From: a virus
Length of the DNA stretch: 64,000 nucleotides
IMG/VR virus record: IMGVR_UViG_3300020810_001160
Location: 1-64,000 of that record
Reading direction: 5' to 3' (one strand)
Position 1 is the first letter of the stretch; the number at the start of each line of letters is the position of its first letter. Under the pieces are notes generated by a model. It was not told where the DNA came from. It searched no databases and saw only the letters and a list, made by a program, of their open reading frames with translations. Position numbers and translations under genes: made by a program. Shown piece by piece: positions 1 through 64,000 of this stretch.

Positions 1-1196
1 CCTCTTACAATATCACCTTTGTCATAATAAGTTGCGTTTGCCCAAGTGCCTTTCCAGTATAAACCTTCGTTTAGTTTATCCCAGTAAAGAACATTTGGTG
101 GTCTGTTACCTGTTGTGTCAGCAATAGCAATGTAAGTTATACCTCCAACTCTGACAACATCACCTGTTTTATAGGCAGTTACGTTGCTGTAATCACCTTT
201 TAAACTGAAACCTGTTACGAATAAATCCCAATCAGAAGTTGCTGTTGATGGTACAGCATTTAAATTATTTGTAAGTGCAACGTATTGGTAACCTCCGTAA
301 GTAACAATGTCACCTGGTTGATATTGTGTTACTGCACTCCATGAATCTTCAAATTCTAAACCTGGAATAAAAATATTCCAATCTGCTTCATCAGCCGCAA
401 GCGAACCTGTTGCTGTGTGTTGATTTATACAAATCCATAAGTTAGCACCGTACTTAACAACATCATTCACTTTGTATCTTGTTGCTGTTACCCATGCACC
501 TAAATATTCAATACCTTTGTGTAGGTATTGCCATTTTGCTTGATCTAATTCTAAACCATCTGCCGCATCTGCCGCCGATGTGTGACCAGTGACACAAACA
601 TAAAGTTGTCCACCATATCTTACTGTGTCATTTGGTTTGTATCTTGTTGCTGTTGCCCAAGTGTTTAACCAATTAAATCCTTTTGAAAAAACTTCCCATT
701 TTGCTAAATCTAATTCTAAACCGTCAGCAAGAGTTGCCGCTGATGTGTGTTCTGTTACACAAAGATAAACAGTTGCACCATATCTTACTAAATCATTAAT
801 TTTGTATCTTGTGCTGATTGCCCAGTCTGATTTGTAATCAAAACCTTCGATGAATAAATCCCATTTTGCTAGATCGCCTTCTAGTCCAATGTTTACATCA
901 GCGTTAGAAGTGTGTCCAGTGTTACAGATATAAATGTAACCACCATATTTTACAACGTCATTAGGTTTATAAGTTGTGTTTACTCCCCAAGAACCTTTCC
1001 ATTCTTGACCATCTGACATCAACGCCCAGTTAGCCGCTGTCAAGTCATCTTGGAATTCTGCCGCCGCAGTATGGTTTACCACACAAATGTATGTTCTACC
1101 ACCGTATCTTACGACATCATCTACTGAATAAACGGCACCTGTGTACCAAGCACCTTTCCAAACAAAACGTATTCTACCTAATTTAAACTCAGCCAT
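1..1196 (-). CDS. Virion fibre/appendage protein with tandem CBM5/12-like repeats (runs off the window start)
   Basis: Not in the ORF track because it is truncated. ATG at 1196 follows GAGGA and translates MAEFKLGRIRFVWKGAWYTGAVYSVDDVVRYGGRTYICVVNHT..., with repeated W-x5-Y-x3-D-x-V-x-Y-G-x3-Y-x-C-x3-H-T units. N-terminus parallels 1232..6385 (MADFRIDRIRFRWRGDW). Confidence 0.8.
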   Translation of the reverse strand, partial: MAEFKLGRIRFVWKGAWYTGAVYSVDDVVRYGGRTYICVVNHTAAAEFQDDLTAANWALMSDGQEWKGSWGVNTTYKPNDVVKYGGYIYICNTGHTSNADVNIGLEGDLAKWDLFIEGFDYKSDWAISTRYKINDLVRYGATVYLCVTEHTSAATLADGLELDLAKWEVFSKGFNWLNTWATATRYKPNDTVRYGGQLYVCVTGHTSAADAADGLELDQAKWQYLHKGIEYLGAWVTATRYKVNDVVKYGANLWICINQHTATGSLAADEADWNIFIPGLEFEDSWSAVTQYQPGDIVTYGGYQYVALTNNLNAVPSTATSDWDLFVTGFSLKGDYSNVTAYKTGDVVRVGGITYIAIADTTGNRPPNVLYWDKLNEGLYWKGTWANATYYDKGDIVR

Positions 1197-1222
1197 GGGT
1201 TAATATATCCTCTTATTGTAGT

Positions 1223-1230
1223 TATTTATC
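1223..1230 (-). promoter_or_regulatory. Putative late promoter (GATAAATA)
   Basis: TAAATA core in the short gap upstream of the ATG at 1196; the same motif recurs upstream of many structural genes. Confidence 0.6.
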
Positions 1231-1231
1231 A

Positions 1232-4200
1232 TTATTCACCATATCCGTTAGAACTATCAATAGCACTTACCGGATCTCCCTCATTCAATTCTGTACTTGC
1301 TGTACCACCAGTGAAAAAGTTCAATGCTAACAATGAGCCTGAAATTCCACCATTTAAATTAGCAATTCTATCTATAACAATTTGTCCTGTTTCTGGAAAT
1401 GCTTCATTGAATATTTCTCTATTTCTTACTTTAATTTGTCCTGCTCTAAATCCAGAAACGTTCAAATTAGCACCACCGCCTGAAACTCTTGAACCTATGT
1501 ATGTTACAATCGCTTTCTGTGTTGGTACAATGTTATCGGAGTTAGCCGCCATTGTAGGATCTGTTGAAAATTCTCTAATTACAACTTCTGTTCCACCCAG
1601 TACAACTCCACCTAATGCTAATTCTGATAATCCTTGTAGATTGAATAAATCTGCGTTAAGTGTTACAATACCAGTTGCCTGTTCAACTTCAAATAATTCT
1701 CCAACACGGAAGTTACCATCTTGGTCAGTTGATGTATAGAAAACTCTACCACCGCCATTGTTTGCTGTTTCTCTAAATGGTTGTGCTTCAAAGCCTGGTG
1801 TAAATCCTGCATTAGTGTAAAGTTCTGGATAATTTGTTGTGCCTAATCCACCAGTACCGATATCTAAGAAATCATGTCCAGTCAATCTAACTTGAGAATA
1901 TTGCTGTCTGATAGTGATTACTGTTTCGTGATCTGGTGATTCGTTTGCTTTTAAACTTGGCGAAATTCTAAATTGTGCTGTGAGATTCGGAGCCACACCA
2001 GATACATTAGTGATCTGTGTTACTCTATAAATTTGATCGTCAATACCAGTGATGTACAACAAGTCACCTGGTCCAGGTTCTCTTGTTAATTCTTTAATTT
2101 GTACAACTTTACCTATTTGATATTCATCAGCAAGTCCATCACCTACAATAGTAGCACTAACATTTATAAATCCTGTTCCTCTGTTTGAGAATGTAGGTTG
2201 TGATAATACACCGTTTGCTATTCTGGCTTGTACTGCCACATCAAGTGTGTTAACATTATCTGTGATTGTTACTGTTGGTGCAGTTGCGTAACCTGATCCT
2301 GTATCAATCAATTGAATTTTTGAAACTTTTCCTGCGTTAGTGATAACTCTTCCTAAAGGTGGTGCACCTTTTTTAATCACAGTTGCGTTTGTCATTAAGC
2401 CTTGTGGCAGTGGAATAAAGTAACCACCGTTGCTTCTTCCACCAACGATTGTTGTGTATGATCCAGACAAAGTTGTTAATTCTTTCCAAGACACAGCATC
2501 ATATGAATAAGCAACTTCACCATTTGTTGTGATTGCTAGATATGTACCTTGTGAGTAAGTTACTGAATAAGGTCCTGTGTGTGGAGGTGTGTCTGATTCT
2601 GTCCATACTGTGATAGCACTTGTTGAACTTTGTGCCGCATTAGCATTTGAAACAAAAAATTTGTTAACTGAAGTTGAATCATCAAATGGTGAATCTTGAA
2701 CTGAAGCAATAAATTTACCACCAGCGAAAGTTAATTCTTGTAATAGATATTTGTTTCCACCAATGTCTGCCGCTAATTCCCAAGTTGTTCCACCATCAAC
2801 AGATTCCCAAGTTTGTCCAAAATTATTTCCTATAATCACTAAACCATTGCCAGCCGCAATTTTAGTAAACACTGGAGTTGATCCATCGTATGGTTCAACT
2901 TGTACTGATTGCCAACTGTTGCCTTCGTCTCCAGAAGTATAAACAACTCCTGTTTCAGCCACAACAACCCATTGTGCAGAAACATTTTCCCAAGCAACGC
3001 CTCGGAATATGTCTGCTCCTATGTTGCTAGATATATCTGACCAGTTTGCTCCATCTTGAGATCTTGCTAAAGTTCCTGTTGAACTAACAGCCATAAAATT
3101 GTTTGCACCACCAACGATGCCGTTCCAGTTTGCTGTTGGTACAGCATTGGCTACTGTCCAGTTTGTTGAATCCACTGTTCTTAAACCTCTACCGTTTCCT
3201 AATAACACAGTAACGTTTGTAGAAGAAACTCTTCTTGAAGCACCTAGTAAGTATTCTCCACTTAATGGTATTGAAGCAGTTGAATTAGCATACGGTGGTT
3301 CACTGAATTGAATTCTTGGTTCGATAAAATATTTTGTTGAAGGATCCAGTTCAGTTGCAATTTTAAATCCACCTAAGAAATGTTGCCATCCAGGTGTATT
3401 ATCAAATTCTTTTTTAACTGTACAAGTTTTTGTTACTTCGTCAAAAGAATCAATTATAGCATATTGTCCTCTACCAGTACCTTCCCAAATATAAATTCGT
3501 TGTCCCACAGTTTGTGCTGATGTGCCTTGGAACTGTTGATTTAATTGAATTGAAGTTGCTGTACCTGTTATTGCAGGTCCTGATTTACTGGTGTAACCAG
3601 CACCACCTGCCGGAGTTGAATCTCCAGGGCCTAATATTCTTACTTTGTTTACAGCACCATCTCTTGTGTTATCGTATGTGATTGATGCCGCCGCACCTTC
3701 TCCTGATCCTGTAATTGTTATATCTGCTTGAGTGTAATCTTGTCCTGCGTGGTCATAAGCAAACGCAAATATTTCATTTTCATCGTTGTATACAGCATCT
3801 ACCTGTGCTTCTTGTGTTTGGTTATTGAATTTTGCTGTGATAGGTGTTTCTGTTGGAGTTACTCCTTCAGCAACTGATCCCCAATCTCCATAAGAGTTAT
3901 TACCGTTGGTTGCTCTAACTTTTCCACCAGCAGTTGCTAGATAACCTATGTGACAGTAGTATGTAAACACAGAAACAAGTTCTGATCTACCTTCTCCGTT
4001 AACCCAGAAACCAATACCTTGATCAATTACCTGTGTAAAGTCGTTGGCAACAATTGATTTGTATCCACCATTGTGTAAATCTCCATCCACTTTTAATCCA
4101 ATACAACCTCTACCAAATGTTGATACGTTTTGTACATAACAAGAACGTGTTGTGATCCAAGCCGAGGCATCTGAAGCACCTGTACCCGGATTTAATGAAA

Positions 4201-6385
4201 CAAAAGAACCACCTGTTGGTCTTCTTGTGCCATACTCGTTGACTGGACCCAATGTGCCAGACAAACCACTTAAAGTCATATTTCTAATACCTGAACCATT
4301 GTTTACATGGAACATATCTTGACCTTCGTAACCTGTTGCTGGTCTGATTTCAGTACTTCTTAATTCATCTCCAACCAATGCTGTGTCTCTTGGTACTTTG
4401 ATCGGAAGTATTTCGTTGTACATTCCTGTTTTAATGAATATTGTTGCTGGTGATCTTTGTCCCAAGTCAGCATTAATAAAATCACAAGCAAATTTAACTG
4501 TTTTAAAAGGAGATGCTAATTGTGTACCTCTATCATCTGCATCAACACCTGCTGGTGAAACATAATAAACTTTTGGAGTTACATCAAAGTCTTCCCAGAA
4601 AGGAATACTGTTTGAACCTACTTTTAATAATTGACCCGATGTTCCAAGACCAATTCTTAATCTTGTAGAATCATCATTTTGTGTTTTGATATCACCAGGA
4701 TATTCCAATACGTTTGGTGTGTGACCTTGTGCTAATAATACCCAATAAGGACCAACATTGTCTGATGCAAAGTCTAACGGTGGTTTAGCATCTGATGAAT
4801 TTGCTTCGTGTTTAAGAATACATTTGTATAAAGTACCTGCTACGGTTACAACATCTCCAGGGAAATAAGTATTTTCTCCTGTAACACCACCAATGCCTAC
4901 TTCAACCCACGGACCTTTGAAAGCATAACCTTCTACAAGTAATTGCCAAGGAAAAGGTGTATCGGTTCCTTCATCATACACACTTCTTGTTGATGGATCA
5001 ACCTGTTGATTGTCTTTTACAGCGATGTAAAGATCACCACCTGCTCTAACAACGTCACCTGTTTTGTACGCTAATGGTAATTCGCCTAGATTAGGATCAA
5101 TATAAGTTGATGACCATTCTCCTTTGAATGTGTAACCTACAATTTGTAATTCCCAAGTGCTTGTGGCATCTGTTACTGCTGGAGTAACACCTATGTTACT
5201 TTGTAAAGCAACGTATGTGTAACCTCCGTAAAGTACCACATCTCCTTGTTGATAATATTTTGATTGGTTCCATAAATCTTCATATTCCAATCCTGGCATC
5301 CACAGATTATAATTAGTTTCATCCATGATTGTGTCAATAGCCCAATGTCCTGTTGCTACTTGCCACATACCCGGTGACCATCTTACTAATTCACCTGGAG
5401 CATATCTTTCACCGAAAGCATAATCGCCTCTGTATCTAATTCCTGTTAATACTGTTTCCCATTGTTGGCTGTTCGCTTCTAGTCCGTCAGTGGAAACGTT
5501 TGCTAAACCATTTACAGAAACTGTTGTTATTGCACCATCAGTAACTGTGTTAATTGTGATCACAGCATCATTGTCAGGAGTTGCTCCTCCAATGCTTGTG
5601 CCTAAAATTGTGAATGTTTCTAGTGCCACATAGTTAGAACCACCGTTTGTGATCTTAACATAATAAGTTGCTCCAACTTTGAAAACAAAGAATTGAAATC
5701 CTGCACCAGCAACTGTTGTAGTAGATGCTACTGTTGGATTAACAAATTTATTTGAAAGTGCTGATCTGTGTCCTGTTTTACATCTATAAACTGTACCACC
5801 ATAGTACACAATATCATCTGGATAATATAAAGTGTTGTTGATCCAATCTCCTCTGAAATTGTCTGATCTTGAATATTGATCCCAATATGCCGCATTGTAT
5901 TGTAAACCATCGTCAGCAGAACCAGAAGTGTGTGCTGTGTTACACTTCCAAATTGATCCACCGTAGATTACTGTTTGGTCAACGTTATAAAGAGTATTTG
6001 GAGTCCATACACTTGCCCAATCTTCTCCACGAGCAAAGTATACCCATTTCAATTCGTCACCTAATACACCATTGCTGGCAGATGCATTTGAAATATGTCC
6101 TTCAATACATTTGTAAATTAAACCACCAACTTTAACTAGTTCACCTACTTTGTAAAAAGTAGAAGGTTGCCAAGCACCTGTCCAACTTTGCCCGTCCATC
6201 ATTTGTGACCAACGAGGAGTTGAGTTGTTTAAATCATTATAAAAATTTGAATCTGATGTGTGTACTTCGATACAAACAAAAACTTTTGCACCATATCTTA
6301 ATACATCATCTTTAACATAAAGAGTGTTGGCTGTCCAATCACCTCTCCATCTAAATCTTATCCTATCTATACGAAAATCTGCCAT
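1232..6385 (-). CDS. Large multidomain virion fibre/receptor-binding protein (CBM5/12-like repeats, beta-helix-like domain, Asp-box repeats)
   Basis: 1717 aa. N-terminal W..Y..GD.V.YGG..Y.C...HTS repeats; central YYVSPAGVD...PFKTVKFA...GDELRST segment typical of pectin-lyase-like folds; Asp-boxes SQDGANW, SGDEGNSW, SVDGGTTW. Confidence 0.7.
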   Translation of the reverse strand: MADFRIDRIRFRWRGDWTANTLYVKDDVLRYGAKVFVCIEVHTSDSNFYNDLNNSTPRWSQMMDGQSWTGAWQPSTFYKVGELVKVGGLIYKCIEGHISNASASNGVLGDELKWVYFARGEDWASVWTPNTLYNVDQTVIYGGSIWKCNTAHTSGSADDGLQYNAAYWDQYSRSDNFRGDWINNTLYYPDDIVYYGGTVYRCKTGHRSALSNKFVNPTVASTTTVAGAGFQFFVFKVGATYYVKITNGGSNYVALETFTILGTSIGGATPDNDAVITINTVTDGAITTVSVNGLANVSTDGLEANSQQWETVLTGIRYRGDYAFGERYAPGELVRWSPGMWQVATGHWAIDTIMDETNYNLWMPGLEYEDLWNQSKYYQQGDVVLYGGYTYVALQSNIGVTPAVTDATSTWELQIVGYTFKGEWSSTYIDPNLGELPLAYKTGDVVRAGGDLYIAVKDNQQVDPSTRSVYDEGTDTPFPWQLLVEGYAFKGPWVEVGIGGVTGENTYFPGDVVTVAGTLYKCILKHEANSSDAKPPLDFASDNVGPYWVLLAQGHTPNVLEYPGDIKTQNDDSTRLRIGLGTSGQLLKVGSNSIPFWEDFDVTPKVYYVSPAGVDADDRGTQLASPFKTVKFACDFINADLGQRSPATIFIKTGMYNEILPIKVPRDTALVGDELRSTEIRPATGYEGQDMFHVNNGSGIRNMTLSGLSGTLGPVNEYGTRRPTGGSFVSLNPGTGASDASAWITTRSCYVQNVSTFGRGCIGLKVDGDLHNGGYKSIVANDFTQVIDQGIGFWVNGEGRSELVSVFTYYCHIGYLATAGGKVRATNGNNSYGDWGSVAEGVTPTETPITAKFNNQTQEAQVDAVYNDENEIFAFAYDHAGQDYTQADITITGSGEGAAASITYDNTRDGAVNKVRILGPGDSTPAGGAGYTSKSGPAITGTATSIQLNQQFQGTSAQTVGQRIYIWEGTGRGQYAIIDSFDEVTKTCTVKKEFDNTPGWQHFLGGFKIATELDPSTKYFIEPRIQFSEPPYANSTASIPLSGEYLLGASRRVSSTNVTVLLGNGRGLRTVDSTNWTVANAVPTANWNGIVGGANNFMAVSSTGTLARSQDGANWSDISSNIGADIFRGVAWENVSAQWVVVAETGVVYTSGDEGNSWQSVQVEPYDGSTPVFTKIAAGNGLVIIGNNFGQTWESVDGGTTWELAADIGGNKYLLQELTFAGGKFIASVQDSPFDDSTSVNKFFVSNANAAQSSTSAITVWTESDTPPHTGPYSVTYSQGTYLAITTNGEVAYSYDAVSWKELTTLSGSYTTIVGGRSNGGYFIPLPQGLMTNATVIKKGAPPLGRVITNAGKVSKIQLIDTGSGYATAPTVTITDNVNTLDVAVQARIANGVLSQPTFSNRGTGFINVSATIVGDGLADEYQIGKVVQIKELTREPGPGDLLYITGIDDQIYRVTQITNVSGVAPNLTAQFRISPSLKANESPDHETVITIRQQYSQVRLTGHDFLDIGTGGLGTTNYPELYTNAGFTPGFEAQPFRETANNGGGRVFYTSTDQDGNFRVGELFEVEQATGIVTLNADLFNLQGLSELALGGVVLGGTEVVIREFSTDPTMAANSDNIVPTQKAIVTYIGSRVSGGGANLNVSGFRAGQIKVRNREIFNEAFPETGQIVIDRIANLNGGISGSLLALNFFTGGTASTELNEGDPVSAIDSSNGYGE

Positions 6386-6402
6386 TGATTAATTCCTAAC
6401 TG

Positions 6403-6410
6403 TATTTATC
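6403..6410 (-). promoter_or_regulatory. Putative late promoter (GATAAATA)
   Basis: TAAATA core upstream of the AGGA RBS and the ATG at 6385. Confidence 0.6.
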
Positions 6411-6414
6411 GCTC

Positions 6415-6789
6415 CTAACTTTCATAAGGTTCTACATATCCTGGATATGTATGAGCCTCGTTCACTTTTAATACTAATTCTCCCTCGTTGTTTACATAAT
6501 AAAATAGGTTTCTACCGTCCCATTTGTACTGTTCGTACACAAGATTTGGATAAACTTTTCTATGTTGTTGATCTCTGCCTTCAAAAAAGTCTTCACCTCT
6601 GCTCCAGTTGTTGTAATTTTCGTCAACATTTCCTGGTCTATTCAATTGAACACCATCTTCAAGTTTTAGTAAGTCTGCTTTCACCATGTATAATTCGCCG
6701 GCATCAGTTCTACGCAAACCGTAGAAATATCTATTGTTTGCTAGTGTTTTTTGTAACTCGTCTATGCCTACGCCAAATACTTGTGCCAT
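6415..6789 (-). CDS. Hypothetical virion protein, paralog of 8414..8875
   Basis: 124 aa; shares RYFYGLRRTD.G.LY, DFFEGRD and YEQ..WD..NL.YY.N..GELV with 8414..8875. Confidence 0.7.
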   Translation of the reverse strand: MAQVFGVGIDELQKTLANNRYFYGLRRTDAGELYMVKADLLKLEDGVQLNRPGNVDENYNNWSRGEDFFEGRDQQHRKVYPNLVYEQYKWDGRNLFYYVNNEGELVLKVNEAHTYPGYVEPYES

Positions 6790-6800
6790 TTAATAACTCA

Positions 6801-8396
6801 CTATGTTATATTAATTGTATTACCCATTAATGCGTGTGCTGTACATTGGTAATATAAAGTGTTTGGAGCATCCATTGGAACTTCAAACACAATATTACCT
6901 GATGCCGCACCATTGTTTGTTACACCTGATGTGTACGCCGCTCCACCATTAGAAACTCTAATTTGGAATGGGTGACTACCACCAGATAAATTTTCAAATA
7001 TGTATGTGTGTCCTCTTGACAAATACAGTACTGGATCGTTAGTAGTTACAGGAAATCCTGGTCCTGAGAAAGTGTAATCACTTGAACCATTAGCACCTAA
7101 TCTCCAAGTTAATACTGGACCATTCTTCTGTTCCCAACGTGTTCCATTGAAATATAAAACATTTCCTTGTGAAGGTGCTACAGAAACACCGTTGCTTGCC
7201 GCACTTGAGAAAAGGTGAGCAGATGTGTCTGGAGATATACCAACATTCACTGTGATCGAATTTGATGTTGTTGATGTAATCGCTATCGGCGTGTTGTACG
7301 CTGGATCAGTTACTCTTGGATACGAGTGAACCGTAGCATGATTATCTGTTGCACAGGTAAACACTATACTTCCGCCTTTGATGATTACTTTTTGTCCAAC
7401 TATTAATGAGTGCGTACCAATTGTCATTGTTAACACACCTGTTGCACCTGAATAAGTTGCACCAGTAACAGTGAATTTTTGTAATGCTAAATCAACGTCA
7501 GACAGTTCATTTAGAATTGTTGCACCTGTTGTGGCAGTTGAAAATTCTAATCCTGTTCCTGCTGAATTAACTTTTACAAATCTATTTGCCGCACCTGTGT
7601 AACTTGAAGGTGTGTCAGTTAGTGCTGTTAATGTTGTTGCGATAGTTGGTTTATTGTTTAAGTTGTTGTAGTTCAAATAGTATGTGCTGTCTAAACCATC
7701 TAATGTGTCTGCGTCTGATCCACCAGCACCTGAAGTTGCATCAGTGCCTGGTACCCAGTTTGTACCGTTCCATTTTAAAACGTTACCTGCTACCGGCGCC
7801 GAAGTTGTTGTGTCAACATCTGATAGTGCGTCTATTGAAAATGCTGAAACAATTGTTAAACCGTCTGATGTACCATTTACTCTTAAAAAACCGCCTGCTA
7901 ATCCACCGTAATCTGATGGAGTATCTGTAAGATCAGTAAATGTTGAGGCTCCATCGCCGCCGCCACCTTGAGCGGCAACGTTTCCTGGTTTCCATTTTTG
8001 AGCGCCAGCATCATAAATTAATGCTTGACCGTTTGTAGGAGTTGCTGAAGATGTATCAACGTCAGCAAATATATCGATAGATTTATTCTCATCTGCAAGT
8101 TTTACCCAAGCACCTGAGTGAGCGTAGTAGGAGGCATTCTCACCATGTACATGAGCAAACATTCCATGATACGTTGCCGCATCTGGTAATTCTGCTAGAG
8201 TGTTGTATAAAAATGTAATTTTGTTTGCACCTGTGGCTGTGATCAAATTGTTATTAACAATGGTCAGTGCTGTGCCGTTACCAAGTGCAGTGTATAATTC
8301 ACCGAAGTTGGCATTTATTTTTCCACCGGCGTCCCTTAACGAGTCACCTTGACCGTCATTCGGGATAATACCAGTGTTTATCAGTTGTCGTGTCAT
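6801..8396 (-). CDS. gp9/gp10-like fibre-connector protein with a C-terminal cupredoxin-like domain
   Basis: N-terminus RQLINTGIIPNDGQGDSLRDAGGKINANFGELY matches the T4 gp9/gp10 N-terminal motif; L.DLTDTPS and LSDVD repeats; C-terminal HPF...YYQCTAHALMG. Confidence 0.7.
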   Translation of the reverse strand: MTRQLINTGIIPNDGQGDSLRDAGGKINANFGELYTALGNGTALTIVNNNLITATGANKITFLYNTLAELPDAATYHGMFAHVHGENASYYAHSGAWVKLADENKSIDIFADVDTSSATPTNGQALIYDAGAQKWKPGNVAAQGGGGDGASTFTDLTDTPSDYGGLAGGFLRVNGTSDGLTIVSAFSIDALSDVDTTTSAPVAGNVLKWNGTNWVPGTDATSGAGGSDADTLDGLDSTYYLNYNNLNNKPTIATTLTALTDTPSSYTGAANRFVKVNSAGTGLEFSTATTGATILNELSDVDLALQKFTVTGATYSGATGVLTMTIGTHSLIVGQKVIIKGGSIVFTCATDNHATVHSYPRVTDPAYNTPIAITSTTSNSITVNVGISPDTSAHLFSSAASNGVSVAPSQGNVLYFNGTRWEQKNGPVLTWRLGANGSSDYTFSGPGFPVTTNDPVLYLSRGHTYIFENLSGGSHPFQIRVSNGGAAYTSGVTNNGAASGNIVFEVPMDAPNTLYYQCTAHALMGNTINIT

Positions 8397-8413
8397 TCGT
8401 TTTTCCTCCTACT

Positions 8414-8875
8414 TTATCCTCTATCGAATGTTATTTCATTACTATCCATTAAGTAATTTGTTTTATCTAATGTGAATATTGTTGCTTCTCTAATTAAGTT
8501 TTCATCAGTTTGTGGATAAGTTATTACACCATCACCCACGTTACTGTTAATTCTTACAACTAATTCACCGTCGCTGTTTATGTAATAATTTAAATTTACA
8601 TCGTCCCATCTAAATTGTTCGTACCTTAAATTTTTAAAAGGTTTAGCATGATTTAAATCTCTACCTTCAAAAAAATCGTAGCCTTGATCAAAATCTTTAA
8701 AGTTATCATCAATGTTTCCTGGATTGTTTATTGATACAGGATCGTTTGCTGATAGTTGGTCCACTTTACCAATGTATAAATCTCCTTCGTCGGTTCTTCT
8801 CAAACCGTAAAAGTATCTATCTTTGATACCATTTTGAAGATATACTGATGTATCCTGACCAACGGTGTTTGACAT
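8414..8875 (-). CDS. Hypothetical virion protein, paralog of 6415..6789
   Basis: 153 aa with the shared motifs listed for 6415..6789. Confidence 0.7.
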   Translation of the reverse strand: MSNTVGQDTSVYLQNGIKDRYFYGLRRTDEGDLYIGKVDQLSANDPVSINNPGNIDDNFKDFDQGYDFFEGRDLNHAKPFKNLRYEQFRWDDVNLNYYINSDGELVVRINSNVGDGVITYPQTDENLIREATIFTLDKTNYLMDSNEITFDRG

Positions 8876-8876
8876 C

Positions 8877-9209
8877 TTATGTTATCTCCACGTAACTCAA
8901 CACACAATCTAATGAGTCGTTGATGTTTGCTTGAACGTTTAATGAGTTTTGACTTGCCACAATTAATTTTTCTCCAGAGTTTAAAACCCTTAAAGAAGAA
9001 TTAGGAGCAATCAAAACATCTTTCACAATAAAACCTGTAACCGAATCTGGAGTTGCTGTCAATGTAACACTGGCTTGTACAACTGATTCTGTCAAGTTTG
9101 CTAAAACCATTCCGATGATAGTTGTGTAAGATCCTACCTCTGCTTCATAAACAGGAGTGGTTATAGTTCCTATATTTTTTGTTACAGAGTTTCTAAAATT
9201 CGTTGCCAT
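8877..9209 (-). CDS. Small beta-rich virion protein, probable paralog of 16806..17132
   Basis: 110 aa; C-terminal EKLIV...LDCVLSYVEI parallels EKIVL...LSVVVSYLEV. Confidence 0.65.
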   Translation of the reverse strand: MATNFRNSVTKNIGTITTPVYEAEVGSYTTIIGMVLANLTESVVQASVTLTATPDSVTGFIVKDVLIAPNSSLRVLNSGEKLIVASQNSLNVQANINDSLDCVLSYVEIT

Positions 9210-9216
9210 ATTTTTC

Positions 9217-12200
9217 CTATCCTAATGCCAGTGCATATTCCACTGCAATTTCTGTTGCATCAATAATACTAACAGCACCCGACGAACCTGCGATAGATCC
9301 CCATTGGATACCATCATAAAGTTCAACACGTTGATCTGCGGTGTTGTAACGTATCATACCTGTTATCGGTGTTACTGGTCTATTTGCTGTTGTTCCAACC
9401 GGAAGTACAAATCCACCAGAATCTGACACATCAATATATCCTGTTCCTGTGGTTTTAAACACAATCGGAGCAGATATAATATTAGTTATCGCATTTCCTT
9501 CAAATTTGAAGTCTTCAATCCTGATACTACCATTTCCTTGAGCATTTAGGATCAAATCTTGGTCAACACCAGTGGTTGTCAGTGTATTTCCAGTGATTTG
9601 AATGTCGTCTACAAGTAAACTTGTGACATCAAATCTAGTAGGATTCACATTTGCTACCAAAACTCCACCAGCATAAAATCTAATTGTGTCATCATTAGCA
9701 CCTGGTGTCAATTCTGCTGTGATGTATGTGTCTCGATCTAAATCATAAACACCCGTTAATGCAATCCAGTTTGTTCCGTTGTATCCTTCAAACACAGAAT
9801 CGTCTGTGTTATATCTCATCATACCTGCTGATGGAGAGCCTGGTCTTTCAGCAGTTGTTCCTGTTGGAATTTTTAATGATCCTGTACCAGTTACTTTGAA
9901 AACTCCTGATGCAGGATTTACTATAAAATCGCCTGTGTTATTAGACATTGTGTCACCTGACACAGTAAAGTTTTCAAATTTTACAGAACCTGTACCACTT
10001 GCTCTTAATTCTAAATCTGCGTTTGTGTCATTGGTTTGAATAACATTTGTATTAATATTAACTGAATCAATCTGTGCTTCATTGGCAAATACTGTGTTCC
10101 ATCTTTTTGTGGCAGAACCAATGTTGTATGTGTTGTCTTGTGCTGGAATAATATCTGATCCTATACCTGCTGTGATATTAATTGAATCTGTTGTTTCATC
10201 ACCAATTGTGACATTGCCACCTATTGTGATATCTCCTGTTACATCGAGATTTCCATCAATATTAACATTGTCCACAAAATTAATTTGATTACTGAAAGCA
10301 TCTAAATTTAAATCACCTGATGTGGTTGTTACTTCATTGCCAGAAATTTTTACATTACCTGTTTCAATTGAATTACCTGAAATTACAGTAACATTTGGAC
10401 CTGATGTAAATGTAAGTGCTTGATCAACATCTATGTTTAATGATGCTGATGTAAAGTTAACTTGTCCTGTATTTTGATTTACATGAAATTGATCACCAAC
10501 TCTAAAGTCACCTTTATGGTCAACAGATGAATAATAAATTTTAGCATTGTTAGATGTAACCACTTCATTGGCTTGAATAACTGTAACTTCATCATTATCT
10601 GTTTCGTAGTCGTTACCAATATAGGCAAAATTGTGAGATATCAAATACATTTTTACACCGACACCATCTCCTACTGCTCCATATGTTCCGTAGATTGATG
10701 CTGATGCTATTGATCTTACTTCTGCACCAAAGTCTGTATAATCAACCAATGTGAAGTTGGTTGCTGTTGCTCCTGTTGAAAATCTAATATCTTGAACAGC
10801 AATGTTTGTGTCTAATAAAACAGTTGATCCATTTGGTCCATTAAATCTAGAAACTAAAACTGTGTCTGGATTTCCAATAGCCTCTGTTGTTGGAGGAGTA
10901 AAGTTTGCTGTTCTAATTGCTGAACCTTTGTAAATTACAAAGTCGTCTATGTTACCAATAAAGCCATTGTTGTTGTCATAGTTGTTACCCATCACAAGAG
11001 GTTTTGCCGCACCTAAATCATTTGCTAGAGTTGTACTTCCAACATTTTGTCCAGCAATGTACATTGTAACTGTTGATCCATTTCTCACAATTGAACAATG
11101 TGTCCAAGTGTTTAAATTAAATCCTTGAGAACCTGTAATAACGTTAGCACCATTTACATATAATTTTGGTGCGTTGTTTGTGAGATACAACATCAAAGAA
11201 TATTCAATCGACTGATTGTTTCTAAAATCAAACAGTGTTGTAGATTGTAATTGAGTTGCGTATGCCCAGAATTCAATAGTGAAATTACCAGTGCCGAATC
11301 CAAAGTCTGCTGTGGTTGAAATAGAAGCACTATCTCCTATTCCATCCAACAGCAAACTAGCCTGTCCAAACTTCTTAACATTGGTATCTAATTGTGCATC
11401 ACCATTGGCAGTTATTTGTTTGCCAGTGGTTTCAGGTGGTAAAGCAAAACCAGTTGACTTACCATCTATAATAATTTTTCCATTGTCTACAGATTCAACT
11501 GTGCCGGTACCTAATACAGTAACACCATCCACATCATAATATGTGATCACGTGTCCAGGTGCTATAGGTGTACCTGTAAATCCAGAAACTCTTAATTGTG
11601 TTTTTCCATCTTCTGCTAAACCAGATACACCATCTACTGCGTAGATACTTCTTGCCGCAAAATAAGTGAACGAGTTTAACCATTCAATACGCACACCGTT
11701 TGTTAATGTGATTGCATCCACACCTGGTGTTATAAATGTTGCATTTTGAAACAAACAACTTGCTTCGTTTGAAGCCGGAGTTGCTACTGCACCATCTAAT
11801 AGAGCACCTTTACCAGCATCTCCGGATCCAAATCCTCTTGGATCTTGTGCTGTGGTTATTGAACCTTGTGTGATTACAGATACGTTTCTAATGTAAGGTG
11901 ATCTTGAACTGATCTGAAAGCCTGTTGAATCATCTGCACCTGTTGAATTAAATCTAAATGCGTGTCCTGTATTAGCAACACTGTTGTAATAAAATCCTGT
12001 AACTGTTAAATCTTCGATCGTCACTTCACCATTAAGAATGAAAGCATCTTGACTATTTGTTAAGGCACTGGGTTGAATTGTTACTGCTCTTAATCCGTCA
12101 CCTCTGATTGAAACTCCTGTTGGAACAACCAAAGGAAAATCTTCTGTGTATGTGCCTGGATATATGTAAATGTGATCTCCTGCCACTGCCACTGATAATG

Positions 12201-12948
12201 CTTGTTCAATAGAAGCATAAGGATCGTTTTGGTGCGTTCCTGATTTAGCATCATCGCCGTTGGTTGCAACATATATCACCTTTCCAGGACGTGCTGTTAA
12301 GTCAAGTCCTTGTACTGTGATGTTGCCAGAAAGTGTTAGATTATCTACAATTAAGTTGTTGGCATATGCATTGTTCCAACGTTTTGTAGGTGTACCTAAA
12401 TTATAAGTGTCTGATTGATCTGGTGTTAAATTAGATGTGATATCAGCATTGATCGTGATTGAATCTGTGTCTGAATCTCCAATGGTAATGTTACCATCTG
12501 CTCTAATATTACCAGTTGCGTGAATATTTCCGTTTACTCTAGTGTTACCGTGTACTTCGACGATACCCGTTCCGCTTGTTACTATTTCAAAATTTTGATT
12601 AGAATCTGTTGCTGTGATGGAATTTCCATCGATTATTAAATCATTAACAAATATCCTATTGTTGTAAATGATGCCATCAGCGGCTGAAAAATTTAATTGT
12701 GGTGCTGTGGTACTGATTGTGTTGCCAGATACTCTGACATTGCCCACATCTAATTGTCCTGTAACTTCTGCATTTACTGTACGTGCTGTTCCATTTACGT
12801 CTAATGGATACTGCGGAGTAGCGGTTTTTATGCCGATCCTGTTGTTATTAACATCAATGTATAACAGGTTAGTCTCAAAAGCCAAGTCTGCTCCATTACG
12901 CAGAAGATTGGACTTTAAGAGCTGACCCGAAATTCGACCAACGGCCAT
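9217..12948 (-). CDS. Virion fibre protein with beta-helix-like and LamG/ConA-like domains
   Basis: 1243 aa; AAGGAG RBS; YVATNGDD...PYASIEQAL segment; LamG-like DFGFGTGNFTIEFW...WTHCSIVRNG...GNIDDFVIY; two GTTA.RP....GM.RYNT repeats. Confidence 0.7.
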   Translation of the reverse strand: MAVGRISGQLLKSNLLRNGADLAFETNLLYIDVNNNRIGIKTATPQYPLDVNGTARTVNAEVTGQLDVGNVRVSGNTISTTAPQLNFSAADGIIYNNRIFVNDLIIDGNSITATDSNQNFEIVTSGTGIVEVHGNTRVNGNIHATGNIRADGNITIGDSDTDSITINADITSNLTPDQSDTYNLGTPTKRWNNAYANNLIVDNLTLSGNITVQGLDLTARPGKVIYVATNGDDAKSGTHQNDPYASIEQALSVAVAGDHIYIYPGTYTEDFPLVVPTGVSIRGDGLRAVTIQPSALTNSQDAFILNGEVTIEDLTVTGFYYNSVANTGHAFRFNSTGADDSTGFQISSRSPYIRNVSVITQGSITTAQDPRGFGSGDAGKGALLDGAVATPASNEASCLFQNATFITPGVDAITLTNGVRIEWLNSFTYFAARSIYAVDGVSGLAEDGKTQLRVSGFTGTPIAPGHVITYYDVDGVTVLGTGTVESVDNGKIIIDGKSTGFALPPETTGKQITANGDAQLDTNVKKFGQASLLLDGIGDSASISTTADFGFGTGNFTIEFWAYATQLQSTTLFDFRNNQSIEYSLMLYLTNNAPKLYVNGANVITGSQGFNLNTWTHCSIVRNGSTVTMYIAGQNVGSTTLANDLGAAKPLVMGNNYDNNNGFIGNIDDFVIYKGSAIRTANFTPPTTEAIGNPDTVLVSRFNGPNGSTVLLDTNIAVQDIRFSTGATATNFTLVDYTDFGAEVRSIASASIYGTYGAVGDGVGVKMYLISHNFAYIGNDYETDNDEVTVIQANEVVTSNNAKIYYSSVDHKGDFRVGDQFHVNQNTGQVNFTSASLNIDVDQALTFTSGPNVTVISGNSIETGNVKISGNEVTTTSGDLNLDAFSNQINFVDNVNIDGNLDVTGDITIGGNVTIGDETTDSINITAGIGSDIIPAQDNTYNIGSATKRWNTVFANEAQIDSVNINTNVIQTNDTNADLELRASGTGSVKFENFTVSGDTMSNNTGDFIVNPASGVFKVTGTGSLKIPTGTTAERPGSPSAGMMRYNTDDSVFEGYNGTNWIALTGVYDLDRDTYITAELTPGANDDTIRFYAGGVLVANVNPTRFDVTSLLVDDIQITGNTLTTTGVDQDLILNAQGNGSIRIEDFKFEGNAITNIISAPIVFKTTGTGYIDVSDSGGFVLPVGTTANRPVTPITGMIRYNTADQRVELYDGIQWGSIAGSSGAVSIIDATEIAVEYALALG

Positions 12949-12961
12949 TGTTTACTCCTTT

Positions 12962-13072
12962 TTAAGCACGGGGATCTTGTCCCACCAACCTGATTTTCAC
13001 CTTGCGTTGTTCACAAGTTCTTCGTCGGTTGTACCACGGTTTGTCCTGCTGAATCTGGTCGGATAACAGCAT
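12962..13072 (-). ncRNA. Candidate structured 5' leader RNA of the 1243-aa fibre gene
   Basis: Lies between a TAAATA motif (13079-13084) and the RBS. Stems UGCUG/CAGCA, CAACC/GGUUG, CUUGUG/CGCAAG and GGGA/UCCC; GC-richer than other intergenic gaps. Confidence 0.5.
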
Positions 13073-13078
13073 TAATGT

Positions 13079-13086
13079 TATTTATC
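13079..13086 (-). promoter_or_regulatory. Putative late promoter (GATAAATA)
   Basis: Recurrent motif directly upstream of the structured leader. Confidence 0.6.
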
Positions 13087-13123
13087 GAGGTTTTGGTATT
13101 ATATTGTACAAGGTTAATTTATA

Positions 13124-15967
13124 CTAGTTTAATATCAGGTTATAAATGGTATTCAAATCGTTGGCTAGTTCTCTGGTCACTGTGACCTCTTGTACACCAA
13201 TGGATTGAACCCATCCATCTGCCGCGCCAGCATACACCTGTAACTCCTTATTGTCTGTGTTGAACCACAAGGCTCCCAATCTTGGTACTGTTGCGTTTCT
13301 TTGTGCTTCAGTTCCATATGGTCCTACGTAACCGTTTGTGGTGTCAAATTGAACTGTTCTGTTCTGTTTTAAGCCTGTTCCAGTAATGGTAATATCAGCA
13401 TCAACAACTGTGTTTTCTATCAAACCACCAGTTATTTCAAGGTTTGCTGTGTCCAGCACAACTTTACCTGCACCGTTGGCTATCAATGCGGCTTGCCCAC
13501 CTATACTGCCCACAGTTACAGTGTTGTTATCCAGTGCAAACTGATTTTGACTGGAAAATCTAGTAACCCTTAAATTACCCAAGCCGTCTATTTCACCTAT
13601 ATTATTCGATCCTGCGTAAAAAGTAAATTTATTATTGTTTAATTCTATTGCAGTATTTCTATCACCATCTTTAATTCCATTCAGTGCTATTTTGCCTGTG
13701 GAGAACATTTCAAATTCGTTCAAAGATGTATCATATCTAATGGCATTTCCTTCAGCAGGATCTTGAGCAGTTGTACCTTTAGGAATTTCAATGTTGGATA
13801 ATCCTACAAATTGTAAACTGTTTCCACTGACCCCAAATCCTAGATCTCCTTGTGATGATGTGATTGTTGTTTTAAATCCAATACCTTCTAAATTAACTTT
13901 ACCTGTGCCACTGCCTCTTAATTCTATGTCAGAGTTTGTGTCTGTGGCTTGTATGATGTTGTTGTGAACTTCTAAACTGCCTGTTGAAAATCTTGTGCTT
14001 TCTAGATTCTGCCAACGCTTTGTGCTGGATCCTATATTACTTTGAGTATCTTGACTTGGTAATAAATCTTGTTGAAAGTCCATAGCAAAATCCACAGTGT
14101 CACCTGCTTCATTTCCAAAATTAATTGCAGATCCTCCAATAGTTACATTGCCTGTAACATCAACGTTTGGCATCAATACATTTGAATTTAAATTTACATT
14201 ATTAGATCCAGCCGCACTAATTGTTAATCCGCCTTGTAAAGTTTGTATTTTGTTGTTTGAAATTCTAAAATTGGGAACATCTATTTTTGTAGCATCTATT
14301 AAAGTTGTTGTACCAGCCACACCAACAGTAAGTGTTGAAGCACCTAAATCTCCATCATTTACAGCAATTGATGTTGTGCCTTTGCCAAAGTCAATTATAA
14401 AATTGTCACCAACTCTAAAGTCTCCTCCTTGATCTTGACTGACATAATAGATTCTACCGCTGTTAGTTTCTTCTGTTTCGTTATTTTGATCAATTAAAGA
14501 TTCATCGTTTTCGACATCTTTACCTGAACCAACATAAGCAAAATTATGAGATATAGCATAGCCTTTTGTGTTTAATCCATCTGCTGTGATACCTTTATTA
14601 CCGTACACACTGGCAGAAGCAATTATTCTTGCTTCAGAACCACTTAATAATTTTATACTGGTATCGGAAAAATATGTAAAACAATCTATAATTTCTGCTC
14701 TGGCTTGATTTTTTAGTGTTATACCGTCTGCCCCTGGTGTAATAAAAGTGACTGCGTTGAACAACATTGATGCTCTTGGAGAGGCATTGTCTAATACCGA
14801 TCCATCTACCAATGCGCCTTTACCAGCATCACCCGAATCAAAACCTCTTGGATCATCTACAGTTCTTGTTTCTCCTTGCGTAAGAACTGTAACGTTTTGT
14901 ATGTATGGAGATTTTGTAACAATACCGGCATTTGGTGCAAATCTAAAAGCATAACCTTTATCATTTACAGCATCATATTGAAAATCTTTAATAGTTAATT
15001 CTGAAACCATGGACGCATCATTTAACAAAAATGCATCTTGAAATCTTACTGGTACTTTTGGTTTAATAATTACCGATCTGATGCCGGCACCTTTAACAGT
15101 TACGTTTGCTGGTACTTCTAATGGAAATTCTTCTATGTAAGTGCCGGGTAAAATGTGTACTTCATGTGGACCATTTGTGCTTTCTTCTAACTGTTGAAGT
15201 GCGTGTTTGATTGTGCCAAAAGCAAAGTTAGGATGATTTCCTGTTAATAAATCTGTTCCGTTAGTACTCACATACCACTTGTTCTCTATACCTAAGTTTA
15301 CTCTTACACCTGCTAGTGAGATTGTATTATCAACAACAATATCATTCAATCCAGTCATTGCTTGAACATTTACTTGTCCCCAACGTTGATCCGTTTGTCC
15401 AATATTGTATATTCCTGTTTGATCTGGAATTAGATCAGATTCTATATCTCCTTCAAAACTTAATGTGTCGTCTTGACTGTCTCCACCGATAAAAATATTT
15501 CCATCAAATGTGATATCGCCTGTGGCTCGAATATTTCCATAAGTTTTTAAATCTGATGGAATGTTAAAAATACCTGTGCCTGGACCTGGGTGGATATTGA
15601 TATTATCATTGTTGTATGCTCTAATTCCGCTGTTTGTAAATGCTAAATTGTCTGTTCGCAATTCAGTCATTTGAAAACTAGAACCTGCAATCATATTGAT
15701 TGGACCTGTCAGTGTTGAAACAGTTTGTGTAGGACCGTCAATATCGATATTACCTACCGATGCAGAATTAGTTGCTATTAGATTTCCTCTGTAAATAGCA
15801 TCTCCGCTTACTTGTAAATCTCTTGTAGGAGCGTCATTTCTTACACCAATTTTACCATTAGTGTGTCCAATAAACAATAAGTCTGTTTCAAAAGCCAAAT
15901 CACTATTTCTAGTTAGATTTGCTTTCAATAATGGACCTGATATCCTACCTACATTGGTTACTGGCAT
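13124..15967 (-). CDS. Virion fibre protein, paralog of 9217..12948 lacking the LamG insert
   Basis: 947 aa; shares VGRISG.LLK.NL.R..DLAFET.LL, DPRGF.SGDAGKGAL.DG, TFITPG.D.ITL and ISHNFAY.G with 9217..12948; AAGGAG RBS; AATAAATA motif at about 15984-15991. Confidence 0.75.
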   Translation of the reverse strand: MPVTNVGRISGPLLKANLTRNSDLAFETDLLFIGHTNGKIGVRNDAPTRDLQVSGDAIYRGNLIATNSASVGNIDIDGPTQTVSTLTGPINMIAGSSFQMTELRTDNLAFTNSGIRAYNNDNINIHPGPGTGIFNIPSDLKTYGNIRATGDITFDGNIFIGGDSQDDTLSFEGDIESDLIPDQTGIYNIGQTDQRWGQVNVQAMTGLNDIVVDNTISLAGVRVNLGIENKWYVSTNGTDLLTGNHPNFAFGTIKHALQQLEESTNGPHEVHILPGTYIEEFPLEVPANVTVKGAGIRSVIIKPKVPVRFQDAFLLNDASMVSELTIKDFQYDAVNDKGYAFRFAPNAGIVTKSPYIQNVTVLTQGETRTVDDPRGFDSGDAGKGALVDGSVLDNASPRASMLFNAVTFITPGADGITLKNQARAEIIDCFTYFSDTSIKLLSGSEARIIASASVYGNKGITADGLNTKGYAISHNFAYVGSGKDVENDESLIDQNNETEETNSGRIYYVSQDQGGDFRVGDNFIIDFGKGTTSIAVNDGDLGASTLTVGVAGTTTLIDATKIDVPNFRISNNKIQTLQGGLTISAAGSNNVNLNSNVLMPNVDVTGNVTIGGSAINFGNEAGDTVDFAMDFQQDLLPSQDTQSNIGSSTKRWQNLESTRFSTGSLEVHNNIIQATDTNSDIELRGSGTGKVNLEGIGFKTTITSSQGDLGFGVSGNSLQFVGLSNIEIPKGTTAQDPAEGNAIRYDTSLNEFEMFSTGKIALNGIKDGDRNTAIELNNNKFTFYAGSNNIGEIDGLGNLRVTRFSSQNQFALDNNTVTVGSIGGQAALIANGAGKVVLDTANLEITGGLIENTVVDADITITGTGLKQNRTVQFDTTNGYVGPYGTEAQRNATVPRLGALWFNTDNKELQVYAGAADGWVQSIGVQEVTVTRELANDLNTIYNLILN

Positions 15968-16008
15968 AATACTCCTTTTTTAGTATTTATTGAATTTTTG
16001 AAAAGGTA

Positions 16009-16806
16009 TTATTTGTCAAAATTATGTAAAATTGTGATCGGCTTGCCTGTGGGCACTGCTGTACCGAATGTGATGTATTGTCCTGATGGATATGCTAATC
16101 CTGTTATAGAACTTCTTCCATCCATTCTGAATGTGTTTCCGCCACCTAAATTTGCTTCATCAAACATCAATCGATTTACACTTAGATGTGAAGGCGTAAC
16201 TGCTGTAACTGTGTATGTTCCGTTGTTAGTTGCTGAGCCTGTTACTATGAGAGTTTGATCCACGTGATAACCTTTTGATTGCCAATCTACTAACTGTGTG
16301 TTACCACTTACAAATGCTCCAACACCTGTTGAATTGTAATCTCTCACAGCAGAAATAATATTGCTGTTTACATCACAAGGATTCTGTGTTAGTGTGTAGT
16401 TGGTGTTAGGAATTTGTAAAACGTTTTCTACCATTACTAAAACGTTTTCTGGAGATGTTGGATACCCTAAACCTGATCCAAATCCATCATTTAAAACTCC
16501 AAAGTTTACTTCTGTGTCATCGCCATTGCCTAAGTTTTGTACCACAATATTTTGTGGTTCTGATAATCTAAACTGTTTCCAAACAGGAGCACCGCCTTGT
16601 AATGATTCATACACTTCTAATTGTCTCAATGTAGTGTTAAATCTTAATTGACCTTCTTGAGGACTTGCAGGTCTTTGTGCTTGAGTTCCTTTAGGAACTA
16701 AAAAAGCACCCGTTGATTGTGCTTCAATCTCTTCGTATTGAGTGTATATTAAACCTTTTCCGTTTAATAATCTTTTGTTTGTACTTTGACGTTTTAGATA
16801 TCTCAT
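16009..16806 (-). CDS. Virion structural protein
   Basis: 265 aa; GTQAQRP...GQLRFNT..QLEVY motif also found in the neighbouring fibre proteins; TAATG coupling with the upstream gene. Confidence 0.65.
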   Translation of the reverse strand: MRYLKRQSTNKRLLNGKGLIYTQYEEIEAQSTGAFLVPKGTQAQRPASPQEGQLRFNTTLRQLEVYESLQGGAPVWKQFRLSEPQNIVVQNLGNGDDTEVNFGVLNDGFGSGLGYPTSPENVLVMVENVLQIPNTNYTLTQNPCDVNSNIISAVRDYNSTGVGAFVSGNTQLVDWQSKGYHVDQTLIVTGSATNNGTYTVTAVTPSHLSVNRLMFDEANLGGGNTFRMDGRSSITGLAYPSGQYITFGTAVPTGKPITILHNFDK

Positions 16807-17132
16807 TACACCTCCAAGTAACTGACCACAACTGATAAGTTGTTAGCACCTGATTGAGCAACTCTGATAAAGTCACCAGCACTCAGAACAATTTTTTCTG
16901 AATCTAAAGTGAATGTTTCTGCTCCTGGTAATAATGCGTTGTTCACAATCATCGATCTGTTGGCATTGTAAGAACCTGTCACAGCGTACAATGTAAAATT
17001 ACTGTCTTCACCGCCTGTGGCATCTTCTGGTCCAATGTTTGTGATCAATATAGATGTGATAGCATAACTTTTACCTGCAGGAACTGTTAAAACATCAACT
17101 GTACCGTTTACTTCTGTGTTTGTTATTGCCAT
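16806..17132 (-). CDS. Small beta-rich virion protein
   Basis: 108 aa; AGGAG RBS; similar to 8877..9209. Confidence 0.65.
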   Translation of the reverse strand: MAITNTEVNGTVDVLTVPAGKSYAITSILITNIGPEDATGGEDSNFTLYAVTGSYNANRSMIVNNALLPGAETFTLDSEKIVLSAGDFIRVAQSGANNLSVVVSYLEV

Positions 17133-17141
17133 TGTTTCTCC

Positions 17142-18179
17142 TTAAAATAATAGTCCGAAAAGCAGTGCTCTGTTCTTACTGATCACTTCTCCTCTTGTGT
17201 CGTTTGTATTTACAAAATATAATCCTGTATCGCCACCAGATGGTGATTTCGCATACAATTTAACGCCATTGGCGTCGAATAACGGGTCAATTGCAGGATC
17301 TTGAATGCTTGGTCTATTGTTGATAACAAACGAGTCATTTACCCTTACAGACCCCGTTCCTGGTGCTACCAATTCTAAATCTTGGTTTGAATTCAGACCG
17401 CTGATTTTGTCGTCTTCAAATCTAATGCTACCAATATCTGTAGTTTGTTGATATAATTCAAATCTAGTAGGTTCCCATAATCCTACCAATGTACCATCAA
17501 TTGTGATTTCAATTTTAGATGTGTTACCTGATGAAGAATTGTCTGTGATTTTTACTTCTGTGTCACCGTCAACTATTCTCGGAAATGCCGCACCAACAAC
17601 GATTGCGTTGATTTCATCATCCACATATTTTTTATTTGGAATATCATTGTCATCATTCATTCTGCTGACATAATTTGCTGGAGCAATACTACCACCTAAT
17701 CTTAGTGTGCCTCCTCCACCAGGTTCAAAATAAATTGCATTTGAGTTGTTAATATTGGCAACTTTTAATGCTAACGTATCACCTGAAGCAGAAACTACTT
17801 TAAAAGATCCAAAGTTAGGACCTTGTCCTGCTTGTTGTCCAATACCTGGACCTTGTGAAGTTGTTTGTGTGTTGGGATCATTCCAAGCAATCTTTTCATC
17901 GTACACAAAACGTACATCGTCAAGATTTCCTCTGTCTACTCTGATTCCTGATTCTTGATTATTGTCGGTGATGCTGTAACCAGTTTCACCTTTGTTTAAT
18001 AAAATTTCGTTATCTTCAATGTCAAGGTTTGCTGTGTTTACTGTGGTTGTTTCTCCTTCCACAATCAAGTCACCAGTAATTCTTGTGATACCTGTATTAC
18101 CTGTATCTAAAATAATTTCGTTAGAGTCTGACACTCTAATTTTATAATTACCTGTTTCTAAATAAACTGTTTTTGACAT
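17142..18179 (-). CDS. Virion structural/fibre-associated protein
   Basis: Start reassigned to the ATG at 18179 (MSKTVYLETG, 345 aa) after TAAGGA; the ORF-track start at 18209 falls inside a hairpin. Contains TTVNTANLDIEDNEILLNKGE, a motif common in myovirus fibre proteins. Confidence 0.65.
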   Translation of the reverse strand: MSKTVYLETGNYKIRVSDSNEIILDTGNTGITRITGDLIVEGETTTVNTANLDIEDNEILLNKGETGYSITDNNQESGIRVDRGNLDDVRFVYDEKIAWNDPNTQTTSQGPGIGQQAGQGPNFGSFKVVSASGDTLALKVANINNSNAIYFEPGGGGTLRLGGSIAPANYVSRMNDDNDIPNKKYVDDEINAIVVGAAFPRIVDGDTEVKITDNSSSGNTSKIEITIDGTLVGLWEPTRFELYQQTTDIGSIRFEDDKISGLNSNQDLELVAPGTGSVRVNDSFVINNRPSIQDPAIDPLFDANGVKLYAKSPSGGDTGLYFVNTNDTRGEVISKNRALLFGLLF

Positions 18180-18190
18180 CTTGTTCCTTA

Positions 18191-18218
18191 TTTTAGGGAG
18201 TGTTGCCACTCCCTAAAA
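18191..18218 (-). other. 12-bp intergenic hairpin with a GCAA loop
   Basis: TTTTAGGGAGTG-GCAA-CACTCCCTAAAA on the minus strand; no downstream U-tract on either strand. Confidence 0.75.
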
Positions 18219-18228
18219 AAATTACTTA

Positions 18229-18621
18229 TTACAGTGCAGTTAACACCAACACGTTTGATGTTGAGTCATCTGATACTGCCCAAGTATATCTGTTGTTAGA
18301 AAAATCTCTACAAGTTCTGTTGTAAAGTTTTTTAATTGTAACACCGTCTCCTGTGCCACCAACGTAACCTAATAGGTTCATTTCGCCATCTGCTAAAGCA
18401 CCTGCATCTTTATTTACAAGTGTACAGATTCCGTCAGTGCCTGAGCCGTCGTTAGCATCGTTAACTTTAAATTTGTTAACAGATCTTTGACTTAAGATTA
18501 TACCTGTGTTTGATATTGCTTCTCCAGTAACTTTTACGTTAACTGTGATATTTTCTGACGCTTCGCTACCTACTTCATCAAGTACAGTTCCGAAGTATCT
18601 TTTGTTTACCGGTCTTCCCAT
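18229..18621 (-). CDS. Hypothetical 130-aa protein, probably structural
   Basis: Start reassigned to the ATG at 18621 (MGRPVNKRYFG), preceded by AAGGAG. Confidence 0.7.
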   Translation of the reverse strand: MGRPVNKRYFGTVLDEVGSEASENITVNVKVTGEAISNTGIILSQRSVNKFKVNDANDGSGTDGICTLVNKDAGALADGEMNLLGYVGGTGDGVTIKKLYNRTCRDFSNNRYTWAVSDDSTSNVLVLTAL

Positions 18622-18639
18622 TTGTTTTCTCCTTTTTTG

Positions 18640-18698
18640 ACGTTCTAGGTCTACGAGGTTGTGTCCCCATAAGTCCAGCCGAAACTGGCCCAAAACAT
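18640..18698 (-). ncRNA. Candidate three-way-junction 5' leader RNA
   Basis: P1 AUGUUUUGGG/CCUAGAACGU, P2 CCAGU-UUCG-GCUGG, P3 UAUGGGG/CCUCGUA; lies between TAAATA (18712-18717) and the RBS. Confidence 0.6.
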
Positions 18699-18714
18699 AT
18701 GTTTACAAGAGTAT

Positions 18715-18987
18715 TTATCGTTTGCTGAGTGATGCCAATAGCTCTACTTTTGAGAATTTTTTTGCTAGTTCTAAGGCTTGTACAAGCACTTGATTGGCTT
18801 GTTCTAAATAGTGTTCACGTTTGGTCCTGCGATAATCCACTAGTATGTTGGTGTATTCATCATACATTTTATCCAATGTGCGTTCCAGTCTTTTGATGTC
18901 GTTTATGAATATGCCGTGATTGCGTTTCCACACTTGTAATCTTTCCTGATATTCTTTAAATTCTACAAGCAGTTGTTCATGTTTCAT
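18715..18987 (-). CDS. Hypothetical helical/coiled-coil protein
   Basis: 90 aa, charged and helical; TAAATA 5 nt upstream of the ATG. Confidence 0.65.
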   Translation of the reverse strand: MKHEQLLVEFKEYQERLQVWKRNHGIFINDIKRLERTLDKMYDEYTNILVDYRRTKREHYLEQANQVLVQALELAKKFSKVELLASLSKR

Positions 18988-18991
18988 ACAA

Positions 18992-19795
18992 TTATTTAAA
19001 ATGTTTTACAAGGTCTCTTGTGCCGTATGACACCAAAAATTTTACTCCTGCTCGCTTGTAAACTTCAGCAATTTCCAGTTGATGTTGGAATGTGGGCAGT
19101 CCTCTATACTCATCAGACACTTGATATAACCCAACAGGTTCATACATACCACACTGTATATTTGAAAACACACCCAGACTGTGCTGTGCTGGTTTTAACA
19201 AAATGTAATCTGCTTTTTGTTTTTGATAATCATTTGCATGAGCAATCATGCTCCAATTGTTGCTGATCGGCAGTTGATAACTTCTGCCTGTGGTTGGTGT
19301 GCTGTTGGCTAGATCTCTGAATGCACTGTAAAACACACTGCGATATTTTACATAAGCCATCACAGGTTTATTGGTTTCTGTTTTTAAATTTCTTACAGTG
19401 TGATCGCCCATGTCCGAAGGAGCCAGTATGTCTGCACCTGCTGACTCTAATTTTTTACCCAAATCAATCAACAGTGCTTCACTGGTGTCTGGTTTATCCA
19501 ACACTCTACAATGTCCATCTGGCAGTGTGGAACATAGACACACATCCACAATTAATTCTATATTTGGAAAACGTGTTTTAATTTTATTCACAACCTCAGC
19601 ATTAAAACTCCAATCAGGAGTCCATGTTTTGGTATCAGGAGTTATAAACAACAGGAAACTGTCTACTCCAACATCAACATCTTGTTGAATTCTATCTAGT
19701 ATGGTGTCTTGTGAATAACTGGAATTTTCTAAACCTAATCCAGCCGTCTTATTGCTACCAGATTGGTTCACAAAGATTGGCTGGATTAAGTCCAT
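18992..19795 (-). CDS. hemB: Delta-aminolevulinate dehydratase (porphobilinogen synthase), Zn-type
   Basis: DLIQPIFV, Zn-ligand motif DVCLCSTLPDGHC, AGADILAPSDM, KYRSVFYSAFRD (first active-site Lys), LLKP (Schiff-base Lys), YQVSDEY and KRAG, all in HemB order. Confidence 0.9.
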   Translation of the reverse strand: MDLIQPIFVNQSGSNKTAGLGLENSSYSQDTILDRIQQDVDVGVDSFLLFITPDTKTWTPDWSFNAEVVNKIKTRFPNIELIVDVCLCSTLPDGHCRVLDKPDTSEALLIDLGKKLESAGADILAPSDMGDHTVRNLKTETNKPVMAYVKYRSVFYSAFRDLANSTPTTGRSYQLPISNNWSMIAHANDYQKQKADYILLKPAQHSLGVFSNIQCGMYEPVGLYQVSDEYRGLPTFQHQLEIAEVYKRAGVKFLVSYGTRDLVKHFK

Positions 19796-19801
19796 CGTGT
19801 T

Positions 19802-20002
19802 TTACTTCTTGTCTTTTTTAGGAAGTGCCGCACACTGTTCTGTATCTGCTGGTAAGCCAGCATTTTTGTCATAGATCCAAACGTATGAGTATGTTACTTT
19901 GTCATCACTCACTTGACATTTTTTTCCAAATGCTACTCTTGGTTCTTTGATAGAACAAGCAGACACTAACAACATGGTTAAAAGTATCGCGATATATTTC
20001 AT
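19802..20002 (-). CDS. Small lipoprotein
   Basis: MKYIAILLTMLLVSA-C signal peptide with a lipobox; GAGGA RBS; two further Cys residues. Confidence 0.75.
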   Translation of the reverse strand: MKYIAILLTMLLVSACSIKEPRVAFGKKCQVSDDKVTYSYVWIYDKNAGLPADTEQCAALPKKDKK

Positions 20003-20034
20003 TTAAGTTCCTCGTTTTAGAGTTTCCAAAGTTA

Positions 20035-20063
20035 ATTATAGCACATTTTGGTTTGGATGTCAA
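20035..20063 (-). promoter_or_regulatory. Consensus sigma70 promoter for the lipoprotein-hemB unit
   Basis: TTGACA (20063-20058), 17-nt spacer, TATAAT (20040-20035). Confidence 0.85.
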
Positions 20064-20090
20064 GACTTGAAAAGGCGACAAAATTGACAT

Positions 20091-20116
20091 AAAAAAAGGG
20101 GGCCGAAGCCCCCTTT
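20091..20116 (-). terminator. Rho-independent terminator after the major capsid gene
   Basis: AAAGGGGGC-TTCG-GCCCCC followed by TTTTTTT on the minus strand. Confidence 0.9.
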
Positions 20117-20138
20117 AGTGTATTCGTTAACGTTAAGA

Positions 20139-21320
20139 TTAACTGAATGATGTGTTCGATACACCGATCGTTTCAACATAATCAGCCGCGTTACCTAAAG
20201 ATGACGCTGTGTTGTTTAACTCTACATAACCATATCTAGTCATGAAAGAAACAACTGGCTCAAAAGTTGATGGATCTAGAACAACACCAGAAGACATTAA
20301 CGGAATGTATGGGCAATAGAATGCCGCCGCATCTGCTTCTGATGATCCTTTGTAACCAACAAGTACATCTGTACTGTCAGCCGCATAAGTGTCAACATAT
20401 ACTTTCATCGCACTGTTTAAAGTTCCAACGAATTTTTGGTTAGTTGGTGCTTCAAACGTACCTTCAGTTGTTCTTGCGAACGCTGAAGTTGTAGCAGACT
20501 GAAGTACTGTTAATGCTAATGGAGATACCACTGCAAAATTACCAGCACCACGTCTTGTGTTTTGTGCGATTTTGTTAGCCGCTCTGTTGATTAATACAGC
20601 CAAAGCCGCGTGTTCATCACCTACGAAAGTCGCAGTTCCTGATACAGCCGCTTGGTTGTATGTTCCAGATGATTGAGCACCTGCAAGTGATCTTAATGAA
20701 GTGATGATCTCTTGGTCGATTTCAGCAGTAATTTCTTGTGCTAATGCCGCCATGATTTCAGCCTCTACATCAATACCTTGTTGTGCTTGTGCATCTTGAG
20801 CAGATTCAAATGTCCATCTTGCTTGTAACTTACGAGTTTTTGCTTCAACTGTTTGTTTCAAGATTTGGATTGACATTGCTCTACCACCAGTACCTTCTTT
20901 AGTTGCTGTTGCATCACCTTTAGCAGTTGTTAAACTACCTGAGTATGCTTGAGCAATTTTGAATGGTGATAGTGCTTCTTCACCTGCCGCCGTGTCTGTG
21001 TTGATAGCAGAAGTGTCGTTTGTTGTTTCTGCGTATCTAACTCTTAGTGTGTGGATTTGACCAACTGGGCCAGTCATTGGTTGAACTCCAACCAATTCGT
21101 TAGCGATTACAGTAGGCATAACCCTTCTGATCACCGGTAGGATCACTCTGTTTAAAGTAGCAACGTTACCTGCAGATGTAGCACCTGCTGTCGCAGACTC
21201 TGAAAGATACTTTTTAGTATTTTCTAAAGTCGCTTCCATCACGGCTTTTTTATTGCCTGATAGACCTTCTAATAACGCACTCTTTGTGTCCTGCCAGCGA
21301 GTTTCTGTTAGTTCTGACAT
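20139..21320 (-). CDS. gp23: Major capsid protein, T4 gp23 family
   Basis: ILPVIRRVMP, GVQPMTGPVGQI, KQTVEAKTRKLQARWT.E.AQD, EIDQEI, NKIAQNTRRGAGNF, FYCPYIPL, FMTRYG; probable gp21 cleavage at YLSE. Confidence 0.95.
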   Translation of the reverse strand: MSELTETRWQDTKSALLEGLSGNKKAVMEATLENTKKYLSESATAGATSAGNVATLNRVILPVIRRVMPTVIANELVGVQPMTGPVGQIHTLRVRYAETTNDTSAINTDTAAGEEALSPFKIAQAYSGSLTTAKGDATATKEGTGGRAMSIQILKQTVEAKTRKLQARWTFESAQDAQAQQGIDVEAEIMAALAQEITAEIDQEIITSLRSLAGAQSSGTYNQAAVSGTATFVGDEHAALAVLINRAANKIAQNTRRGAGNFAVVSPLALTVLQSATTSAFARTTEGTFEAPTNQKFVGTLNSAMKVYVDTYAADSTDVLVGYKGSSEADAAAFYCPYIPLMSSGVVLDPSTFEPVVSFMTRYGYVELNNTASSLGNAADYVETIGVSNTSFS

Positions 21321-21338
21321 TGTTTGTTTTCTCCTTTT

Positions 21339-22427
21339 TTAGATACCCGCCAGTCTTTTTATGTCAACTAGATTTGAGTTGAACTGACTGCCGTTTACAA
21401 TGTTAATTTGTTTGTCGCCTGTTACTTCTGTGCCTTCATTTAACGCCTGTTTTTTCGCTGGAGTCCTACCGTTTAATACAGCCGGTATGTACTTTTCGAA
21501 TTGCTTTCGTAAAGCACCCGTCTGTACACTCTCCAGTAAGTTGTTCATTATATCTTTTTGTTCAGAGTTCAATGGTTTTGTTAACTCATTGATCACTTTT
21601 TCTCTCTCTGCCGCTTCTTTGATTTCTGCAATTTCTTTTTCTTTTGCTTCGATCATTTTTTGTTTCTCTTCGGCAGTCTTTTTCGCTTCTTCCGCCTGTA
21701 GTTTTGTAACATCAACTACTTTAAGAAGTTTGGCTGTTTCACTCTTTTCGTTCAAAAATGATTGTGTGTATTCTTGAGCGTAAGATTCAAACAGTCTGCG
21801 TCCAAAGTCATTTTTGCGAGCCGCATCGATGTCTTCTTTTAATGAGTTAATCTCTTGTTTAAGAGTTTTGCCCACTATTTCTGACACTTTTTCAGCACCT
21901 TTTTTCACAAAGTTACTTCTAACTTTTTCAAAATGTGCTTTCGCTTCTCTGATAAGACGTACTTTTGTTTCAGCAACGTCTTGTTTGTCTTTTTGAAATT
22001 CTGCGATTTCTTTAGACAGAGCTTCTACCACAAAGTCCTCAAGTTTAACAAAATTTTCTGCCATAACTTTTTGGTCTGAGTGTAGTTCAGCAATTTCGCC
22101 TTTAAGTTGTTCAAAAACGAATGACTTCAATTTGTCCGAGTGTTCACGGATTTGAGTAGCATACTTCACTTTTTCTTCAGCAAGTGCTTTCTTGTCTTCC
22201 GCAAATTCTGACATTTCTGCTTCGATTCTTTCTGATACCATTTTGTCAACAGCGTCAGTTAAATTTGCCTTGTCGTGTTCATACTTCTCAGCAAATTCTT
22301 TACGAAGATCAGCAGTAGCCGCCAATTTGTTTTCTTCAACTTTTTGGTTCCATGCTTGTTCGATTTCTGCTCTGATCTCTTCCGAAATTGCTTGGTTTTC
22401 AAAAAGTGATTTCAGTGCTTCTAACAT
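21339..22427 (-). CDS. gp22: Prohead scaffolding/core protein
   Basis: 362-aa Glu/Lys-rich coiled coil between the protease and capsid genes, with many LxE sites. Confidence 0.8.
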   Translation of the reverse strand: MLEALKSLFENQAISEEIRAEIEQAWNQKVEENKLAATADLRKEFAEKYEHDKANLTDAVDKMVSERIEAEMSEFAEDKKALAEEKVKYATQIREHSDKLKSFVFEQLKGEIAELHSDQKVMAENFVKLEDFVVEALSKEIAEFQKDKQDVAETKVRLIREAKAHFEKVRSNFVKKGAEKVSEIVGKTLKQEINSLKEDIDAARKNDFGRRLFESYAQEYTQSFLNEKSETAKLLKVVDVTKLQAEEAKKTAEEKQKMIEAKEKEIAEIKEAAEREKVINELTKPLNSEQKDIMNNLLESVQTGALRKQFEKYIPAVLNGRTPAKKQALNEGTEVTGDKQINIVNGSQFNSNLVDIKRLAGI

Positions 22428-22438
22428 TTACATTTCTC

Positions 22439-23062
22439 CTATTTAGATTGGAGTTTTCCAATTATGTTTATTAGTTGTTCTTTTAGATATTTTTGTGCCT
22501 TTGTGTCCCTTGCTGTGTTAAATGCTTTCATACCACCTCTTGTATTCATTAGATGTTCGTAGATTGGCTCAGGATATGCTCCTGGCGCCGATGGTTGAGC
22601 TACGATGTCTACAGTGATAATTTCAAAATCTGATACTTGTCCGGATCCGTCTTCTTTAACGTTACCTGAACCCCTACTAGACACACCCAGTTTAACTCCG
22701 CTTTCCAGCATTGTTTTAACCAGTTGTCCCATAGGGGTTGGTAATATTTTTAATTTTCCGTATCCGTTCGGTCCGTCCATCCACATTTCATTTACCATGT
22801 GGCTGACACGGTCTAGGTTAATATTAAGTCCTTCTGGATGGTCGACTTCGCCTAACACTGAGTATCCACCAGTGATCTGGTCGTTAAGTGTGCTGACAGC
22901 CCTTTGGATTTCGTTAACAGGGTACACTCTCTGGTTGGCGTTTTTAACACCTCCCTGAATGCAGATTCCCTTCATGTAAAGGGATTTACCGTTGTGCTCA
23001 TCCTTAGTCTCGACGACTATACCTGCTTGGTCGAAAGTCAGCGTCTCACGTAGTTGTAACAT
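22439..23062 (-). CDS. gp21: Prohead protease
   Basis: KNANQRVYP, LGEVDHP, INLDRVSH, ILPTPMG, GVSSRGSG, DIVAQPSAPGA. Confidence 0.93.
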   Translation of the reverse strand: MLQLRETLTFDQAGIVVETKDEHNGKSLYMKGICIQGGVKNANQRVYPVNEIQRAVSTLNDQITGGYSVLGEVDHPEGLNINLDRVSHMVNEMWMDGPNGYGKLKILPTPMGQLVKTMLESGVKLGVSSRGSGNVKEDGSGQVSDFEIITVDIVAQPSAPGAYPEPIYEHLMNTRGGMKAFNTARDTKAQKYLKEQLINIIGKLQSK

Positions 23063-23086
23063 CCGTTATCCTTATACTACCTATTA

Positions 23087-24109
23087 TTAACTGCCAATTG
23101 TTGACTTTTTCGCAGAAGCATCATCTTCTACTTTTGTCTTGGCCTTTGGTGCCGCAGTCAATTTTGCTTTGCCACCTGGAACATTGATGTTTCCTGCATT
23201 CTCTTCTTTAGGAGCAGGTGCTTTACCACCTTTTTCCTCACCGCCTTTAGCGATGTTAGAAGCAGTTCCACCCATGTCGTTTTTACCAGCAACTGGTGAT
23301 TTAGATGAATCTGAACCGTCAGTGTGTGATACACTTACTTTGTTCACATATTCTCTAATTTCTTCACTTGCTGTTTTTGGTGCATTGCTTTTTGACTCAA
23401 CTGCTGGTTGGTCACCAAGTTCAGGAGCAACTTCTACAGTTTCTCCCTCTGCATCTTGACTTACGAATGCTTCGTCTTCTTTCTCTTCGTCGCCTTCAGC
23501 GTCATCAGAGTGATCGTCGTCACCTTCGCCCTTGTCGCCCATCATTTTTTCAAATTCGGCTTTAAGGTCGTCAATTGCATCTTCTAGATCAACTACTCTG
23601 TCTTCGATTTCTTCTTCACCTTCTTCAGAGTCGTCGCCATTTTCTTCACCGTTTTCGTCACCTGCTGGCATTTCGATGTCGCCAACCATATCGTCAGTTG
23701 CGTCACCACCTGCTTCAACCGGTGCTACTTGTGATTGTTCTACGTCTAAGAAAGATTCATCAGTTGCTTCATCATCTTTTGACTCTTCTTCTTTAGTTTC
23801 TTCTTCTTTAGAATCGTCTTTTGATGCTTCTTCTACTGCTTCATCTTCTTTTGACTCGTCTGATGCTTTTTCTTCTACTTTGTCGTCTTCTTTTTTGTCT
23901 TCTTTAGACGCTTCTGTAGTTTCTTCATCTTTTGAGTCTTTTTTTGAAGTTTCGTCTACTTCGATATCTTTAATATCATCTTCTAATAGACCTTCATAAA
24001 TTGATCTTGATTTTTCCACAACGATATCATGGAATATTTCTTCAGCCGCTGTTCTATCGTCAGCAACTAATTTTTCAAGCATTTGCTCGAATTTGCTTTT
24101 ATCTGACAT
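23087..24109 (-). CDS. Highly acidic prohead core/internal protein
   Basis: 340 aa, extremely D/E-rich and low complexity, in the position between portal and protease occupied by T4 gp67/gp68; AGGAG RBS. Confidence 0.6.
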   Translation of the reverse strand: MSDKSKFEQMLEKLVADDRTAAEEIFHDIVVEKSRSIYEGLLEDDIKDIEVDETSKKDSKDEETTEASKEDKKEDDKVEEKASDESKEDEAVEEASKDDSKEEETKEEESKDDEATDESFLDVEQSQVAPVEAGGDATDDMVGDIEMPAGDENGEENGDDSEEGEEEIEDRVVDLEDAIDDLKAEFEKMMGDKGEGDDDHSDDAEGDEEKEDEAFVSQDAEGETVEVAPELGDQPAVESKSNAPKTASEEIREYVNKVSVSHTDGSDSSKSPVAGKNDMGGTASNIAKGGEEKGGKAPAPKEENAGNINVPGGKAKLTAAPKAKTKVEDDASAKKSTIGS

Positions 24110-24151
24110 TATTTTTCTCCTATTAACGTTTTTGATAAGACTGTCATGTAT

Positions 24152-24159
24152 TATTTATA
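24152..24159 (-). promoter_or_regulatory. Late promoter, exact T4 consensus TATAAATA
   Basis: Upstream of the core-protease-scaffold-capsid run. Confidence 0.8.
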
Positions 24160-24216
24160 GAACAGGACAAAAAATAGGTAGATAATGGGCCGATACAACC
24201 CATTTTGACGCCGATT

Positions 24217-24804
24217 TTATAGATGATGGCGTCTTTTGAACTCTTGCACAGTGATTTCACTGTAATTTGTATATTTTTTAAGGTCTTGGGCCTCAAAAAC
24301 ATCAGTGCCTTCCGGTACTACTCTTATATATCTCTTCTCAGGATTCTTCTGTAATATAATGCTGGTTTGACGATTCCAGTTGCCATGATAGGTGGCCACA
24401 TCTGAATTCTTTTTGTAGTTGAGTGTGTCTCCGAATATGTTGTTCAGTTTGCCCTGAGGTGTTCCTGTGAAGTCGAAACCCAACAAATACAGCAGTTGGT
24501 GTCCGTTTTTGGATGCTAACCACAGTGCTGTGGGTCCTGATGACCATCCTAGGCTGGGTTCAAAGAAGTTTAGACCTTTATACTTTTTATATGCTCTATT
24601 AGGATTGGTCCAAACAGGCATATTCAGTTGAGCACCTGCTGTGCAGATCTCATTGATCATCTTGGCATCCACTGCCACCAGATAGTCTGGTGTAAATGTT
24701 CTGTAGACTGCGTTGCAGGCATATACTTTTCCCAATGGTTTGAGTGGCTCCAATGGAACAGGCTTACGACTGAGACCATTGCCCAATACAAAAGCAACGG
24801 ACAT
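24217..24804 (-). CDS. Maf/DUF115- or GT42-like nucleotide-sugar transferase fold protein
   Basis: AFVLGNGLSR, VYACNAVYR..PDYLVAVD, SSGPTAL.LA and LYLLGFDF resemble this superfamily's G-N-G-P-S ... N ... D ... S ... IYLxGxD pattern. Confidence 0.55.
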   Translation of the reverse strand: MSVAFVLGNGLSRKPVPLEPLKPLGKVYACNAVYRTFTPDYLVAVDAKMINEICTAGAQLNMPVWTNPNRAYKKYKGLNFFEPSLGWSSGPTALWLASKNGHQLLYLLGFDFTGTPQGKLNNIFGDTLNYKKNSDVATYHGNWNRQTSIILQKNPEKRYIRVVPEGTDVFEAQDLKKYTNYSEITVQEFKRRHHL

Positions 24805-24807
24805 CTA

Positions 24808-25047
24808 TTATACCTCTGGTTGATTAGCGGCGCCGTACATCTGTCTCACAAATTCTAATTCTTTATGCTGTTCTTCTTTGTGAAATTCTCCGGCTTTTCT
24901 GGCTTTATTAATCTGTTTAAGAGTTAATCTTGTTTTGCGTGTGTCATCAAGATTCATAATTGATTGATCTTCTGTGGGATCATACTGTTTTTGCTCACCA
25001 GGCTGAGTGGTGATTTGATCATAATAGAATAGTTCACGCAATATCAT
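24808..25047 (-). CDS. Small head-module protein
   Basis: 79 aa, MILREL start, immediately downstream of the portal gene. Confidence 0.7.
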   Translation of the reverse strand: MILRELFYYDQITTQPGEQKQYDPTEDQSIMNLDDTRKTRLTLKQINKARKAGEFHKEEQHKELEFVRQMYGAANQPEV

Positions 25048-25052
25048 AAAAT

Positions 25053-25060
25053 TATTTATA
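25053..25060 (-). promoter_or_regulatory. Late promoter, exact TATAAATA
   Basis: 5 nt upstream of the ATG at 25047. Confidence 0.75.
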
Positions 25061-25061
25061 C

Positions 25062-26783
25062 TTAGGCGCCCGGAGTTGGAGTTCCGCCACCTGCTGTTCC
25101 ACCACCTGTTGGTGGAGTTGTGCCTGCGTCTGGTTCGCCTGCTGTTTCTTCCGGTTCTGCCGCATCTAAATCTGCTTGTATACCTGCTGTACTAACTCCT
25201 GCACTTCTTAATTCTGTTGCAGATGTGGTTGGTTTAGCCTGTACACTGTCATCGTTTTCTTCTCGCCATAATCTTTCATTCTCAGCCATCTCTTCTGGAG
25301 ATAATCCTAAGAATCTTGATAGAGCATAACGTTTGCTCACAAATGGTACACCAGCAATCTGAGTGTATGTGGAAATTCTTTGATTGTCCACTTCTGATTG
25401 TCTGTAAGAAGCAAAGTTCATTGGTGGTTGAAACTTGATATCAAACATCGCTGTGTCAATGTTCACACCTTTTTCTATTAGATAACGTTTGAACTCTTGA
25501 TTGAATTCATCCGATACCAAATTTTGTAATCTTTCACAGTATTTGTTGAATCTTAATTCTTGAATGTATGCTGTGCCTACTCTACCATCATTATATTGAC
25601 TGTTGGAATCGTCTGCACCTGTTGGCAAATACGAACTTGGAATACGTAAACCTCTTAATAATTTGTTTGTAAAGTATTTCAAGTCATCAATTTCACCTAG
25701 ATTAGTACCGCCTGGTAATGTTTCAACTTTAGATCCTCTACCTTCTGCTGTTTGTGGGAAGAAGTAATCTTCATTGATTGAAAGCGGATTGTAACTTGAA
25801 TCAATTACGTTGGTACCACCGCCTGTTGCTGATGGAATACGTCTTTGATGGATCTCTGTTTTAACTCTTTCTACAAATTGCATTGCCAAGTGTGATGGCA
25901 TATTACCCACGTCGATGTAGAACACACGTCTTTCAGGTGCTCTTTGTACACGATAGATAATAATTGCGTCTTCTAGTAATTCTTTTTGTTTGTAAACTTT
26001 AAAAATACTTTCAAGCAATGAATTACCAAATGGAAAATTGTTGTCCAAGCCTTCACTTAAACTTAAATGCATGATGTGTTCAGCATCTACGGCAATTTCT
26101 CTCATGCCTGTGGCAAATCTTGTGCCAGGAGAGTCCATTGCTCCTGTGCCTGTCATGCCTCTAACACCGCCTGTTAAGTATCCTGATCCACCGCCTGTAA
26201 CATTACCTGTTGTTTGAACTGGAGTTGTGGCTACTAGATTTCTAAAGTTAAAGTTGATGTCTTTTACCACATACTGCTCAGGAGTTTTACCTGTGCTTTC
26301 GTTCACAATAATTTTAGAAACTTTAGTTGCATCCACATAAAATAATTTTTTAGTTTCTGGATCTCTAATAAAGAATGCATCTCCGTATTTGAATACGTTA
26401 CGAATAATTTTAAAAACTCTTTTGCTTAGGTCATTTAATTTGCACCATTGTTGTAGATACTGTTCAATGATCTGTATTTCTGTGTTGGTTGCTTTTTGTC
26501 TGTATTCAAATTTAAATGGTGTGCCGTTCTGCGTGTTGTTCTGTGTGCAGAATTCTGCTAGAATATCCAATGCCGCATTCACTTCAGAATCAAGATCCAT
26601 CACATTGTATTGTCCGTAACGTTCTATTCTGTTTGGAGCACCGCTGTACACATCTGGAAGATATGATGAGTAGTTGGATTTTGCTGGTCCTGGCTTGCCG
26701 CCTATTCCACCACCTAAAGGTGAAAACATTCCACCTGTTGCGCCTTCAACTGGCACTTCTGTAAAAAACTTTTTCCAACTCAT
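25062..26783 (-). CDS. gp20: Portal vertex protein
   Basis: LEDAIIIYRVQRAPERRVFYIDVGNMP, EDYFFP..AEGRGSKVETLPGG.NLGEIDD..YF..KL...LRIPSS, ELRF.K...RLQ. Confidence 0.95.
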   Translation of the reverse strand: MSWKKFFTEVPVEGATGGMFSPLGGGIGGKPGPAKSNYSSYLPDVYSGAPNRIERYGQYNVMDLDSEVNAALDILAEFCTQNNTQNGTPFKFEYRQKATNTEIQIIEQYLQQWCKLNDLSKRVFKIIRNVFKYGDAFFIRDPETKKLFYVDATKVSKIIVNESTGKTPEQYVVKDINFNFRNLVATTPVQTTGNVTGGGSGYLTGGVRGMTGTGAMDSPGTRFATGMREIAVDAEHIMHLSLSEGLDNNFPFGNSLLESIFKVYKQKELLEDAIIIYRVQRAPERRVFYIDVGNMPSHLAMQFVERVKTEIHQRRIPSATGGGTNVIDSSYNPLSINEDYFFPQTAEGRGSKVETLPGGTNLGEIDDLKYFTNKLLRGLRIPSSYLPTGADDSNSQYNDGRVGTAYIQELRFNKYCERLQNLVSDEFNQEFKRYLIEKGVNIDTAMFDIKFQPPMNFASYRQSEVDNQRISTYTQIAGVPFVSKRYALSRFLGLSPEEMAENERLWREENDDSVQAKPTTSATELRSAGVSTAGIQADLDAAEPEETAGEPDAGTTPPTGGGTAGGGTPTPGA

Positions 26784-28990
26784 TATCCGAAATTCTCCGC
26801 TGTGTCTTGTGTTGCTTGTGAAGTGATTCTACTGTAACGATTATTATCGTTCATTGTCATTAAAATCTGTTCCATAGTGTTATTTAACCTATCCAATTTA
26901 TCACCTGTTGAACTTGATGATGCTGTGATTGTGCCTGTCATTCCGCTTCTTAAACTTGTCATTGCATTTCCTAAGTTCTCTAAACTGTTAGCATACATAT
27001 CTATTTTGTTTTTGTCAAGCTCATCTAGTGTTTTATTCAAGTTTTTGGCAAAGTTTTCTGGTCCTGAACCAAAAATTTTACCAAAGAAGCCTGTGACCGC
27101 ACTGGCTGTGGTTCCAACACTCATAACTGCCATTGCTCCTGCCAATGCTGTGGAACCTTTGGCAACTGCCATTAAATTTTTACCGTCTACTTCTCCAACT
27201 GCGCCTAGACCCGACGCAAATTTTTCTAATGCTCCGCCCATCAGCCAAGTTGCCGCGGCTAAACCTGCACCTATAATGGCAATTGATGCCGAAAATGCTG
27301 TGGCACCTATCACAGTTTGAGGATTAGCAAAGGCTTTCAATCCTCCTGCTAAACCTTTCATGCCTCCACCTACACCGCCTAGCAATCCGCCTGCACCTGC
27401 GCCTGCTTTACCTAATATGCCTGGACCTCCGCCTCCACCTCCCATACCTGGAAGGTATGACATTAATTTTTTTCCACCTTTAGCGGCTACGCCTACTCCT
27501 GCACTTGCCAATTTACCAGTGTACATGGTTGCGAGCACTGCCGTAACTGCACTCAAGCCTGTACCAAACGCTCCTAATTCTTTTTTTAGAAAATCGAAAA
27601 AACTTACCAACTGCTCAATAGCAGAGGCTAGTAATCCTATTGCAGGATTAAGCATATCAACAATAGGAGCCAACAATGCTTGAAAGGCAGTTCTTAATCT
27701 TTGAGTTGATTTGTCAAATAGTAGAGCACTTTTTGCGCCAACTTCTTGTGCTTTCACTTGTTCTTCAGTAGCCACTTCTAAATCGCCCAATGCATTTTTA
27801 AATCCTATTGTTTCAAATCTCACGTCAAAGAAGTCCACACCCAATTGTTTCAATTGAGCATAACGTTGTCTTTCTTCTGCTGACATCTGTGCAGTTTCAT
27901 TTGCCGCACCTTGGAATACTTTCATTAACTGTTGAGCTGATCCCGATTCACCTCTTGCCAAACCATGTAAGGCTTCTCTCATACCATCGATTGCCATGAT
28001 ACCTGCTTCTCTGGCATTGGTTGCCACACCGTCTGTAGCAATTAAATTTCTAATGCTCTGTTCCATTTCTTTTGAAACATTACCTGTCATTGATAAAGCA
28101 CTGTTGATTTCTCTTTGTTGTTTTTGACTCATGCCTGCCAATTGTAAACTTAATCTTGCGTCCTTGGCACGTTCTTGCATTTCTTGTTGAAGTGCTTGTC
28201 TGTTTTTACCTGTCAGTCTTGATAGTAAATCTAAGTTGTTCAAATAATCTGCAGTTTCACTAGACAGTTCTCGTTCTGTCATTGTTTGTGTTCTACCTAA
28301 TTGTGTTTGCAGTTCTAAATATTCTGCGGCGCCGGTGGCTATCTCTTGCATTGTAAAACCTAATGCTGAAAATTTTTCAAATGTTTCGCCTTGTGCTAAA
28401 TCTTTTAATGCGTTGGTAAATCTTTTTACACCCACGCCTGTTGTTCCACCTAACAGAGCAAGATTACCGCCTGCTTGAGTTATAGCATCAGTCAGTTGTC
28501 CCATAGTCAATCCAGTTTCTCCTGCCGCTATTCTAAGATCACTGATGCTCTGTCCTGCTGTGCCGCCTATCTGAGAAATTGATCTATAAAAATCTACGTT
28601 TTCAGAAAGTCTATCAATCAAATAACCCAATGTGTCGCCAAACGCTTCTCCCACAGTACCAAATTGCTCGCCTACCATTCTTGCCGACGATCCCAATCCT
28701 GCTAGGTTTGTTGTGACTATGCCTATTCCTATAGACAGTGTGTTGTTGACTTTTTGTAATCTAGTTAATCCTTGTTCGGTATCTTCCAATTCTTCATTAA
28801 CATCTTGCAGATAAGATGCCATGGTTTTCATTTCTTTGGCAGTTTTGCCTGTAGCCTGTGCTACCGCTTTCATTCCGGTGTCGCCGCCCAGTGCTTTTAC
28901 CAGTGCTCTTAATGTGGTTTCGGTGGCAACTCCTGATTGGCCAATGCCTTTTGCCAGTGCTTCCAGTTGATCTCTATCTAATTCTGCCAT
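26783..28990 (-). CDS. Probable tail tape measure protein
   Basis: 735 aa, Ala/Gly-rich and helical with hydrophobic C-terminal stretches; YL.NL..LSRLTGKNR.AL..E motif; divergent from the gp26-like chaperone. Confidence 0.65.
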   Translation of the reverse strand: MAELDRDQLEALAKGIGQSGVATETTLRALVKALGGDTGMKAVAQATGKTAKEMKTMASYLQDVNEELEDTEQGLTRLQKVNNTLSIGIGIVTTNLAGLGSSARMVGEQFGTVGEAFGDTLGYLIDRLSENVDFYRSISQIGGTAGQSISDLRIAAGETGLTMGQLTDAITQAGGNLALLGGTTGVGVKRFTNALKDLAQGETFEKFSALGFTMQEIATGAAEYLELQTQLGRTQTMTERELSSETADYLNNLDLLSRLTGKNRQALQQEMQERAKDARLSLQLAGMSQKQQREINSALSMTGNVSKEMEQSIRNLIATDGVATNAREAGIMAIDGMREALHGLARGESGSAQQLMKVFQGAANETAQMSAEERQRYAQLKQLGVDFFDVRFETIGFKNALGDLEVATEEQVKAQEVGAKSALLFDKSTQRLRTAFQALLAPIVDMLNPAIGLLASAIEQLVSFFDFLKKELGAFGTGLSAVTAVLATMYTGKLASAGVGVAAKGGKKLMSYLPGMGGGGGGPGILGKAGAGAGGLLGGVGGGMKGLAGGLKAFANPQTVIGATAFSASIAIIGAGLAAATWLMGGALEKFASGLGAVGEVDGKNLMAVAKGSTALAGAMAVMSVGTTASAVTGFFGKIFGSGPENFAKNLNKTLDELDKNKIDMYANSLENLGNAMTSLRSGMTGTITASSSSTGDKLDRLNNTMEQILMTMNDNNRYSRITSQATQDTAENFG

Positions 28991-29002
28991 GTTACCAAAA
29001 TG

Positions 29003-29091
29003 TATTTAAATCCAATCATTATGTACGCACTTAATCCACTTCACTAAATATGAGTATATTAAGAACTATTAAAACTTTGTTCTTGTATTTA
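29003..29091. promoter_or_regulatory. Divergent late-promoter cluster
   Basis: TAAATA on the minus strand at 29003-29008 and 29086-29091, and on the plus strand at 29045-29050. Confidence 0.55.
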
Positions 29092-29102
29092 TTGGAGATA
29101 AA

Positions 29103-29966
29103 ATGAGCGAAATTCAACCAGGTCCAAGTAATCCTTTAAAAAAGTATTACAGACAACCTAAACAATTTATTAGACTGCCCAGCGGATACAAATACTATCC
29201 ACAAGGATCTATTGAAGTGGGCGAGTCAGGAGAAGTGGCTGTGTACCCTATGACAGCCAAAGACGAACTAATTTTTAAAACACCAGACGCATTGTTGAAC
29301 GGTGAAGCCACAGTGACTGTGATACAGAGTTGTGTGCCAGCCATCAAAAACGCTTGGCAGATGCCCAGCATCGATGTTGATGCTTGTTTGATAGCAATAC
29401 GTATGGCAACCTATGGTACCACAATGAATGTGCCCATCACAGTTCCAGGCACAAAGATAGAAAAAGACTATCAATTGGATTTACAAGGCACATTGGACAA
29501 ATTACTATCAGCACAATATCAAAGCACAGTGTTTGTGGGCAACATGGAAGTTACCACACAGCCATTGAGTTACGATCAATTCAGCAAAATGGCAATCAAA
29601 AGTTTTGAAGAAGCACGTGTGCAAGAACTTATCAGAAACAATGAAATGACTGATGAGGAAAAACTTCAACGATTCCAAAGAAGTTTGACCAAACTGACAG
29701 ATTTAAATGTGAGCATGGTGTCAGACACAGTGGCATCGATAAAAGTAGACGGACAACTGGTCACAGACAAAGCGATGATCAAAGACTTTATAGAAAATGC
29801 TGAAAAGAATTTTTTCCAAAGCATACTGGATCATTTAGAAATTCAAAGACAGGCATTTGCATTGCCAACAATCACAGTACAGTCTAGTGAAGAAGAGCGT
29901 AAAGAGGGAGCACCAGAGGAATATCAAATTCCAGTACAGTTCGATACTGCAAATTTTTTCGCCTAA
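29103..29966 (+). CDS. Baseplate hub assembly chaperone, gp26-like
   Basis: IRLPSG, PMTAKDELIFK, DVDACLIAIRMATYG and C-terminal NFFA match the gp26/gp51-like family; GGAG RBS. Confidence 0.7.
   Translation: MSEIQPGPSNPLKKYYRQPKQFIRLPSGYKYYPQGSIEVGESGEVAVYPMTAKDELIFKTPDALLNGEATVTVIQSCVPAIKNAWQMPSIDVDACLIAIRMATYGTTMNVPITVPGTKIEKDYQLDLQGTLDKLLSAQYQSTVFVGNMEVTTQPLSYDQFSKMAIKSFEEARVQELIRNNEMTDEEKLQRFQRSLTKLTDLNVSMVSDTVASIKVDGQLVTDKAMIKDFIENAEKNFFQSILDHLEIQRQAFALPTITVQSSEEERKEGAPEEYQIPVQFDTANFFA
29951..29960 (+). other. Tandem -1 slippery heptamers A_AAT_TTT and T_TTT_TTC
   Basis: Both fit X_XXY_YYZ in the gp26-like reading frame just before its stop; the -1 frame is open to 30190. Confidence 0.65.
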
Positions 29967-30013
29967 AGATATCAACACTGCCGATTTCTGACATTATCAA
30001 ACTTACCACAGAC

Positions 30014-30190
30014 ATGGAGAACGAAGTTAAAAACTTCAAAGCAGAACTTGCCAAAATTGCTTGGTTCATGCGTGGCGGAGTCACCATGGACGAACTGTAT
30101 GGCAGTTCACCAGAAGACCGAGAAGTGATGACCAAGGTGATCAAAGACAATCTAGACACTGCCAAAAAAACAGGACAACCGTTCTTTTAA
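30014..30190 (+). CDS. gp51-like small hub assembly protein, or the frameshift extension of the upstream gene
   Basis: Absent from the track (58 aa): MENEVKNFKAELAKIAWFMRGGVTMDELYGSSPEDREVMTKVIKDNLDTAKKTGQPFF; no SD upstream of the ATG. Confidence 0.7.
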   Translation: MENEVKNFKAELAKIAWFMRGGVTMDELYGSSPEDREVMTKVIKDNLDTAKKTGQPFF

Positions 30191-30295
30191 CAGTGTACTC
30201 CACATAATATAAAGTATCAAATATTCTGCATCTGTGGTGCCTACAAGCAAATAGCATCATTTAATATTTTTTTTATACATTTAAATAAATCTTGT

Positions 30296-30865
30296 ATGCA
30301 GATATACACACAAATTGTCCGCCCATCGGAGTTGGATGAAGATGACCTGTGGATTCCATGTCTTAAGACATTCCCAGTAAAACATTCGCCAGCGGCGGAA
30401 CAACCACTCATCATCACACACATCGAAGCAGTGAATCACTATGCTCACAGTGTTGCCAAACTGTTGGACCAGAAGGTGTATGCAGTGGGATCTAAAACCT
30501 ATGACCGACTCGTAGAGGCGGGCTTCGCGGAAAAAAATATTCATTGGAGACATCGTGCGGACGAACTCAAACTGCGTTCAAAAGAAATAGGACCAATCAC
30601 TTGGCTCCGTGGAGACAAGTATGCACGAGATTTTTCACACCTACCAGAATGCACAGTGATACAGACATACGAATCCAAACCAGATCCAGATGCCATCAGA
30701 CAGATATTAAAATTAGAACCAGACGTGATACACGTGTATTCAGATGCAGTGTTAAAAGAATTAGAGATTAGAAATTGGAGTCATACCAAACTGCGTCATG
30801 TAACATCAGCAGATCCTGATAAGAGTTTGTGGTTGGACTGTGAATCATTTGATCCTAGTGTTTAA
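30296..30865 (+). CDS. hemD: Uroporphyrinogen-III synthase-like protein (compact, divergent)
   Basis: WIPCLKT, LIITHIEAV, VYAVGSKT..RL.EAGF, ADEL, ITWLRGD..RD, QTYES and IHVYS..V follow the order of HemD motifs. Confidence 0.6.
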   Translation: MQIYTQIVRPSELDEDDLWIPCLKTFPVKHSPAAEQPLIITHIEAVNHYAHSVAKLLDQKVYAVGSKTYDRLVEAGFAEKNIHWRHRADELKLRSKEIGPITWLRGDKYARDFSHLPECTVIQTYESKPDPDAIRQILKLEPDVIHVYSDAVLKELEIRNWSHTKLRHVTSADPDKSLWLDCESFDPSV

Positions 30866-31250
30866 GAACGACTGCGTCGTTCTGCTTTTCGCTCACGCTC
30901 AAGCATTTAAACAATCACATAACGAAGTTATGTCGTGCATCATGCAGATAGTTGATCCATACTTCACCCAGCAACGGGTAAAGTATGTTGCTTCATGCGA
31001 GATGAGCCTACCATTGTGTGAGAGGAAATTCCTTGCGGACGGAAGCGGTGACCCGCCAACTCCCTATTCCAGACTTCATTAGTCACGGGCAACTGACCCA
31101 CCCTTCACAAACAAAGTGATCAGTTGTGATGTTGTATCTTTTTCACAGAGCATCTTCTTTTGTGCCTTAGTTAGCACTTGACTTGCAACTCAGGATTCAC
31201 CCAACGTCTTATCGACTGCATTTCCTGGATCCGTAGATCAGTTGTGTTGC
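30865..31250 (-). ncRNA. Candidate large structured ncRNA immediately 3' of the GIY-YIG gene
   Basis: About 390 nt with no credible ORF and at least ten stems; cUACGg and GCAA tetraloops; stem mismatches resolve as G-U pairs on the minus strand. Confidence 0.7.
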
Positions 31251-31254
31251 TATG

Positions 31255-31686
31255 TTATGCCTTGTTGTACTTTTTTAATTCTTCTTTAAGGATTCGGGAA
31301 CCTCCTACCCTGACATTGATGATGCCATTGTAGTAGTCGTCGGATTCTAGTACTCGTCTTTCGAACTGTTCTCGAGCCTCGAGATAACTCATTACGCCTC
31401 TTGATTTGCAGATGTACAGTATTTCCCTTGTGAATTTGTCTTCGCCTAATTGTGCCACGTCAGCAAGTAGATGATCTGATGAACCCCAATAGTCCTTCCA
31501 GTCCGATTCCACCTTGCTTCTACGTTTGTTTATCCTGCCCTTGAGAGGCGGACGTGTCTTCTTGAATTTCGCTAGTTTTTTACCCACATACATTTTACCA
31601 TTGGTTGTATTTGTAATAAGATATACAAATCCTTCGCAGTCTTCTGGCAGTGTGTCGAGTGTTTTACCTTGATAAGTCCATGGCAT
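31255..31686 (-). CDS. Small GIY-YIG family endonuclease
   Basis: GFVYLITNTTNGKMYVGKK, basic insert, DWKDYWGSS, conserved Glu in YLEAREQ, YYNG. Confidence 0.8.
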   Translation of the reverse strand: MPWTYQGKTLDTLPEDCEGFVYLITNTTNGKMYVGKKLAKFKKTRPPLKGRINKRRSKVESDWKDYWGSSDHLLADVAQLGEDKFTREILYICKSRGVMSYLEAREQFERRVLESDDYYNGIINVRVGGSRILKEELKKYNKA

Positions 31687-31701
31687 GAACTTACTTACTG
31701 A

Positions 31702-31920
31702 TTATTTTTTTTGCTGTTGCTGTTTTTGAATTCGTGATGTTTTATATTGGTCTTCCAGCTCTTTACGTCTTTGACGTGCCAAAATTCTAATTTCCGCGAG
31801 CGCCTTTCTGGCGGCTACTTTGGTAGCAAGGCTTCGCCTTTCAGCAAACTTTTCGTTTGCCTTGAAGTATGCCATGTATGCTTTGGTGAGTTTATCGTGA
31901 GTATCATCTTGTATGGTCAT
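31702..31920 (-). CDS. Small basic helical hypothetical protein
   Basis: Probable start at ATG 31920 (MTIQDDTHDKL, 72 aa), overlapping the gp46 stop. Confidence 0.6.
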   Translation of the reverse strand: MTIQDDTHDKLTKAYMAYFKANEKFAERRSLATKVAARKALAEIRILARQRRKELEDQYKTSRIQKQQQQKK

Positions 31921-33688
31921 AAGTTTCCACGTCGTTAGCATATGCTGTGAAGCCGTTTTCTTTGATCACCTTCAACACATTGTTCACACGTCCTATTAAT
32001 TCATCCTTGTGACTGATTAAGAATATGTTTTTGCCTGATTCTCTGCTCATTTTCTTAAGAATAGCCAGAGCACTTTCAACACCTGCTGAATCCATACCAG
32101 AATCTATCAATTCATCCAAGAACAGCAAGTTGATGTTTTGATACAAGTTTTCCCAAACATCTCTAAATGCAAAACTTAAACCCAATATCAATCTATTACG
32201 TTCACCTCTGCTCAAATTATCAAAATCTAATTCTTGACCCAGTTGTGTGATCTCCACACTCAAATCATTTTTAAATGTGACCAAGTGTGGAAGACCCAAT
32301 TGATCCAAGTAGTGTGTCAACCTGTTGTTCAAGAAGGTTAAGTTTTGATCAATTATCTTTTTCCTTATGAAGGAATCTTTGTTTGTAAGCAGTTTATACA
32401 AAAATTCTTGATGTTCTTTTAATTTTTGTAGTGCATTGGCAGTGTCCCAATTGATTTCTTGTACTGCTTGATTTTTTAATTCTTCTATCTGATCCAAATA
32501 TGGATTAGTTTCTTCTTGTTTGTTGTTCAATGCTGTTTTGATAGATTCCACATACTGTCTGTGATCATATGCTTCTTTTAATGTGTCATAATATGTGTCC
32601 GGTCTTTGTGTCAAATCTCCCACAGTTTTTATATCTTTAAGAGTGGCTTCTAATTGATCTGCCAATTCCATCACATAACTGTTGGCTTCACCATATTCTT
32701 CTTCTAATTTTCTCTGCATTTCTTCAATTTTATCTTGAGGCAGATTCTGTCCACACGCATAACACGTGGCTTTGTGATTTAATTTTTCTAAATCTGTGTG
32801 CAGTTTTTTTGCTGTTTTGTCTGCTTGTTCAATGGTTGCTTCCAAACCAGCACGATCTTTTTGTAATTGTCTCAATGCATCATTTAATTTTGTCCAGTCA
32901 TCCAGTTTTTGATGTGCTTCTAATTCATTGTCAATGTTAATTGCTTCTAATTCTTTTAAATTCTTTTTTAATTTTTCAATGTCTGTGCTGTTTTGATTTT
33001 GCCAAGCACTGCTTTTATTTTGTAAACTGTGTATTGTTTCTTCCACTTTTTCATTGGATATTTTTATTCCTTCTAAACGTGCGGTTTCTAATGCTATATC
33101 TTCTTTTGTGCTTTTGATGTGAGTTTTCAATATCTCTGCTTTTTCAGACAGCAGTTGTATTCCTAACAGTTGTTCGATAATATCCTGTTGTTCGTTGGCG
33201 TGTAAACTTAAGAATGGTTGTGTGTATGTGTTCAACGCCACAATGTGTTTGAACATCTTAGGATTCATTCCAATCATTCTGTTCAAATCTTCCTGTGTTT
33301 TACGTGAATCTCCTTGACTTACATCTGAAAGTTCCTGTTCTTCCTCGTCAATAAAATATTTCATCACGTTGGGCTTTCGACCACGCTCTACTTTATAATT
33401 CTTACCGTCTTTTTCAAATGTGATTGTGACCAACATATTTTTACCGTTGGTTTTGTTTACAAGATTGTCTTTACGTATTTTTGTGAGTGCTTCCCCATAC
33501 AGTGCATAAGACAACGCATTCACAATGGTTGTTTTACCTGTACCATTACGTGATCCTGCATCATCACCACCCATGTCTAGGTTTTCACCCAATACCAATG
33601 TTAACAGTTTTTGCTGAAAGTCTATGGCTTGGGTTTGATTACCCACACTCATAAAGTTTTTAACTGTAAGTGTTTTAATTACTATCAT
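31904..33688 (-). CDS. gp46: Recombination endonuclease subunit, Rad50/SbcC-like
   Basis: KNFMSVGN, Walker A NGTGKTT, CYACGQ zinc hook, LSRGE signature, Walker B LLFLDE, ISH. Confidence 0.93.
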   Translation of the reverse strand: MIVIKTLTVKNFMSVGNQTQAIDFQQKLLTLVLGENLDMGGDDAGSRNGTGKTTIVNALSYALYGEALTKIRKDNLVNKTNGKNMLVTITFEKDGKNYKVERGRKPNVMKYFIDEEEQELSDVSQGDSRKTQEDLNRMIGMNPKMFKHIVALNTYTQPFLSLHANEQQDIIEQLLGIQLLSEKAEILKTHIKSTKEDIALETARLEGIKISNEKVEETIHSLQNKSSAWQNQNSTDIEKLKKNLKELEAINIDNELEAHQKLDDWTKLNDALRQLQKDRAGLEATIEQADKTAKKLHTDLEKLNHKATCYACGQNLPQDKIEEMQRKLEEEYGEANSYVMELADQLEATLKDIKTVGDLTQRPDTYYDTLKEAYDHRQYVESIKTALNNKQEETNPYLDQIEELKNQAVQEINWDTANALQKLKEHQEFLYKLLTNKDSFIRKKIIDQNLTFLNNRLTHYLDQLGLPHLVTFKNDLSVEITQLGQELDFDNLSRGERNRLILGLSFAFRDVWENLYQNINLLFLDELIDSGMDSAGVESALAILKKMSRESGKNIFLISHKDELIGRVNNVLKVIKENGFTAYANDVETYDHTR

Positions 33689-34694
33689 TGTTTAAATCTC
33701 TAAATATTTTTAGCAACACTGCTTTATCATAAGCATCTGATTCTATGGTTTCAATTTCTTTGGACACAATCTGATCTACAGATTCAAACTTTGTGATATC
33801 CAATTCTGTATTGATTTCCTCATCTTTTTTGCTTGGAATCAATGTGATTTCTCTACAATCATAATCCTTCATAAAAGTTTCTTTGATATAACTGGCTTCT
33901 TCAAAACTGATATCAATATCCAATGTGACTCGCAAGTGCATCTTGCTTTTCATTATTTCTTTTGTTTTGTCTAACAGTGTGCTTAATTTCACATTTCTAT
34001 ACTTGGGACAGTTTGGCCAATTGAAATACACAGGCTCTTTGTCGTGTTCCAGTATCATCATGCCTCGATCATCATCATCTACATCTGCGTAATTGTGTGG
34101 AAAAGGATTACCCAAGTAATGGATATTGTTTTTGACCTGTCTTTTGTGGAAGTGTCCAGAGAACACATATTCTTGATTGACAAAATCACTGCCTCGCAGT
34201 TCGCCTGTGTCAGGCATTTCCACCATGGCATTCATAAAAAAGTTTGGCAATTCAAAGTGCCCAAACATATATTTGCATTTCATTTTACCCACTTTTTTCC
34301 ATTCATTGCCTATTAACCAAGGCACCATCACCACATCATCTATCTTTGTGATCTCGTTCACCATGGTGATACCTGGAATAAATCTTCCAAACTCTGTGGA
34401 CTGAATGTCTCTGCTGTCTTTGTAGTATAAATCGTGATTACCTGGAAAGAAATAAAAGTTTTCAAATGCTTTGCCTAACTTTTCTAAACATCTAATGGAA
34501 GCATCCATAGTGGTTATGTTCACACTGTTTCTGTTGTGATGCCAGTCACCGCAAAACATTCCTGTTTCGCAACCATGCTCCTTGGCTAGAGCAATGTACC
34601 AATCGATAAATTCTTCGCAATCGTCGTTGTGTAATTTTGAATTGGATTTCAATCCAAAGTGTATATCGGTAAACACCGCTAATTTCTTGAACAA
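33675..34694 (-). CDS. gp47: Recombination endonuclease subunit, Mre11/SbcD-like
   Basis: TDIHFG, GDWHH, GNHD, GHFE and SGHFH metallophosphoesterase motifs; TTG start after AGGAG. Confidence 0.93.
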   Translation of the reverse strand: MFKKLAVFTDIHFGLKSNSKLHNDDCEEFIDWYIALAKEHGCETGMFCGDWHHNRNSVNITTMDASIRCLEKLGKAFENFYFFPGNHDLYYKDSRDIQSTEFGRFIPGITMVNEITKIDDVVMVPWLIGNEWKKVGKMKCKYMFGHFELPNFFMNAMVEMPDTGELRGSDFVNQEYVFSGHFHKRQVKNNIHYLGNPFPHNYADVDDDDRGMMILEHDKEPVYFNWPNCPKYRNVKLSTLLDKTKEIMKSKMHLRVTLDIDISFEEASYIKETFMKDYDCREITLIPSKKDEEINTELDITKFESVDQIVSKEIETIESDAYDKAVLLKIFRDLNNDSN

Positions 34695-34715
34695 AATAAT
34701 CTCCTACTTTCCTAT

Positions 34716-34744
34716 AGAATAAACGAAAAAGTTGTATTTGTCAA
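34716..34744 (-). promoter_or_regulatory. sigma70-type promoter for gp47-gp46
   Basis: TTGACA, 17-nt spacer, TATTCT. Confidence 0.65.
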
Positions 34745-34746
34745 CT

Positions 34747-35598
34747 CTATTTTTTACGTTTGTTAACCGTTTTAGTTTTCGGTGCAGGTTTGGTTGCTTT
34801 GTGAGGCATAGATGCGTCTCCAGAAGTTTGTCTGGTCATACTAGGCATCATGTTGTTCAATTCTAAAATGTCATCTCTTATGTTTTGATTTCTTTTTTCG
34901 ATATTGATTATTCTCACAAATGAATTGGTCACTGCCGCTGTGTAATAAGCAAATGGATTGTTAGATTTGGATTCATCAAACTGTAAACCAATCTGTGCCA
35001 ATTGCAGTATGGCTTGTCCCTGCATTTCGTCATTGTACGTGTAACCTCTCACGTTACCTCTGGTACCATATCGTTCACACAGTTTCATCCACATTTTTGC
35101 CAATTCGTTGGTGGCTTTGCCGGCTTCTTTGTTAAAACGACCATTCTGCATTCCACCTTCCCAATGACTTTTGCCCACACAAATCAAATTGCCTTTTCTA
35201 TCATATTTCCAATGCTGAAATGGAGGAAAGTTCACTTTGATCTTGCCATCTGCCACTGTTTTAGGATTTCTTTTTCTGCCAGGTTCATCTGGCACGTGCT
35301 CATAGGTCATCACTCTGAACACCAGATCATCCTTGTCTATTTTACGATAATCTATCTCGCATTCGCTCAGTTTGGTCTTGGGATTAGCGGCTTTGCGTTT
35401 TTCGTACTCTTGCTGTGTTAATTTCTTGGCTTTGTTTCTTTTGGCTTGGGCCACAGATCTTATGTTTATTGCATCTACATTTTTAACAATCAGATCATAA
35501 CTGGAATAAGCATCGTCTGTAAAACTACAAAATGACGTTTTAGACTTGTGAATTTCTTCCAAAAGGTCTTTATTATTAAGATAATTGACTTTTTTCAT
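34747..35598 (-). CDS. gp55: Late transcription sigma factor
   Basis: NYLNNKDLLEEI; GYTYNDEMQGQAI; FDESKSNNPFAYYT...NSFVRIINIEKRNQ; located upstream of gp47-gp46 as in T4-like phages. Confidence 0.85.
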   Translation of the reverse strand: MKKVNYLNNKDLLEEIHKSKTSFCSFTDDAYSSYDLIVKNVDAINIRSVAQAKRNKAKKLTQQEYEKRKAANPKTKLSECEIDYRKIDKDDLVFRVMTYEHVPDEPGRKRNPKTVADGKIKVNFPPFQHWKYDRKGNLICVGKSHWEGGMQNGRFNKEAGKATNELAKMWMKLCERYGTRGNVRGYTYNDEMQGQAILQLAQIGLQFDESKSNNPFAYYTAAVTNSFVRIINIEKRNQNIRDDILELNNMMPSMTRQTSGDASMPHKATKPAPKTKTVNKRKK

Positions 35599-35624
35599 TA
35601 GTATTCCTTTTTATATATCTCTTC

Positions 35625-35653
35625 ATTATAAACTACTCAGTTAATTTTGTCAA
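35625..35653 (-). promoter_or_regulatory. Consensus sigma70 promoter for gp55
   Basis: TTGACA (35653-35648), 17-nt spacer, TATAAT (35630-35625). Confidence 0.85.
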
Positions 35654-35659
35654 TAAATA
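35652..35659 (+). promoter_or_regulatory. Putative late promoter AATAAATA for the baseplate operon
   Basis: Upstream of AGGAG and the ATG at 35678. Confidence 0.65.
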
Positions 35660-35677
35660 AATGTAGGAGTATAACAA

Positions 35678-36622
35678 ATGGCTTTTGGCGACAATTTTCT
35701 GAAACAAGCAGTGGACAGCATTAACAATGTTAATGTGTCTGAGTTCACTCAAAAGGGCAAAGACATAGCAAAAAACCTTCAAGGATTTCTGGACACAGGA
35801 GCAAACACATTAGGTAAAACACTGGACAGTGCTACAAATTTATTGGCAGGCAAAGCCAAAAGAATGAAAAGTCAACTATCAAAGTTTACTGATGCTAAAA
35901 TAGATCTAAAAGCAGGTCCAGTTCAAGTAACTTGGAACGCTGGCGGTAAACAACAAGGTCCTGAAGATTTAGATTGGCGTGTGAGTTTATCGATTCCTCA
36001 AAATGTTAAAACTATAATGTCTGGATCATCAACATTGTTAGATCCTTTGAAAACAACAGGCAATAAATTAGTTTTTCCTTATACACCAACAGTTTTGGTA
36101 GGACACAGTGCTAACTGGAATCCGATGCAACCAGTTCACACCAACTATCCTTTTTATGCTTATGAAAATTCACGTGTGGATCAGATGACCATCACAGCAG
36201 ACTTTTATGTACAAAATCAACAAGAAGCACAATATTGGGTGGCGGCAGTTCATTACTTAAGAACGATGACCAAAATGGCATATGGACAATCACCAGACAG
36301 AGGACAACCACCACCAGTGGTTTACCTGAATGGTTATGGAGATTTCACTTTTAACAATGTGCCGGTTATAATCACAAACTTTCAGTTTGATTTGAAAAGA
36401 GAAGTTGATTACGTCAGTACAAAATTAAACGTAGGCGGATCCACGGCAGTAGATACTGGTGATGTAACATCAGATACATCTTCGGGAAAATATGCTTGGG
36501 CACCAACAGAAAGTTTATTAACAATTGGTGTTGTTCCGCAGTACAGTAGAACAAAACAAACGCAATTCAATTTGAAAGATTATGTTAAGAATGGTGGATT
36601 GAAAGGAGATGGATTTATTTAA
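35678..36622 (+). CDS. Baseplate/tail tube initiator-like protein
   Basis: LVFPYTPTV, MTITADF, HYLRTMTKM.YG...G.PPPVVYLNGYG..FNNVPVIITNF resemble contractile-tail tube initiators; precedes the gp53-like gene. Confidence 0.6.
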   Translation: MAFGDNFLKQAVDSINNVNVSEFTQKGKDIAKNLQGFLDTGANTLGKTLDSATNLLAGKAKRMKSQLSKFTDAKIDLKAGPVQVTWNAGGKQQGPEDLDWRVSLSIPQNVKTIMSGSSTLLDPLKTTGNKLVFPYTPTVLVGHSANWNPMQPVHTNYPFYAYENSRVDQMTITADFYVQNQQEAQYWVAAVHYLRTMTKMAYGQSPDRGQPPPVVYLNGYGDFTFNNVPVIITNFQFDLKREVDYVSTKLNVGGSTAVDTGDVTSDTSSGKYAWAPTESLLTIGVVPQYSRTKQTQFNLKDYVKNGGLKGDGFI

Positions 36623-36924
36623 TGACAGTTTATAATTCATCAAGTCCGTATGCTTCTACACAAATAGTTGATGATCAATATCTTGATCTGTTAACGATCA
36701 GACCAATTCCAGCCAAACCAGATGACATACTTTATACAGTAGAACCTCAATACAATCACAGACCAGACTTGTTGGCTTATGATCTTTACGGCAATCAAAA
36801 ATTATGGTGGGTATTTGCTCAACGCAACATGGACACTATTTCAGATCCTGTATATGATCTCGTATCGGGCGTAGAAATTTATCTTCCTCAAGGACCTGCT
36901 CTTAGAGAATTACTAGGAGTATAA
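36622..36924 (+). CDS. gp53: Baseplate wedge protein, gp53-like (LysM-like)
   Basis: YTVEPQYNHRPDLLAYDLYGNQKLWWVFAQRN...GVEIYLP. Confidence 0.8.
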   Translation: MTVYNSSSPYASTQIVDDQYLDLLTIRPIPAKPDDILYTVEPQYNHRPDLLAYDLYGNQKLWWVFAQRNMDTISDPVYDLVSGVEIYLPQGPALRELLGV

Positions 36925-36925
36925 A

Positions 36926-39391
36926 ATGAGTTATCGAAATAAGTTCGACAAAAAAATAAAATCAACAAAGATCAATGATGCTGTAAAGGTAATTGACGGG
37001 GGAAAGCAAAAAAATTCCGCATTATGGGGATCAGGTAATGGAACTGCTGGTTCTATAGGTGCAGAAACAGAATATTATGTAGATGATAATAAAAAAACAA
37101 CAGACACAGATAAAAAGAAAAAGCATACAATTACAAATTTATTCACAAGAAATTATGTAAGAAATCCTCTGCATGATTTTCAATCATACAATGTAATTTT
37201 TACAGTGGCGGCACTAACTTTGGAAGAAGTTAATTTTCCAGATGTACTTTATAAAAGAGCTCCGTTATTTCCAGTGGCTCAATCAGCAGGTAAAACCGGA
37301 CCAGAAGTTACATTTTATAAAGACGCAGGATTAAATCTTGAATATTTTGTAGATGATGTTGAAATAAATGCAGTGGTAGGACCATCCAAAAAGAACAAGC
37401 ACACTCAATTTACAACAATGACATTTAACATCAAGGAACCTTTCAGTATAGGATTATTTTTCCAAACACTTAATATACAAGCCGTAAAAGCATCTGGCGA
37501 TGCAGATGTGAATTATCTTAAAGCACCATATGGTCTAATTGTGGACTTTGTAGGTGTAGATGCTGAAGGAAAAAGTTTCAATAATGAAGAATTAAGAAAA
37601 GTTATACCTTTTTATTTTAAGTCAGCACAACTTCGAGCAGATACATCAGGAGCGATATATGAATGTTCTGCAGTACCAGTAACCGAGTATGGTCTTTTAA
37701 CAGTTAACAACGCAATTAAACACGATATTACACTGTCTGGTAAAACTGTTTATGAAATGTTACAACAAGGTGATCAAAGTTTAATGGGACAATTAAACTT
37801 TAAAGGAGAGACCGATAAAAAAGCCAAGAAAAAAACAAAAGTAACCACAGTGCCTACTGATGATTATATTGTGTATTTTCCAAACAATCTTTCTAGAACA
37901 ATCACTGAACAACAACGTAAAGTGATTACAGAAGATAGAGCAGTGATCGTTGCCGACAACGCAGAGTACAGCTCGAAATTTGAAACAGAGAAAAGAGACA
38001 CCGCAGTAGAAACACTTTTAGGTAACGACGTTATAGTTACTAATGAATTCAACGGCACAGGTGGTAAAGGAATAAGAGTTTTTCAAACAGTAGAAGAAGA
38101 TGCTGATTCAGGAACAACGTTTTTAGGAAACGAAATTGGAGAAGCCAAAATGGCTATCGCTCCTGGTAATATGGCTATTATAGGAAAAACGTTTCCAGAA
38201 TTTGAAGAAAAATATGACAAAAGGAAAAAAACTTTCACTAGAGACAAAATTACTCTTGATTTGAAAAAAATGACTTTAAGTTTTGCCAAAGGGTCTTATA
38301 TCACAGACATAATAGAAACAGTGATCTTGTTGTCAGAATACAGTTTAAATTTAACTAAAAACCCAGATGAAATTAAAAATAAGCCCAAAGGTGGTCATCC
38401 TTGGTTTAGAATTGTAACAAAGTGCTTTGAATTAAAAGATTCATACATACAGTCCTTAATAAAACAAAATCCCAAAGTGGCTGTTTACAGTGTTGTACCA
38501 TATATTGTACCAGATGAACTGTTTATTGATCCAGGCACTTATTCAGAAGGAACCACACAGATTAGAAATAATATCATCAAAGGTTACAATTATCTATACA
38601 CAGGGTTGAATGAAGACATACTAGATTTTAGACTGGATTATAATTTTGCTTTTTATAATTCTGTTGTGCCTAAAATGGATAAAAGTTCAAATACTTCTGC
38701 GGCAGGTAAAGGAAAAACTGCTGAAAACAATGCCACAGTAGAGGTAGAAAAGAATTATGTAATAGAGCCCAGACCAAATGAATTAAAAGGAGGGGGAGGC
38801 AGTCTAACAAACAGACCAGAAGATGATATAATTGCCGGAGAAGAAGGATCAGAAAATGAATCAATTGAATTAAAAATTGCTAGATCCATGAACAAAAGAA
38901 TTATTAATTCAAATGTGGATTTATTAAATTTAGACATGACAATTATAGGTGATCCATATTTTTTACCCAGCAGTGGTATGATGAACACTGATGAACCTGT
39001 GAGAACATATGTGGATAGGAGAGGATTTCGCAATGCGGACGGTTCACTTACAGCATCAGGATCTGTGTATGGAAACGGTAGAGGTGAACTTAATTATGTG
39101 GACAGAATGTGCTACATAGAAGTCAATTTTCAAACGCCAATTGATGTGCAAACAGGAGGCAATCATATGATATTTCCTACCACGGGCGGATATGTTAACG
39201 GTATGAACGAATCTGTGCGTTTGGGAGAATTCAGTGGTTTGTATAGAGTACAAAAAATTGTGAATTCATTCAGACAAGGAAAATTTGAACAAACACTCAC
39301 AGTGATACGAAGTGGCAATATGTCAGTGGATGCTAAAGAAGGATCCAATGAAAATAAAAAAACTATCACTGAAACTGAAGGATCAAACTAA
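36926..39391 (+). CDS. Baseplate hub protein (gp27-like position and motifs)
   Basis: 821 aa between gp53 and gp5; C-terminal LDMTIIGDP and SGLYRV.KIVNSF..GKFEQTL. Confidence 0.6.
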   Translation: MSYRNKFDKKIKSTKINDAVKVIDGGKQKNSALWGSGNGTAGSIGAETEYYVDDNKKTTDTDKKKKHTITNLFTRNYVRNPLHDFQSYNVIFTVAALTLEEVNFPDVLYKRAPLFPVAQSAGKTGPEVTFYKDAGLNLEYFVDDVEINAVVGPSKKNKHTQFTTMTFNIKEPFSIGLFFQTLNIQAVKASGDADVNYLKAPYGLIVDFVGVDAEGKSFNNEELRKVIPFYFKSAQLRADTSGAIYECSAVPVTEYGLLTVNNAIKHDITLSGKTVYEMLQQGDQSLMGQLNFKGETDKKAKKKTKVTTVPTDDYIVYFPNNLSRTITEQQRKVITEDRAVIVADNAEYSSKFETEKRDTAVETLLGNDVIVTNEFNGTGGKGIRVFQTVEEDADSGTTFLGNEIGEAKMAIAPGNMAIIGKTFPEFEEKYDKRKKTFTRDKITLDLKKMTLSFAKGSYITDIIETVILLSEYSLNLTKNPDEIKNKPKGGHPWFRIVTKCFELKDSYIQSLIKQNPKVAVYSVVPYIVPDELFIDPGTYSEGTTQIRNNIIKGYNYLYTGLNEDILDFRLDYNFAFYNSVVPKMDKSSNTSAAGKGKTAENNATVEVEKNYVIEPRPNELKGGGGSLTNRPEDDIIAGEEGSENESIELKIARSMNKRIINSNVDLLNLDMTIIGDPYFLPSSGMMNTDEPVRTYVDRRGFRNADGSLTASGSVYGNGRGELNYVDRMCYIEVNFQTPIDVQTGGNHMIFPTTGGYVNGMNESVRLGEFSGLYRVQKIVNSFRQGKFEQTLTVIRSGNMSVDAKEGSNENKKTITETEGSN

Positions 39392-40875
39392 TGGCAACAC
39401 CGTCAAAAAGAAAATCATTTGCAGTAGATCCAAAGAAAGATAAAGGACCTTTTGAAGCCATTGTGAGGAATGTGTTGGATCCCAAATACAGCGGAGCAAT
39501 TGAAGTTGAATTACTCAAAACACTGTCATCTGGCAATACCACAACCACAGGACAATTTGTCACTGCCAAATATTTAAATCCATTCTATGGCACAACCTAT
39601 GTGGGCGGCTTAACAAAAAACAAAGATCATAGAGACAGCCAACAGAGTTACGGTATGTGGTTTGTGCCACCCGATGTGGGCAACAGAGTACTGATACAAT
39701 TTATTGAAGGCAATATCAACAGAGCCTATTGGGTAGGATGTATTCCACAGGAACTGATGAATGTGATGATTCCAGGTTCTACACCTGCCATGACCAACAC
39801 TGACACAACAGATTCTGCACATCAAGAAGATCCTGCTGATGCAGATATCAGAGGCAAAAAAATGCCTGTGGGAGATCACAACAAATTAAAATTTTCCGAC
39901 AAGCCAGTGGACAAACCATTACAGATCAAAAAGCCTATCAACAGATTATTCAAAGCAGTGTTAGAAACACAAGGCTTAATAGCAGATGAAACCAGAGGTT
40001 TAACCACATCAAGTGCTAGACGTGAAGTGCCTTCCAGTGTGTTTGGAATTAATACACCAGGACCAATAGACAAAGTATTCACACAAAATAAAGAAGTCGC
40101 CACAGCAAGATTGGGCGGAACATCATTTGTGATGGATGACGGTGATGATAAATTTATTAGAAAAACATCTGCAAAAACAGGACCTTTTGATTATGTGAAT
40201 GTTGAAACAACAGAAACAATCACCGAAGGCGAAAAGAATATTCCACACAATGAATTATTTAGAATACGTACTCGTACAGGACATCAAATACTGTTGCACA
40301 ATTCAGAAGATCTTGTGTACATTGCCAACGCCAATGGTACAGCATGGATTGAAATGACTGCCAACGGCAAGATAGATTTCTTTGCCCAAGACAGTGTGAG
40401 CATTCACTCTCAAACAGATTTTAATTTCAAAGCAGACAGAGATGTGAATGTGGAGGCAGGACGCAGTATAAATCTTAAAGCAAGAAGCAGTATCACAGAA
40501 GAATCTCTAGGCAGTCACACAGTGACAGTGGGAACCAATCAAACAATCACAGTTGCTAATTTACAAACTGTGTCGGTGGGAACAACCAATCATTATGCCA
40601 CAGGAAATATCAATCAGGATACTGGTGGAGTGATAAATCTAAACAATGGCTTTGCTGTTGAAACTCCTCCTACACCTTTGAGTACTCATGAAAATCCAGG
40701 TGAGAGTTACGGTAATATCATGAAGAGGGTGCCTCAGCACGAACCATGGAGTCATCATGAAAATTATGATCCACAAGCAGTTTCTACGGCAAAAACAGAT
40801 AGAACCACAATTGAACAAGTGTCTGTGAAAGAACCAAACAATATTCCTGACACATTTAAAAATGCGAGAACATAG
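39391..40875 (+). CDS. gp5: Central spike protein, gp5/VgrG-like
   Basis: OB-fold motif GMWFVPPDVGNRVLIQFIEGNINRAYWVG; RTRTGHQI; C-terminal beta-strand repeats; no lysozyme domain evident. Confidence 0.8.
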   Translation: MATPSKRKSFAVDPKKDKGPFEAIVRNVLDPKYSGAIEVELLKTLSSGNTTTTGQFVTAKYLNPFYGTTYVGGLTKNKDHRDSQQSYGMWFVPPDVGNRVLIQFIEGNINRAYWVGCIPQELMNVMIPGSTPAMTNTDTTDSAHQEDPADADIRGKKMPVGDHNKLKFSDKPVDKPLQIKKPINRLFKAVLETQGLIADETRGLTTSSARREVPSSVFGINTPGPIDKVFTQNKEVATARLGGTSFVMDDGDDKFIRKTSAKTGPFDYVNVETTETITEGEKNIPHNELFRIRTRTGHQILLHNSEDLVYIANANGTAWIEMTANGKIDFFAQDSVSIHSQTDFNFKADRDVNVEAGRSINLKARSSITEESLGSHTVTVGTNQTITVANLQTVSVGTTNHYATGNINQDTGGVINLNNGFAVETPPTPLSTHENPGESYGNIMKRVPQHEPWSHHENYDPQAVSTAKTDRTTIEQVSVKEPNNIPDTFKNART

Positions 40876-40886
40876 AGGAGATTGAT

Positions 40887-41633
40887 ATGTCATTTAGTAT
40901 TCCATCATCTGTCACAGATAGTTTATCCGGTATGCAGGCATCTGCAGGTGATCTTACCAAAGTGGGAGGCGAAGCCTGTGATGTGATGGGCACACTGGGA
41001 GCCAGCGTTGGTGGAGACGCCATAGCCAAAGCCAGAGAAGCAGAACTTCAAATACAAGCCAACATTCCAAAACTCACTGCCAACGCAGGACTGATGCAGA
41101 CAGCGATTGCTGATTTAGGACCATTGTTAGAACAAGCAGATTCTTTAATTCCAACAGACTTTGGCGGTAATGCACTATCACCTCAGAACATAGACGATGA
41201 TCAGAGACAGATAATATCTGCGAATGCTCAAGCCATAAATGATGCCATGGCACAGTTTGGCAGTGTGGGAGCAAACATTTCAAGTTCGATGGCATCATCA
41301 GTAACTGATATGTCGGCTTCTGTGGAAGCACTTAAACCTCAACTCAACGTTGCTGTGCAGACAATCTCAGCAGGAGGATGTAAAGGTGTAGAAAATCAAT
41401 TGTCAGGCATAGCAGAAGGAGTGGCTCCACAACTGGACGCAATTAAAACTCAATTGGAGACAAAAACAATTCCCAGTCTAGAACCACAAGTGAATGCACT
41501 ATTAGATCAAGCCAAGGATACAGCCGCTCAGGCAGGCGCGGCATTTGAAGCCAATCAAGGAGCAATCACAGAAGCCGCAGATGCAATGAAGGCATCAATC
41601 ACTTCAGCATTACAAGGAGTACAATTACCATAA
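40887..41633 (+). CDS. Ala/Gln/Ser-rich helical hypothetical protein
   Basis: 248 aa; GAGGAG RBS; lies between the spike and PAAR genes. Confidence 0.7.
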   Translation: MSFSIPSSVTDSLSGMQASAGDLTKVGGEACDVMGTLGASVGGDAIAKAREAELQIQANIPKLTANAGLMQTAIADLGPLLEQADSLIPTDFGGNALSPQNIDDDQRQIISANAQAINDAMAQFGSVGANISSSMASSVTDMSASVEALKPQLNVAVQTISAGGCKGVENQLSGIAEGVAPQLDAIKTQLETKTIPSLEPQVNALLDQAKDTAAQAGAAFEANQGAITEAADAMKASITSALQGVQLP

Positions 41634-41634
41634 C

Positions 41635-41958
41635 ATGGCAAGGGGAATAGCAAGAATTGGTGACAGAACAGATGGTACTTGTTATCATCCCAGTCATCTT
41701 GTGCCGCTAGCCACAGGAGGCACCATCATCACAGGATCCAGCAAAGTGGTGTGTGATGGCAATAGATTGGCGGCAACACTGGGAGATGAAGTGGAAACAG
41801 ATTGTGGTCACATTGCTTATATTATTACAGCAACAGCCAAAGTGTTGATAGGACACAAGGCTCAATTTGTGGCAAGGCTGGGAGATCAGATTGACGATGG
41901 CGCTCCCTACAAAGCCAAAATTGTCACGGCAAGCAATAAGACATTTCCACAAGGTTAA
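41635..41958 (+). CDS. PAAR-like spike tip protein (gp5.4-like)
   Basis: Three repeats ARIGD, ATLGD, ARLGD; GTIITGSSKV; Cys/His metal ligands. Confidence 0.8.
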   Translation: MARGIARIGDRTDGTCYHPSHLVPLATGGTIITGSSKVVCDGNRLAATLGDEVETDCGHIAYIITATAKVLIGHKAQFVARLGDQIDDGAPYKAKIVTASNKTFPQG

Positions 41959-41966
41959 ATATCAAT

Positions 41967-42407
41967 ATGGCACATAAAAAATTATACAAAGAGATCACAG
42001 TAGGACCGAGTATTAGTCCCAAACAACCACCTAGCCAAAGAATTTATAGAGGGATCAGCACAGTTAATCCAGACAACACAAATTTTGCTCTTAACGATAT
42101 TGGTTTAATCAAACAAGACTTATTAAATCATTTTCATATCAGTCAAGGCGAAAAGTTGGAGAATCCAGAGTTTGGCACAATCATTTGGGATTTGATACAT
42201 GATCCTATGACACCAGACCTACAAGAAGCAATTAAACAAGATGTGGTGAAAATTATAGAAAATGATCCAAGAATTAGAGCTGATTCTGTGATTATTACTC
42301 CATTTGAAGCAGGCATACAGATTGAAGTTGAATTAACATATGTCAAATATAATGTGTCTGAAAAATTAAGACTAACATTTGACGAGAATAATGGATTACT
42401 GAATTAA
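41967..42407 (+). CDS. gp25: Baseplate wedge/sheath initiator
   Basis: LIKQDLLNHF...GEK..NPEFGT.IWDLI.DP...I...DPRI. Confidence 0.88.
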   Translation: MAHKKLYKEITVGPSISPKQPPSQRIYRGISTVNPDNTNFALNDIGLIKQDLLNHFHISQGEKLENPEFGTIIWDLIHDPMTPDLQEAIKQDVVKIIENDPRIRADSVIITPFEAGIQIEVELTYVKYNVSEKLRLTFDENNGLLN

Positions 42408-42456
42408 ATGCTCACATTATACAAACAAATAAATAACACTATTAAAAAGGAAACCA

Positions 42457-45400
42457 ATGTCATCCACAGATAGACAAAATAGATTATTGTTAGCAGAAGA
42501 CTGGAAAAGAGTTTATCAGTCATATAAAAATGCGGAATTCAAAAGTTACGACTTTGATACTATCCGTAGAACAATGATTCAATACATAAGACAGAACTAT
42601 CCAGAAGATTTCAACGATTACATTGAATCATCAGAGTATCTAGCACTGATAGATTTGGTAGCGTTCCTAGGACAAAACTTGGCTTTCAGAACAGATTTAA
42701 ATGCTAGAGAAAATTTTTTAGAAACTGCTGATAGACGTGATTCAATTTTAAGATTAGCAAGACTTATCAGTTACAATCCTACTAGAAATCAATGTGCAAA
42801 TGGTTTGATGAAAATCGTAGGAATAAGCACAACGGAAGATATTGTAGATAGCAATAATTTAAATTTAAGCAATCAAACAATCAGTTGGAACGATGCAAGT
42901 AACCCAAATTGGTACGAACAATTTGTAAAAGTTTTAAATGCTTCACTTGCCGAAAATGAAAAATTTGGTAGCCCAGTTAAGTCATCAAACATAGATGCTA
43001 TACCAACCAGTCAATACAGAGTCAATGCTAACAACACAGATGTTCCTGTTTACTCTTTTACAAAATCTGTAAACGGACAAAGTTTACCTTTTGAAATTGT
43101 TTCAACATCGTTTGACAACGGTGCTATCATGGAAGAGGCTCCGTTAGTAGGTAGACGTTTCAGTTTACTTCATAGAGACGATGGTAAAGGCAATGCTTCA
43201 AACAATACAGGATTTTTTGTTCATTTTAGACAAGGTGTATTAGATCAAGGTAATTTTTCAGTTGATGTTCCAAGCAATAATCAATCAGTATCTATTGAGG
43301 CTAGCAATATTAACAATACAGATGTTTGGTTATATCAATTAGATGTGGACACAGGATTAGAAGATACACTTTGGACAAAAGTTGATTCTGTTACAGGTAA
43401 TAATGTAATCTATAATTCAACAGCAAAAAGTGTTAAAAATATTTACACAGTATTGAGTGACACAGACGATTCAATCAGTTTAAAATTTGCTGACGGTATA
43501 TTTGGAAATCTTCCACAAGGAAATTTTAGAACTTACTACAGAAGAAGTAAAAATCAAAATGTTAGAATTGTGCCTGCAGATATGCAGAATGTTCAAATTG
43601 ATGTTCAATATGTTTCTGCTAACAATCAAATTGAAGTTTTAACTTTAACAATGGGTCTTCAGTACACAGTGGACAATGCTACAACTTCTGAAACAAACAA
43701 CAACATTAGATTAAACGCTCCAGCAACTTATTACACACAAAATAGAATGATAACAGGAGAAGATTATAATGTTGCTCCGTTGGGAACTAATCAAGAAATT
43801 ATAAAAGTAAAAGCAGTTAATAGAACTTCTAGCGGAATTTCAAGATATTATGATTTGATAGATTCAACAGGCAAGTACAGCAACACAAATATTTTTGGTG
43901 CTGATGGATCAATTTACAAAGAAGAAACAGAAAACTTAGATACATTTAGTTTTTCTACACAAACAGATATAGAAGGTGTTATTATTAATCAATTGGAACC
44001 TTTGTTATCAAAAAATCAAACAAGAAATTATTACATTGAAAAATTCCCTAAAATATTTTTAAATGATTTGAATCCTGTATGGCAACAGGTTACTAAATCA
44101 ACCAATGAATCAACAGGAAAATTAATCGATGCTGTAAACGTTTTAGATTATCAAGTGGGAACATTCACAGCCAGTCAATTGAAATATGTTGAACCAGGTG
44201 CTATGATTAAGTTTGTGGCTCCCGCAGGACAACATTTTATGGCTGATAATTCATTGATGACAGGTGTAGCGGATCATCCAGGCGCTAAAGATTATATTTG
44301 GACATCAGTTGTTAGTGTGTTGAATGATGGTGTTGCTAATTCAAGCACAGGAGAAGGTGCTATAAAATTTAACGATGTTATTCCAACAGGTGCTATTGCT
44401 ATACAGATATTACCAAAATTTGCAAAACAGTTCACTAACGATATCAAAACAATCATAATAGATCAAGCATTTGCTTATAATAATTTTGGAATAAGGTATG
44501 ATGTTGCTAGTAGATCATGGCAAGTGATTGATGAAAATAATTTAGATGTTTACGGTACATTTAGTACAGGTAAAACAGGCGACACATCAAACCAACAGTT
44601 GGACAGCAGTTGGTTAATCAAATGTATTACAAATGGTGCAACATACACCATCACATACAGAGGATTAAGATATGTGTTTGAAAGTAAAAGAGAAGTAAGA
44701 TTTTTCTATGATAGTGCTGACAGAAACTTTAATGCTCAAACAGGAGTTACATTACAAGATAAAGTTTCTGTGTTATCGATCAACACAAAACCTGATGTTG
44801 TAGCATCATTTACAAATGATATCAACTTTGCTGTATCAACAGAATACAGAACTTTGAGTGGATATGTAGACAGTTCTAAATTAGAATTAACACAGTTTGA
44901 TTCTGATCAAGATGGTATTGTTGATAATCCAGATGCATTTAACCTTGTTGTAGATCCAGCAACTAATTCTAGCACAAAATATGTTTTCCAAAAACTTGTG
45001 AGTGAATCAGATGGAACACAAAGATATCAATATGTTAATGCTACAGATGAAAAAATTTATATTAGACAAACTTCAGTAGGTGCTATTGGAGATTACACAA
45101 ACGGATCGATTGTTTACCTGATTGACAGTGACAGTTTCAAACAAATAAACTCCACAACTAATACAACATCAAACATTACAAATTATGTGGCTCACGTGGG
45201 TAGAGATAATATCAAATTCCAATATGTTCACACTGTGGATGGTAACACAAGATTGGATCCAAGTTCATCTAACATAATAGATATGTATGTTTTAACAAGA
45301 ACATATGATATCAATTTTAGATTATGGTTAGCAGGTGTAACAACTACTAAACCTTTATTGCCTAGTAATGATTCGTTATACACAAATTATAACACACCAT

Positions 45401-45867
45401 TAGCAAAAATTAAATCCATCAGTGATACAATAATATATCATCCTGTCAAATACAAAATATTATTTGGTACACAGGCAACCACTGATGTACAAGCAACATT
45501 CAAAATTGTAAAAAATTCTGATCAAGTTACGAACGATAGTGATATTAAAAGTAGGGTGATTCAAGCAATCAACGAATTTTTTGCTTTAGAAAATTGGGAT
45601 TTCGGTGATACATTTTATTTCACAGAATTAAGCACATACGTGATGAATGAACTAGCACCTGATATCACTACTTTTGTGGTTGTTCCGAAAGAAGGCACAA
45701 AAGCATTTGGCAGTCTTTTTGAAGTTAAATCAGAAAATGATGAAATTTTTATTAGTGGAGCCAAAGTATCTGATGTTGAAATTATTGATGCGGTGACTGC
45801 CTCTAAATTAAAAGCCGACGGTACTATTACCACAAGTTCAACCAGCACTAACACATTGAGCGAGTAG
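42457..45867 (+). CDS. gp6: Baseplate wedge subunit
   Basis: SYDFDTIR..MI.Y....PEDFND..ESS, ENFLETA.RRDSILRLA..ISY.P, FADGIFG..P, ET...IRLNAP..YYTQNRMITGEDY; TAAATA at 42430-42435. Confidence 0.88.
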   Translation: MSSTDRQNRLLLAEDWKRVYQSYKNAEFKSYDFDTIRRTMIQYIRQNYPEDFNDYIESSEYLALIDLVAFLGQNLAFRTDLNARENFLETADRRDSILRLARLISYNPTRNQCANGLMKIVGISTTEDIVDSNNLNLSNQTISWNDASNPNWYEQFVKVLNASLAENEKFGSPVKSSNIDAIPTSQYRVNANNTDVPVYSFTKSVNGQSLPFEIVSTSFDNGAIMEEAPLVGRRFSLLHRDDGKGNASNNTGFFVHFRQGVLDQGNFSVDVPSNNQSVSIEASNINNTDVWLYQLDVDTGLEDTLWTKVDSVTGNNVIYNSTAKSVKNIYTVLSDTDDSISLKFADGIFGNLPQGNFRTYYRRSKNQNVRIVPADMQNVQIDVQYVSANNQIEVLTLTMGLQYTVDNATTSETNNNIRLNAPATYYTQNRMITGEDYNVAPLGTNQEIIKVKAVNRTSSGISRYYDLIDSTGKYSNTNIFGADGSIYKEETENLDTFSFSTQTDIEGVIINQLEPLLSKNQTRNYYIEKFPKIFLNDLNPVWQQVTKSTNESTGKLIDAVNVLDYQVGTFTASQLKYVEPGAMIKFVAPAGQHFMADNSLMTGVADHPGAKDYIWTSVVSVLNDGVANSSTGEGAIKFNDVIPTGAIAIQILPKFAKQFTNDIKTIIIDQAFAYNNFGIRYDVASRSWQVIDENNLDVYGTFSTGKTGDTSNQQLDSSWLIKCITNGATYTITYRGLRYVFESKREVRFFYDSADRNFNAQTGVTLQDKVSVLSINTKPDVVASFTNDINFAVSTEYRTLSGYVDSSKLELTQFDSDQDGIVDNPDAFNLVVDPATNSSTKYVFQKLVSESDGTQRYQYVNATDEKIYIRQTSVGAIGDYTNGSIVYLIDSDSFKQINSTTNTTSNITNYVAHVGRDNIKFQYVHTVDGNTRLDPSSSNIIDMYVLTRTYDINFRLWLAGVTTTKPLLPSNDSLYTNYNTPLAKIKSISDTIIYHPVKYKILFGTQATTDVQATFKIVKNSDQVTNDSDIKSRVIQAINEFFALENWDFGDTFYFTELSTYVMNELAPDITTFVVVPKEGTKAFGSLFEVKSENDEIFISGAKVSDVEIIDAVTASKLKADGTITTSSTSTNTLSE

Positions 45868-45891
45868 ATAGAATAGAGGAAATGAATATTA

Positions 45892-48800
45892 ATGGCATAC
45901 GATAATGATCAAAAAGATTTCGAATTGCCCGCAGGCAAAGACAATGGTAAAAGAAAGTCTGCTGAATTCTTACCTAAATATTTTAGAACTCCAGTAAATC
46001 AAAAATTTTTACACAGCACACTTGATCAATTAATTTCTCAAGGAACTCTTGAAAAGTTAAATGCTTATTACGGAAGAAAAGTTACAAGTGCTTACACTTC
46101 AGGTGATTTATATGTGCCTGAAATAAGTGCTGATAGAGAAAACTATAAATTTGAACCATCTGTTGTTCAAAAAGATGATCTAGGAAATGTAAATTTTTAT
46201 TCAGATTATATCGATTTTGTAAATCAAATTGCCAACTATAATGGCGACACATCTAATCACAGTGTTTTGAATGCTCAAGAATATTATGCTTGGTCTCCTA
46301 AAATAGACTGGGACAAGTTTGTAAATTACAGAGAATATTTTTGGATGCCATATGGTGCATCTACAGTATCTATAAACGGACAACAACGAAATGTTGTCAG
46401 CACATACACAGTTACAAAAAGTGATCAAGGTGACAACTATGCTTACATTTTTACTCCAGATGGTTTAACGGCGAATCCTACATTAAAATTATACAAAGGA
46501 CAAACATACAAATTTGAAATTGATGCTGAAGGATTACCTTTGGTTTTTAGAACACAAAGAATATTAGACGAAAGTTATAATTTCAATGATGGTATAGATG
46601 TTCAAGCAGTTGAAAAAGGCATAATAACTTTTCAGGTAAAAGATTCAACACCTGAAAAATTATATTATGGTTCATCAAATGATATCAATGCTTGGGGATT
46701 AATCCAAGTGTTTGACATTGAAGAGAATTCAGCCATCGATGTTACCAATGAAGTATTAGGTAAGAAAAATTATACCACTGCTGACGGAGTTGCTCTTTCT
46801 AATGGAATGAAAGTTAATTTCAAAGGCACAGTTACTCCAGCACAATATGCCGAAGGAGATTACTATGTAGAGGGTGTAGGCGAAGCAATTCAACTTATTA
46901 ATTCTCAGAATTTAGAAGTGGTCAGTAGTTTTACAAACAGTGTGCCCATTCCATTTGATTCCCAAAATTTTGATACAGTGGGTTTTGGAACAGCAACATC
47001 ATATGCTGTCAATAAAGACTATGTGGTCATTAATAGATCATCACCAGAAGGAAGTCCATGGACAAGACACAATAGATGGATACATCGTTCAGTTATTGAA
47101 GCCAGTGCCAGTGCAAATGGTCAAGTTGCAGACATAGATCAAACTTCAAGAGCACGTAGACCTATTATAGAATTTGAAGCAGGTATTAAACTATACAACT
47201 TTGGAACATCGAGCAAAGGCAATGTAGATTTAATAGACACAGTGACTAAAGATGTAATGAGCGACATAGAAGGATCTGAAGGATTCTACGTTGATGGTAT
47301 TGCTGTTACAAATGGTTTAAAAATATTGTTTACAGCAGATACAGATCCGTTGGTGAAAGATAAAATTTATCAAGTAAAATTTATAGACCTTGAACTAAAT
47401 GGAATAAAAACCAACCAAGTAAGTTTAGTAGAAGTTGCAAATGCTTCACCGAAAGAAGGTGAAACAGTTTTAGTTACTAATGGTGTAAAAAACCAAGGCA
47501 AATGGTATCATTATAACAATGGTTGGAAAACATCACAAGCGAAAACAAAAACTAATCAAGCACCATTGTTTGATCTTTTTGATAGCAATGGCAACAGTTA
47601 CACAGATGATATATTATACCCAAACAGTTCGTTTCGGGGAAATAAAATATTTTCATATGCAGTCGGAACAGGCACTAACGATACTGAATTAGGATTTCCA
47701 TTAACTTATCAAAACGTTGAAAATGTTGGCGATATTGTTTTCAACTTTGATTTATTAAATCAATCATATGTGTATGAATCACAAACATTAAGTGGAACAC
47801 TTGCTTCAGAAACAGCATTTTTAAAAAAATACAATGCTCAAGGACAATTTGCCACAGTGAATGGTTGGTCTAAGGCACCAACAAAAAGTTTTCAAAAAGT
47901 AAACAGACAATATGTAGCCAGCACTAATCAATTGAACGATTTTGCTGTAGACGTGTATGACAAAAGTGGTGATTTAAATGATTTAGGAGTAAAAGTTTTT
48001 GTTAACAACAAAAAGAAAACACAAAACGTTGATTGGTATATTTTAAGAGTAGATTCAGTTGCTTATGTAAAATTTTACACAAATCTAAAAGCCAATGATG
48101 TTGTTTTAATTAGAACAACCAGTGCCACTGACAAAAATGCTAATGGACATTATGAATTTCCAACAAATTTACAGTCTAATCCATTAAATGACAAAGTAGT
48201 TACATTCACAGTTGGACAAGTGACTGATCACGTAAAATCAATCACTAATGAGTTGACAGATATACAAGGTGTCACACCAGGAGTAAGCAATTTAAGAGAT
48301 TTTCCAAATGCTACATTGTATGGAAGAAAATTTTTACAACACAGTGGACCAATGGTGTTGTCTTCATATTTGTTGAATAACAAAGAAGTCAATTTAATTT
48401 CGGCAATATCACAAAGTCAAACAGACTACTACAAATTTAAAAGATCATTTGTGAGTGCTATGGACGATTTGGGATTTGACGGTACATCAGTACAAATAGT
48501 TGATAAAATTTTAGAAAAACTTAATAAAGACTCCAACGATAATCTTCCTTATTTTCAAACAGATATGTTTGGAGTAGGTGCATATATTAGCACAACACAC
48601 GAAGTATTAGATGTAGACAGTAAATTTTTTGCTTTAAAAAACAGTCATAATCTTTCTACTCTATCAAATAAAGCAGTGTATGTGTATCTGAACGGTGATC
48701 AATTACTTCACGCACATGACTATATTTTTACTGATGGTTTTGTTCAAGTAACTAAAACTTTAACTTTAGATGACACTATTGTTATTAATGAATTTGAAAC

Positions 48801-51800
48801 AACTAACGGAACATATGTACCACCTACACCGACTAAATTAGGATTATATCCAAAATATGTTCCTAAAAAATATTCAGACACAACCGCTTTAGAGCCAGTT
48901 AATGTTATTCAAGGACATGACGGTAGTATCGTTGTTGCATACAATGATTTTAGAGATGATGTTATTTTAGAACTAGAAAAAAGAATTTACAATAATATAA
49001 AAGTTGTTTTTGATGAAAATTTATTTGAAATAAAAACTTTTATACCTAGAGCAAATTCAATCAACGAATTTACTGAAGCATCTATCAATAAAACATTATT
49101 GGGCGATTTTAATGATTGGTTAACATTTATTGGAAACGAAGATTACACAGCCAACACTTACCAGTCTGATGAAAACAGTTTAACTTGGAATTATTCTAAC
49201 ATGGTGTCACCGCAAGGGACTAAATTATCAGGATACTGGAGAGGTGTGTACAAATATGCTTATGACACAGACAGACCAAATATTACTCCTTGGGAAATGT
49301 TGGGGTACACAGAAGAACCATCTTGGTGGTCAACAGTGTACGGACCAGCACCATACACCGGAGACAATCTTGTGTTATGGCAGGATTTAGAAAAAGGAAT
49401 TGTAAGAGAACCTAATAAAAAAATTATAATCAAAGACAAATATAAAAGACCAGGATTGACATCGCATATTCCAGTGGACAGTAATGGAAATATAAAAAGT
49501 CCATTTGATAGTGCTTATGCCAGAGGTGCTGTATTACAATTAACTAAAGGAAACTTTAAATTTGGCGATCACGCTCCAATTGAAAATGCTTGGAGAAGAA
49601 GTGCTCATTATCCATTTGCTCTATTAAAAAGTTATATTTTACATAGACCTAATCAAGCAGTTGGTATTGGATTAGACATCAGTAGAACAAAAAGAAATGC
49701 AAGTGGTCAAATTGTTTATAATTCTTTAACAGCAATTAGACCTAAAGACATTGTATTTCCAAGCAGTATTGCAGATAAAACAATAAACTTAACAGCAGGA
49801 TTAATAAACTATATTTTTGAAGTGGTAGAAAACTCACTAACCACCAACTATGCTTCTTACAAAAAACAACTTACTGAATTAACAGTACAGATTGGATTTA
49901 AAATTAGAGGTTATAGCAACAAAAATAATTTCAAATTATTAATTGATAGTAAGACTCCGCTAAACAGTACGTCGTTGTTTGTACCAGATGAAAATTATCA
50001 ATTAATTTACAACGTTTCGGCACCTATCGAAATTTTAACTTATAGTGGACTGATCATAGAAAAATTAGCCAGCGGTTACAGTATAAAAGGTTATGATAGA
50101 GATGACCCTTATGTAAGATATCACGCAGTGTATGAACAAACCAGTGATCCTGCAATTACAGTGGGAGGCATAAGTGCATCATTTGTAAATTGGAGCGAAA
50201 ATAAACGTTACGATAGAGGTGCTTATGTAAAATATTCTGATGAGTTTTATGCTGTAGACGAAACACACGTTTCAGGATCAACATTTGATCTTTCTAAATT
50301 TTTAAAATTAATTGATCTGCCAACAGAAGGTGGCAGAACTGCAATCCTTAGAAAAAAATTCTTAACTGATGCTGTGGTAGAAATTCCATACGGTACTGTG
50401 TTTGATACAATTCAATCAGTTGTTGATGTAATTCTTGGATATGAATCATATCTAAAATCAAAAGGATTTAAATTTGATCAGTTTGATAGTCAGACGGAAT
50501 TAGTATCCAACTGGCAATTAAGTATGAAAGAATTTTTATTCTGGACTACACAAAATTGGGATGAAGGTGCAGTAATCAGTTTAAGTCCAGCCAGTAAAAA
50601 ACTTGTATTAGAATCGAAATACTCTACAACTGACAATGTTGTGGATAATTTCTATTCATATGGTGTATTAAAAGAAGATGGAAAAAATTTAGACAAAGAA
50701 AATTTAAGAATTACTAGAGAATCAAACACATTTGAATTGTTTACAAAAAACACTGTTAATGGAATTTACTTTGCTAAAATTCCTTTAGTACAAAAAGAAC
50801 ACGTGTGTTTAGTGGATAACTCAACGGACTTTAATGATTTAATCTACGATCCAGCAAGTGGTTACAAGCAAGATAGAATTAAAATGCTTGGTTACATCAC
50901 AGAGTGGGACGGCAGTTTAAATATTCCAGGATTTATCTATGACGAAGCCAAAGTAGTTGAATGGCAACCATACACAGATTATGCTATGAGCGATGTGGTT
51001 AAACACAAAGAATTTTATTACACAGCCAATACAAAACTTAAAGGCACACAAGAATTTAATGACAATGACTGGCGAAGATTGGATGATAAACCACGAAGTA
51101 GTTTATTGTCAAATTTTGATTACAAAACTAATCAGTTTGCTGATTTTTATGATCTTGACACAGACAACTTTGATAGTCAACAACAAAAACTAGCACAACA
51201 TTTAATTGGGTATCAACCAAGAGAATATTTACGTAATATCATTAACGATGATGTGAGTCAATACAAATTTTATCAAGGTTTTATTAGAGAAAAAGGAACA
51301 TCAAATGCTCTTAATAAATTATTTGATGCTTTAGCAAGTGCTGATAAAGAGAGTTTAGATTTCTATGAAGAATGGGCAATACGAAAAGGGCAATATGGTG
51401 CTGTAGATACATTTGACGAAATAGAATACAATCTTGATGAATCTAAGTTTAGATTGAACCCACAACCTATTTTGTTAACAGATGACTCGGCAAACACAGC
51501 ATCTGATTTGGTTTATAGAATACAGTCTGGACAAACATATCTAGCACCCAAGGATTATACACACACGCCTTTTGCCATTAAGTATGACAAGAATACTTAC
51601 ATTAAGACAGCAGGACCAGTTAATCCAATAGATATTTCTCTCACATTATCTCAGTATGAAGATATATTAACAAATTCTAATGTTAAAAATTTACTTGAAG
51701 GACAATATGTTTGGATTGGAAATTACAATAAAAGTTGGACTGTTTTAAAATATACCAAAACAGAACAGCAAACAGTTTCAGTAGTAAAAACTGGATCAAC

Positions 51801-54800
51801 AATCACAGTTAACACATTGAACACTGCTGTTATGAATGTAGGCGAAATTTTTGTAGTAAGTATTGACGGTGAAGATTATGTATTAAAATGTACAACAGCA
51901 AATTCAACAACAATTCAATGTGAAGATAAAGAAGGATTTGTTTCAATAGATCCAGGAGTTGGTTACATTACACGATTTATAGAATATAGATTAGGTTCTA
52001 TTGATGACATCAACACAGTAATAAACAATCAAGGATTAACAGATAATGAAAAATTCTGGATTGATGAAAGTAATGATGGCAAATGGAAAATAGTGAACAA
52101 TAAATTTGTTTATAAAACACACAATGAAATAAGTTCAACAAGTACATCAGGCGATGAAAGTTTTGGCACAGTTATAGCCGCTAATAAACAAAATTCTATA
52201 GTATTAGTAAGTCAACCATCAGATGGTGATGGAAAAATTTATGTTTTTTCTAGAGGATCGGAAAGCGGTTCATTAAAATTATTACAGACTATTGAAGCAC
52301 CAACATCAGATTTATTACTAAATTCAGACTTGTTTAGTTCAAACAGTAGTTTTGGAAAAGCAGTGGATATTTCACCAGATGGAAATTTTGTAATTATTGG
52401 TGCTCCTAATGCCGGAGATTTGAAAACGGAATACAAAGGAGTATACAATCCTGCTTCAAATTACAATGTAGGTAATATTGTTCAATACAAACAACAACTT
52501 TGGAGAGCAACTAATCAAATAGAAGGTGCAGTGGCATCTGATTTATTTTCAACTTTTGACGCTTCAGCATTTTACAAAGAAAATATTGGTTTCTCAACAA
52601 CCTCGCTGTTAATAGGTGACAGTGTATTTTCAAACGAAACCACAGATCACTTACTAATTAGAGGATCAGCAGATCAGTATTCAGCAACAAAAATTGGTGA
52701 CAAATTAATATTAAAATATCTTGATTTCAGTACAGAATATCCTATTGATAGAAACAATTACAACAAATCTGCTAATCAACCATTCAATGGAATAGGTGCT
52801 CCTACTATTAAAAACAATGTGTTTAGTGGTGCTGAAATTTCAATTCAAGCAAAAGTAGATGAAATACTTCAAGTATCATTGACACTCAGAGATGCTCCAG
52901 TGTCCAGTGTTGTAAGTACAAGCACAGCACAAGGTACTGTTGTGTACTCGAGAAAAATAGCAGGAAAGACTTTATTGTATTTGAAAGATGTTAGAGGTGT
53001 ATTTTCTGCCAGTGGTAGTTTGTTATTGGATACTTTACCGATAGGAGATTACACTAGAGTAAACACAGAAGATTATGATCATCTTGGTGGATGGTGGAAA
53101 GTTGGCATAGGTGCTAGTGTATCCACTGGTGCAGGTGCTGATATATCAACGAACGTTGTAATTCAAGATATTAAATTATTAAATGAAACTAGAGATAGCA
53201 ATTTGTTTTTCAGTTCTTTTGAACAACCAATTGTTCCTATAACACCACAAACTCCTTTAGTAAAAGCACAGTTTGGGTTAGGAACATACTATCAAAGATA
53301 TTACATTAATCCAGCAAATAATTCTTGGCAAAGTAATTCAACTCCACAAGGAATATTAAGTAACAAATGGTTTGTTAGAACAGGATATGATATTGCTCAT
53401 GATGGTGGACTAAATTCTAGTAATTCAGCCAACAATGTAAGTGTTTGGTTCAATAACGTGGATCAAAATGCATTTGATTTTTCTGGGTTAAACATTGACA
53501 GCGATGACACTAACGGTATAAAAGAAGTTGTAGACATTTGGGAAGGTTATATTGATATAGATTCCCAACCAGACAATAATGCAAATTATTATTATCCGGA
53601 AGCAGGTGTACACACTATATATGATCCTATAAAATTTGTTCAAGCAGATGTTACATTTGTACAGTTTATTGCTTTAGAAAAAATAAGAGTTTATTTTAGA
53701 AATGCTAGAAACACAGTGGATCCAAATGGTTCAACGTTGTTCAGTCTAGGATCGAATGCAGGACAATCTGCAACCATTCAAAGACTGGGAGGCGGAGTTG
53801 ATAGATTAATAGGATCTATTGAACAAGCAGTTCAATCAGGACCCAATGATGGAGATATTTTAGTATTTGAACACACAACACCAATCACAGCATCAGGTGA
53901 TCCTGCCGCATACACTGTGAATGATATAGAGTACTGGATATGGGACGAGTTTGAAAATGTTGCAGGTATTCAGCAACTTGCAAATATTCCTAGCAGTCAA
54001 AATAGAGATTGGTTACAGGTACACAATATTCCTATTGGTGAAGGAACAGCCAGCGGATTAACAAACCAAGGTGCATTTTTAGTTTATAAAAAGAACACAG
54101 CAGGACAATATGCATACAATTCAGCATTCACAGTACCGGACACACAATCTGGATTACGTTTAGGTTCAAAAATTCAAATACGCGATGTTGGGGACACAAC
54201 AGTTGCATTTATCAGTGCTGAAGGAAATGGTTCAAACGCTTTACCAGGTAAAGTTTATTTTATCAAATACAGTTCTACTAAAAATTGGTGGTTAGGTGTA
54301 GATGAAAACTACATGGGGCAGTTTGATCAAGATGCTGATTATTTAAAAGACGAATTAGTAATTTATAATAATCAACTGTACAAGGCAAAAACAAATATTA
54401 GTTCAGGTGCATGGACCAGCGACGTTTGGGAGTTACAAGATAGTCATGCAGATTATTTAGGTTATGTGCCTAACGATAGCGGAATAGAATTACAAGGAGA
54501 TTCAACATTAGATCAAAGTAAATTAATAAAATTTGCAAACACATTTGATGTTGATACAAATGGAGTTAATTTAGTTGTAACAAATCAATACAATGACTCG
54601 AAACAAGATGTTATTGTTTACAGATTAGATAACAATCATTACACATACAAACAAACTATTTTACCACCGCAAGACTCTACTCCTGTAATTGATTTTGGTG
54701 CAGATATCAGTATATCAGAAGACGGCGAATTAATTGCTGTAGGATCTCCATTGAAAGATTTAACAAATATTGATATGGGTGTGGTTTATGTTTACAAAAA

Positions 54801-57800
54801 AGCCAGCAACGATACAGGTCTATACAATCTAAATCAAACACTAGTCAGCCCAGACAAAGAAACATCAGAACAATTTGGAAATACACTGTCATTCAGTGGC
54901 AATGTACTTGCTGTTTGTTCGTTAAAAGGTGATCAACAGGTAGATGATGGATCTACAGTTTTAGATGAAAGATATGATGTTGGTTCTGTACATTTATTTG
55001 AAAAATTTGAAAGCACTTTACTATATGCTGAAAAATTCAGTTATGACAATTCTTTTACTCAATTTGGTACAAATTTATTAGTCAATAAAAACCATGTATA
55101 CATAGGTTTACCTAAATTACAAATAAATGGAAAACAAATGGGTACTGTGGTTGATTTTAGAAAATCTCCATTAGAGAATAATTGGAACAGTGTGCATGAA
55201 AGCAGTGACGGAATAGATCAACCAGATTTATCAAAAATACAAGGAATTTTCTTATACAACAAACGAACAAATACACTGTTAACAAGATTAGATTATGTTG
55301 ATCCTGTATTTGGTAAAATACCTGGACCAGCAGAATCAGAAATTTATTACAAAACTAATTATGATCCAGCAGTATACAATTCAAATTCAGCAGTTGGAAA
55401 TATTGATACAACAAATCATTGGAACAGCAATCAAATAGGAAGACTGTGGTGGAACATCAGCACAGCACAATATTATTATCCTTATCAAAGTAATATAATC
55501 TTTAATAATTCATACTGGAACAAACTTTTTGTAGGTGCTAGTATTGATGTGCATGAATGGGTTGAATCGGTCTACACACCATCTCAATACAACATTATCA
55601 GTCAGTCAGAAGAAGGTGAAGCATTAGGTATTACAGGAACAGTTGTTAATCCAACTGATTATGTAACCACAAAAGTTTATGATGATGTTGCTAAAGTTTT
55701 ATCAAACAAATATTATTTCTGGGTTAAAGGCAAAACCACTGTGCCTGAAATGGAATCACGAACATTAAGTGCCAACGCTGTTGAAAATTTAATAAAAGAT
55801 CCAAAAGGTCAAGGATACAAATATGTAACTATTTTTGGCAAAAACAAATTTGCTATTGTTAACTGTGATGAATTTATACAGGACAAAGATACAGTTATCA
55901 GTTTTAGAATCAAAAGAATTGATAGTAAAAATAATGTTCATAAAGAATATGCTTTATTAACTGAAGGTTTAGGAACAAGTACACTACCTAAAGAAATTGA
56001 AACAGTTTGGTTTAACAGTCTAATAGGATATGATGCTCAATACAATCCAGTGCCTGATCCAACATTGAGTGAAAAATTAAGATACGGAACACTGCAATAT
56101 CCAAGACAGAGTTGGTTTATAAACAAACAAGAAGCACTAAAACAAACAGTGGAAAGAATTAATTCTGTTTTACTACAAAATCTAATTGTAGATGAGGTTG
56201 ATCTTTCATCGCTTACACAATCAGATCCTGCACCAAAAATAAACACAGGATTATTTGATGTTGCAATTGACACAGAAAAAGATTTAGATTTTGTAGGTGT
56301 TGGATCAGTAAAAACTGCTTCAATTAATATTACAGTTGAAAACGGAAAAATAATTAATGTAACAATCGCAGATCCTGGCAAAGGATACAAATCTATTCCA
56401 ACGTACAAAATAAAAAGTATCACAGGAGAAGGTGCTGTAATTGGTTTGACTATAGATATAAATGGTTCAATCAACAGTGCTAGAATATTGTCGCAAGGTA
56501 AAAATTATGCAGATACTACAACAGTTGAAATTAGAAATTACAGTGCTCTTGTACAAGCAGACAGCACAGTTGATGGCAAATGGGCAATTTATAGTTACAG
56601 TGCAACTGATGGTTGGCAAAAATCAAAAATACAAGCCTACAATGTAAATTTATATTGGAACTATGCTGATTGGTATGCAACAGGATACAATCAATTCACA
56701 GCAATAGACCATGTGATATCTCAAAGTTATGAAATAACCGCAATAGATGATACAATAGGACAAATAGTTAAGATTCAAAACATTGGAGCAGGTGGTTGGT
56801 TACTACTGAAAAAAATCGGTAATCAAGCAGATGTCGATTACACAGTTAATTATGAAACTGTTGGAAGACAAAACGGAACAATTCAGTTCACAGATAAACT
56901 TTATGTTTACAGTGGAAATGTTGGATTTGATTCTAATAGTTTCGATATTCAATTGTACGATAGACAACCGATTCAAGAAACTAGAACAATATTAGAAACT
57001 GTAAGAGACAAAATATTTGTTGAAGAACTGGCAGTTGAATACAATAAATTATATTTTGCTGGCATTCATTACGCACTATCAGAAAACAAATTAAATGATT
57101 TTGTTTTTAAAACAAGTTTTGTAAAAGCACAACACAATGTGGGCGAACTGGAACAGAAAATAACATTTAAAAATGATAATCTATCTAACTATGAAGATTA
57201 TGTTCAAGAAGTAAAACCTTATAAAACTAAAATTAGAGAATATGTAAGTTCATATCAAAAAACAGAACCTACCAATTCTGTAATCACAGACTTTGATTAT
57301 CCACCTAAATATGTAAATGGTATAATCACACCGTCAAAAGTTACAGTTGTAAATGACACATTGGTTGGTGCTGAGAATGTTAAGACTTATCCAGATAAAA
57401 ACTGGAAAGACAATGTTGGTTTTAAAATTACAGCAATTAATATAGCCAATCCTGGTACATTATATACTAACCCACCTACTGTTAATATTACAGGTGGCGG
57501 TGGAACAGGTGCAACTGCTAGAGCATACATCAAAAATGGTTCAGTGAACAGAATAGTTGTGATCAACACAGGATCTGGTTATATATCGGCTCCTACAATT
57601 ACATTGAGTGGATCAACAACAGGCGTTACAGCCAAGGCAAGTGCTGTATTGGGTGAAAGTTTACCTCGTACTACTCACATTGGAATTAAGTTTGATAGAA
57701 ACACTGGAACAACATTAATTAGTAATTTACAAAGAACAGAAACATTTGTTGGCAATAACAGTCAGTTAAAGTTCAAATTAAAATGGCCGATGGACTTGCG

Positions 57801-60543
57801 TACTAATACAATATCAATTTTAATTAATAGTACTCAACAATTAAAAAGCACATTCACGTATGGCAATGAGAAAGATATATCTAAAACATATGAAAGACAG
57901 ACAGGATATGTTCAATTTGTATTACCGCCAGCAAATTTATCTAACATTTCAATCACATACAAAATTAATGAAGATACATTAAACACTGCTGATAGATTTG
58001 ATTTATACAAACCTACTGCTGGTATGCCAGGTAAAGAACTTGCTCAAGTGATAGACGGAATTGATTACGGTGGAGTAGAAGTAAGAAGCATAGGATTTGA
58101 AGATACATCAGGCTGGGGTAACGAACCTTTCATGCAAGGTGAATGGGATACCTATGATGAAAGTTACGAAGATGAAGTTTTCTATTTAGACGGAAGCACA
58201 CTCACGTTAAATCTTGCTAAAACATTAACACAAGGTGTGGAATACCATGTGTATCAAAATGGTATAAGAGTTGATGATCCTGCTTTTGATGTAGGAAATC
58301 CTACCAATGCGTTAGCACAAATGAATTCAATTGCTGGAGACGGTTCTACAAAAATTGTTGATATCAGTAATCTTGAAACAGAAGACGGTGACGTTATTAT
58401 TGTAAGAAAATCCACAAGCGATGGATCATTTTTACCTGATCCAAATGCTGTTGATACATTGATTAAAGGTGGAGATTTAGCATACTCAACAGCACAAGGA
58501 CTTAACGCAGAAGACATCAACATAGATGGCGATGGATTTGTAACACCTACGTCTGCTAAAGGACCGGAGGAGTTTGTGCCAGGACAAGTATTAGACACAT
58601 TAGACATTCAAGTTTACGATAGAGGTCCTAACACAGGATCGAAAATTAACAGTTACAATTACATAGGTGATGGAAACACTGTTGAATACTCTTTTGTTGA
58701 TAATCCGCAAAGCAACACAGCAATATTTTTAAGTGTTAATAACATTTTAAAAGACAGTAATACATTCCAGGTTGATTATCAAAACAAAAAAATAATATTC
58801 AATCAAGCACCATTAGTAGGTGAAAAAATAAACTTTATCACAATGGGCAACAATGGTGAATCTATTTTAGATGTTGATACATTTACAGGTGACGGTAGCA
58901 CAATTGAATATGTTACTAGAGCAAAATATACACAAGGAAACATTCAAACATTTGTAAAAGTAAATGGTGTAAATCAAGACTACACAGTGGTTGAGACTGA
59001 TTCAGCGTATGCAGTTGCTAATAGAGTAGCAGTAAGATTTGATTCAGCACCTGCTCAAGACAGTGTGATCAATATTGTGGTTTATGAAAGTACGTCACAG
59101 TCGTTCAGTGAAGTTACACAAAACACTTACACAGGTGACGGTAGTACAACACAATATCAATTGAACCCGACACCTTTTACACAAACACCTTTCACAAACA
59201 ATGTGATTGTTAAAGTTAACGATTCAGTTTTAAGAAGTGGTTTTCATAAAAAATTTACTGTAAGTGTTTTGAGAGAATACGAATTTGAAAATTGGCAAGT
59301 ATTACCAGGCACAGTTAATACCACAGATGTAAGAGCATATCTAAACAAAATTGAATTGACATCTGCTGAATACACTTGGAACCCAGGCAATTCAAGTGTA
59401 ACATTAACAGGCGGTATAGGAGTTGTTGGAGATGTGTTAGATGTTTATATTGCGAATGGAGAATATTCAGTAACTGATGCTGGTGTATTAAGTTTAAGTG
59501 TTGCTCCTGTTCAAGGTTCAACAATCACATCATATCAATTCAGCAAACACGATGTTCAAGATATAGATAGAACACAATATGATGTGGTGGCTAAATTATC
59601 AATCACAGTGAACACTGATGATTATTATCAGTACAATCAATTAACAAATGGTGTGGTTCAATTGAACAAGCCGGCAGTTGATGCCCAATATGTTTGGGTA
59701 AGTGTGAATGGTGATTGGTTAGCCCCTAGTATTGATTACACAGTTTCAAACAATCAGATGTATTTAAAAATTAATAGAACACTTTCACAAAATGATACAA
59801 TTGATGTGATTCACTTCACAGCACCATCGTTTGTAGGAAAATTTGCTTACCGACAATTTAAAGATGTTATGAACAGAACACACTTTAAGCGTATTGGTGA
59901 TGACAGACAATACTCTTTAGCACAAAATTTAAACTGGTATGACAAGGAAATTGTGTTGTCCGATGCCACAGGTATCACAGTACCGAGTGTTGCTTCGCAA
60001 CTGCCAGGTATAATTTTTATAGATGGCGAAAGAATAGAATACTATCAAAAGGATGGCAACAGTTTACAACAATTAAGAAGAGGAACATTTGGAACAGGTA
60101 TTGCAGAAGTACATCTTGCTAATACAGATGTTTACGATCAAAGTGCTTTCCAAAATGTGCCTTATCAAGATCAGTTCATATCTGAGACATACACTGGCGC
60201 AGATGTGGTAAACAATGTACTGAACATAGGCTTTGTGCCTAACAATGTGAATGAATTTGAACTGTTTGTTGGTGGTAAGAGATTGCGTAAAAACGCAATC
60301 AGTGTGTACAATCCTACATTGGGACAAGATAGTCCTGAAGCAGATGCAACTGCACCTGCTGAATTCAGTGTGAACGGTACCACAGCCGCAATAACATTCA
60401 CAGTTACACCAGCCGAAAATGCCAAAATAGTGCTGGTACGAAAACAAGGAAGAATATGGCAATCAGGCACAAATCCACTCAGTCAGACGGAAAATGATAT
60501 AGCAAGATTCATACGTCAAAAAGAAGTGGCTTTGCCGCAATAA
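45892..60543 (+). CDS. Giant 4883-aa baseplate-associated structural protein (gp7-like position)
   Basis: Uninterrupted 14.65-kb ORF after gp6; FG-GAP-like blades, CBM5/12-like motifs, G(S/K)GY repeats, (F/Y)TGDGST repeats. Confidence 0.75.
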   Translation: MAYDNDQKDFELPAGKDNGKRKSAEFLPKYFRTPVNQKFLHSTLDQLISQGTLEKLNAYYGRKVTSAYTSGDLYVPEISADRENYKFEPSVVQKDDLGNVNFYSDYIDFVNQIANYNGDTSNHSVLNAQEYYAWSPKIDWDKFVNYREYFWMPYGASTVSINGQQRNVVSTYTVTKSDQGDNYAYIFTPDGLTANPTLKLYKGQTYKFEIDAEGLPLVFRTQRILDESYNFNDGIDVQAVEKGIITFQVKDSTPEKLYYGSSNDINAWGLIQVFDIEENSAIDVTNEVLGKKNYTTADGVALSNGMKVNFKGTVTPAQYAEGDYYVEGVGEAIQLINSQNLEVVSSFTNSVPIPFDSQNFDTVGFGTATSYAVNKDYVVINRSSPEGSPWTRHNRWIHRSVIEASASANGQVADIDQTSRARRPIIEFEAGIKLYNFGTSSKGNVDLIDTVTKDVMSDIEGSEGFYVDGIAVTNGLKILFTADTDPLVKDKIYQVKFIDLELNGIKTNQVSLVEVANASPKEGETVLVTNGVKNQGKWYHYNNGWKTSQAKTKTNQAPLFDLFDSNGNSYTDDILYPNSSFRGNKIFSYAVGTGTNDTELGFPLTYQNVENVGDIVFNFDLLNQSYVYESQTLSGTLASETAFLKKYNAQGQFATVNGWSKAPTKSFQKVNRQYVASTNQLNDFAVDVYDKSGDLNDLGVKVFVNNKKKTQNVDWYILRVDSVAYVKFYTNLKANDVVLIRTTSATDKNANGHYEFPTNLQSNPLNDKVVTFTVGQVTDHVKSITNELTDIQGVTPGVSNLRDFPNATLYGRKFLQHSGPMVLSSYLLNNKEVNLISAISQSQTDYYKFKRSFVSAMDDLGFDGTSVQIVDKILEKLNKDSNDNLPYFQTDMFGVGAYISTTHEVLDVDSKFFALKNSHNLSTLSNKAVYVYLNGDQLLHAHDYIFTDGFVQVTKTLTLDDTIVINEFETTNGTYVPPTPTKLGLYPKYVPKKYSDTTALEPVNVIQGHDGSIVVAYNDFRDDVILELEKRIYNNIKVVFDENLFEIKTFIPRANSINEFTEASINKTLLGDFNDWLTFIGNEDYTANTYQSDENSLTWNYSNMVSPQGTKLSGYWRGVYKYAYDTDRPNITPWEMLGYTEEPSWWSTVYGPAPYTGDNLVLWQDLEKGIVREPNKKIIIKDKYKRPGLTSHIPVDSNGNIKSPFDSAYARGAVLQLTKGNFKFGDHAPIENAWRRSAHYPFALLKSYILHRPNQAVGIGLDISRTKRNASGQIVYNSLTAIRPKDIVFPSSIADKTINLTAGLINYIFEVVENSLTTNYASYKKQLTELTVQIGFKIRGYSNKNNFKLLIDSKTPLNSTSLFVPDENYQLIYNVSAPIEILTYSGLIIEKLASGYSIKGYDRDDPYVRYHAVYEQTSDPAITVGGISASFVNWSENKRYDRGAYVKYSDEFYAVDETHVSGSTFDLSKFLKLIDLPTEGGRTAILRKKFLTDAVVEIPYGTVFDTIQSVVDVILGYESYLKSKGFKFDQFDSQTELVSNWQLSMKEFLFWTTQNWDEGAVISLSPASKKLVLESKYSTTDNVVDNFYSYGVLKEDGKNLDKENLRITRESNTFELFTKNTVNGIYFAKIPLVQKEHVCLVDNSTDFNDLIYDPASGYKQDRIKMLGYITEWDGSLNIPGFIYDEAKVVEWQPYTDYAMSDVVKHKEFYYTANTKLKGTQEFNDNDWRRLDDKPRSSLLSNFDYKTNQFADFYDLDTDNFDSQQQKLAQHLIGYQPREYLRNIINDDVSQYKFYQGFIREKGTSNALNKLFDALASADKESLDFYEEWAIRKGQYGAVDTFDEIEYNLDESKFRLNPQPILLTDDSANTASDLVYRIQSGQTYLAPKDYTHTPFAIKYDKNTYIKTAGPVNPIDISLTLSQYEDILTNSNVKNLLEGQYVWIGNYNKSWTVLKYTKTEQQTVSVVKTGSTITVNTLNTAVMNVGEIFVVSIDGEDYVLKCTTANSTTIQCEDKEGFVSIDPGVGYITRFIEYRLGSIDDINTVINNQGLTDNEKFWIDESNDGKWKIVNNKFVYKTHNEISSTSTSGDESFGTVIAANKQNSIVLVSQPSDGDGKIYVFSRGSESGSLKLLQTIEAPTSDLLLNSDLFSSNSSFGKAVDISPDGNFVIIGAPNAGDLKTEYKGVYNPASNYNVGNIVQYKQQLWRATNQIEGAVASDLFSTFDASAFYKENIGFSTTSLLIGDSVFSNETTDHLLIRGSADQYSATKIGDKLILKYLDFSTEYPIDRNNYNKSANQPFNGIGAPTIKNNVFSGAEISIQAKVDEILQVSLTLRDAPVSSVVSTSTAQGTVVYSRKIAGKTLLYLKDVRGVFSASGSLLLDTLPIGDYTRVNTEDYDHLGGWWKVGIGASVSTGAGADISTNVVIQDIKLLNETRDSNLFFSSFEQPIVPITPQTPLVKAQFGLGTYYQRYYINPANNSWQSNSTPQGILSNKWFVRTGYDIAHDGGLNSSNSANNVSVWFNNVDQNAFDFSGLNIDSDDTNGIKEVVDIWEGYIDIDSQPDNNANYYYPEAGVHTIYDPIKFVQADVTFVQFIALEKIRVYFRNARNTVDPNGSTLFSLGSNAGQSATIQRLGGGVDRLIGSIEQAVQSGPNDGDILVFEHTTPITASGDPAAYTVNDIEYWIWDEFENVAGIQQLANIPSSQNRDWLQVHNIPIGEGTASGLTNQGAFLVYKKNTAGQYAYNSAFTVPDTQSGLRLGSKIQIRDVGDTTVAFISAEGNGSNALPGKVYFIKYSSTKNWWLGVDENYMGQFDQDADYLKDELVIYNNQLYKAKTNISSGAWTSDVWELQDSHADYLGYVPNDSGIELQGDSTLDQSKLIKFANTFDVDTNGVNLVVTNQYNDSKQDVIVYRLDNNHYTYKQTILPPQDSTPVIDFGADISISEDGELIAVGSPLKDLTNIDMGVVYVYKKASNDTGLYNLNQTLVSPDKETSEQFGNTLSFSGNVLAVCSLKGDQQVDDGSTVLDERYDVGSVHLFEKFESTLLYAEKFSYDNSFTQFGTNLLVNKNHVYIGLPKLQINGKQMGTVVDFRKSPLENNWNSVHESSDGIDQPDLSKIQGIFLYNKRTNTLLTRLDYVDPVFGKIPGPAESEIYYKTNYDPAVYNSNSAVGNIDTTNHWNSNQIGRLWWNISTAQYYYPYQSNIIFNNSYWNKLFVGASIDVHEWVESVYTPSQYNIISQSEEGEALGITGTVVNPTDYVTTKVYDDVAKVLSNKYYFWVKGKTTVPEMESRTLSANAVENLIKDPKGQGYKYVTIFGKNKFAIVNCDEFIQDKDTVISFRIKRIDSKNNVHKEYALLTEGLGTSTLPKEIETVWFNSLIGYDAQYNPVPDPTLSEKLRYGTLQYPRQSWFINKQEALKQTVERINSVLLQNLIVDEVDLSSLTQSDPAPKINTGLFDVAIDTEKDLDFVGVGSVKTASINITVENGKIINVTIADPGKGYKSIPTYKIKSITGEGAVIGLTIDINGSINSARILSQGKNYADTTTVEIRNYSALVQADSTVDGKWAIYSYSATDGWQKSKIQAYNVNLYWNYADWYATGYNQFTAIDHVISQSYEITAIDDTIGQIVKIQNIGAGGWLLLKKIGNQADVDYTVNYETVGRQNGTIQFTDKLYVYSGNVGFDSNSFDIQLYDRQPIQETRTILETVRDKIFVEELAVEYNKLYFAGIHYALSENKLNDFVFKTSFVKAQHNVGELEQKITFKNDNLSNYEDYVQEVKPYKTKIREYVSSYQKTEPTNSVITDFDYPPKYVNGIITPSKVTVVNDTLVGAENVKTYPDKNWKDNVGFKITAINIANPGTLYTNPPTVNITGGGGTGATARAYIKNGSVNRIVVINTGSGYISAPTITLSGSTTGVTAKASAVLGESLPRTTHIGIKFDRNTGTTLISNLQRTETFVGNNSQLKFKLKWPMDLRTNTISILINSTQQLKSTFTYGNEKDISKTYERQTGYVQFVLPPANLSNISITYKINEDTLNTADRFDLYKPTAGMPGKELAQVIDGIDYGGVEVRSIGFEDTSGWGNEPFMQGEWDTYDESYEDEVFYLDGSTLTLNLAKTLTQGVEYHVYQNGIRVDDPAFDVGNPTNALAQMNSIAGDGSTKIVDISNLETEDGDVIIVRKSTSDGSFLPDPNAVDTLIKGGDLAYSTAQGLNAEDINIDGDGFVTPTSAKGPEEFVPGQVLDTLDIQVYDRGPNTGSKINSYNYIGDGNTVEYSFVDNPQSNTAIFLSVNNILKDSNTFQVDYQNKKIIFNQAPLVGEKINFITMGNNGESILDVDTFTGDGSTIEYVTRAKYTQGNIQTFVKVNGVNQDYTVVETDSAYAVANRVAVRFDSAPAQDSVINIVVYESTSQSFSEVTQNTYTGDGSTTQYQLNPTPFTQTPFTNNVIVKVNDSVLRSGFHKKFTVSVLREYEFENWQVLPGTVNTTDVRAYLNKIELTSAEYTWNPGNSSVTLTGGIGVVGDVLDVYIANGEYSVTDAGVLSLSVAPVQGSTITSYQFSKHDVQDIDRTQYDVVAKLSITVNTDDYYQYNQLTNGVVQLNKPAVDAQYVWVSVNGDWLAPSIDYTVSNNQMYLKINRTLSQNDTIDVIHFTAPSFVGKFAYRQFKDVMNRTHFKRIGDDRQYSLAQNLNWYDKEIVLSDATGITVPSVASQLPGIIFIDGERIEYYQKDGNSLQQLRRGTFGTGIAEVHLANTDVYDQSAFQNVPYQDQFISETYTGADVVNNVLNIGFVPNNVNEFELFVGGKRLRKNAISVYNPTLGQDSPEADATAPAEFSVNGTTAAITFTVTPAENAKIVLVRKQGRIWQSGTNPLSQTENDIARFIRQKEVALPQ

Positions 60544-60567
60544 ATACAATGGTAGAACGGAGCAAAA

Positions 60568-61179
60568 ATGAGTAAAATTAACGAAAACAGCGGTGTACTA
60601 ATACAAGGACACATTAAGATACACGATCCAGAATCTAAGACGATTTTTGTAAACAAACGCAATGCTATTCATTATGAAAACATGAGTGTAGCATTAGCAG
60701 AAAGTGTAGCCAACCAAGGTCAAGGATTTATTAATTCAATGGCATTTGGTAATGGTGGTACATCAGTTGATCCAACAGGAATTATCACATATCTAACTCC
60801 GAACAGTACAGGTACAAATGCTACACTGTACAATCAAACCTACAGCAAAATTGTTGATGACAGATCAGTTTCTAATTTGGATCCACAAAGAAATAAAATT
60901 GAAACAAGACACGTGAATGGAACAAACTACACAGATGTACTGGTAACTTGTTTGTTAGATTACGGTGAACCAAATGGACAAGATGCTGTTGATGCCGCAA
61001 GTGCTTCAAACAGTTTATATGTTTTTGATGAACTAGGACTTGTGAGTTATTCACCATCAGGCACAGGCAAATTACTAACTCATGTAATTTTCCACCCTGT
61101 ACAAAAAAGTTTGAATAGATTAATACAGATTGATTACACAGTAAGAGTACAAAGTTTGACAGGTTTTAACGAAGGGTAG
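60568..61179 (+). CDS. Baseplate/fibre attachment structural protein
   Basis: 203 aa; MAFGNGG, FDELGL and HPVQKS.NR.IQIDYTVR; TAAATA at 60541-60546. Confidence 0.65.
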   Translation: MSKINENSGVLIQGHIKIHDPESKTIFVNKRNAIHYENMSVALAESVANQGQGFINSMAFGNGGTSVDPTGIITYLTPNSTGTNATLYNQTYSKIVDDRSVSNLDPQRNKIETRHVNGTNYTDVLVTCLLDYGEPNGQDAVDAASASNSLYVFDELGLVSYSPSGTGKLLTHVIFHPVQKSLNRLIQIDYTVRVQSLTGFNEG

Positions 61180-61182
61180 TAA

Positions 61183-63210
61183 ATGGCATATACAATAAGT
61201 TTTTCTGATGCTGTTAACAAAGGTACAATCACCATTGAAGACAACACAGTAAACAACGAAACCAGCATTAATTTTCCAGGTAAGAACACAACTTCTTATG
61301 GCACAGTTATTGCAGAAAACTTTTTACAAATATTAGAAAATTTTGCTAACAGTTCAGCACCTTTAAGACCAATCGAAGGACAACTTTGGTTTGATACCAC
61401 AGCAGGCGTTAATCAATTAAAAGTTTATGATGGTGCCAACTGGGTAGCATCGGGTGGTTTAAAGAAAGCATTGAATCAACCAAGTGCTTCTGAAAGTATA
61501 TCAGGTGACCTTTGGGTCGATACAAATGCTCAACAACTTTATTTGTTTACAGGATCAGGATGGACACTGATTGGTCCACAATACAGTAAAGGATTAACCA
61601 CTGGAGCAACTCCTGTTACAGCAACAGGAACAGATGATTTAACATACAGCATTGTTCAATTAGAAGTTGATGCTAAAGTGGTGGCGATCATTGCTAAAGA
61701 TTCATTCACTCCAAAAATTAATATTCCAGGATTTTCACAATTAAAACCAGGTGTTAATATTAGTTCTACAAATTTTGGATCAGCCATTAATAAAGTTTAC
61801 GGTATTTCAGAAAAAGCAGAAGCACTACTTGTTGGAAACACAACAGTAGCCGCAGGTAACTTTTTAAGATCAGACACTACATCACTCACTGACTTTCCAA
61901 TTAAAGTAAAAACAGATGATGGTATCGAAGTTGGAGCCGCTGGCTCTTTCAAAATGTTTGTGGAAAATCAAGCAGGTATTATTCAATTAGGAACTTTAGA
62001 TGAAGAAATAGATTTTAGATTAAACAATCAAGGTTCAACAACCACAGTGATGAGAATCAGTTCTCAGAGACAAGTAGGAATAAACAAAACAAATCCTACA
62101 GAAGCATTAGATGTATCTGGAAATATTTTATCATCAGGCACAATTACTTCCAACAGCACTACTCCGTCGATCAATGTAGGTTCAGGTGCAGTTGTTTCTA
62201 AAGGTGGATTAGGTGTAGCATTAGATGCCAACATTGGTGGATCGGGTACGTTTGGAGGCAACATAACAGCAAACACAATAACTCCGTCACAAAATTTAAC
62301 TTATAATTTAGGATCATCTTCAAATAGATACGCAACTGTGTGGGCAAATCAAATTCAAGCCAGCAGTGTTATAACAGACAGTATTACAGGAAATGCTTCA
62401 ACAGCCACACAGGCTAATAGACTTGCTCAGGCAACAACATTTAGAATGACGGGCGATGTTACAGCAACAGATGTGTCTTTCAGAGGTGACGATATAACAC
62501 CAAGAACTTTTACAACCAGTATTAGCAACACATTCATTGGCAATCAAACACTGACAACAACCAGCGAAGTAAGTGATGAAATAATTATTAACAGGACTGC
62601 TGGTATCACAGGAATTTACAAAACAACAGTTGGTGCAATTACAAATTCAATTCCAACACCACCAGTAGGATCAATGATGGCGTTTGCTGGAGCAACTGCT
62701 CCTACAGATTGGTTATTCTGTGATGGTGCTGAAGTGCAAAGAGCAGTTTACAATACTTTATTCCAAGTGATTGGAACACAGTATGGTACTCCTTCAAATT
62801 CGTCAGTATTCAAACTGCCTGATTTAAGAGGAAGATTCCCATTAGGTAAAGACAATATGTCTAACCCAGGTTTAGGACAAGGTTCAGCAGATAGAGTTAC
62901 ATCACCAACAGCAGATGGTTTAGGTCTAGGTGCAGGCAATGAGAAGAAAACTATTACGAAAGAAAATTTACCTAATCACGAACACACATTAAAAGCAAAC
63001 AATGGTGATCAATTCTTTGCCGCAAGAAATATTGCAGGTGCTTCTACAGATCCAGAAGTTACCACAACAAGTGGTCCAGATTTAGCAAACACTAATGGTG
63101 CTCAACAATTGCCTAATTCAGGTGGAATTGACGGCACAATAGGACAAGCAATGGATGTGATGAATCCATACTTAACATTGAATTACATAATTTACACTGG
63201 AGGAGCGTAA
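61183..63210 (+). CDS. Tail fibre/baseplate protein with a phage tail collar domain
   Basis: PVGSMMAFAG..APTDWLFCDG..V....Y..LF.VIG..YG....FKLPDLRGRFPLG; LPNHEHT; NPYLTLNYII. Confidence 0.85.
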   Translation: MAYTISFSDAVNKGTITIEDNTVNNETSINFPGKNTTSYGTVIAENFLQILENFANSSAPLRPIEGQLWFDTTAGVNQLKVYDGANWVASGGLKKALNQPSASESISGDLWVDTNAQQLYLFTGSGWTLIGPQYSKGLTTGATPVTATGTDDLTYSIVQLEVDAKVVAIIAKDSFTPKINIPGFSQLKPGVNISSTNFGSAINKVYGISEKAEALLVGNTTVAAGNFLRSDTTSLTDFPIKVKTDDGIEVGAAGSFKMFVENQAGIIQLGTLDEEIDFRLNNQGSTTTVMRISSQRQVGINKTNPTEALDVSGNILSSGTITSNSTTPSINVGSGAVVSKGGLGVALDANIGGSGTFGGNITANTITPSQNLTYNLGSSSNRYATVWANQIQASSVITDSITGNASTATQANRLAQATTFRMTGDVTATDVSFRGDDITPRTFTTSISNTFIGNQTLTTTSEVSDEIIINRTAGITGIYKTTVGAITNSIPTPPVGSMMAFAGATAPTDWLFCDGAEVQRAVYNTLFQVIGTQYGTPSNSSVFKLPDLRGRFPLGKDNMSNPGLGQGSADRVTSPTADGLGLGAGNEKKTITKENLPNHEHTLKANNGDQFFAARNIAGASTDPEVTTTSGPDLANTNGAQQLPNSGGIDGTIGQAMDVMNPYLTLNYIIYTGGA

Positions 63211-64000
63211 TGAGTTATAAGTTAAACAAAACAGATGGTAGTTTACTTGTAGATTTAGTTGATGGTCAACTGGATACTTCTTCCAGCGACTTAACACTGA
63301 TCGGCAGAAATTATTCTGGATTTGGAGAAGTATTAAATGAAAACTTTATTCAATTACTAGAAAATTTTGCCAACACATCTGCTCCTATTAATCCTATCAG
63401 AGGACAGTTATGGTATGATACATCAGAAAATAGATTAAAAGTTTATAACGGTTCAGCATTTACATCATCAGGCGGAACAACAGTTGCTTCGCAACAACCA
63501 AACATGGTATCAGGAGACCTTTGGATTGACAGTACAAAAAGTCAAATGTATTTCTTTGACGGTATTAGACTTCAGTTAGTTGGTCCGGATTATTCAACAG
63601 CACAAGGAACATCAGGTTTTCAAGTTGACAGCATTATCGATACACAAAACATCACGCAGACTGTGGTTAAAATGTATGTGGGAGGCAATCTTGTCGGAGT
63701 TCACTCTAATGCTCAGTTCACACCAATTGCTACAGAAAGAATCAATGAATTAGTAACAAATGCTAATCCATTAGGAACATTACAAAAAGGTTTCAACACT
63801 GTAGGTGTAGATTACAAATACGTTGGCACATCGACTATTGCTCAATCTTTAATTGATGGAAATGGTGTTGTAAGAACAGCAGATCAATATTTGGTTTCCA
63901 ACACTGACGATACAACTGTAGGTGCTCTTACAATTCAAAACAATGCTGGTTTGACAATAGGATTAAACAATAACACAAAATTACAATTTACTAACAACGC
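63210..64000 (+). CDS. Paralogous fibre/baseplate protein (runs off the window end)
   Basis: TAATG overlap with the previous stop; MSYKLNKTDG...GRNYSGFGEVLNENFIQLLENFAN..AP.NPI.GQLWYD, paralogous to the N-terminus of 61183..63210. Confidence 0.8.
   Translation, partial: MSYKLNKTDGSLLVDLVDGQLDTSSSDLTLIGRNYSGFGEVLNENFIQLLENFANTSAPINPIRGQLWYDTSENRLKVYNGSAFTSSGGTTVASQQPNMVSGDLWIDSTKSQMYFFDGIRLQLVGPDYSTAQGTSGFQVDSIIDTQNITQTVVKMYVGGNLVGVHSNAQFTPIATERINELVTNANPLGTLQKGFNTVGVDYKYVGTSTIAQSLIDGNGVVRTADQYLVSNTDDTTVGALTIQNNAGLTIGLNNNTKLQFTNN

What the first reader, a model, noticed from the sequence alone, without database searches (positions are those of the whole stretch)
30865..31686. GIY-YIG nuclease gene followed directly by a ~390-nt highly structured RNA: candidate undescribed nuclease-ncRNA system
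Seen: the largest non-coding gap in a tightly packed genome begins at the GIY-YIG stop codon and is visibly GC-richer than its surroundings. On the minus strand it folds almost end to end: GCAAC/GUUGC (31246-50 with 31185-89) enclosing GAUC-UACG-GAUC (canonical cUNCGg, 31228-39) and CAGGA/UCCUG; GUGC/GCAC (31162-77); GAUG/CAUC (31128-54); CAACUGAUC/GGUCAGUUG (31090-31126); GACU/AGUC (31072-84); AGGGAGU/AUUUCCU enclosing GCGG/CCGC (31045-56) and UCC-GCAA-GGA (31030-39); and a 12-bp stem at 30958-87. Mismatches such as 30965:30980 are G-U on the minus strand but C-A on the plus strand, which argues for an RNA sense to the nuclease gene. Established: compact nucleases paired with adjacent large RNAs (IscB/HEARO, TnpB/omega RNA) are RNA-guided, and phages carry large orphan RNAs (GOLLD, ROOL). 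Inference: this may be an RNP partner of the 143-aa nuclease, whose basic insert KFKKTRPPLKGRINKRRSK could bind RNA, or an independent phage ncRNA. I do not recognise the family.
Basis: partly seen in the sequence, partly recalled or inferred. Interest (0 to 1): 0.9.

Follow-up and report, generated by a model that had tools for sequence, protein, structure and literature searches.

The report
Large knotted phage RNA beside nuclease
The 389-base gene-free gap behind a small DNA-cutting enzyme gene of this uncultured giant T4-like water phage encodes a real, intricately folded non-coding RNA that hundreds of related phages keep, but nothing shows that it guides or partners that enzyme, and its job is still unknown.

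Summary
Window 30883-31254 (minus strand) encodes a ~372-nt RNA with about 15 helices and two pseudoknots. On 26 diverse homologs, 40 of 76 pairs show compensatory changes against 24.3 in shuffles (0/500).

The RNA sits at a fixed locus (gp47-gp46-orf79-small nuclease-RNA) in all ~250 related viral loci fetched. It is held in metatranscriptome assemblies from several studies.

The nuclease-RNP or guide reading is not supported:
- Homologous RNAs follow an unrelated PD-(D/E)XK, resolvase-like nuclease in two loci.
- Close GIY-YIG homologs, with the same basic insert, occur without the RNA.
- No guide-like complementarity was found.

The window RNA has no Rfam match. Sister subtypes carry Rfam Polynucleobacter-1 (RF01718, function unknown) as their 5' domain, so this is an uncatalogued variant of a larger modular family.

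The oddest feature is two short "twin boxes" that differ between lineages but are identical within each RNA (115 of 116). Their reader is unknown.

This scan has found the same family at least 15 times before on other DNA, with the same conclusions.

The parts
30883..31254 (-). Structured non-coding RNA, about 372 nt. RNA position N equals window 31255-N. It starts at the base after the GIY-YIG stop codon.
   Evidence: Homologs were found in all ~250 related loci fetched. Covariation. No Rfam match. Present in metatranscriptome contigs.
31162..31254 (-). 5' domain. Helix GCAAC/GUUGC (31246-31250 with 31185-31189) encloses hairpin 31228-31239 and helix 31223-31227 with 31191-31195. Hairpin 31162-31177 follows. 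Other subtypes replace this domain with Rfam Polynucleobacter-1.
   Evidence: Replacement shown by L392, where RF01718 lies directly 5' of the region that aligns to the rest of the RNA.
31090..31154 (-). Helix GAUG/CAUC (31128-31154) and the long two-part hairpin 31090-31126, whose loop carries the 5' strand of pseudoknot 1 (31105-31109).
   Evidence: In the long hairpin 11 of 14 pairs have changes on both sides. Pair 137:156 shows CG, UA, AU and GC.
31017..31021 (-). 3' strand of pseudoknot 1 (UCACA), which pairs with 31105-31109 (UGUGA).
   Evidence: 95.4% paired, and 4 of 5 pairs have changes on both sides. One pair shows CG, GC, AU and UA.
31082..31085 (-). 5' strand of pseudoknot 2 (UGAC), which kisses the GUCA loop at 31049-31052.
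   Evidence: 100% paired, 4 of 4 pairs covary. Variants seen: UAAC/GUUA, AAAC/GUUU, UAGC/GCUA, CGUA/UACG, and UCAG/CUGA, UCAU/AUGA.
31024..31070 (-). Three-way junction. Closing helix 31067-31070 with 31024-31027. Helix 31060-31064 with 31041-31045 carries CGG/CCG and the GUCA loop. Variable hairpin 31030-31039.
   Evidence: In the closing helix 4 of 4 pairs have changes on both sides. Pair 194:211 is AU in 14 sequences and GC in 12.
30993..31001 (-). Twin box 1 (CUC-GCAUGA).
   Evidence: The 6-nt core is identical to box 2 in 115 of 116 unique RNAs, across 9 core variants. Further variants occur in divergent subtypes. On 33 diverse RNAs the four variable positions agree between boxes in 33, 33, 32 and 30.
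30961..30984 (-).
   Evidence: 96.2% paired, 9 pairs.
30940..30947 (-). Twin box 2 (CU-GCAUGA).
30883..30932 (-). 3' hairpins. Hairpin 30918-30932 has a CUUCG loop. The last hairpin, 30883-30905, has a covarying stem and the conserved loop GAGCG-NN-AGCGAA.
   Evidence: 4 of 5 stem pairs have changes on both sides. The loop motif occurs exactly once in the window.
30866..30882 (.). Stem-loop at the convergence point. It is terminator-like for the plus-strand 189-aa gene and is the likely 3' limit of the RNA.
31255..31686 (-). 143-aa GIY-YIG nuclease: catalytic domain only, SegE type.
   Evidence: Pfam PF19835, E 7.3e-36 over the whole profile. AlphaFold pLDDT 90; the best fold match is the I-TevI catalytic domain, weak (E 0.1, prob 0.96). 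Motif residues are invariant in 25 homologs. Amino-acid identity stays at 73-83% where 4-fold sites are saturated.
31702..31941 (-). orf79, a small basic protein kept between gp46 and the nuclease gene in nearly all related loci. Context only; function unknown.
   Evidence: No Pfam or PHROG family.
31904..34694 (-). gp46 and gp47 (Rad50/Mre11-like recombination nuclease subunits), the head of the same-strand gene string.

Best explanation
The gap is a gene for a ~372-nt autonomous structured RNA. It is one subtype of a large modular family (350-600 nt) fixed at the end of the gp47-gp46-orf79-small nuclease gene string of aquatic jumbo T4-related phages.

Shown:
- The fold (about 15 helices, two pseudoknots), the strand, and the conservation.
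- The fixed position.
- The replaceable nuclease neighbour: GIY-YIG or a PD-(D/E)XK resolvase-like enzyme.
- Presence in RNA libraries.

Inferred:
- The RNA is made as the 3' end of the nuclease-operon transcript, since it starts at the stop codon with no promoter-like site between, and then acts on its own.
- The nuclease is a constrained recombination-type enzyme occupying a replaceable slot. It is neither a selfish homing gene nor an RNA-guided effector.
- The RNA's working part is the 3' module. There, two short box sequences that are always identical within one RNA bind two copies of one partner that co-evolves with each phage lineage (a nucleic acid or an adaptable protein), held by the knotted core as a scaffold.

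What that partner is, and the biological output, remain unknown.
For: Structure:
- 87.7% of cells paired against 77.8% in shuffles, 40 compensatory pairs against 24.3, score 0.300 against 0.138, all 0/500. Slid registers score 0.077-0.109.
- mutual information picks out both pseudoknots.
- frequent G.U pairs fix the strand.

Not coding:
- no ORF is shared among relatives.

Fixed locus:
- gp47-gp46-orf79-nuclease-RNA is kept in relatives whose gp46 is only 50-100% identical.
- all 41 loci that reach past the 189-aa gene carry the RNA.
- 104 of 104 informative loci found by an RNA-only motif carry the nuclease gene.
- GIY-YIG loci that nhmmer missed still hold a divergent twin-box RNA.

Replaceable neighbour:
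- the RNA follows a PF24608 PD-(D/E)XK gene in L381 and L418.
- that protein is 51% identical to the PA5oct gene product annotated as 'RusA-like Holliday junction resolvase' and 38% to Phosso's 'Holliday junction resolvase'. Both genes lie near gp46.
- in L378 a 257-aa ORF lies between the GIY-YIG gene and the RNA.

GIY-YIG without the RNA:
-.

Constraint on the nuclease:
- 73-83% amino-acid identity where 4-fold sites are saturated.

Transcription:
- no promoter-like site between the ORF and the RNA.
- contigs of RNA libraries from three studies bridge the ORF/RNA junction (31017-31674, 30955-31569 and 31191-31686). In a fourth, two contigs cover just 30875-31250.

Twin boxes:
-.
Against: - No RNA ends, strand or abundance could be measured. 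Only assembled contigs were available, and DNA carry-over in RNA libraries cannot be excluded.
- No RNA copy without an upstream nuclease gene was found among about 150 informative loci. That strict linkage is what a functional pair would also give.
- The twin-box partner is wholly inferred. No complementary sequence was found.
- 'Resolvase' is only an annotation of distant homologs.
- The GIY-YIG plus RNA segment forms one island of high identity between the window and L013/L014. The two can therefore move together as a cassette.
Confidence: 0.6

Rival explanations
1. Nuclease-RNA system. The RNA binds the domain-poor 143-aa GIY-YIG protein and supplies DNA recognition or regulation, with the lineage-specific twin boxes as the programmable part.
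For: - Strict adjacency on the same strand. The RNA starts 0-10 nt after the stop codon in most loci, and no locus has the RNA without a nuclease gene.
- The nuclease has no DNA-binding domain.
- The GIY-YIG gene and the RNA share one island of high identity against L013/L014.
- The twin boxes vary between lineages like a specificity element.
Against: - The same RNA family, with the same 5' domain type, follows an unrelated PD-(D/E)XK fold in L381 and L418.
- In L378 an extra ORF separates the GIY-YIG gene from the RNA.
- GIY-YIG homologs of 45-72% identity, with the same basic insert, lack the RNA.
- The boxes are only 6-9 nt. No complementarity to the flanks or to the nuclease start region was found.
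- There is no hypervariable 3' or 5' tail like that of omega RNAs.
Confidence: 0.15
2. The RNA gene is an independent, conserved phage gene, and the slot just upstream of it is a landing site for free-standing homing endonuclease genes (GIY-YIG or PD-(D/E)XK) that cut nuclease-less alleles in or near the RNA gene.
For: - Two unrelated nuclease families sit in the same slot.
- The short GIY-YIG family sits in many different contexts in other phages.
- There is one sign of cassette exchange: 4-fold sites of the GIY-YIG gene are 65-66% identical, against 44-46% in gp46 and 38% in the 189-aa gene. The identity island is seen.
Against: - No empty (nuclease-less) allele was found among about 150 informative loci.
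- The nuclease is under strong purifying selection across deep divergence and shows no decayed copies. Both are atypical of selfish homing genes.
- It has no DNA-binding domain.
Confidence: 0.12
3. A cis-acting 3' UTR element that controls the stability, termination or translation of the nuclease-operon mRNA at the convergence point of two transcription units.
For: - It lies at the 3' end of the gene string and abuts a shared terminator-like stem.
- RNA-library contigs bridge the ORF and the RNA.
- In the window's own clade, GCAUGA is complementary to UCAUGC across the nuclease start codon.
Against: - The start region stays AUGC-NN-UGGAC in clades whose boxes differ, so there is no covariation.
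- Fifteen helices and two pseudoknots are far more than known 3' stabilisers need.
- The RNA keeps its place when the upstream gene is swapped or another ORF is inserted.
Confidence: 0.1
4. Not an RNA gene. Instead a decayed C-terminal (DNA-binding) part of a longer Seg-type gene, a small missed protein gene, or a DNA-level element.
For: - T4 Seg proteins are longer, about 200-220 aa (my own knowledge).
- Short ORFs can be drawn in the gap.
Against: - No ORF is shared among relatives.
- Compensatory changes, and G.U pairs on one strand only.
- About 140-aa GIY-YIG proteins are the family norm: the PHROG 447 profile is 148 long, as are homologs in isolates.
Confidence: 0.02

Closest known systems
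Polynucleobacter-1 RNA motif (Rfam RF01718; Weinberg et al. 2010, PMC2864571)
   Same: Sister subtypes at the same locus, after the same nuclease family, carry RF01718 as their 5' domain (63-120 bits in L366, L392, L381, L378, L421; 62 bits in L064). It is followed by the same knotted core, twin boxes and terminal hairpin as the window RNA. It comes from aquatic metagenomes and its function is unknown.
   Different: The window RNA does not match the model at E up to 10. Its 93-nt 5' domain has a different architecture. RF01718 covers only about 141 nt of RNAs that are 450-600 nt long. The 2010 paper classed it as probably cis-regulatory and mentions no nuclease. No later paper in the library names it.
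GOLLD and ROOL (large ornate RNAs often carried by phages)
   Same: Large, multi-domain, pseudoknotted and phage-borne. Function unknown. Known mainly from comparative genomics.
   Different: No match to either Rfam model. Smaller. Tied to one fixed locus behind a small nuclease gene rather than to tRNA clusters. The comparison of habits rests on my own knowledge and on PMC5737381.
IscB/HEARO and TnpB omega-RNA systems
   Same: A compact nuclease gene with a large structured RNA encoded directly beside it.
   Different: Those nucleases are RuvC/HNH proteins with dedicated RNA-binding parts. Their RNAs carry a guide taken from the element's flank. Here the nuclease fold is GIY-YIG or PD-(D/E)XK, it is interchangeable, no guide-like segment was found, and the locus is a fixed phage operon rather than a transposon.
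Free-standing GIY-YIG homing endonucleases of T4-like phages (Seg proteins; I-TevI catalytic domain)
   Same: The protein matches Pfam SegE_GIY-YIG. Its model resembles the I-TevI catalytic domain most closely.
   Different: No DNA-binding domain. Present in every related locus. Strongly constrained. Replaceable by a resolvase-like PD-(D/E)XK enzyme. None of this is usual for selfish Seg genes.

Membership tests
Rfam RF01718 Polynucleobacter-1 | Match to the covariance model at or above its gathering score (37 bits) | tested here: not met
   No match for the window at gathering or at E up to 10. Relatives L064, L366, L392, L381, L378 and L421 score 62-120 bits.
Rfam RF01718 Polynucleobacter-1 | Homology of the rest of the RNA to RNAs that contain the motif | tested here: met
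   An nhmmer profile of the window type aligns to RF01718-bearing RNAs from about RNA position 88 or 194 to the end. They share pseudoknot 2, the twin boxes and the terminal hairpin.
Extended 'twin-box' phage RNA family (uncatalogued; named in earlier notes of this scan) | Two identical short boxes flanking a conserved hairpin, a knotted core, and a terminal hairpin with a GAGCG-NN-AGCGAA loop, all behind the small nuclease gene after gp46 | tested here: met
RNA-guided nuclease systems (OMEGA-like) | The RNA is exclusive to one nuclease family that has an RNA-binding part | tested here: not met
   The RNA follows GIY-YIG or PD-(D/E)XK genes. The GIY-YIG protein is a bare catalytic domain.
RNA-guided nuclease systems (OMEGA-like) | A variable guide segment matching a target or the element's flank | tested here: inconclusive
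   No complement of the twin boxes was found in the RNA, the nuclease start region or the 3' module. Whole genomes and hosts could not be searched with words this short.
RNA-guided nuclease systems (OMEGA-like) | Physical RNA-protein complex and RNA-dependent cleavage | not testable with these tools
   Needs biochemistry.
GIY-YIG nuclease, SegE type (Pfam PF19835) | Profile match, GIY-YIG fold, and conserved motif residues | tested here: met
   E 7.3e-36 over profile positions 1-123 of 123. Model pLDDT 90, with the I-TevI catalytic domain as best (weak) fold match. Y22, Y33, G35, R87, E103 and N120 are invariant in 25 homologs.
Free-standing homing endonuclease gene | Sporadic presence among close relatives (filled and empty sites), and a DNA-binding domain | tested here: not met
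   Every informative related locus is filled. There is no DNA-binding domain. Purifying selection is seen.
Group I intron carrying a GIY-YIG ORF | Match to the intron model, and interruption of a host gene with exons on both sides | tested here: not met
   No Intron_gpI match at E up to 10. Downstream lies a convergent, conserved 189-aa gene. The helix topology did not look group-I-like to me; that is my own reading.

The most novel reading that the evidence does not exclude
The twin boxes are a programmable, bivalent recognition module. Two identical lineage-specific boxes base-pair with two copies of an external nucleic acid. That could be a DNA site handed to the neighbouring recombination nuclease, or a pair of tRNA anticodon loops (core positions 3-6 are always AUGA, AUAA, AGGA or AGAA). 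This would make the RNA the specificity subunit of a new kind of phage RNP.
Probability: 0.1. Interest if true: 0.9.

Novelty: new variant of a known kind. Interest (0 to 1): 0.6.

Why it matters
This is one of the larger and more intricate RNA folds known only from phage metagenomes. It is fixed in a whole clade of aquatic jumbo T4-related phages, and only a third of some of its relatives is catalogued, as an orphan motif from 2010.

The twin boxes change between lineages yet stay identical within each RNA. That implies a sequence-specific reader nobody has identified.

The constant pairing with a small recombination-type nuclease gene, of either of two folds, points to an unexplored link between a structured RNA and phage DNA recombination or processing.

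The evidence here speaks against it.

Tried and rejected
- **Group I intron or other Rfam family:** no match at E up to 10. Seventeen variant loci gave only RF01718, in L064.
- **Protein-coding gap:** no shared ORF.
- **blastn of the gap against 50,697 phage records:** no match. So no close homolog in a cultured phage.
- **Twin box pairing with the nuclease start codon region:** true only in the window's clade. The start region does not covary.
- **A complement about 160 nt upstream of box 1 in RF01718-type RNAs:** it is an invariant U-rich word, not a covarying partner.
- **A partner column inside the 3' module:** none beyond clade-level signal.
- **Possible third long-range pairing (31227-31230 with 30955-30958):** one compensatory pair at group level, broken in 2 of 32 sequences. 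It competes with the local hairpin. Left open.
- **Scan of genome contigs with the RF01718 core pattern:** 120 stretches in unrelated taxa, none with the RNA or the nuclease. The pattern was too loose, so this says nothing about bacteria.
- **PDB sequence search with both nucleases:** nothing.
- **tRNA scan of the window:** none.
- **PA5oct and Phosso (nearest cultured relatives by gp46, 47-48% identity):** no nhmmer or Rfam match near gp46.
- **Metatranscriptome contigs:** parts of the stretch without cover, and contig depths, are not used as evidence.
- **Covariance model of the family:** not built. nhmmer plus inspection by eye sufficed.
Full report
**What is there.**

The window is part of a 100.6-kb IMG/VR virus record that CheckV estimates at 27% complete. 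On the minus strand lie:
- gp47 and gp46 (Mre11/Rad50-like);
- a 79-aa basic ORF (orf79);
- a 143-aa ORF at 31255-31686;
- a 389-nt gap, 30866-31254.

The gap meets a convergent 189-aa gene, followed by a 58-aa gene and a baseplate hub gene. The nearest cultured relatives by gp46 are the jumbo phages Phosso, PA5oct and Atu_ph07, at 44-48% identity.

The 143-aa protein matches Pfam SegE_GIY-YIG over the whole profile (E 7.3e-36). It models with pLDDT 90 and resembles the I-TevI catalytic domain most closely, though weakly. It keeps the motif residues. The gap is the largest internal stretch of the window without an ORF of 100 aa or more.

**Is it a structured RNA?**

Yes.
- The minus strand folds better than its shuffles (z -2.68). 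The plus strand does not (z -1.31).
- The gap sequence is conserved directly behind homologs of the nuclease gene in viral contigs. No ORF is shared.
- I set up a hand-built structure of 76 pairs in 14 helix blocks, two of them pseudoknots, on a MAFFT alignment of 26 diverse homologs. It gives 87.7% paired cells against 77.8% in shuffles. It gives 40 pairs with changes on both sides against 24.3, and a covariation score of 0.300 against 0.138. All three are reached by 0 of 500 shuffles. Slid registers score 0.077-0.109.
- Pseudoknot 1 (31105-31109 with 31017-31021) is 95% paired, and 4 of 5 pairs covary.
- Pseudoknot 2 (31082-31085 with the tetraloop 31049-31052) is 100% paired, and 4 of 4 pairs covary. 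More variants appear in distant relatives.
- Frequent G.U pairs fix the folded strand as the nuclease-sense strand.

GACU/AGUC does not; it is really pseudoknot 2. AGGGAGU/AUUUCCU is really two helices of a three-way junction.

**Linkage and context.**
- A scan of viral contigs with a motif taken from the RNA alone returned 112 loci. Of these, 104 have the GIY-YIG gene 276-390 nt upstream, 8 are cut by the contig end, and none lacks it.
- Of 42 loci fetched through the 189-aa neighbour, 41 reach past that gene, and all 41 carry the RNA. The GIY-YIG gene is present wherever the contig reaches it.
- All loci share the order gp47-gp46-orf79-nuclease-RNA, down to 50% gp46 identity.
- Twelve GIY-YIG loci had no nhmmer hit. 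The eight I read through all hold a more divergent RNA with the same 3' architecture.

The pair is therefore fixed at one locus, not scattered.

**Is the RNA the nuclease's partner?**

The evidence leans against it.
- **L381.** The gene between orf79 and the RNA is a 173-aa PD-(D/E)XK protein (Pfam PF24608, E 2.5e-29), not GIY-YIG. The RNA behind it has RF01718, pseudoknot 2, the twin boxes and the terminal hairpin.
- **L418.** It has the same gene.
- **The PD-(D/E)XK protein.** It is 51% identical to the PA5oct gene product annotated as 'RusA-like Holliday junction resolvase', and 38% to Phosso's 'Holliday junction resolvase'. Both genes lie near gp46.
- **L378.** A 257-aa ORF separates the GIY-YIG gene from the RNA, and the upstream gene is not gp46.
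- **GIY-YIG without the RNA.** Homologs sit in other contexts without it in Melnitz (72.5% identity), S-SRM01, ACG-2014f and phiM12.
- **The basic insert.** Melnitz and phiM12 keep the same basic insert, and S-SRM01 and ACG-2014f keep it in part. It is therefore not an RNA-specific feature.
- **Selection.** The GIY-YIG protein stays 73-83% identical where 4-fold degenerate sites are saturated. That points to purifying selection, not a decaying selfish gene.
- **One pair hints at joint exchange.** Between the window and L013/L014, the GIY-YIG gene and the RNA form an island of 84-91% identity between flanks at 50-56%. The 4-fold sites are 65-66% identical in the GIY-YIG gene, against 44-46% in gp46.

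**Relation to known RNAs.**

The window has no Rfam match. Sister subtypes carry Polynucleobacter-1 (RF01718) directly after the stop codon, in place of the window's 93-nt 5' domain. It is followed by sequence homologous to the rest of the window RNA. The family is therefore modular. RF01718 describes only the first third of some members.

The 2010 paper lists RF01718 as a probable cis-regulatory RNA from Burkholderiales and fresh water, and says nothing of nucleases. No other paper in the library names it. Literature searches found no description of a GIY-YIG-associated RNA.

**Twin boxes.**

Two short words flank the conserved hairpin: CUC-GCAUGA at 30993-31001 and CU-GCAUGA at 30940-30947. 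Among 116 unique RNAs the 6-nt core is identical in both boxes in 115, with nine core variants. My pattern search slightly favours identical pairs. Divergent subtypes add ACAGGAA, ACAGAAA, GUAUGAA and ACAUAAA. On 33 diverse RNAs the four variable positions agree between boxes in 33, 33, 32 and 30. I found no complementary partner. This is unexplained.

**Expression.**

Twenty metatranscriptome runs from 18 studies (salt marsh, fresh water, marine) hold part or all of the stretch. In three of the four runs laid, a contig bridges the ORF/RNA junction. In the fourth, two contigs cover just 30875-31250. Contigs show presence only. They give no ends, strand or level, and DNA carry-over is possible.

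**Reading.**

Most likely this is an autonomous structured RNA made at the end of the recombination-nuclease operon. The nuclease is a constrained, replaceable neighbour. The twin boxes are a bivalent site for an unknown co-evolving reader (confidence 0.6).

Rivals:
- a true nuclease-RNA pair (0.15);
- a landing site for homing nucleases (0.12);
- a cis-acting 3' UTR element (0.1);
- not an RNA at all (0.02).

**Earlier work of this scan.**

Notes on other genomes describe the same family at least 15 times and reach the same conclusions. I had seen the twin boxes and the RF01718 hit before reading them. Their mention of PD-(D/E)XK neighbours was a lead that I then confirmed on L381 and L418.

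Noticed in passing
window 18619-18689 (-): Rfam freshwater-2 RNA (RF02980), 50.9 bits, just above its gathering score of 49.9. It is a second catalogued orphan motif in this phage.
   Followed up: no
window 31702-31941 (-): orf79 is a small, very basic, helical protein with no Pfam or PHROG family. It is kept between gp46 and the nuclease gene in nearly all related loci (32-97% identity). It is a candidate nucleic-acid binder that could be tested against the RNA.
   Followed up: partly
window 31118-31128 and 31236-31246: An 11-nt direct repeat (CACAACUGAUC on the minus strand) was flagged on this window by another first-stage note. In relatives the two copies differ; for example L146 has ACCACUGAUC against ACAACUGCUC. 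The repeat is therefore not conserved, and a switch built on it is unlikely.
   Followed up: partly
upstream of the nuclease start, window about 31690-31700 (-), and the same place in L-loci: A conserved GUAAGUA word lies 3-7 nt before the nuclease start codon across clades. It could be a ribosome-binding or promoter-like signal of these phages. Not analysed.
   Followed up: no
L479:6911-7924 (Sinorhizobium phage Phosso) and L478:6517-8031 (PA5oct): Both cultured jumbo relatives have a resolvase-like PD-(D/E)XK gene near gp46, next to 1-1.5 kb with little or no annotated coding. The Phosso gap holds two hairpin-like copies of an AAUAGCGAAG word that recalls the GAGCG-NN-AGCGAA loop of the window RNA. 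There is no nhmmer or Rfam match.
   Followed up: partly
L378:8882-11148: In this relative the gene upstream of the GIY-YIG gene is a 342-aa protein with a CxxxCxxC motif (radical-SAM-like by eye) instead of gp46/orf79. A 257-aa ORF of unknown family lies between the GIY-YIG gene and the RNA.
   Followed up: no
L053, L062, L065, L071, L081 (about 150-330 nt after the GIY stop; about 460 nt after it in L050): Divergent subtypes share another conserved middle domain (GUCGACGUAGGUUGGGAAAGGUCAGAGCCC ... ACCUACUUCC) in place of the window's knotted core. It has no Rfam match.
   Followed up: no
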